Below, one piece after another: positions 1 to 42,139 of a DNA stretch of 42,139 bases. The stretch's first letter is position 1; each line of letters begins with the position of its first letter. Source of the DNA: Chiloscyllium plagiosum (taxonomy: Eukaryota); contig NC_057755.1 in the NCBI RefSeq assembly GCF_004010195.1, positions 10,847,497 to 10,889,635 on the forward strand, in the 5' to 3' direction. The position numbers and the translations under genes are program-made. Below the pieces are notes generated by a model, which did not search any database, had not been told where the DNA came from, and saw only the letters and a program-made list of their open reading frames with translations.

Positions 1-112
1 GCACACTGTATTCCAAATGTGGCTTCACCAAGGTCCTGTACAGTTCCAACATCACCTCTCATATCTTATAATCTCAGGTAATGACAACTCTAAACAGATC
101 GATTCGAAAATA

Positions 113-330
113 TAACAAAGAAATGAGGATGCTGAAGATCTGAAGCAAAAGCAGAAATTGGTAAAGAAACACAGGAGATCTGGCAGTCCTCGTGGATAGA
201 GAAAGCAGAGTTCATGTTTCACAGATTGTACAGATTGACTTCTGTAGAAGGTACACGAGATGTTGACTCTGCTTTCTCTCCACATTTGCTGCCAGACCTA
301 CAGAGTTTCTCCAGTAATTTATGTTTCTGA
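113..330. mobile_element. Palindromic (hairpin) Penelope-LTR-derived non-autonomous element, degenerate
   Basis: Arms 151-220 (CAGAAATTGG...AGAGAAAGCAGAGTTCATGTTTC) and 257-323 (GAGATGTTGACTCTGCTTTCTCTCC...CAGTAATTTATG) are imperfect reverse complements; copies near 24424, 27074 and 29891. Confidence 0.7.
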
Positions 331-818
331 TAACCAGGAGAGCTATCAGTGCTGTAAATACATTGACTCAGGCTGATGAGGTATCGGTGCACCGAGATGA
401 GGCGTGATTGTACTAAACACAATCATGCAAACTACAATCAGAGTGGATAAAATGGGGAGCTTGCCAAAAGCACAGCAGGTCAAGCAGCATCAGAGGAGCA
501 CGAGAGTTGAAATGTGGTCCTGACTGAAACATTGACCCTCCAGTTCCTCTGATGCTTCCTCACCTCTTGTGTTATATCCACTTTACTGAAAATGACTTTC
601 TAGCATCTGGAGTGCTCACTATCTCCAAACGACAATCCGACACCCTCTTGCACATGATACAATAAATCAAACACCGGAGTTAACTCAGGTCAATTGACGT
701 TCAGAAAATTAAATGATACGAGTGATGCGGTATCTGCATAAAGGTTTGTACGCAGTGTCAGTCCCACAGTAAAAACAGGGGCAGCATACTTACACAGTTT
801 CTGTGTAAACCCACGTAC

Positions 819-885
819 CTGGAACACCAATAACAGCCAGGATCACATAACATATTCTGTTGGCAACCCGAATTATTCCATGCAT
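819..885 (-). CDS. Exon 1 of a second GPR139-like GPCR copy (exon 2 would lie left of the window)
   Basis: Reads MHGIIRVANRICYVILAVIGVP+G followed by donor CAG|GTACGT; differs by 2 nt from 25129-25195. Confidence 0.85.
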
Positions 886-1170
886 TTTCCGAATGCACTA
901 CTCTACTTCGATGAACAATCTAACTAAATTCAGCTCCAGAGTTAATGAAGCCCATTATCTATACTCTCTGGGAATGTCCACAGGGATATGAGGATTGCAA
1001 CATTTTCAAAGAGTTCTATTTTACAATTTGGGAAAAACAAGTCTGTGTCAAAATACGGTTGCGATAGAATATGTTGTAATGGTGATACTGAGCTGTTAAA
1101 TAATAAAACTGGATAATTTACATGAATTAATGTTTTGTTGATGTTGTAGAAGTATACAATACGTTAGAAC

Positions 1171-1982
1171 TCATGGAATACTGGGAGAACTAGCCATTTG
1201 GATACAGAACTGGCTCAAAGGTAGAAGACAGAGGGTGGTGGTGGAGGGTTGTTTTTCAGACTGGAGGCCTGTGACCAGTAGAGTGCCACAAGGATCGGTG
1301 CTGGGCCCTCTATCATAATTCCATGAAAGTAGAGTCGCATGGTAATAGGATAGTGAAGAAGGCATTTGGTATGTTTTCCTTTCTCAGTCAGGGTATTGAG
1401 TACAAGAGTTGGGAGGGCATTGGCTAGGCCACTGTTGGAATATTGCATGCAATTCTGGTCTCCTTCCTATTGGAAAAATGCTGTGAAACTTGAAAGGTTT
1501 CAGAAAAGATTTACAAGGATGTTGCCAGGGTTGGTGGATATGAGCTACAGGGAGAGGCTGAACAGGCTGGGGCTGTTTTCACTGGAGTATCGAAGGCTGA
1601 GGGGTGACCTTATAGAGGTTTACAAAATTATGAGGGGCATAGATAGGATTAATAGGCAACGTCTTTTCCCTGGGGTGTCGGGAAGTCCAGAACTAGAGGG
1701 CATAGATTTAGGGTGAGAGGAGAAAGATATAAAAGAGACCTAAGGGGCAAATCTTTCACATAGAGGGTGGTACGTCTATGGAATGAGCTGCCAGAGAAAG
1801 TGGTTGACGCTGCTACAATTGCAACATTTAACAGGCATTTGGATGGGTATATGAATAGGAAGGGTTTGGAGAAATATGGGCTGGGTGCTGGCAGGTGTGA
1901 CTAGATTGGGTTGGGATATCCGATCGGCATGGACGGGTTGTACTGAAGGGTCTGTTTCCATGCTGTACATCTCTACGACTCT
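1171..1982 (+). mobile_element. CR1-type LINE 3' fragment with internal deletions
   Basis: RPLLEYCMQFWSP...RRLRGDLIEVYKIMRG C-terminal ORF2 motifs; 3' tail CTCTACGACTCTA. Confidence 0.92.
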
Positions 1983-2024
1983 AATTTAGAGTCACTTCAA
2001 ATCAGACATAACAGATAAGGCAGA

Positions 2025-2218
2025 GTTACCATAACCCCGCTCTCTCTTTAGAGAGAGGTTTCTGGTGGTGGTTTAACCTGAGGGACACCACACCTCAGGC
2101 AAGGGAAGACAGTGAGGAGAGTCCTTCGTAGTCATCTCAGTCATGCTGGGATTTTAACCTCTACAACTAGCAGTGCTCTGCACTACAAACCAGCTGTCCA
2201 ACCAACTAAACTAAACCA
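2025..2218 (-). mobile_element. tRNA-headed SINE (second copy at 2581-2758)
   Basis: Reverse complement of the family at 18325-18738 (shared GGTGGTTTAACCTGAGG...CACCACACCTCAGG core). Confidence 0.65.
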
Positions 2219-3135
2219 ATGGCCATGCACAGCACCTAATACAACAAGTTATCAAAATGTTTACTTGAGCATTTTCACTTTATTGACAGAAGTAAGTGCA
2301 GTGGAGCCAAATTTGCAGATGACAAACACAAACAGACCATAAGACATAGGAGCAGAAATTAGGCCATTCAGCCCATCAAGTCTGCTCCGCCATTCAATCA
2401 TGGGTCATAAGTTTCGTAACCCTCTTCTCTTGCTTTCTCCACATACCCCTTGATCCCCTTGAACCTATCCACCTCAATCTTAAATATACTCAATACCTGG
2501 ACTCCACAGCCTTCTGTGGTAATGAATTCCATAGATTCTCCACTTTCAGGCTGAAGTTTCCCCTTATATTCGTTCTAAGCTCTCTCTTTGGAGAGAGGTT
2601 TCTGGTGGTGGTTTAACCTGAGGGACACCACACCTCAGGCAAGGGAAGACAGTGAGGAGAGTCCTTCGTAGTCACCTCAGCCAGGCTGGGATTTAAACCT
2701 CTACAACTAGCAGTGCTCTGCACTACAAACCAGCTGTCCAACCAACTAAACTAAACCACTGGCCATGCACAGCACCTAATACAACAAGTTATCAAAATGT
2801 TCACTTGAGCATTTTCACTTTATTGACAGAAGTAAGTGCAGTGGAGCCAAATTTGCAGATGACAAACACAAACAGACCATAAGACATAGAAGCAGAAATT
2901 AGGCCATTCAGCCCATCAAGTCTGCTCCGCCATTCAATCATGGGTCATACGTTTCGTAACCCCCTTCTCTTGCTTTCTCCCCATACCCCTTGATCTCCTT
3001 GATACTCAAGAACCTATCTATCGCAATCTTAAATATACTCAATACCTGGCCTCCACAGCCTTCTGTGGTAATGCATTCCATAGATTCGCCATTGTCAGGC
3101 TGAAGTTTCTCCTTATCTCCTTGTCTTCGTTCTAA
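2041..3135. repeat. Direct tandem duplication of about 540 bp
   Basis: 2041-2580 is repeated from 2581 with scattered substitutions and small indels. Confidence 0.9.
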
Positions 3136-3570
3136 AATGTCTTCTCTTTACTCTATGGCCTCGGGCCCTAGTCTCTGCTACCAATGGAAACATCTTCCCA
3201 ACATCCACTCTGTCCAGGCCATTCAGTATTCTGTATGTTTCAGTTAGAACCTGCTCCGCGCCCCCCCCCCCACCCCCCATCCTTCTAAACTTCATTGAGT
3301 ATATGCCGAGAATCCTCGAACTTTCCTCATATGTTAATGCATTTTTCATTCCTGGGACTATTCTCTCCTCTGAATGCACTCTCGGGCCAGTACATCCTAC
3401 CTGAGATAGTGGGACCAAAACTACACACGATACTCCAAATGTGGTCTGACCAGAGCCTCATTGAGCCTCAGAAGTACATTCCTGCTTTTATATTCAAGTT
3501 CTCTCAAAATCAATGCCATCAATGCATTTGCCATCGGAACTAGTGTCTCAACCTGCAGGCTTACCTTGAG
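2875..3570 (-). mobile_element. CR1/L2-clade LINE 3' fragment
   Basis: LEYKSRNVLLRLNEALVRPHLEYRV and ETYRILNGLDRVDVGKMFPLV; 3' tail near 2875-2930. Confidence 0.85.
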
Positions 3571-3574
3571 AGAC

Positions 3575-3993
3575 AAAGGTAGAAAAGCAGGTTGTGAGAG
3601 GCATTTATGGAGCAATATCGATCAGTTAAATGAGTGGGCAGATAGTAGGCAAATGGAATAAAAAGTGGGAAAATGTCAACGTCATTTTGGAAGGGAGAAT
3701 AAAAGGAAAGTATTACTTTAACGGAGAAAAGCAACAGTAAGACACAACACAAAGGGTCTTGGGTTGACCTGCGCGTGACACACAGAAAGCAAACACGCAG
3801 CAATAGCAGGTAATCAGGAACGGGGCTAATGGACTGTTAGTCCTTATTTCAAAAGAGGTTGGAGCATGAGTAGGGAAGTCTTCCTGGGGAGACTGCATCT
3901 GGAGCTCTGTGAGCTGTTTTGGCCACTTATTTAAGGAAAGATATGATTTAATTGTAGGCAGTTCAGAGAAGGTTCATGAGGAAGATCCCTGGT
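3575..3993 (+). mobile_element. Degenerate CR1-clade LINE RT fragment
   Basis: NIDQLNEWADSRQME motif and degenerate downstream ORF2 sequence. Confidence 0.7.
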
Positions 3994-4345
3994 ATAGAAT
4001 ATAGAACATAGAAAAGTACAGCACAGAACATGCCCTCTGGCCCACGATGTTGTGCCGAAGTTTAATCCTAATGTAAAATATAGTAACTTAACCTATGCAC
4101 CGCTCAACTCACTGCTATCCATGTGCATGTCCAGCAGTCGCTTAAATGTCCCCAATGACTCTGCTTCCACCACCTTTTAAAGGGCTTTAAAAGGGAAAAA
4201 AAAACCTACCCAGCTGCCCCTCTGGTCTTCGTCACTTCCCCCTGCTGTTCCCGAGCTTTCTGTGAAGAGAAAAAAAAACACCGCTGCCCGCTACCAGTAA
4301 GTAATTTTAAAACAAACTGTCTTACCTTCGCTTCTGCTCACACTC
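3994..4345 (-). mobile_element. CR1 LINE 3' end (3994-4152) abutting a probable LINE 5' UTR (4153-4345)
   Basis: TAGAATATAGAACATAGAA tail; matches 32778-32953 up to 4152, then switches abruptly to unrelated sequence. Confidence 0.6.
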
Positions 4346-4789
4346 AAAGTGACCGTTGGCGTCGAAGGGTCGAAATATTCTGCATCTGGGAGATTTATAT
4401 CCGAAATTTCTTCTGTGATGGAGTTGTCTCTATTTTTGTCACTTGTTAATACATCTTTTTTAAAAAAAAAACAAGTCTCACAACTTCACTTAAATAGTCT
4501 ATTTTTTTCTATTCTTTTTCATAAATACATTGCTTGCTGACTCATTATTACCATTAAACTCTGCAACACTTGACCTTCATGCAAATCCTTACACTACTGT
4601 ATTGCATCATTTTACCCTTTAGATGTCTAAATTTTCACACAACTAAATTTTTACCCATCTTTCTGTTCCTCGGGTTGCAATCTGTTAGTCTTTATCGTTC
4701 CTTTTGCTTTAATTTGAACTTTGAAATCTCAGATTCTTTCAGTAGGATGTAATACCTAGTTCTGCTTGTCTAGGTGACACTGCAGGCAG

Positions 4790-5175
4790 TGGAGAGGAGG
4801 CCTCATTGTGAGCAGCCAGCACAATAGATCACATTGAGTGTAGTGCAGATAAATCACTGTTTCACCTGGGAGGTGTGTGTCTGGAGCCTTGGATAGTGAG
4901 GACAGAAGAAGGAAACAGGTGGGTGTTACACCTTTTGTGATCGCAAGGGAATGTGCCGTGTGGGTGGGAATGGGGGAGTGGACCAAGGTGTCCCGAAGGG
5001 AATGGTCACTGTGGAAAGCTGACAGGGGAGGGGAAGAGAAAATGTATCTGGCATGGCATTCAAGTAGAAGTGGTGGACATAGCAGCTAATGATCCTATAG
5101 ATGTAGAGGCAGGTGGGACAGGAAGCGAGAACCAAGGGGACCCATCCTTGTTGTGGGAGGGAAGTGAAGGGATGG
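4790..5175 (-). mobile_element. Penelope-like element fragment (linker and start of GIY-YIG endonuclease), degraded
   Basis: Minus-strand translation gives LSAFHSDHSLRDTLVHS...GTFPCDHKRC...QVKQ*FICTTLNVIYCAGCSQ*GLL. Confidence 0.75.
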
Positions 5176-6541
5176 GGAGGGGTGATAGACTACATTCTTG
5201 GATCTGTCTATCCCCTTCTGGAGAAAAACTATAACATAGAAAAAAAAATGCATATCTACCTTTACTGAATATCTAATTGCACTGAAATAAGATTTACTTC
5301 AGAATCTATGAGCTGAAAGCACTTTGTACTTCAGCTCTCTGTGCAGTTGTTAATACTTCCTGCTTGATAGAATTTACACCTGCTGATTAGCTTCCTCACG
5401 CAGTTAGTTAGATTTATCTGAGTGATTATTCTATGTTCATTGTGAGATCTCAGAATCTGAACCAACCTGCCATTGCTTTAAACGTTTAAAATGCTAAAAT
5501 AGATTTTAAGTCTTGATGTGAGATCTGTTCTCCGGAGAGATCCCCCTTTCACTATATTCCTGACTTGGCACTCAGTTAAGTAAAGTACCCTGTTCTCAAA
5601 GCACTATCCTTCTGAGCTCTGTGTGATGGCAAATGCTGTTTTGAGACAAGATAAAAAAATTTGGAGAAGGTTGTTTGATTTTGGAACTTCCTGCATCAGA
5701 CAATGGTTAACGCAGGTTCATTGAATAATGCTGATGGTAGATTCCAATTTGATAAGGCATTGAAGGTCATCTGGAGTAGACAGCAATGTGGAACATAAAC
5801 AAATCAAACATGATTTTATTGAATAATGAAGCATGATCTACTTCAGCTTTTAATTTGGATTTTAAAATCAGTCATTTCATTATTTTCCAAGATATATTCC
5901 CCTGACACACTGCTGAAAATCAGATATTGGCCATTTGTTCCTTTTTGTTCAAAAGTGTCTGTAGAAATGCTTGCTATCTGTTGTTATATTTTCAGTGATA
6001 TGTTTCTCTGTACTCAAGTTCCCCTTCCTTCTACATAATTTTGTCTATCCAACTTTTTATTTACTATCTATTCTTCCATTATGCCTACTCTTTTTTCATT
6101 CTTCCCATTTCTTTAATCCATGTTTTCAAAGTTTCACTTCCTCAGTTAACTTTAATGTAGTTCCCTTGCAACCTTTTTGATCTCAATAAAATGTACTTCT
6201 GCTGAGCATTCAGAAATATCTTCTTCAATGTCAGACACTGCCTCTACTAACTTGACACAAAACCTGATTTCCAAATTCTCTTTGTTCTTCGCCCTCACAA
6301 TCGCCCCAATAAAGCTGAAATCACCATCCTTAGATCCACTCAACTCCCCATCAAACCTAATGCAAAACCTTGTTGTGATCACTGTTACCTAAGGCTGACT
6401 ACAAGATCATGTCATGAACAATCCTGTGTTTTTGTATAATTGCAGGTCTGCTATTGTCTGCTTTCTTGTAAACTCTAGATATCGAACTCCTTGAAAATGT
6501 TCCCGAAACATGCCAGAAACGATCATCTAAACTATTTCAAA

Positions 6542-6701
6542 ATACATGGGAATATCGCCATCGAAACTGGAATCATGCTGATTTTGTTGAGCTTCAGAAT
6601 CTGTGAGCTGAAAGCTCACATTTATTTCTGCTGCAACACAGGGTAAGTTCAGAGAGGAGCTGAAGATGGTGCTGAAATCTCAGTGGTTACTGATTTTATG
6701 A
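6542..6701 (+). pseudogene. Remnant of a GPR139-like GPCR (TM7 and helix 8)
   Basis: IHGNIAIETGIMLILLSF, frameshift, then TFISAATQGKFREELKMVLKSQWLLIL*; aligns by eye with EHVGVMLVNLSCCTNAFIYGVTQSKFRQQIK of the intact gene. Confidence 0.75.
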
Positions 6702-7737
6702 ATCATTTAAAGCCAAAACAAACGCAAAGTAGTCTCTGTTGGAATACTGAATCTCAGTTTTGGTTCAATTACTCATTTGGACTTGAGCATAATTGTCTTT
6801 AACCTGTATGAGAAATGGGGAAGGGTGTTGTTTTATGCAGATGTAGCAAAAAGGGCAGTGATAATAAGCTTAAGCACAGCGATGACAAACAAGTATTGAG
6901 AGCAGCTGCAGGCAAAGATCAGATTAGCAAACTTCGGGAAAAACAAGTATTTGCGGGCAGAAAAGCAGAACAACAGAAAATACAAGCACAGCAAGTGTTA
7001 ATATAGTTACAAAACGGTTGCAGCTAACGGCCCAAAGAGAGAGAAGGAGTTGTAGAAAAATAAAAATCAGGGAAACACAGCTTGATAACACCAGTTTGTA
7101 CATAGACCCCACGATTTGTTTTCTGTTGATTCCTTCCAACTCTTTTCTGATGATGCAAGGTTGTAGTACACCAACTCTCAGTCTTTCATTCATCAGTTGA
7201 GAATTTGCCCTTCAGTGTTTCCCAAGGTGGTTTTCCCTTTTCCCTTTGAAAAAGCATTTTGCAGAGAGAGCAGCTGAAAAGTGAAGGAGAGTAACTCACT
7301 GTTAGCGATTTTCTTTTGCTTCTGAACATGAAGAGAAAAAGAGATGGATGTTTTCTCTTTGCAGGCTAGACATTACTGCTGTATTGTGTACATACAAAGC
7401 TGTAGCCACCTGCCTCGAAACCAGTCAAATAATTATTATTATCCTGAGCTCTCCTGATCCCACAATAACCAGTGCCAATTGAAAAGTGAGTCAAGAGATT
7501 GTCTCCAGACAGAACTGCTCTGAACACCTACAGAGAGTGCTGATCTGTTTGGAATTCTTCCTTACTGTTTGAATAGGGCAATGTTGTTTATAAAGTACTC
7601 TCAATGTGTTCCAGCAAATTTGTTTTTAAAACTTTAAACAACATCTTACGCAGTTTAAAGAAGTATCTTTTCCATTTTTGGTTCATAGTCTAAAAATGTT
7701 GTCTCTTAACAACTATTAGCCCAGCAACCGAATTGTC

Positions 7738-7763
7738 TATATATATATATATATATATATTAT
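7738..7763. repeat. (TA)n microsatellite
   Basis: Direct reading. Confidence 0.95.
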
Positions 7764-8739
7764 ACATGCCAGGAACTGAACTAAGATGTACTTAATTGTT
7801 CAGTACTACATTACTTGCATATAGTTCTTACGCTATGGGGGCGATCATATATATATTGACCTGCCCAGCTCAAAAATTGTTGGAGTCAAAATTCCACAAC
7901 ATGATGGCAGATGAGGTGCAGGATACAAATATATACAGTAAAGTCCAGTTGATTTGCTAATAAACACTTGAGGGTATCAGATTCAAATCTTGTTTTCTGA
8001 AGCCAGGACGCTAAGTTTTCATTTTCAAGTCAGGACCATTTCTGCATTTGACTCCATTCCACAGTGGCAACTGATGGCTAGGATTGCCAATGTGATTAAA
8101 TATATTGCTGGAGGTTTTGCAGCGCTTGCTTCCAATTTCCAATGACTAATTGGCAAACAGATTCTTCCTTGTGATGCAGTTCCTTTCTGCACCAATTAGA
8201 AAGCAAAATGACCTCTTAACCAATTGGATATTGCCTATCAGCCAAAGAGCTATTTTCTACCCATTTTCAATACTTTATTTGTAAAGACTAATGTTTGAAG
8301 AAAATGCAAAACGTAACAGCTTTTTCTCAGTGGCTCTATGGGTTTTCTCTTGGGTTGTGTACGACAAGTCCTTTAGATTCCAGGTCAGTTCTGGAGAATT
8401 GGCAACCTCCCTGTCAGTTAACACAGTTTGACCTGTGCCCTGATGACCATGTAGTATAGTTGATAACTCCCTGAGGGGTTTTAGCAATGGAATTAAATTG
8501 TATACCTTTTGTGCCTTTGTGTTCTGATCAGGACTAAACATGCTGTAATCTGCTGCCTTCTCGAGCAGTGATCCATTATGCTATGATGGGTCGCCATTTG
8601 CCAAGTGCTAGTCAGGTCCACTTTACACATTTTGAAAGTTATAAGAGGCGAAGAAGTTTAAGGACACTGGCACTTTAGTGGTGGGTCTCCATAAATGCAA
8701 AGAGTTTTATCACCTGTCATACCTAGAACAAAAGAGAAT

Positions 8740-9620
8740 GGTTGAGTTTTTAGAAGCTAGTCATTACAGACACAGGACATATCTGCAGGAGTTCCTCAAT
8801 GTAGTTTCCTCCACCCAACCATCTTCAGTTGCTTTATCTATCATAAGGTCAGAAGGTGATGGTTGCACCATACTCCTCAGCTTCTGAAACAGTCTATGCT
8901 AATATGCATTAAAACCTAAGTGATAATCAGGCTTGGGATTTGGCCATCTACAACAAGCGAGCATCTGACCATCTCCTTGACATTCAGTGTGATTACCATA
9001 ATTGAATTTCTTAATATCAGTGCATTGGGGATTACCATTGACCACAAACTGAACCAGTCCAGCCATACTGTGGCTACCACACCAGGTGAAAAGCTAGGAA
9101 TCCTGAAGTGACTCACCTCATGAGTCTCTAGAGCCTGTCTATCATCTACAAGACATGTCATTAGTGTTTTGGAATACCTGCTTCAATGAGTTAAGCTCTG
9201 ATATCATTTAAGAAGTTCAACACCATTCAGGAGAAAGCAGTCTGCTTAATCAGCACCCATCCACCAACATAAACATACACTTCCTCCACTACTGATGCAG
9301 AAATATGTATCACCCACAAGAGGCTGAAATTCATTGTGATGCCTTCAACAGCATCTTCCAAACCTTTACCATTAGGAAGGATAAAAGCAGCAAACATTTG
9401 GGAACAACACCACCTGCAAATTTCTCCTGTGCATTTCCATCCAAACCACATATTGTCCCGATTTGGAACAAAACTCTGCTTCTTCGGAGTCCTGGGATCA
9501 AGATCCTGGAATTCTCTGTCCAGCAGCAGTGAGTCTGTAACTACACCAGAAGGACTGCTGGAGTTCAAAAGGGTGAATCACCACTGATTTCTCTAGGGCA
9601 ATAAATGTTGGCCTTGAAAG
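8740..9620 (+). mobile_element. Old L2/CR1-clade LINE 3' fragment
   Basis: Degenerate GVPQ..LxPTIFSCFI at about 8788, LGITIDHKLN motif, 3' end GGGCAATAAATGTTGGCC; same family on the minus strand at 10195-10283 and 36890-37070. Confidence 0.75.
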
Positions 9621-10302
9621 CTTTGTCCAAATCCTTTGAAAGATATGTATATCCTCCAATGGCATATCTGCTTTTCAGGAACTTTGTTCGCTGTTGTAAA
9701 CCCCATGGTGAAAGTATTGGCATTATCCTCTCCCTACCTCTTGTGCATCAACTGCGTGGGCTTCAGGGCCAATATGTATATCAGGTTTTGGAATATCTGC
9801 TTAGTAGTGTTTCTCATCTCCAACTTCTAAATCAACCAAATGTTCAGTTATGATCTTCCTTGCATATTTGTCAAATGCACTGCATTTGGTGAAATGGAGC
9901 CATCTCTCTGTCCCATTAACTGCAGAATGTTGGATTCTTGTGGTTTGACCAACACCTAAAGATCAAACTCCTTTCTGCGATTTCAACATATTCAAAGGGC
10001 ACTGTGTACTACAGTTTAAAAAGCTCTCTGATCCTTTCCCTATTTATGTAGTGCTGCTAAATTCACCCATCTTCATGACTGGCTACCCTCTTTGATGGGG
10101 GTTTGTCCCTTTGTTTTCCTTGCTGTACCCCTCCAAAACTGTTTTCTGTCCTTAACAGACTGTTGTCCAAGGATACGTTTGAGATCTTCCACATTTTTTT
10201 ATATTCACTCGTGGGACATATGCATCGCTGGCTGGCCAGCATTTATTGCCCTTCCCTAGTTTTCCTTGAGAAGGTGGTGGTGAAAATAATGACTGCAGAT
10301 GA

Positions 10303-10811
10303 TGTGGTGTAAAATTATGTCCCAATACATGTGTGAATCATTATGCAACACATGTATTGGGCCAAGCAGTGGAATGTGGTGAAAGGGTTAAAATTGTGTC
10401 CCAATACATGTGTGAATCTAACTGAAAATGGAAGGTGTCGCTTAGTCCCGTGTGAATCTTATTATACACGTTCCCGTGTGAATCTTCTTATCTGTATGTA
10501 ACCAGAATGGAATGTGTTTTTTAGCCTTGCTCTGCTGTTCACATGAATGTTTATATCTCGAAAAGAGTATATCAGCTGGAAAAGTCTCCAGTTCGGTAGA
10601 GTCTGCTCCGGGGTTGCGTTTAACCGCCGAGCGTGGGTTGTTGGCAACCGCTCTACGAGAACTGACGGCTCCCAGTTCCGGTAACACGTAGAGTGAGTAT
10701 AAACCAGACCCGTTGTAAGTACGAGACCTGGTTGTGGCGACGCTGCGGGGAATAAAACACTTATATTCTAGCAGACTCGCCTCTTGGCTGTTTGTTCTGT
10801 GTCAGACTACT
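10303..10811 (+). mobile_element. Probable solo LTR
   Basis: Begins TGTGGT and ends ACTACT (imperfect TG...CA termini); internal U3-like repeats, CpG-rich, TATAAA at 10698, AATAAA at 10751; no clear TSD. Confidence 0.55.
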
Positions 10812-11044
10812 TTCCTGCGAGCCTGGTCCTTGACCTTGAGAATTTTTTTAAAACAACCTTGCACTCCAGTTTTTAGCCAAGTCAAGCGTATAACTGGCCT
10901 CAATCCTGCAGCCATTCTGCCTCAATCACTCTAGCCTTGGCTGAATGAATCTCCTATTCCTCTCACATTCGGATCAGACAGAATTCCGCAGTCCAGCTTC
11001 ACCAGAGATGAGCATATGTCCCTCATTTTCCACCTCTCCCTGAA

Positions 11045-13165
11045 ATCAGTGCCTGTCACTCACTGTACCCCCATCCCCAGGGTCAGTGTGTGGGTCTCTC
11101 ATTTCTACCACCTTGACGGTCAGCATATGTGTCTCTCACAATCGCCCCATCCCCAACGTCAGTGTGTGTATTTCTCATTTCCCACATCCCAGGGTCAGTG
11201 TGCGTATCTCTCACTTACCCCCACCCCCAGGATCAGTGTGGTGTGTGTATATGTGTCTCTCTCTCATTTCCCCCCACCCCCCCAGGGTCAGTGTGTGTAT
11301 CTCTCACTTTGCCCCACTCCCAGAGTCAGTGTGCGTGTGTCTCATTTCCCCCACCACAGGGTCAGAGTGTCTCTCATTTCCCTCCACCGCCAGGGTCAAT
11401 GTGTGTGTCTCTCCTTGTCCCCAACCCCAGGGACAATGTGTGTCTCTCTCATTCCCCACATCCTCAGGGTCAGTGTCCCTCATTTCCCCTCACCGCCAGA
11501 GTCAGTGTGTGTGTCTCTCATTCCCCACAGCCCCAGTGTCTGTGTTTGTGTGTCTCTCATTGTCCCCATCCCCAGAGTCAGTGTGTGTGTGTGTCTCATT
11601 CCCCACATCCCCAGGGTCAGTGTTTGTGTGTCTCTCATTATCCCCATCCCCAGGGTCAGTGTGTATATTGCTCATTCTCCCCACCCCCAGGGTCAGTGTG
11701 TGCATTTCTCATTCTCCCCACCCCCAGGGTATCTCTCACTTCCACCATCACCGAGATCAGGGTGTTTGTCTTTCATTGCCCCCATCCGCAGGATGCGTGT
11801 GTGTGTCTCTCATTCTTCCCAGCCCCAGGGTCATTGCGTGTGTGTCTCATTTTCCCACATCCCCAAGGTCAGTGTGTGTCTCTCTCATTTACCCCCACCC
11901 CCAGGGTCAGTGTGCATGTTTCTCATTTCCACCCACCCCTAGGATCAGTGTGTCTGTCTCTCTCATTTCCCTGCCACCCTCAGAGTCAGTGTGTGTCTCT
12001 CTCATTTCCCCCACCCCGGGATCAGTGTGTGTCTCTCTCATTTCCCCCCACCCTGGGGTTAGTGTCTGTGACTCTCATTTCCCCTATACCTGAGGTCAGT
12101 GTGTATGTCTCCCATTTCCCTCCATCCCCAGGGTCAGTTGTGTCTCTCATTTCCCCTCACCCTCAGGGTCAGTGTCTATATCTTTCATTACCCCTATCGC
12201 TGAGGTCAGTGTGTGTCTCTCTCAATTCCCCCCATTCCCAGGGTCAGTGTCTGTGTCTCTCATTTCCCCCTATCCCCAGGGTCAGTGTCTGTGTCTCTTA
12301 TTTCCCCCTATCCCCAGGGTCAGTGTGTGTGTGTGTCTCTCATTTCCCCCCTATCCCCAGGGTCAGTATCTGTGTCTCTCATTTCCCCCTATCCCCAGGG
12401 TCAGTGTCTGTGTCTCTCATTTCCCCCTATCCCCAGGGTCAGTGTGTGTGTGTGTCTCTCATTTCCCCCNNNNNNNNNNNNNNNNNNNNNNNNNNNNNNN
12501 NNNNNNNNNNNNNNNNNNNNNNNNNNNNNNNNNNNNNNNNNNNNNNNNNNNNNNNNNNNNNNNNNNNNNNNNNNNNNNNNNNNNNNNNNNNNNNNNNNNN
12601 NNNNNNNNNNNNNNNNNNNNNNNNNNNNNNNNNNNNNNNNNNNNNNNNNNNNNNNNNNNNNNNNNNNNNNNNNNNNNNNNNNNNNNNNNNNNNNNNNNNN
12701 NNNNNNNNNNNNNNNNNNNNNNNNNNNNNNNNNNNNNNNNNNNNNNNNNNNNNNNNNNNNNNNNNNNNNNNNNNNNNNNNNNNNNNNNNNNNNNNNNNNN
12801 NNNNNNNNNNNNNNNNNNNNNNNNNNNNNNNNNNNNNNNNNNNNNNNNNNNNNNNNNNNNNNNNNNNNNNNNNNNNNNNNNNNNNNNNNNNNNNNNNNNN
12901 NNNNNNNNNNNNNNNNNNNNNNNNNNNNNNNNNNNNNNNNNNNNNNNNNNNNNNNNNNNNNNNNNNNNNNNNNNNNNNNNNNNNNNNNNNNNNNNNNNNN
13001 NNNNNNNNNNNNNNNNNNNNNNNNNNNNNNNNNNNNNNNNNNNNNNNNNNNNNNNNNNNNNNNNNNNNNNNNNNNNNNNTCTATGTCTCTCATTTCCCCC
13101 CACCCTTAGGGTCAGTGTGTGTCTCTCATTCCCTCCACCCCCCCGGGGTCAGTGTGTGTCTCCCT
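11045..13165. repeat. Minisatellite with a ~38-42 bp unit (CCCCAGGGTCAGTGTGTGTGTCTCTCATTTCCCCC...), spanning a gap
   Basis: Dozens of tandem units, more homogeneous toward the gap; explains the long spurious ORFs. Confidence 0.95.
12470..13079. other. Assembly gap (others at 16277-16754, 20047-20546, 27329-28240)
   Basis: N runs. Confidence 1.
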
Positions 13166-13179
13166 GAGGTCTCACTCAC

Positions 13180-13263
13180 GTTCCCGGCAGAGTCGAACAG
13201 CCTCTGAGTCGAGGCCGGCCCTTGATAATCGGGGTACGGGTTCCTGAACGCTCTGTTTTCCAT
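13180..13263 (-). CDS. Putative first coding exon of an unidentified gene
   Basis: Strong Kozak context (AGCATGG), 28 codons MENRAFRNPYPDYQGPASTQRLFDSAGN, phase-0 donor AAC|GTGAGT, CpG-dense. Confidence 0.65.
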
Positions 13264-13350
13264 GCTGGATGATGTCGCCCGTTGACAGCCGGCAGCACGC
13301 TCTCCAGGAAACGCGCAGGCTTCAAACCTGCGCCAACGGCGGTAGGCCGC

Positions 13351-13400
13351 ATCTCCATGGTAACCAGAACGTGAGCCCCGCCCCTGCCAGCCTGATTGGC
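13351..13400 (-). promoter_or_regulatory. CpG-island promoter with RFX X-box, GC box and CCAAT box
   Basis: ATCTCCATGGTAAC (13351-13364), GCCCCGCCCC (13375-13384), CTGATTGGC (13392-13400), about 90-140 nt upstream of the ATG. Confidence 0.7.
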
Positions 13401-13449
13401 AAGAGTTACAGGGGGGAGTGCTCAGGAAAGGGTGGCAAAATTCCCAGGG

Positions 13450-13920
13450 CAAATAATGGGAGGTACAGAGTATGGAAAAAAGTCAGGATCCTAGGAAATA
13501 AGGGGAAAATAAGAAGAGTTTATACTTATAAACTAGTAAATGAGTTGGTAGCACAGGTTAAAATTGGCAGGTGTGGGTATCACAGAGATGTGGCTGCAGG
13601 GGGAAATCAAACTGGGAACTAAATGTCCATGGGTACATGTCAATATTAAGAAGTCAGGCAGAGGGGACGGGTTGCCGTGTAAGAAATGGAACTAAGTCAA
13701 TAGCTGGGTGCCATGTAGAGTCAGAAGGCATAGAATCTATGTGGGTTGAACTGGAAAGGATGGGATTTATGCACAGGCCTCCTCGCAACAGTGAGGATGT
13801 GGGGAAGAAAATAAATCAGGAGAAAGAAAAGGCATGGAATAAATGCATGATTACAATAATACTGGGGGATTTTATAATGCATGGACTAGGAAAAACAGTT
13901 TGGTAGCAGATCTCAATAAA
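13450..13920 (+). mobile_element. Older CR1-clade LINE endonuclease fragment
   Basis: ESMWVEL...HRPPRNS...IILGDF. Confidence 0.8.
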
Positions 13921-15879
13921 AGGACATCGTAGCGGCAAACGATGGTAATGCTTCAGGAAGATCTTTGGGGAAACTTGCAGGAGCAATAGGCTTGTCATAA
14001 TAGGGGATTTTAATTTTCCTAACATAGACTGGGACTGCCAGAGCATTAAGGGCTTAAATGGGGTGGAATTTGTTAAGTGCGTTCAAGAAAGTTTCCTCAA
14101 GCAGTATGTAGAAGGACCTAGTTGGGAAGGGGCAAAACTCTTGGCAAATAGGGCAGGACAGGTGACAGAGTTGACAGTGGGAGAGCAGTTTGGAACCAGT
14201 TACCATTGTTCTACTAATTTTAAAATAGTTATGGAAATACTCAAAACTGGTCCAGAGGTTCAAGTTCTAAATTGGGGCAAGGTGAATTTTGGTGGAAGTA
14301 GACAGGAGCTTGCAGGGGTTGATTGGAGTAGTTTCTTTCCAGGCAAACGGACTTCTGGCAAGTGAGAGGTCTTTAAAAGTGAGAAAGCTAGAGTTCAGTG
14401 TCTATATGTACCTGTGAGGGTGACGGGTAAGGTTGGCAGCAGTGGGGAGCCCTGGATTACAAGAGATATTGAGGCTTTGACCAGAGAAAAGAAGGGGGTG
14501 TGGCTCAGGTACAGGCAGCTGGGATCAAGGGAATCTCTGGAGGTGTACAGGGAATACAGGAGTTTACTGAAGAAGGAAATCAGGAGGGCGAAAAGGGGGC
14601 ACAAGATAGCTTTGGCTGAGGAGATTAGGGTTAATCCAAAGAGGTATGTTAAGTATATTAAAGGAAAAAGAATAATGAAAGAGAGAATAGGGCCGCTCAA
14701 GGACCAAAGTGGACATGTATGTGTAGAACATGCAAGAGATGGGCAATGTTTTCAATGAATATTTCTCCTCTGTTTTTAACCATGGAGAAAGTCATGAAGA
14801 CTTGGGAAAGTTAGTCATCATATCTTAGGAACAGTCCATATAATGGTAGAGGTGGTGTTGGATGTATTAGAATGTATGAAGGTGGATAAATCTCCAGGTC
14901 CTGACCAGATATAACCAAGAACACTGCAAGAGGCTAGAGAAGAAATTGCATGGGTCCTGGCTGACATTTTAGCAATGGTTGAGGTCCTGGAATACTGGAG
15001 GATAGTGAATGTTGTGCCATTATTGAAGAAGGGCTGCAAAGAAAAGCCTGGGAACTAGAGACCAATAAGCTTAACATCTGTGGCAGGTAAGTTACTTGAG
15101 AAGATTCTGAGGGATAAAATACACATGCATTTGGAAAGTCAGGGTTTGATTAGGAGTAGTCAGCAGTAGTAGTGGCTTTGTGAGTGGGAGATCATATCTC
15201 ACAAATTTGTTTGTTGATGACGTGACCAGAAAGGTTGACAAGGGTAGGACAGTAGACATAGCCTATAAGGTTCCACATGGTATGCTTTGGAAGGTTAGAT
15301 CACATGGAATCCAGGGGGAGTTGGCAAATTGGAAACATATTTGGCTTGATGGTAGGAAGTAGAGGATAATAGTGTTCGGATGCTTGGAGGCCTGTGACAA
15401 GTGGAGTGCCTCAAGGGTTAGTGCTGGGCCCCTTATTGTTTGTTATCTATATCAATGATTTGGTTGAGAATATACAAGGCACGATTAGTGAGTTTGCTGA
15501 TGACTCTCAAATAGCTGGTATCGTGGACAGTGAGGAAGATTATCAGAAATTGCAGCAGAACCTTGATCAGCTGGAGAGACGTGCCGTGAAATGGCAAATG
15601 GAGTTTAATACAGATAAGTGTGAGGTGTTGCATTTTGGAAAGTCAAATCAAGCTAGGCGTTTCATGGTGAATGGTAGGGCCTTAAGGAGTGTAGTGGAGC
15701 AGAAGGATCTAGGAGTTCAGGTTCACAGTTCTCTGAAGATGGAGTCACAGGTTGACAGGGCAATGAAGGAGGCATTTGGCACACTCTCCTTCATCAGTCA
15801 GGGCATTGAGTATAGAAGTTGGGAAGTTATGTTGCAGTTATACAGGACGTTGATGAGGCCACATGTGAAGTATTGTGTT

Positions 15880-17080
15880 CACAGTGTGGATATAGGCCAT
15901 TTGGCCCAACTAGTCCATACCAACCTTCCAATGGGTAACCCACCCAATTCCATTCCCCCACCCTTTTACTCTACACTTACCCCTAACTAATGCATCTAAA
16001 TTGCACTATGGGCAATTTAACATGACCAATTCACCTAACCTGCATATCTTTGAAATGTGGGAAAAAACTGGAGCACGAGGATTTCAGTGAGTCCCTCTCT
16101 CACTGCACACCCCAAGTCATCTCCTCTGCACAGAAGCTCTTCAGTCACGTTCTCAAACAGACTCACTACCACAGCCACATCTCCTTCCTCAGCACCTGCC
16201 TCCTCATTTCCCCTCCCCCCACCTTGTCTCAGTCAAATCCCTCGAACTCAGCACCGCCTTCCTAACCTGCAATCATNNNNNNNNNNNNNNNNNNNNNNNN
16301 NNNNNNNNNNNNNNNNNNNNNNNNNNNNNNNNNNNNNNNNNNNNNNNNNNNNNNNNNNNNNNNNNNNNNNNNNNNNNNNNNNNNNNNNNNNNNNNNNNNN
16401 NNNNNNNNNNNNNNNNNNNNNNNNNNNNNNNNNNNNNNNNNNNNNNNNNNNNNNNNNNNNNNNNNNNNNNNNNNNNNNNNNNNNNNNNNNNNNNNNNNNN
16501 NNNNNNNNNNNNNNNNNNNNNNNNNNNNNNNNNNNNNNNNNNNNNNNNNNNNNNNNNNNNNNNNNNNNNNNNNNNNNNNNNNNNNNNNNNNNNNNNNNNN
16601 NNNNNNNNNNNNNNNNNNNNNNNNNNNNNNNNNNNNNNNNNNNNNNNNNNNNNNNNNNNNNNNNNNNNNNNNNNNNNNNNNNNNNNNNNNNNNNNNNNNN
16701 NNNNNNNNNNNNNNNNNNNNNNNNNNNNNNNNNNNNNNNNNNNNNNNNNNNNNNCAAGTCCCTCCTCCCTACCTTTTATCTTAGCCTGCTGGACACACTT
16801 TCCTCATTCTTGAAGAAGGGCTTATGCTCAAAACGTCGATTCTCCTGTTCCTTGGATGCTGCCTGATCTGCTGCGCTTTTCCAGCAACACATTTTCAGCT
16901 CTGATCTCCAGCATCTGCAGCCCTCACTTTCTCTCAAAAACTGGAGCACCCCGAGTAAACCCCACGCAGACACGGGGAGAATGTGCAAACTACACACAGA
17001 CAGTCGCCTGAAGCTGGAATCAAACCTGGATCCCTGGTGCTTTGAGGCAGCAGTGCTAACCACTGAGCCACCATACCGCC
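15880..17080 (-). mobile_element. HE1-like V-SINE, split by a Penelope insertion
   Basis: Minus strand has the tRNA head GGGCGGTATGGTGGCTCAGTGGTTAGCACTGCTGCC and V-core TGCACATTCTCCCCGTGTCTGCGTGGG; homologous to 19150-19507. Confidence 0.85.
16077..16935 (+). mobile_element. Penelope-like element (middle lies in a gap) with a degenerate hammerhead motif
   Basis: 14-bp TSD AAAAACTGGAGCAC (16063-16076 and 16936-16949); TTGAAGAAGGGCTTATGCTCAAAACGTC at about 16810. Confidence 0.75.
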
Positions 17081-17269
17081 CAACAAATGATTGAGGTGGG
17101 TACATTAACAACATTTAAAAGGTGTTTGGACAAATATATGGATAGGAAAGTATTAGAAGGATATGGGCCAAATGCTGGAAAATGGCATTAGTGTGGATGG
17201 ACATTTTGGTTGGCATGGACATTTTGGGCCAAAGGGTCTGTGTCTATGCTGTAAGACTCTATGATTCTA

Positions 17270-18150
17270 ATCACTGGAGTCAGGGAGGGTCCCAAAAGAC
17301 TGGAAAATGGCTAATATAATTCTTAAACCTATGTTTAAGAAGGGAGTAAGCAGAAGACAGGGAACTGTAGGTCAGTTAGCCTGACTCAGTTGTTGATAAG
17401 ATTTTAGAGCCCATTATTAAGGATGAGATTGTGGAGTACTTGAAAATGCATGGTAAAACTGGACAGGATCAGCAGGGCTTAGTTAAGGGAGGCCATACCT
17501 GAAAAACCTGTTAGAAGTCTTTAGCCAGCTCCTCCCTCATGTCTTTGTAGTTATCTTTACTCAGTTGTAATATCATTACATCAGATTCTAGCCTCTCCCT
17601 CTCAGCAGGGTGAATTCTATCATATTACGGCCCCACAGAGCTTCCTTCACTTTCAGCTCCCTAATTAAATTTGCCTCATTACATGTCACTAAATCCAAAA
17701 TTGCTTGTTCCTTAGTGGGCTTGACCACAAGTTGCTCAAAATAAACCATCTCGTAGACATTCCATGAATTCCTTTTCTTGAGATCTGCTACTAAACTGAT
17801 TTTCCTAGTCTACCTGCATATTGAAGTTCCCGTGATTATTGGTAATTGTACCTTCTTGCATGCCTTTTCTATCTCCTGACTTATTTTCTTCCCTGCATCC
17901 AGAGTACTGCTAGGATGCCTATACATAACTCCCATCATGGTCTTTTTCCCTTTGCAGTTTCTCAACTCAACCCAGACAGATTCTATGCTTTCCAACTCGG
18001 TATCACTTCTTGCCATTGATTTAATTTCATTCCTTACTAATAAGGCAACCCCATCCCCTCTGCTCATCCTTTCAATAGGACACGTATCCTTGGATATTTA
18101 GTTCTCAATCCTGATCCCCTTGTAGTCACGCCTCTGTGATACTCACAACA
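17270..18150. mobile_element. CR1-clade LINE fragments (17270-17520 plus, RT start; 17525-18150 minus, endonuclease)
   Basis: Degenerate DWKMAN..KKG..GNCRSVSL; GVALLVRNEI...ESVWVELRNCKGKKT. Confidence 0.8.
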
Positions 18151-18186
18151 TCAATTGTATTTTCTACCTGAGACTGTCATAAGAAC

Positions 18187-18279
18187 GAGCTGAAGAAGGG
18201 CTTATGCCCGAAACGTCGATTCTCCTGTTCCCTGGATGCAGCCTGACCTGCTGCGCTTTTCCAGCAACACATTTTCAGC
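18187..18279 (+). mobile_element. 93-bp Penelope-derived insertion carrying a minimal hammerhead ribozyme motif
   Basis: 14-bp TSD ACTGTCATAAGAAC (18173-18186 and 18280-18293); CTGAAGA-A-GGGC-TTAT-GCCC-GAAAC-GTC. Confidence 0.85.
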
Positions 18280-18324
18280 ACTGTCATAAGAACACCTTGT
18301 TGCCTTTATGTTAATTGCTACATA

Positions 18325-18738
18325 GGGGGTCAGTTAGCTCAGTTGTCTGAATGGCTGGTTCGTGATGCAGAATGAGGTGGGTTGAATTCCTGACTCGGGT
18401 GACTATGAAGGACCCTCCTTCTCAACCTCTCTTCTCATCAGAGGTGTGGTGGCCCTCAGGTTAAAAACACCACCAGTTCTCTCTCTCCCTCTCTCTCTCA
18501 GAGAACAACCCTGTGGTCTGCTAGGACTATTATGACTTCACCTCAAGGGGGCCAGTTGGCTGGACAGCTGACTTGTGATACAGGATGATCAAACAGTGTG
18601 GGTTCAATTCCTGCACACCAGCTGATGTTACTATGAAGGAATCTCTTTCTCAACCTCTCCATTCACCTGAGGTGTGTGACTCAGATTAAACCACCAGAGA
18701 GCAGACATATGGTGTGGTAGGGCTAATGGTGACTTTAC
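18325..18738 (+). mobile_element. Two tandem copies of a tRNA-headed SINE
   Basis: A-box-like TAGCTCAGTTG and B-box-like GGTTGAATTCC / GGTTCAATTCC; shared body repeated from about 18546. Confidence 0.7.
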
Positions 18739-18739
18739 A

Positions 18740-19997
18740 TAGAACATAGAACAGTACAGCACAGTACAGGCCCTTTGGCCCTCAATGTTGTACTGACCTT
18801 TTATTCTACTCTAAGATCAGACTAACCTAGATACCCTTCTTTGTACTATCTTCCATGTGCCTATCTAAGAGTTGCTTAAATGTCCCTAATGTACCTGGCT
18901 CTACTACCACTGCTGGCAGTGCATTCCACACACCCACCACTCTCGGTGTAAAGAACTGACCTCTGACATCTTCCCTAAACCTTCCTCCAATTACCTTAAA
19001 ATTATGCCCCCTCGTGATAGATATTTCTGTCATGCGATGAAGTCTCTGGCTATCCATTCTATCCATGCCTCTCAACATCTTATTCACCTCTATCAAGTCA
19101 CCTCTTGTCCTTCTTTGCCCCAATGAGAAAAGCCCGAGCTCCCTCCTTTGGGGTGGCATGGTCACTCAGTGGTTAGCCCTGCTGTCTCACAGCGCCAGAG
19201 ACACAGGTTTTATTCCAGCCTCAGGGCGACTGTCTGTGTGGAGATTGCACATTCTCCCCAGGTTTGCGTGGATTTCCTCCAGATGCTCCCGTTTCCTCCC
19301 ACAATCCAGAGATATGCAGGTTAGGTGAATTAGCCATGCTAAATTACCAATTGTGATCAGGGATGTGTAGGTTAGTGCATTAGTCGGGGGTACGTGTAGA
19401 GTAATTGGGTAGGGGAATAGGTCTGGCTGGGTTTCTCTTTGGAGGGTCAGTGTGAATTTGTTGGGTCAAATGGTCTGTTTCCGTACTATCGAGATTCTAT
19501 GATTCTATTCCGTCAATCTTTCTTCATGAGACATGCCCTCCACTCCAGGCAGCACACTGGTAAATCTCCTCTGTCCCCTCTGTCAAGCTACCACAGCTTT
19601 CCCATAATGAGGCAACCAGAACTGAACACAATATTCCAAGTGTGGTCTAACCAGGGCTTTATTGAGCTGCAGTATAATCTCGTAGCTCTTCAACTCAATC
19701 ACCTTGCTAATGAAAGCCAACTCACCATACGCCTTCTTAATAACCCTTTATCAACTTGGGTGGCAACCTTGAGGGGTCAATGGACATGGACCCCAAGATC
19801 CCTCTGTTCCTCTGTTCCTCCACACTGCCAAGAATCCTGCCTTTAATCCTGTATTTTGCATTCAAATTCGACCTTCCAAAGTGAATGACTTCACACTTCT
19901 CCAGGTTGAACTCCATCTGCTACTTCTCAGCCCAGCTCTGCATCCTGTCACTGTCCCATTGCAGCCCTACACACCATCCACAACTCCACCAACCTTC
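18740..19997 (-). mobile_element. CR1 LINE 3' portion, interrupted by a SINE
   Basis: LGLFSLGQRRTRGDLIEV...FFTPRVVGVWNALP; tail ATAGAACATAGAACA. Confidence 0.9.
19150..19507 (+). mobile_element. HE1-like V-SINE
   Basis: tRNA head, V-core TGCACATTCTCCCC, CR1-like tail GATTCTATGATTCTA. Confidence 0.85.
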
Positions 19998-20994
19998 ATG
20001 TTCTGTCCCAGGAGTTGAGGAATAGGGAGAGAGAACAGTTAAATGCNNNNNNNNNNNNNNNNNNNNNNNNNNNNNNNNNNNNNNNNNNNNNNNNNNNNNN
20101 NNNNNNNNNNNNNNNNNNNNNNNNNNNNNNNNNNNNNNNNNNNNNNNNNNNNNNNNNNNNNNNNNNNNNNNNNNNNNNNNNNNNNNNNNNNNNNNNNNNN
20201 NNNNNNNNNNNNNNNNNNNNNNNNNNNNNNNNNNNNNNNNNNNNNNNNNNNNNNNNNNNNNNNNNNNNNNNNNNNNNNNNNNNNNNNNNNNNNNNNNNNN
20301 NNNNNNNNNNNNNNNNNNNNNNNNNNNNNNNNNNNNNNNNNNNNNNNNNNNNNNNNNNNNNNNNNNNNNNNNNNNNNNNNNNNNNNNNNNNNNNNNNNNN
20401 NNNNNNNNNNNNNNNNNNNNNNNNNNNNNNNNNNNNNNNNNNNNNNNNNNNNNNNNNNNNNNNNNNNNNNNNNNNNNNNNNNNNNNNNNNNNNNNNNNNN
20501 NNNNNNNNNNNNNNNNNNNNNNNNNNNNNNNNNNNNNNNNNNNNNNGCAACTGTACTGTATTGAATTAAATTAATGTTAGATTTGATAATCATGGTGAGT
20601 TTAACATACTCATCTTTCATTGCAGTTAACTATAAATTTCCAGAAGCTCTTTTGTATGGATTTCTGTTTCTATTTCTTGAATTGACAGCAAGGATGTGGG
20701 AATAGAACGAGAAAAGTTCCAGATTTTAATTTTCCAGATCTGTTTATTTCAAGGTCTCCGAAAAATCCACAATTCATTTCAAACTCCGAATGAATTTTGA
20801 ATAAAATATCAACAGTGTGTCAAAATATAGAGTATTATTCTTTTCTGAACTTGACATAACTGCATAATATGTGGTGGGATTAGCTTTTCAAATCATCTTT
20901 CAGATCCTCAGTTGCAAAGTGGCGTGTTGTTGAAGTTGAGAAAGTTTCAAATGGAAGTCTCATTGAGTAGTGGTCACCTATTTTACGAATTATA

Positions 20995-21221
20995 AAAGCA
21001 AATTACTGCAGATGCTGGAATCTGAAACCAAAAGAGAAAATGTTGGAAAATCTTAGCAGGTCTGGCGACATCTGGAAGGAGCGAAAAGAGCTGACGTTTC
21101 GAGTCTGACCTTTTGTCAAAGCTGTGACACAGAGTCAGTTAGACTCGAAACGTCAGCTCTTTTCTCTCCTTACACATTCTGCCAGACCTGCTGAGATTTT
21201 CTAGCATTTTCTCTTTTGGTT
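20995..21221. mobile_element. Palindromic Penelope-LTR-derived element (MITE-like)
   Basis: Inverted arms spanning 21026-21221, including a perfect pair GAAAAGAGCTGACGTTTCGAGTCT / AGACTCGAAACGTCAGCTCTTTTC. Confidence 0.8.
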
Positions 21222-21379
21222 ACTATTTATAAACTTTGTTCAATCTGTTAATCTGGAAACTGTTACTTCAACTCCACTTGCAAAATTAGATCTAGGTCCT
21301 TTCACCCTTGTGTTACTTTGTACTTTGGCTGAGAGAGCTCTCCTGGTTACTTGCAAAGAAGTTTACCTCCTCTAAGCTA

Positions 21380-21630
21380 TAAGACCACAAGACCATAGGA
21401 ATAGAAATTAGGCCATTTGGCCCATCGCTGACAGGTTTTTTTCCCCCTGTCCCCCATGACCCTTGATCCCTTCGGCAATCAAGAACTATCTCCGTCTTAA
21501 ATGCATTCAACGACCCGGTCTCCACAGCTCTCTACAGCAATGAATTCCACATATTCACCACTCTCTGACTAAAGACATTTGCTCTTATATCCAATCTAAT
21601 GGGTCTTCCCTTTACTCTAAGGCTGTACAC
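21380..21630 (-). mobile_element. LINE 3' tail fragment
   Basis: ATAAGACCACAAGACCATAGGA tail; similar to 2335-2580. Confidence 0.7.
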
Positions 21631-21739
21631 GTCCCAGTAGCACCTAATTCAGCCACTCCTCCAACTAGCCAATGGAGACAGTTACTAATTTCAAGTTAAT
21701 ATACTAAAGCACCATCCATTATTTGGGACAAACGTTTGG

Positions 21740-22635
21740 TTAATTACGATGTCGATTTATGTAAAAAGCACATTTCAGTGCTTCCTTGATCTGCTGTCTA
21801 AATTTGGATTGTGTCACCCCATAAATAAACGCATTTGTGCAGCAACTTAAATTCACCAACATGACTCCAACATGTTCAAATAGGAGTAAAGAATGATCAC
21901 CATCTGTGGGACCAGTTCCATGAATAAAGTTATAAATGAAATTTATCACGTATATGGACCACAGAATTACAAAGCTGCCAGAAATCGTAAAGAGTAAAAT
22001 TATAGACCTCCTCCGACTCTCCATCTCTGGGTCACTGCGATTCACTCCCTTGCTCTGTTCCCTCAATCCCTTCCGGACTCGACTGGCCACTATAATGTGT
22101 CTGACTGTCAGAGCGTTGAGCAGCAGAATGAGAACAAATGGTAGTAATGGATTAAAAACTGTGAGGAACCATTTAAATCCCATCCAGCTGGGCTCACTAT
22201 AGTAGCTCGGCTTTGAAACACAGAGCCATGGAAGATTATAAAGTAGTGTATAAGGTTTAAATCTAAAGTAGAAAGGAACATGTATTAAACAGATCAGGAT
22301 ACAGGTTGTTGATAGAATTACAACTGCATTTCTCTTTGTGCAATATTTAAGTTTCAGTCTCCGGCAGCAGATAATAACAAATCGATCAAAGCTGAAAGTG
22401 ACCGTAAACCAAATGGAGCAGGATATGGCTGCTGTTGACAAGACATAGATTATACTGCACACGGGAGTCAAATCCAAGAAAGATAATGGGAAATAATAGG
22501 TATTGATGTGCCTCAGTACAACCTCAGTGATGAGAACCATCAGATCCGATGCTGCCATGGCCATCAGATAGCAGGTGGTGCAGGAGGATAGGCCACACCT
22601 TCCCTGAGACAGGATCATGAGCACCACTAAATTAA
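21740..22635 (-). CDS. Exon 2 of a class A GPCR, GPR139/GPR142-like (shark-type family)
   Basis: Pyrimidine tract plus CTGCAG acceptor at 22636; TM1 N, TM2 AMAASDL, TM3 SFDRF, TM6 FVILW, TM7 TNAFIY, helix 8 KFR; no internal stops. Confidence 0.95.
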
Positions 22636-22959
22636 CTGCAGGGGAGAGAAGAGAACATGTTTGATCCTGGATTCACTTTGCTACCAAAAAAAGGCTTTAA
22701 ATTGTTTAAGTATCACATTTATGATTTTTATTCATCTCGGACATACCTATTCCCAGGTCTAATGAGCCAAGAGTTTATGGGTTAAGCCATAGTTCACTTC
22801 CTGCTTAATAGGTTTGAATGATATTCCCAACCTCAAATGTAACTAGTCACACACCACCATCTTATAGTCCAACAGGTTTCTTTGAAATCACAACCTTTCT
22901 GAACACTGCCCCTTTGTCCCTTCACCTGATGAAGGAACAGCCCTTGGCCACTTTAAGAC

Positions 22960-23205
22960 TAAGATGGGGAGGAATTTCTTCTCTCAGAATGGTGTGAGTC
23001 TTTGGTTATCCTTACTGAAGAGAGCTGGGGTGGGGTGGGGGCAGAGTCCTTGTGTGTATTTAAGGCTGAGACAGATAGATTCTCGATCAGCCAGTGTTTG
23101 TGATAAGAGCAGGAAAGTGAGGAATGTCGGATCATCCATGATCCTATTGAAAGACACAGTAGGCTCGAGGGGCCGAATGCCCTACTCATGTTCCTATTCC
23201 TTTTG
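22960..23205 (+). mobile_element. LINE 3' tail fragment in the GPCR intron
   Basis: GGAATTTCTTCTCTCAGA...GGCTCGAGGGGCCGAATG 3' UTR motif. Confidence 0.7.
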
Positions 23206-23520
23206 ATCTTAAGACATGAATTTTCAATCAGAGATTCCACCTCCCCTGATGCCTTCCACTCATTTCCCACTGGCAAATGGGACTAGATTAATTTAGAATA
23301 TCTGGTTAGCAGGGACAAGATGGACTGAAGGGTCATTTTCTGCGCTGTTCATCTCTAAGACTCTATGACCTCGAGCTATTTATTTGTAAATCTTTTACAA
23401 TGAAGGGAAATACACAGAGAGCCAGGAATGTGATTTTACCAAAAATAGTATGTACTTATAAATAAACAGAAACTCACAACTTGTCAGGTAGCATCAGTTG
23501 GGAAAGAAGCTGAGTGAAGC

Positions 23521-24125
23521 TTAGGAATAAAAGAATGACTAGGGTAGGAATAGGTCCAGTCAAGGATAGTAGTGGGAAGTTGCGTGTGGAGGCGGAAGAG
23601 ATTGGGGAGACACTGAATGAATACTTTTCTTCAGTATTTACTCAGGAACTGGGCATTGTCGTCGATGTGAATACTGAGTCACAAATAAGTAGAATGGATA
23701 GCTTTGAGGTATGTAGAGAAGAGGTGTTGGAAATCCTGGAAAAGGTGAAAATAGATAAGTCCCCTGGGCCTGATGGCATTTATCCTAGGATTCTCTGGGA
23801 AGCAAGGGAGGAGATTGCAGAGCCATTGGCCTTGATTTTTATGTCCTCTTTGTCTACAGGAGTAGGCCCAGAAGACTGGAGGATAGCAAATGTGGTTCCC
23901 TTGTTCAAAAAGGGGAGTAGGGATAACCCTAGTAACTATAGGCCGGTGAGTCTCACTTCTGTTGTGGGCAAAGTCTTAGAGAGAATTGTAAGGGATAGGA
24001 TTTATGCACATCTGGATAGGAATAATGTGATCAAGGATAGTCAGCAAGGTTTTGTGAAGGGCAAGTCGTGCCTCACAAACCTTATTGAATTCTTTGAAAA
24101 GGTGACGAAGGAGGATGATGAGGGG
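23521..24125 (+). mobile_element. Young CR1 LINE insertion, 5' part (probable 3' end at 25666-25898)
   Basis: Open frame KSPGPDGIYPRIL...NYRPVSLTS...SCLTNLIEFF; the empty site GAGTGAAGC|TGTCAGG is seen at about 28450-28465. Confidence 0.9.
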
Positions 24126-25665
24126 CTTCTCGCTCAGCCTTCTCTGCTCCAAACGAAACAACCTGAGATTATTCAGCCTCTCTCCATCTCTGAATCCATC
24201 TCGTGGGGAGTGGGGGGGAGGGGGGGCAACATTCTAATGAATCGCTTCTGCACCCAACCCCCACAACCCCCCCTAAAATCCCATGCTTCCTATAGTGTGG
24301 GGACCAGAACTGCACACTGTATTCCAAATGTGGCTTCACCAAGGTCCTGTACAGTTCCAACATCACCTCTCATATCTTATAATCTCAGGTAATGACAACT
24401 CTAAACAGATCGATTCGAAAATATAACAAAGAAATGAGGATGCTGAAGATCTGAAGCAAAAGCAGAAATTGGTGGAGAAACACAGGAGGTCTGGCAGTAC
24501 CTGCGGAAAGAGAAAGCAGAGTTCATGTTTCACAGGTTGTACATATTTCTTCTGAAGAAGGTACACGAGATGTTGACTCTGCTTTCTCTCCACATTTGCT
24601 GCCAGACCTACAGAGTTTCTCCAGTAATTTATGTTTCTGATAACCAGGAGAGCTATCAGTGCTGTAAATACATTGACTCAGGCTGATGAGGTATCGGTGC
24701 TTCGAGATGAGGCGTGATTGTACTAAACACAATCATGCAAACTACAATCAGAGTGGGTAAAATGGGGAGCTTACAAAAGCACAGCAGGTCAAGCAGCATC
24801 AGAGGAGCACGAGGGTTGAAATGTGGTCCTGACTGAAACATTGACCCTCCAGTTCCTCTGATGCTTCCTCACCTGTTGTGTTATATCCACTTTACTGAAC
24901 ATGACTTTCTAGCATCTGTAGTGCTCATTATCTCCAAATGACAATCCGAAACCCTCTTGCACATGATGCAGTAAATCAAAACACCGGAGTTAACTCAGGT
25001 CAATTGACGTTCAGAAAATTAAATGATACGAGTGATGTGGTATCTGCATAAAGGTTTGTACGCAGTGTCAGTCCCACAGTAAAAACAGGGGCAGCATACT
25101 TACACAGTTTCTGTGTAAACCCACGTACCTGGAACACCAATGACAGCCAGGACCACATAACATATTCTGTTGGCAACCCGAATTATTCCATGCATTTTCC
25201 AAATGCACTACTCTGCCTCGATGAACAATCTAACTAAATTCAGCTCCAGAGTTAATGAAGCCCATTATCTATACTCTCTGGGAATGTCCACAGGGATATG
25301 AGGATTGCAAAATTTTCAAAGAGTTCTATTTTACAATTTGGGAAAAACAAATTTGTGTCAAAAAATATTTGCGATAGAGTATGTTGTAATGGTGATACTG
25401 AGTTGTTAAATAATAAAACTGGATAATTTACATGAATTAATGTTTTGTTGATGTTGTAGAAGTATACAGTAAGTTAGATCTCATGGAATACTGGAGAACT
25501 AGCCATTTGGATACAGAACTGGCTCAAAGGTAGAAGACAGAGGGTGGTGGTGGAGGGTTGTTTTTCAGACTGGAGGCCTGTGACCAGTAGAGTGCCACAA
25601 GGATCGGTGCTGGGCCCTCTACTTTTTGTCATTTACATAAATGATTTGGATGCGAGCATAAGAGG
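24126..25665. repeat. Duplicated block containing GPCR exon 1
   Basis: Matches 1-1311 and, apart from a deletion there, 29593-30613. Confidence 0.9.
25129..25195 (-). CDS. Exon 1 of the GPR139-like GPCR
   Basis: MHGIIRVANRICYVVLAVIGVP+G with donor GTACGT; phase-1 join gives ...IGVPVNLVVLMIL; 67+896=963 nt, 320 aa. Confidence 0.88.
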
Positions 25666-25899
25666 TCACTATATAGGACTGAAGTTAGGGGTAGGTTCTT
25701 CACTCAGCGAGTCGTAAGTTCATGGAATGCCCTGCCAGTAGCAGTGGTGGACTCTCCCTCTTTATGGGCATTTAAGCGGGCATTCGATAGGTATATGGAG
25801 GAGAGTGGGTTAGTATAGGTTAGGTGGGCTTGGATCGGCGCAACATCGAGGGTCAAAGGGCCTGTACTGCGCTGTATTCTTCTATGTTCTATGTTCTAA

Positions 25900-27328
25900 A
25901 CTGTCAGGTTGATAACATTTGTGTTTGACTTGGTTCACATCAAATTCTACTGAAAGATTAATGAGGTGGATAAGCGAAAAAAACGGGTTAGTGGAAATGA
26001 AAGTGCCTTAATGAAGAACAGAGAGTCCTCTGGGTCACTGCCAGTTGGAGCAGGAAAGCCACAGGGACCCCAGGACTATGGTGCAGCCAATTAGTCACGT
26101 TACAAAGTGGCATCTTCAACTCCAGTGATAAATCCCACCTCTTCATTCCCTGTCAAAGTCAGAGGGTAAAACGTGCCAATACTTTGCTGATCTTTGGTAA
26201 GGTGGTCAGTCCAACTGCATTGAAGGGCAAGAACAGATGGGGAGGGAGTCACAGCAACTCTCTCAGAGAGCGAGAGAGGGAGTGGGGGGCAAAGAGAGAG
26301 AGAGAGAGAGAGAGAGACACGTGCCAATACTTTGCTGATCTTTGGTAAGGTGGTCAGTCCAACTGCATTGAAGGGCAAGAACAGATGGGGAGGGAGTCAC
26401 AGCAACTCTCTCAGAGAGCGAGAGAGGGAGTGGGGGGCAAAGAGAGAGAGAGAGAGAGAGAGAGACGGGTCATTTAAGGTCACCTGAATCGATTGGATGA
26501 AGCTTTCATCAAAGTTGTGACTGAATCCATGACTGAGAACATGAACTTGTGCAGGCGAGTTTCCTGATTGAAACTCATCTCAGCTTTAAAGAGTCATTCC
26601 TCCTCTCTGAGGCTGTACCCTCAGGTTCTTGTCTCTGCTACTGGTGAAACCATCTTCTCCACTTTCACTCTATCCAGGTCTCTCAGTATTCTGTAAATTT
26701 CAATCAGATTCCCCATCCCCTCCACCAATCCTTCTAAACTCCATTGGTGTCCTCATATCCCCAGAATGGGATACACTTCTCGCTCAGCCTTCTCTGCTCC
26801 AAACGAAACAACCTGAGATTATTCAGCCTCTCTCCATCTCTGAATCCATCCCGTGGGGAGTGGGGGGGAGGGGGGGCAACATTCTAATGAATCGCTTCTG
26901 CACCCAACCCCCACAACCCCCCCCTAAAATCCCATGCTTCCTATAGTGTGGGGACCAGAACTGCACACTGTATTCCAAATGTGGCTTCACCAAGGTCCTG
27001 TACAGTTCCAACATCACCTCTCATATCTTATAATCTCAGGTAATGACAACTCTAAACAGATCGATTCGAAAATATAACAAAGAAATGAGGATGCTGAAGA
27101 TCTGAAGCAAAAGCAGAAATTGGTGAAGAAACACAGGAGGTCTGGCAGTACCCGCGGACAGAGAAGGCAGAGTTCATGTTTCACAGGTTGTACAGATTGA
27201 CTTCTGAAGAAGGTACACGAGATGATGACTCTGCTTTCGCTCCACATTTGCTGCCAGACCTACAGAGTTTCTCCAGTAATTTATGTTTCTGATAACCAGG
27301 AGAGCTATCAGTGCTGTAAATACATTGA
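25900..27328. repeat. Duplicated intron-type block
   Basis: Matches 28458-30145, except for a local ~150-bp duplication here and a ~420-bp extra segment there. Confidence 0.9.
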
Positions 27329-28240
27329 NNNNNNNNNNNNNNNNNNNNNNNNNNNNNNNNNNNNNNNNNNNNNNNNNNNNNNNNNNNNNNNNNNNNNNNN
27401 NNNNNNNNNNNNNNNNNNNNNNNNNNNNNNNNNNNNNNNNNNNNNNNNNNNNNNNNNNNNNNNNNNNNNNNNNNNNNNNNNNNNNNNNNNNNNNNNNNNN
27501 NNNNNNNNNNNNNNNNNNNNNNNNNNNNNNNNNNNNNNNNNNNNNNNNNNNNNNNNNNNNNNNNNNNNNNNNNNNNNNNNNNNNNNNNNNNNNNNNNNNN
27601 NNNNNNNNNNNNNNNNNNNNNNNNNNNNNNNNNNNNNNNNNNNNNNNNNNNNNNNNNNNNNNNNNNNNNNNNNNNNNNNNNNNNNNNNNNNNNNNNNNNN
27701 NNNNNNNNNNNNNNNNNNNNNNNNNNNNNNNNNNNNNNNNNNNNNNNNNNNNNNNNNNNNNNNNNNNNNNNNNNNNNNNNNNNNNNNNNNNNNNNNNNNN
27801 NNNNNNNNNNNNNNNNNNNNNNNNNNNNNNNNNNNNNNNNNNNNNNNNNNNNNNNNNNNNNNNNNNNNNNNNNNNNNNNNNNNNNNNNNNNNNNNNNNNN
27901 NNNNNNNNNNNNNNNNNNNNNNNNNNNNNNNNNNNNNNNNNNNNNNNNNNNNNNNNNNNNNNNNNNNNNNNNNNNNNNNNNNNNNNNNNNNNNNNNNNNN
28001 NNNNNNNNNNNNNNNNNNNNNNNNNNNNNNNNNNNNNNNNNNNNNNNNNNNNNNNNNNNNNNNNNNNNNNNNNNNNNNNNNNNNNNNNNNNNNNNNNNNN
28101 NNNNNNNNNNNNNNNNNNNNNNNNNNNNNNNNNNNNNNNNNNNNNNNNNNNNNNNNNNNNNNNNNNNNNNNNNNNNNNNNNNNNNNNNNNNNNNNNNNNN
28201 NNNNNNNNNNNNNNNNNNNNNNNNNNNNNNNNNNNNNNNN

Positions 28241-31200
28241 TGGTTAGCAGGGACAAGATGGACTGAAGGGTCAGTTTCTGCACTGTTCATCTCTATGACT
28301 CTATAACCTCGAGCTATTTATTTGTAAATCCTTTACAATGAAGGGAAATACTCAGAGAGCCAGGAATGTGATTTTACCAAAAATAGTATGTGCTTATAAA
28401 TAAACAGAAACTCACAACTTGTCAGGTAGCATCAGTTGGGAAAGAAGCTGAGTGAAGCTGTCAGGTTGATAACATTTGTGTTTGACTTGGTTCACATCAA
28501 ATTCTACTGAAAGATTAATGAGGTGGATAAGCGAAAAAACGGGTTAGTGGAAATGAAAGTGCCTTAATGAAGAACAGAGAGTTCTCTGGGTCACTGCCAG
28601 TTGGAGCAGGAAAGCCACAGGGACGCCAGGGCAATGGTGCAGCCCATTAGTCACACTACAAAGTGGCATCTTCAACTCCAGTGATAAATCCCATCTCTTC
28701 ATTCCCTGTCAAAGTCAGAGGGTAAAACGTGCCGATACTTTGCTGATCTTTGGTAAGGTGGTCAGTCCAACTGCATTGAAGGGTAAGAACAGATGGGGAG
28801 GGAGTCACAACAGCTCTCTCAGAGAGCGAGAGAGGGAGTGTGGGGCAAAGAGAGAGAGAGAGACGGGTCATTTAAGGTCACCTGAATCGATTGGATGAAG
28901 CTTTCATCAAAGTTGTGACTGAATCCAAATTGGGAGTGTGCAAGGAAACAGACCCTGAGCAGGCATCTCCGACACTGAAGTGAACAGAGTGCAGGTGGAT
29001 CTCTGTTTAATCTGGATGTCCAATTTGTGCGGGGGAGGGGGCGAATGGGGCAGGAGAACATGATGTGGTGGGGCAATGAAGCCGGTGAAAACACATCCAG
29101 TGTCGCATCACCTCTCCTGAATGCCGCGCCCCACCCCCAAAACCACACCAAATTATTTCAGGGTGCTTCTGGAGGAAGGATAACACACCAGAGCTGATAG
29201 GATGGGGAGGAAAGCGTTTGGTCTAAAGTCATAATGAGGATGTTGAATGAGAAGAGAGAGGAAGGCAGAATCAAGGAGTGACACCAGAATCAATTTCCTG
29301 AATTTCACTAAAAGACAGGGCAGTAGGAGTAAGGAAATAACGAGAATGTTTGAGAACATGAACTTGTGCAGGCGAGTTTCCTGATTGAAACTCATCTCAG
29401 CTTTAAAGAGTCATTCCTCCTCTCTGAGGCTGTACCCTCAGGTTCTTGTCTCTGCTACTGGTGAAACCATCTTCTCCAATTCCACTCTATCCAGGTCTCT
29501 CAGTATTCTGTAAATTTCAATCAGATTCCCCATCCCCTCCACCAATCCTTCTAAACTCCATTGGTGTCCTCATATCCCCAGAATGGGATACACTTCTCGC
29601 TCAGCCTTCTCTGCTCCAAACGAAACAACCTGAGATTAATCAGCCTCTCTCCATCTCTGAATCCATCCCGTGGGGAGTGGGGGGGAGGGGGGGCAACATT
29701 CTAATGAATCGCTTCTGCACCCAACCCCCACAACCCCCCCCTAAAATCCCATGCTTCCTATAGTGTGGGGACCAGAACTGCACACTGTATTCCAAATGTG
29801 GCTTCACCAAGGTCCTGTACAGTTCCAACATCACCTCTCATATCTTATAATCTCAGGTAATGACAACTCTAAACAGATCGATTCGAAAATATAACAAAGA
29901 AATGAGGATGCTGAAGATCTGAAGCAAAAGCAGAAATTGGTGAAGAAACACAGGAGGTCTGGCAGTACCCGCGGACAGAGAAGGCAGAGTTCATGTTTCA
30001 CAGGTTGTACAGATTGACTTCTGAAGAAGGTACACGAGATGATGACTCTGCTTTCGCTCCACATTTGCTGCCAGACCTACAGAGTTTCTCCAGTAATTTA
30101 TGTTTCTGATAACCAGGAGAGCTATCAGTGCTGTAAATACATTGATTCCAAATGCACTACTCTGCCTCGATGAACAATCTAACTAAATTCAGCTCCAGAA
30201 TTAATGAAGCCCATTATCTATACTCTCTGGGAATGTCCACAGGGATATGAGGATTGCAACATTTTCAAAGAGTTCTATATTACAATTTGGGAAAAACAAA
30301 TCTGTGTCAAAAAATATTTGCGATAGAGTATGTTGTAATGGTGATACTGAGTTGTTAAATAATAAAACTGGATAATTTACATGAATTAATGTTTTGTTGA
30401 TGTTGTAGAAGTATACAATACGTTAGATCTCATGGAATACTGGAGAACTCGCCATTTGGATACAGAACTGGCTCAAAGGTAGAAGACAGAGGGTGGTGGT
30501 GGAGGGTTGTTTTTCAGACTGGAGGCCTGTGACCAGTAGAGTGCCACAAGGATCGGTGCTGGGCCCTCTACTTTTTGTCATTTACATAAATGATTTGGAT
30601 GCGAGCATAAGAGGAACAGTTAGTAAGTTTGCAGATGGCACCAAATTTGAGGTGTAGTAGACAGCGAAGAGGGTTACCTCAGGTTACAACAGGATCTTGA
30701 CTGGATGGGCCAATGGGCTGAGAAGTGGCAGATGGAGTTTAATTCAGATAAATGCGTGGTGCTGCATCTTGGGAAAACAAATCTTAGCAGGACTTATACA
30801 CTTAATGGTAAGGTCCGAGCGAGTGTTGCTGAGCAAAGAGACCTTGGAGTGCAGGTTCATAGCTCCTTGAAAGTGGAGTCACGGGTAGAAAGGATATCGA
30901 AGAAGGAGTTTGATATGCTTTCCTTTATTGGTCAGAGTATTGAGTACAGGAGTTGGGAGGTATGTTGCGGCTGTATAGGGCATTGGCTAGGCCACTGTTG
31001 GAATATTGCATGCAATTCTGGTCTCCTTCCTATTGGAAAAATGCTGTGAAACTTGAAAGGTTTCAGAAAAGATTTACAAGGATGTTGCCAGGGTTGGTGG
31101 ATATGAGCTACAGGGAGAGGCTGAACAGGCTGGGGCTGTTTTCACTGGAGTATCGAAGGCTGAGGGGTGACCTTATAGAGGTTTACAAAATTATGAGGGG

Positions 31201-32953
31201 CATAGATAGGATTAATAGGCAACGTCTTTTCCCTGGGGTGTCGGGAAGTCCAGAACTAGAGGGCATAGATTTAGGGTGAGAGGATAAAGATATAAAAGAG
31301 ACCTAAGGGGCAAATCTTTCACATAGAGGGTGGTACGTGTATGGAATGATCTGCCAGAGAAAGTGGTTGACGCTGCTACAATTGCAACATTTAAGAGGCA
31401 TTTGGATGGGTATATGAATAGGAAGGGTTTGGAGAAATATGGGCTGGGTGCTGGCAGGTGTGACTAGATTGGGTTGGGATATCCGGTCGGCATGGACGGG
31501 TTGGACTGAAGGGTCTGTTTCCATGCTGTACATCTCTATGACTCTAATTTAGAGTCACTTCAAATCAGACATAACAGATAAGGCAGAGTTACCATAGCCC
31601 CGCTCTCTCTTTGGAGAGAGGTTTCTGGTGGTGGTTTAACCTGAGGGACACCACACCTCAGGCAAGGGAAGACAGTGAGGAGAGTCCTCAGCCCATCAAG
31701 TCTGCTCCGCCATTCAATCATGGGTCATACGTTTCGTAACCCCCTTCTCTTGCTTTCTCCCCATATCCCTTGATCTCCTTGATACTCAAGAACCAATCTA
31801 TCGCAATCTTAAATATACTCAATACCTGGCCTCCACAGCCTTCTGTGGTAATGAATTCCATAGATTCGCCATTCTCAGGCTGAAGTTTCTCCTTATCTCC
31901 TTATCTTCGTTCTAAAATGTCTTCTCTTTTCTCTATGGCCTCGGGCCCTAGTCTCTGCTACCAATGGAAACATCTTCCCAACATCCACTCTGTCCAGGCC
32001 ATTCAGTATTCTGTATGTTTCAGTTAGAACCTGCTACCCCCCCACCCCACATCCTTCTAAACTTCATTGAGTATATGCCGAGAATCCTCGAACTTTCCTC
32101 ATATGTTAATGCATTTTTCATTCCTGGGACTATTCCCTCCTCTGAAATGCACTCTCGGGCCAGTACATCCTTCCTGAGATAGTGGGACCAAAACTGCACA
32201 CGATACTCCAAATGTGGTCTGACCAGAGCCTCATAGAGCCTCAGAAGTACATCCCTGCTTTTATATTCAAGTTCTCTCAAAATCAATGCCATCAATGCAT
32301 TTGCCATCGGAACTGGTGTCTCACCCTGCAGGCTTACCTTGAGAGACAAAGGTACAAAAGCAGGTTGTGAGAGGCATTTACGGGGCGATATCGATCAGTT
32401 AAATGAGTGGGCAGGTAGTAGGCAAATGGCTTACAAAGTGGGAAAATGTTAACGTCATTTTGGAAGGGAGAATAAAAGGAAAGTATTACTTTAACGGAGA
32501 AAAGCAACAGTAAGACACAACACAAAGGGTCTTGGGTTGACCTGCGCGTGACACACAGAAAGCCAACACGCAGCAATAGCAGGTAATCAGGAACGGGGCT
32601 AATGGACTGTTAATCCTTATTTCAAAGGGGGTTGGAGCATGAGTAGGGAAGTCTTACTGCTGCTGGGGAGACTGCATCTGGAGCTCTGTGAGCTGTTTTG
32701 GTCACTTTTTTAAGGAAAGATATGATTTAATTGTAGGCAGTTCAGAGAAGGTTCATGAGGAAGATCCCTGGTATAAAATATAGAACATAGAAAAGTACAG
32801 CACAGAACAGGCCCTCTGGCCCACGATGTTGTGCCGAAGTTTAATCCTAATGTAAAATATAGTAACTTAACCTATGCACCGCTCAACTCACTGCTATCCA
32901 TGTGCATGTCCAGCAGTCGCTGAAATGTCCCCAATGACTCTCCTTCCACCACC
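28241..32953. repeat. Further copy of the GPCR intron/upstream unit, lacking exon 1
   Basis: Colinear with 23303-23520, 25900-27328 and 1-4152; junction ATTGA|TTCCAAATG at 30145. Confidence 0.9.
30430..31545 (+). mobile_element. CR1 LINE 3' fragment (fuller version of 1171-1982)
   Basis: WAEKWQMEFNSDKC...RDLGVQV; RPLLEYCMQFWSP. Confidence 0.92.
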
Positions 32954-33300
32954 TCAGCTGGCAACGCATTCCATGTATTCACAACTCTCTGTGTAAAGAA
33001 CCTACCTCTGACGTTTCCTTTATACCTTCCTCCTAACGTCTTCAAACTATGACTTCTCGTGCCAGTCTATCCTGCCCTGGGGAAAAGTCTCTGGCTCTAT
33101 CTATTCCTCTCATCATTTTGTACACTTCGATAAGGTCTCCTCTCTTCCTCCTTCTCTCCAGAGAGAAAAGTCCAAGTTTATTCAACCTCTCTTCATACGG
33201 CAAGCCCTCCAGTCCGGGCAGCATCCTGGTAAACCTTCTTTGCACCCTCTCGAAAGCCTCTGAATCTTTCCTCTGGTAGGGCGACCAGAACTGGACACAA
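32778..33300 (-). mobile_element. 5'-truncated CR1 LINE inserted in an older LINE
   Basis: CVQFWSPY...ERVQRRFTRMLPGL...RGDLIEVYK; host sequence resumes at 33301. Confidence 0.9.
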
Positions 33301-34315
33301 TGGAGGGATTGTTTTATGAGCAAAGGCGAATCAGATTGGGACTTCACTTGCTGCAGTTTAGAAGAATCAGGGGTGTCTCATTGAAATATATCAGATTCTG
33401 AAGGAGTTTGATGGTAAATGCTGAGAGTCTGGGAACAGAGGGTATACTCTGGTCACCATTATACGACTGAGATGGGGAGGAATTTCTCCTCTCAGAGGGA
33501 AATGAGTCTTTGGGGCTCCTTGTCACAGAGCGATGTGGGGGCAGAGTCCTTGTATATTGAAGGCTGAGAGAGATAGACTCCTGATCAGTGGGGGATCGAG
33601 GGTAACGAGGTAAGAGCAGGAATGTGGACATGAGGATTATTGGATCAGCTATAATATTGTTGAGTGATGGAGCAGGCTGTCCCTATTTTTAATGGCCTGT
33701 TATGTGTTGCCATCCAAATGGAACATTAGCTGAGTATGCTAATAAATATATGCATGCTAATTGGAGCTGTGAGCATGTTTCAATGTACCAGCGTTCACTC
33801 CATAATAGCAGATCAAGTTGAGGTAGTCGGTTTACCTGAATGGGGATTACTCACTGTCCGGAGTTGCAGTGAGTCCTTCAGCACGTTTTCCTGGATCTTC
33901 GCACGTGTCAGTCTGTAACTCTCACCCGAAAGATGACTCTTTCCCGTGGGCGACCAGTCAGTTTCGGTCAGTACTGCAGCATCTCTCACTGAATTGCTGA
34001 AGTTCCCAGTTCACACAATGGGGAACAGGCATGGAGTATAGAGTCCTGTGACACTGAGCTGCTCCACTCAAACCTCAAGAAAAATCATCCCTTCTCTCTC
34101 CAGACCTTCATTTACACCCCTGCAAATATGCACACACGCAATCCTGTAAACACACACACGCACATAGACCTGTACACACAGACATACACTCCTGAAAACG
34201 GAACTGCCAAAACTGAACTTCCTGTGGTCAGGCCTGATCCCATTGCAAACTGCCAATGTTCAACTCTGCCTCACCCCACAGCGTAGTGTTTAGACGAAGA
34301 CACCGTGATAGAGGC

Positions 34316-35110
34316 AGCAGTGTACTGTTGGAAGGTCAGTACAAGGGAGCGCCACACTGTCGAGGGGCAGTACTGAGGGCGCATGGCACTGTTGGAGCGT
34401 CAGTAGTAAGGGACTGCCGCACTGGCAGAGGGTCAGTACTGAGGGAGTGCTGCACTGTCAGAGGGTCAGTACTGAGGTAGTGCTGCATTGTCAAAGGGTA
34501 GGTACTGAGGATGCGCTGCACTATCAGGGGGTCAATACTGAGGGAATGCTGCACTGTCGGAGGGTCAGTACTGAGGGAGTGCTGCACTGACAGAGGGTCA
34601 GTACGGAGGGTGCGCTGCACTGTCAGAGGGTCAGTACTGACGGAGTGCAGCACTGTCAGAGGGTCAGTACTGAGGGTGTGCTGCACTGTCAGAGTGTTAG
34701 TACTGAGGGTGTGCTGCACTGTCAGATGGTGAGTACTGAGGGTGTGCTGCACTGTCAGAGGGTCAGAACTGAGGGTGTGCTGCACAGTCAGAGGGTCAGA
34801 ACTGAGGGATTGCCACACTGTCAGAGGTTCACTACTGAGGGAGTGCCGCACCGTCAGAGGGTCAGTACTGAGGGAGTGCCGTACTGTCAGAGGGTCAGTA
34901 CTGAGAGAGTGTCGCACTGTCAGAGGGTCAGTACTGAGGGAGTGTCGCACTGTCAGAGGGTCAGTACTGCGGGAGTGCAGTCCTCTTGGAGGGTCATTAC
35001 TGCGTGAGTGCTGTCCTGTCTGAGGGTCAGTGCTGCCGGTGTGCTGTCCTGTCAGTGAGTGAGTACTGCGGAGTGCTGTCCTGTCAGAGGGTCAGTTCTG
35101 AGGGAGTGAT
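34316..35110. repeat. 33-bp minisatellite, about 23-24 units
   Basis: Unit GAGGGTCAGTACTGAGGGAGTGCTGCACTGTCA. Confidence 0.95.
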
Positions 35111-35289
35111 GAACATTCAACTCCATTCTCTGATCATGGAGCCTTATTGGTGAATCTGTTGGCGCAGTATTTACTGTTCACGTTGTCACTAGCAAACAAG
35201 ATGAACTGGGATGTTAAACCTCAACAAATCTTCAGTTGGTGGGAAGACTGAGAGGTTACAGAAAGGATACCAGTGGGTGTTTGAAAGGA

Positions 35290-36890
35290 ATAATACTGAC
35301 TGAGACAGGGACACTGTATTTAATTCACGGACTCAGTAAAACTGACTGGGACAGGGACACAGTATTTAATTCACTGTCTCAGTAATACTGACTGGGACAG
35401 GGATACAGTATTTAATTCACTGTCTCAGTAATACTGACTGGGACAGGGACAGAGTATTTAATTCACTATCTCAGTAATACTGACTGGGACAGGGACACTG
35501 TATTCAATTCACTGACTCAGTAATACTGACTGGGATAGGGACACTATTTAATTCACTGACTCAGTAATACTGACTGGGACAGGGACACTGTATTTAATTC
35601 ACTGACTCAGTAATACTGACTGGGACAGGGACACTGTATTTAATTCACTGACTCAGCAATACTGACTGGGGCAGGGACACTGTATTCAATTCACTGACTC
35701 AGTAATACTGACTGGGACAGGGACACAGTATTTAGTTCACTGTCTCAGTAATACTGACTGGGACAGGGACACAGTATTTTATTCACTGACTCAGTAATAC
35801 TGACTGGGACAGGGACACTGTTTCTAATTCACTGACTCAGCAATATTGACTGGGGCAGGGACACTGTATTCAATTCACTGACTCAGTAATACTGACTGGG
35901 ATAGGGACACTGTATTTAATTCACTGACTCAGTAATACTGACTGGGACAGGGACACTGTATTTAGTTCACTGACTCAGTAATACTGACTGGGACAGGGAC
36001 ACTGTATCTAATTCACTGACTCATCAATACTGACTGGGGCAGGGACACTATTCAATTCACTGACTCAGTAATACTGACTGGGACAGGGACACAGTATTTA
36101 ATTCACTGACTCAGTAAAACTGACTGGGACAGGGACACAATATTTAATTCACTGTCTCAGTAATACTGACTTAGACAGGTATACAGTATTTAATTCACTG
36201 TCTCAGTAATACTGACTGGGACAGGGACAGAGTATTTAATTCACTGTCTCAGTAATACTGACTGGGACAGGGACACTGTATTCAATTCACTGACTCAGTA
36301 ATGCTGACTGGGATAGGGACACTGTATTTAATTCACTGACTCAGTAATACTGACTGGGACAGGGACACTGTATTTAATTCACTGACTCAGTAATATTGAC
36401 TGGGACAGGGACACAGTATTTAGTTCACTGTCTCAGTAATACTGACTGGGACAGGGACACAGTATTTAGTTTACTGACTCAGTAATACTGACTGGGACAG
36501 GGACACTGTATCTAATTCACTGACTCAGCAATACTGACTGGGGCAGGGACACTGTATTCAATTCACTGTCTCATTAATACTGACTGGGACAGGGACACAG
36601 TATTTAATTCACTGACTCAGTAATACTGACTGCGACAGGGACACTGTATTTAATTCACTGACTCAGCAATACTGACTGGGACAGGGGCACAGTATTTATT
36701 TCACTGTCTCAGTAATACTGACTGGGACAGGGACACAGTATTTATTTCACTGTCTCAGTAATACTGACTGGGACAGGGACACAGTATTTAGTTCACTGAC
36801 TTAGTAATACTGACTGGGACAGGGACACAGTATTTAGTTCACTGCCTCAGAAATACTCACTGGGACAGGGACACAGTATTCAATTCACTG
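35290..36890. repeat. 46-bp minisatellite, about 35 units
   Basis: Unit ACTGACTGGGACAGGGACACTGTATTTAATTCACTGACTCAGTAAT. Confidence 0.97.
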
Positions 36891-37322
36891 CATGGGTTGG
36901 TGTTCCCATGTATCTGCTGCCCTTGTCCTTTCAGACGGAAGTGGGCATGAGTTTGTAAGGTGCTGTCTAAGGGTCTTTGATGAATTTCTGCAGCGCATCT
37001 TGTGGATGGTACACACTGCAGCTACTGAGCGTCAGTGATGGAGGGAATGGATGTTTGCGAATGTGGTGCAGACAGAGACAATGAGAGATGATGATGATGT
37101 ATCTGTACAGAGAGGTTGATCCAATCCCATTGTAATTGACTGGGATGAGGGGGTGGTGGCGGGGTGGTGGACTGGAATTAGAAGGAGCAGTGCAGAACAC
37201 GGCAATTGATCATGAACATTTGAGAGAGTTAGCAGTGGGCTCAGAAACAACCACACACAGCAGTTAGAATCCGGAATTCTCTCTCTATATTGGGGAGAAA
37301 GTTGCTGGCTCCCTATATTGGG

Positions 37323-37431
37323 CAGATGCTGGAGATCAGAGCTGAAAATGTGTTGCTGGAAAAGCGCAGCAGGTCAGGCAGTATCCAGGGAACTGGAGAA
37401 TCGACGTTTCGGGCGTAAGCCCTTCTTCAGG
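37323..37431 (-). mobile_element. 109-bp Penelope-derived insertion carrying a minimal hammerhead motif
   Basis: 11-bp TSD CCTATATTGGG (37312-37322 and 37432-37442); minus strand reads CCTGAAGAAGGGCTTACGCCCGAAACGTC. Confidence 0.85.
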
Positions 37432-37596
37432 CCTATATTGGGGGCCAATGTGTAACTTTAAACCTGATACTGTGTGTCTTGTGGGGAAGGAGATTAAAAG
37501 TTTCAGAACAAATGCAGCAAAATAAACCAGAAATATTGATCAGCTTTGAACTGACTAACGTGTACACTTGCGATTTAAGGCTGAATGGGACACACT

Positions 37597-38030
37597 GGAA
37601 AGGGGCTGAATGGCCTGTTCCTGTTCATGTGGACAGGCTGGAGCAGGGGGCAAAATGGCCTGTTCTTGTTCATGTGGACAGGCTGGAGAAGGGGCTGAAT
37701 GGCCTGTTCCTGTTCATATGGACAGGCTGGAGAAGAGGCTGAATGGCCTGTTCCTGTTCCTGTGGGACAGGCTAGAGCAAGGGGCTTAATGGCCTGTTCC
37801 TGTGAGACAGGCTGGAGCAGGGGAATGAATGGCCTGTTTCTGTACAACAGGCTGCAAAAGGGAGCTAAATGGCAGGTTCTTGTGGGACAGGCTGGAGAAA
37901 GGGCTGAATGGCCTGTTCCAGTGGGAAAGGGTGGAGAAGGGGCTGAAATGCTTGTTCCTGTGGGACAGGATGGAGAAAGGGCTGAATGGCCTTGTCCTGT
38001 GGGACAGTACGGAGAAGGGGCTGAATGGAT
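37597..38030. repeat. ~39-45 bp minisatellite, about 11 units
   Basis: Unit GGGGCTGAATGGCCTGTTCCTGTGGGACAGGCTGGAGAA and variants. Confidence 0.9.
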
Positions 38031-39082
38031 CAATGTGCCAGTAAAAGGATAGATGCCCCCTCGCTGTGAATTCAGGATCTGTGCTCTGCTTCACCATGCC
38101 CAGGTACTGGCATATGAGGTGGCTGAGCAAAGCCACTGCATTGGCATGCAATTCCGAAGCCTTGAGTACAATACAGTTCCCTGAGGGTTAACAGTCACCA
38201 GGAACCCTTTCTGCATCTCGGAGTGAACAGAGCATCCAGAAAATCCCCTGACGGCTCAGCCAGCATGTGCGGGAAGAAACCGAGTCTGTGTTTCACACTA
38301 ACACACATAATAGGAATACGTGCTAAGCCATTTGGCCCCTCCACCTGTTCAATGGATCACCTCTGATTTGGTTATGGATTAGATTTTCACCGTCCTGACC
38401 ACACTGAGGGTCTTTGATTCCCTGAAGTCACAGCCTGGGATCTTGCTGTGCCCACTAAAGGCTCAGAGTGGTGCCCTAACCTGGGATCTTGCTGTGCCCT
38501 TGCAAAGCACAGGGTGGTGCAGAGCCTGGGATCTTGCTGTGCTTATCCGAGGCTCAGGGGGAAGGCCAAGCCAGGAACTCGTTGAGGCTCAGGGTTTTGG
38601 GGTATGGGTGGGTTTCTGGATAGTGGGATCTTCCTGTGCAGTCTTCCTACTGATCTGCAGCGATGGCTCCAACTGAGAGCTGGAGGGGGTGCAGTTGCAG
38701 CTGAAGTGGCTGTCTTCAGGCCGTGGTGATGGTCAGGGTCACTCCGAAAGGTTCCTTCTGGATAAAAGATTCTTCCAGCTTGGTTAGCTGAGATAGGACA
38801 GGAGGCAGACATTATTTCCAATCTGCTCCTTATCCCAAACCCGTCAGCCGGGAAGGAAGACTGGGAAGGTCCACGGGTGGGATGGGAGGAGAATGGGCGG
38901 ATGTGAATTCCCCCGTCAGAGAGCCAGCCTGAAAAACTGAGAGGCCTCATGGTGTGCTGTGAGAATTCTGCCTCCCACTGAGCCACATTGAACCCAGAGC
39001 AGGCTGAGATCTTCCTGGCTGCATGGCTGGCCAAGGGAAGAGAGGTGGATGGAATATGGGCAAGTGCGAGTGGGTGGGTACT

Positions 39083-39240
39083 GTGTGTGTGTGAAAGAGA
39101 GAGAGCAACAGAGAGAGAGACAGAGAGAAAAAGAGAGAGACAGAGATAGATAGAAAGAGAGAGAGACAGAAACAGACAGAGTGACAGATGGAGACAGAGA
39201 AGTGAGAGAAAGTATGAGAGAAAGACAGAGAGAAAAAATG
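39083..39240. repeat. GT/GA-rich simple repeat
   Basis: Direct reading. Confidence 0.9.
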
Positions 39241-39782
39241 GATAGACACACAGACCTCAGTACGTACCAAGGAACACACTTTTCAGTCTGTAGACAGACA
39301 CACAGTCCTCAGTACGTACCAAGAAATGCACCATTCAGTTTGTAGATAGACACACAGCCCTGAGTGCATACCAACGAACACACTGTTCAGCCTGTAGATA
39401 GACACGCATCACTCAGTATGTGCCAAGGAACACACTGTTCAGCCTGTAGATAGACACACAGCCCTGAGTGCATACCAAGGAACACACTGTTCAACCTGCA
39501 GATAGACACACAATCCTGAGTGCATACCAAGGAACACACTGTTCAGCCTGTAAATGGATGCACAGCCCTCAGTGTGTACAAAGGATCACAATGTTCAGCC
39601 TGTAGATTGAAACGCAGCCCTCAGTGTGCACTAAGGAACAGACCCGTTCAGCCTGTACATAGACACACAACCCTCAATATGTACCAAGGAACACACTATT
39701 CAGCTTGCAGAGAGACACACAGACCTCAGTACTGACCAAGAAACACACCGTTCAGCCTGTACATAGACACACAGCCCTCAGA
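39241..39782. repeat. 52-bp minisatellite, about 10 units
   Basis: Unit GATAGACACACAGCCCTCAGTGCGTACCAAGGAACACACTGTTCAGCCTGTA. Confidence 0.9.
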
Positions 39783-39794
39783 GCGAAAGTGTGT

Positions 39795-39982
39795 GTGCTG
39801 AACAAACACTGAATAACCCGTCAGAGAGAGACAGACAGACAGACTGCTAAACAAATACAGAATAATCTATCAGATAGAGAGAGAGAGACTGCTGAACAAA
39901 CACAGAATAACCCATCAGAGAGACAGACAGATAGAGAGAGAAAGTGAGCGAGAGAGACTGCTAAACAGATACAGATTACCCA

Positions 39983-40015
<33 letters not shown>

Positions 40016-40297
40016 GACAGAGTCCTGAACAAACACTGACTAACCCATCAGAGACGGACTGAGAGAGGGAGAGAGAGAGAGAGAGACTGCTGTACAGGCA
40101 CAGAATAACTAACTCAGAGAAAGAGAGAGAGTCTGCTTAAGAAACACAGAATAGCCAATCAGAGTGAGAGCCGGAGAGACTACTGAAGAAACACAGAACA
40201 ACCCATCAGAGAGAGAGAGAGAACTGTTGAACAAACACAGAATAACTCATCAGAGAGAGTGAGACAGAGAGACTGCTGAAAGAAACAGAATAACCCA
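39795..40297. repeat. Compound repeat: constant ~30-bp core with variable (GA/GACA)n spacers
   Basis: About 9 copies of GACTGCTGAACAAACACAGAATAACCCATCAGA. Confidence 0.88.
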
Positions 40298-40299
40298 AG

Positions 40300-42139
40300 A
40301 ATGTTCAAGAATGTAGGGAGGCTGTGGAGAAGGCACTGACAGGGAATACTTGCGGACACAGAGATGGGTTTAAGTGCGTATACTCCAACGCAAGGAGTAT
40401 CAGAAATAAAGTGGGTGAACTTAAGGCGTGGATTGGTACTTGGGACTATGATGTTGTGGCCATCACGGAAACGTGGATAGAAGAGGGACAGGAATGGTTG
40501 TTGGAGGTTCCTGGTTACAGATGTTTCAGTAAGATTAGGGAGGGTGGTAAAAAAGGAGGGGGATGGCGTTGCTAATTAGAAATGGTATAACGGCTGCAGA
40601 AAGGCAGTTCGAGGGGGATCTGCCTTTGGAGGTAGTATGGGCTGAAATCACAAAAACGAAAGGAGCAGTCACCTCATTGGGTGTTTACTATAGGCCCCCC
40701 AATAGCAACAGGGATGTAGAGAAACAGATTGGGAAACAGATTTTGGAAAGGTGCAGAAGCCACAGTAGTAGTCATGGGAGATTTCAACTTCCCAAATATT
40801 GATTGGAAGCTTTTTAGATCAAGTAGATTGGACGGGGCGGTGTTTGTGCAGTGTGTCCAGGAAGCTTTTCTAACTCAGTATGTAGATTGCCCGACCAGAG
40901 GGGAGGCCATATTGGATTTGGTACTTGGTAACGAACCGGGACAAGTGATGGGCTTGTTAGTGGGTGAACATTTTGGTGATGGTGACCACAATTCTGTGAT
41001 TTTCACCTTGGTTATGGAGAGAGATAAGTGCGTGCAACAGGGTAGGGTTTGTGATTGGGGGAAGGGTAAGTCCGATGATGCAAGACAAGATCTGAGGAGC
41101 ATAAGTTGGGAGCATAGGCTATCAGGGAAGGATGTCGTCGAAATGTGGAACTTTTTCAAGGAACAGATACGACGTGTCCTTGATATGTATGTACCTGTCA
41201 GGCAGGAAAGAAATGGTCGTGTGAGGGAACCTTGGTTGACGAGGGAGGTTGAATGTCTTGTAAAGAGGAAGAAGGAGGCTTACATAAGGTTGAGAAAACA
41301 AGGTTCAGACAGAGCTTTGAAGGGATACAGGATAGCCAGGAGGGAGCTGAAGAAAGGGATTAGGAGGGAGCTAAGAGAGGGCATGGAAGATCTTTGGCGG
41401 GTAGGATCAAGGATAACCCCAAGGCCTTTTATGCGTATGTGAGAAACTTGAGAATGATGAGAATCAAGGATCGTAGTGGGAGATTGTGCATTGAGTCGGA
41501 AGAGATAGGAGAGTACTTGAATGAGTACTTTTCTTCAATATTTACAAATGAGAGGGACCGTATTGTTGAAGAGGAGAGTATGAAACAAACTGGTAAGCTA
41601 AAGGAGATACTTGTTAGGAAGGAAGATGTGTTGGGCATTTTGAAAAACTTGAGGATAGACAAGTCCCCCGGGCCTGACGGGATATATCCTAGGATTATGT
41701 GGGAAGCAAGAGAGGAAATTGCAGAGCCGTTGGCAATGATCTTTTCGTCTTCACTGTCAACGGGGGTGGTACCAGGCAACTGGAGAGTGGCGAATGTTGT
41801 GCCCCTGTTCAAAAAAGGGAATAGGGATAACCCCAGGAATTACAGACCAGTTAGTTTTACTTCGGTGGTAGACAAAGTAACGGAAAGGGTACTGAGGGAT
41901 AGGATTTATGAGTATCTGGAAAGACACTGCTTGATTAGGGACAGCCAGCACGGATTTGTGAGGGGTAGGTCTTGCCTTACAAGACTTATTGAATTCTTTG
42001 AGGAGGTGACCAAAAATGTGGATGAGGGTAGAGCAGTGGATGTAGTATACATGGATTTTAGTAAGGCATTTGATAAGGTTCCCCATGGTAGGCTTATGCA
42101 GAAAGTCAGGAGGCATGGGATAGAGGGAAATTTGCCCAA
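40300..42139 (+). mobile_element. CR1 LINE ORF2 (APE endonuclease to RT start), frameshifted, running off the window
   Basis: NARSIRNK, VAITETW, YRPP, GDFNFPNIDW, DHN, KSPGPDG, NYRPVS, DFSKAFDKV. Confidence 0.95.

What the first reader, a model, noticed from the sequence alone, without database searches (positions are those of the whole stretch)
21740..25195. Complete two-exon orphan GPCR recovered by finding a hidden 67-nt exon 1
Seen: exon 1 (25129-25195) splices in phase 1 to exon 2, giving an intact 320-aa seven-helix protein. It has only about 10 residues before TM1, no N-terminal N-glycosylation sequon, DRF in place of DRY and NAFIY in place of NPxxY. Known: these motifs resemble GPR139/GPR142-like class A receptors, and such loosely annotated genes are numerous in shark genomes. 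Inference: this is a fast-evolving lineage-expanded paralog with no known ligand, not the GPR139 ortholog.
Basis: partly seen in the sequence, partly recalled or inferred. Interest (0 to 1): 0.7.

Follow-up and report, generated by a model that had tools for sequence, protein, structure and literature searches.

The report
Huge overlooked shark receptor family
This is an intact shark gene for a cell-surface receptor from a family with dozens of copies per shark genome, against apparently one in amphibians and sturgeon, and its copies differ most at the predicted ligand pocket, so the family is likely an unrecognised set of chemical sensors.

Summary
The two-exon gene is real: ATG, GT-AG intron, 320 codons. 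Exon 1 matches annotated relatives, so it was not hidden from databases. DRF, N[T/A]FIY and the short unglycosylated N-terminus are family norms, not signs that this copy evolves fast. It is not GPR139: 40 bits against the human protein, 1 of 6 core binding residues kept. It belongs to a very large chondrichthyan family: 1528 hits, and 69 distinct horn-shark paralogs among the top 120. The family groups 100/99 with an apparently single-copy gene of amphibians, sturgeon and bichir. Among shark paralogs the pocket positions are the most variable (1.52 vs 0.71 bits); in amphibian orthologs they are the most conserved (0.11 vs 0.41). This fits a ligand-diversified sensor repertoire. Expression, tissue and ligand are untested, and the one RNA lay was uninformative. 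Ten paper searches found no description of the expansion. The scan noted this family before on other DNA (e1-7813824); the bony-vertebrate counterpart and the ortholog control are added here.

The parts
25129..25195 (-). Coding exon 1 (67 nt): start codon and first half of TM1, ending in a phase-1 GT donor
   Evidence: same N-terminus in zebra-shark relatives
22636..25128 (-). Single GT-AG intron, 2493 bp, rich in repeats
   Evidence: repeat-derived reads pile up in it
21740..22635 (-). Coding exon 2 (896 nt): rest of TM1 to TM7, helix 8 and stop codon
23514..24392 (+). LINE reverse-transcriptase-like fragment inside the intron (CR1-type by recall, not tested against a library)
   Evidence: ORF; similar to 41464-42010
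25265..25273 (-). TATA-like element about 70 nt upstream of the ATG; candidate core promoter, untested
   Evidence: read from the sequence
819..885 (-). Exon 1 of a second, recently duplicated copy (2 base differences, one Val/Ile change, donor intact); its exon 2 would lie beyond the left end of the window
   Evidence: 1-1312 matches 24312-25621 at 96.5%
29780..30570 (-). Partial duplicate of the intron and upstream DNA that lacks the 520 bp (24677-25196) holding exon 1
6554..6731 (+). Decayed remnant of another family member (TM7 to helix 8, frameshifted), opposite orientation
   Evidence: (E 2e-6)

Best explanation
This is an intact two-exon class A GPCR gene from a family that has multiplied in cartilaginous fishes and whose copies vary most at the predicted ligand pocket, so it likely works as one tuned unit of a chemical-sensing receptor repertoire. 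Shown: the gene structure; the family size; conserved intracellular loops with variable pocket positions and outer loops among paralogs; the reverse pattern in amphibian orthologs; local duplication and decay. Inferred: the shared intracellular face means one common G-protein pathway (Gq/11 if it follows GPR139, untested). Each subfamily would bind a different small molecule or short peptide inside the helix bundle, which needs no N-terminal domain. The window's subfamily would keep its own ligand, since its pocket is retained in zebra shark. The ligands are likely external cues (food, social or environmental) read by sensory cells. That last step rests on analogy with odorant-receptor families, with no expression data.
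For: Size: 1528 proteins at E<=0.001 among 2140 candidates; all 120 listed are from elasmobranchs. 69 of those 120 are horn shark and stay distinct at 95% identity, with 68 different pocket signatures among the 69. Known olfactory receptor genes in cartilaginous fishes total 20-62 per genome (PMC10869828, passages). Pocket: 32 pocket positions average 1.52 bits against 0.71 for 71 other outer-half TM positions (nominal p 5e-5). In 20 amphibian orthologs the same positions give 0.11 vs 0.41 (p 0.001, opposite direction), and 200 of 200 subsamples of 20 shark sequences keep the pattern. It holds within horn shark alone (1.36 vs 0.60), for 10 literature GPR139 site positions (p 0.012), and fades when the set is slid by 1-2 residues. 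Loops: intracellular 0.40-0.56 bits, ECL2 1.26, ECL3 1.81. The window protein shares 78% of its pocket with the zebra-shark cluster; horn-shark paralog pairs of matched background identity share 56%, and 10 of 1216 reach 78%. Birth and death: near-identical duplicate, exon-less duplicate and decayed remnant in the window; five zebra-shark proteins in one 90% cluster, three on one contig.
Against: No expression in a sensory tissue is shown. In four runs there was no depth on exon 1 and no splice joint among the 15 joints shown (36 more not shown). The few exon-2 reads in the raw-read run lie in the orientation that I read as antisense; about 2% of that run was read and the tissues are unknown. 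Pocket variability also fits internal or immune sensors, or relaxed selection. I fixed the 32-position set from recall of the class A pocket after seeing the per-position table, sites are not independent, and p values are nominal. No dN/dS was possible. GPR139 and GPR142 act in brain, pancreas and gut, not in sense organs (PMC7318219, passages). The catshark paper found no GPCR among the 50 most specific brain-and-nose genes (PMC11979771, passage); this is weak, since the same cut-off listed no known olfactory receptor either.
Confidence: 0.5

Rival explanations
1. The family is ligand-diversified but looks inward: it senses microbial, dietary or endogenous peptides and metabolites in immune cells, gut or skin, as formyl-peptide or Mas-related receptor clusters do in mammals (analogy recalled).
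For: The same pocket pattern is expected. GPR142 senses Trp and Phe in pancreas and gut (PMC7318219). The ancestor of this receptor group was probably activated by peptides ending in aromatic residues (PMC8557429, passages).
Against: The names GPR139 and 'receptor 139' do not occur in the four readable supplements of a bamboo-shark immune single-cell paper. This is weak, because the genes may carry only locus ids.
Confidence: 0.27
2. The family grew by repeat-driven duplication with little benefit; pockets drift under relaxed selection and many copies are redundant or silent.
For: Repeat-rich surroundings, partial duplicates and a decayed remnant. Larger elasmobranch genomes hold more tandem genes in general (10.1101/2025.06.08.657570, passages). 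Little RNA signal.
Against: Drift should not spare intracellular loops and lipid-facing positions while hitting the pocket. The window's pocket is retained in zebra shark. Full-length proteins are annotated in at least 15 species including a chimaera.
Confidence: 0.12
3. The family is functional but this copy is silent or mis-joined: exon 1 belongs to another duplicate, or the locus is an assembly composite.
For: Near-identical local duplicates beside N gaps (26534-27328 vs 29351-30145, 99.6%). No junction reads.
Against: Both exons lie on one gap-free stretch (20547-27328), both splice sites are canonical, the frame is intact, and five zebra-shark proteins join the same N-terminus to the same body at 78-80% identity.
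Confidence: 0.1
4. It is the shark ortholog of GPR139, a brain receptor for aromatic amino acids.
For: Human GPR139 is the best PDB match, databases call relatives 'probable GPR139', and both genes have two exons.
Against: The match is only 39.7 bits, whereas zebrafish GPR139 is 70% identical to human (PMC7318219). Only 1 of 6 core binding residues is kept. There are dozens of equally close paralogs per genome, and a different bony-vertebrate gene groups with the family at 100/99. True GPR139 was not in my trees.
Confidence: 0.01

Closest known systems
GPR139 and GPR142 (class A orphans activated by L-Trp and L-Phe)
   Same: Best solved-structure match by sequence; two exons; no NPxxY proline; Trp6.48 kept.
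   Different: Weak similarity (39.7 bits). Glu108, Phe109, His187, Arg244 and Asn271 correspond to Ser89, Thr90, Leu180, Tyr251 and Val280 (alignments, residue list). DRF instead of DRY, no Pro6.50. GPR139 is highly conserved between species; this family has dozens of diverged copies per genome.
GPR210A, GPR210B and a third unnamed gar/coelacanth set next to GPR139/142 (Rinne et al., PMC6504862; passage and one supplement row seen; author name recalled)
   Same: My tree also finds three bony-vertebrate lineages beside the family. The sturgeon-bichir-amphibian lineage has no teleost hit, like the paper's third set.
   Different: The paper's main text has no occurrence of 'shark' or 'cartilaginous' and describes no expansion. 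Which of its sets equals which lineage here was not tested.
Vertebrate chemoreceptor families (OR, TAAR, V1R, V2R, T1R, T2R)
   Same: Short compact genes, clustering, birth and death, conserved inner face with variable pocket (the pattern in odorant receptors is recalled).
   Different: No sequence membership: only Pfam 7tm_1 matches. Sensory expression and ligands are not shown.
Protostome RFamide/Wamide receptor expansion and Srw-type candidate chemoreceptors
   Same: Sister group of GPR139/142 (PMC8557429). Srw-domain clusters are among the Atlas neighbours. 29 of 90 Aplysia candidate chemoreceptors carry the Srw domain (PMC3963977).
   Different: An independent, invertebrate expansion. The same paper notes that no srw gene had been shown experimentally to be chemosensory.

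Membership tests
Class A (rhodopsin-like) GPCR | Seven TM helices and 7tm_1 match above the cut-off | tested here: met
   80.4 bits vs cut-off 30.5; hydropathy; long helices in a low-confidence model
GPR139 ortholog | High identity to human GPR139 (70% even in zebrafish) | tested here: not met
   39.7 bits, E 4e-9; benchmark from PMC7318219
GPR139 ortholog | Trp/Phe binding residues E108, F109, H187, W241, R244, N271 | tested here: not met
   1 of 6 kept
GPR139 ortholog | One-to-one grouping and synteny with GPR139 | not testable with these tools
   No true GPR139 was returned as a stored protein, so it is absent from the trees; no genome is held
GPR139/GPR142/GPR210 group in the wide sense | GPR139 is the best known match by a clear margin | tested here: met
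   Family profile 61.8 bits vs 39.4 for the next receptor
Chondrichthyan-expanded 'probable GPR139' family | High identity, shared motifs and nesting in the tree | tested here: met
   55-81% identity to 120 members; motifs; nested at 100/100 in a shark-and-ray subclade
Chemoreceptor repertoire (working type) | Many paralogs with birth-and-death turnover | tested here: met
Chemoreceptor repertoire (working type) | Pocket variable among paralogs, conserved among orthologs | tested here: met
   pocket set recalled, p values nominal
Chemoreceptor repertoire (working type) | Sparse expression in chemosensory cells | tested here: inconclusive
   Four runs of unknown tissue gave no exon-1 depth and no junction; the catshark tissue tables could not be read
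Chemoreceptor repertoire (working type) | Activation by external chemical cues | not testable with these tools
   Needs a ligand screen
OR, TAAR, V1R, V2R, T1R or T2R | Match to their family profiles | tested here: not met
   7tm_1 was the only Pfam family at E<=0.1

The most novel reading that the evidence does not exclude
Cartilaginous fishes evolved a seventh vertebrate chemosensory GPCR family. One GPR139/GPR210-type gene, still single and conserved in amphibians, sturgeon and bichir, was multiplied into a repertoire larger than their known olfactory receptors combined. The accepted picture of sharks as having a keen chemical sense with very few receptors would then be an artefact of counting only the six known families.
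Probability: 0.4. Interest if true: 0.9.

Novelty: new variant of a known kind. Interest (0 to 1): 0.63.

Why it matters
Sharks and rays are reported to have the smallest chemoreceptor repertoire of vertebrates (20-62 olfactory genes, PMC10869828), explained as sensitivity traded for discrimination (PMC10116579, abstract). One shark has at least 69 distinct members of this unstudied family with differing pockets. That makes the puzzle directly testable with existing tissue RNA data and in situ hybridisation. The conserved amphibian ortholog gives a handle in Xenopus or axolotl for the ancestral ligand. The single gene in the window is, on its own, one ordinary member of many.

Tried and rejected
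No whole genome is held, so copy number in this species and synteny were not checked. The run search listed no RNA holder; this is no evidence either way. The lay on four runs gave no exon-1 depth and no junction among the joints shown; intron depth came from repeats. A structure model from 44 sequences was poor (pLDDT 54, pTM 0.26) and was not used for a fold search or to define the pocket; no deeper model is in hand. True GPR139 and GPR142 did not appear among the listed hits of any protein search, so the trees lack them. Monophyly of the chondrichthyan copies to the exclusion of the amphibian-sturgeon-bichir gene got SH-aLRT 97 in a quick mixture-model tree of 77 rows (its careful search did not finish) but only 81/35 in a careful tree of 36 rows; some duplications may predate the split. 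Only 120 of the 1528 hits were seen by name, so a per-genome total beyond the lower bound of 69 is not shown. The absence of teleost and amniote orthologs rests on two word-index searches and is not proof of loss. Rejected: motif oddities as evidence of fast evolution. A 26-bp satellite just upstream of the promoter, noted earlier in another genome, is not seen here: nothing is listed between 25196 and 26171. Ten literature searches found no paper on the expansion; only open-licence papers and bioRxiv are covered. Supplements with no hit for the gene name: 12 of 24 files searched; one scanned file not searched. The catshark expression supplement was too large to read and bioRxiv supplements are closed; either could bear on novelty and on tissue.

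Full report
Observation. The gene model is correct. Exon 1 (25195-25129, minus strand, 67 nt) starts with ATG five codons after an in-frame stop and ends at a GT donor. Exon 2 (22635-21740) follows a pyrimidine tract and AG. Together they encode 320 residues across a phase-1 intron of 2493 bp, on a gap-free stretch. The protein has seven hydrophobic stretches, DRF, NAFIY and no N-terminal sequon, and matches Pfam 7tm_1 only. Five zebra-shark proteins carry almost the same first 22 residues on the same body at 78-80% identity, so the exon pairing is supported by homology. It is not shown by RNA.

What it belongs to. A search with exon 2 gave 1528 proteins at E<=0.001 among 2140 candidates. All 120 listed are from sharks or rays, at 55-81% identity, and nearly all are named 'probable G-protein coupled receptor 139'. 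By my count of that table, 69 of the 120 are from horn shark; they average 77% identity over the core and no pair exceeds 95%. A profile search of 50%-identity representatives gave 131 at E<=1e-30. Of 19 clade members looked up by name, 18 are chondrichthyan, including the chimaera Callorhinchus milii, and one has no name. Fifteen species appear in all. The remaining hits were not seen by name.

The motifs. DRF is in 116 of 120 relatives and NTFIY or NAFIY in 113 of 120. Sixty of 120 have 21-26 residues before Asn1.50, and 4 of those 60 have a sequon; many of the others look like mis-modelled N-termini. The window protein is the furthest of 121 from the family majority (68% against a median of 84%), but the set was selected by similarity to it, and neither tree flags its branch as long.

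It is not GPR139. Human GPR139 is the best PDB match but at only 39.7 bits, while zebrafish GPR139 is 70% identical to human (PMC7318219, passages). Of the six core binding residues listed there, only Trp6.48 is kept. The nearest bony-vertebrate relative found is a different gene: one cluster per listed species in 20 amphibian clusters (66-74% identity to the newt protein), sturgeon (46%) and bichir. It groups with the chondrichthyan family at 100/99, apart from two other bony-fish lineages and amphioxus. Whether the shark copies are monophyletic to its exclusion is unsettled (97, 81/35). True GPR139 and GPR142 were not available for the trees. PMC6504862 (passage) names GPR210A, GPR210B and a third gar/coelacanth set beside GPR139/142; the match of those sets to my three lineages is an inference.

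Where the copies differ. I numbered TM2-TM7 from conserved anchors, left TM1 out, and compared 32 standard pocket positions with other positions. The set is recalled and was fixed after I had seen the per-position table. Among 120 shark proteins the pocket averages 1.52 bits, other outer-half positions 0.71 and inner-half positions 0.51. Among 20 amphibian orthologs of similar overall divergence the values are 0.11, 0.41 and 0.50. The pattern holds in 200 of 200 subsamples of 20, within horn shark alone, and for 10 positions taken from the GPR139 literature with approximate numbering (p 0.012); it weakens when the set is slid by one or two residues. Intracellular loops are conserved and ECL2 and ECL3 vary. 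The window protein keeps 78% of its pocket with the zebra-shark cluster, while horn-shark paralog pairs with matched background identity keep 56%, and 10 of 1216 reach 78%. The p values are nominal because sites and sequences are related.

Surroundings. A second exon 1 at 885-819 sits in a 96.5% identical duplicate. A partial duplicate at 29780-30570 lacks the 520 bp holding exon 1. A frameshifted TM7-helix 8 remnant of another member lies at 6554-6731. Some duplicates next to N gaps may be assembly artefacts.

Expression. Four runs of unknown tissue showed no depth on exon 1 and no matching joint among the 15 shown. A few reads on exon 2 in the single-cell run lie in one orientation, which I read as antisense by comparison with the intronic LINE and a poly(A) end; about 2% of that run was read. 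This neither supports nor refutes expression.

How it likely works. The shared inner face points to one signalling route and the varied pocket to different ligands per subfamily. Ancestry suggests amino-acid-like or short peptide ligands (PMC8557429, passages). I favour external chemosensing (0.5) over internal or immune sensing (0.27), drift (0.12), a silent copy (0.1) and GPR139 orthology (0.01). The choice between external and internal rests on analogy only. Known olfactory genes in cartilaginous fishes number 20-62 (PMC10869828, passages), and PMC10116579 (abstract and one discussion section) treats this paucity as real.

Novelty. The proteins are in databases under a borrowed name. Ten searches of open papers found no description of the expansion; for most results I saw only listings and abstract starts. 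PMC11979771, PMC8455134 and 10.1101/2025.06.08.657570 do not mention GPR139 in their main text (passages only). Subscription papers and unread supplements could change this. An earlier scan note on another genome (e1-7813824) reached a similar family-level reading, which I had written down before looking; its 'only in sharks, rays and chimaeras' needs amending, given the amphibian, sturgeon and bichir gene. Verdict: the gene is an ordinary member of a family that is itself large, apparently undescribed and readily testable; interest 0.63.

Noticed in passing
window 24677-25196 vs 30145/30146 and 27328: The 520-bp deletion in the downstream duplicate removes exon 1 with its ATG but keeps the upstream DNA. 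An N gap in another duplicate begins at exactly the same left breakpoint, which suggests a branch point in the assembly.
   Followed up: partly
window 26534-27328 and 29351-30145: Two 795-bp copies 99.6% identical on either side of an N gap; possibly an assembly duplication.
   Followed up: no
window 6554-6731 (+): Decayed remnant of a family member closer to another subfamily (best match P0137); a weak TM1-TM3-like trace at 5766-5975 may belong to it.
   Followed up: partly
window 11000-13160, 34334-35108, 35291-36890, 37586-38028, 39241-39781: Several minisatellite arrays with periods 38, 33, 46, 39 and 52/26. The 26/52-bp array is 14 kb upstream of the gene, not next to its promoter.
   Followed up: no
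window 21026-21221: About 200-bp inverted repeat (85%) downstream of the stop codon, abundant in transcripts, so likely a common short mobile element.
   Followed up: no
proteins P0230, P0303-P0322, P0338: The amphibian-sturgeon-bichir gene has a nearly invariant, basic pocket (Arg2.61, Lys6.51, Lys6.55, Arg7.35 in all 20 amphibian sequences), hinting at an acidic ligand. It is an unstudied orphan present in Xenopus and axolotl.
   Followed up: partly
proteins P0231, P0234, P0257 and P0255, P0340: Two further bony-vertebrate lineages are also labelled 'probable GPR139' in databases although far from human GPR139 (coelacanth: 70 bits), so the label covers several distinct genes.
   Followed up: partly
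proteins P0047, P0086, P0110, P0123 and others: Several database models of the family carry LINE-derived N-terminal extensions that match LINE fragments in the window, a sign that exon 1 is often mis-modelled.
   Followed up: no
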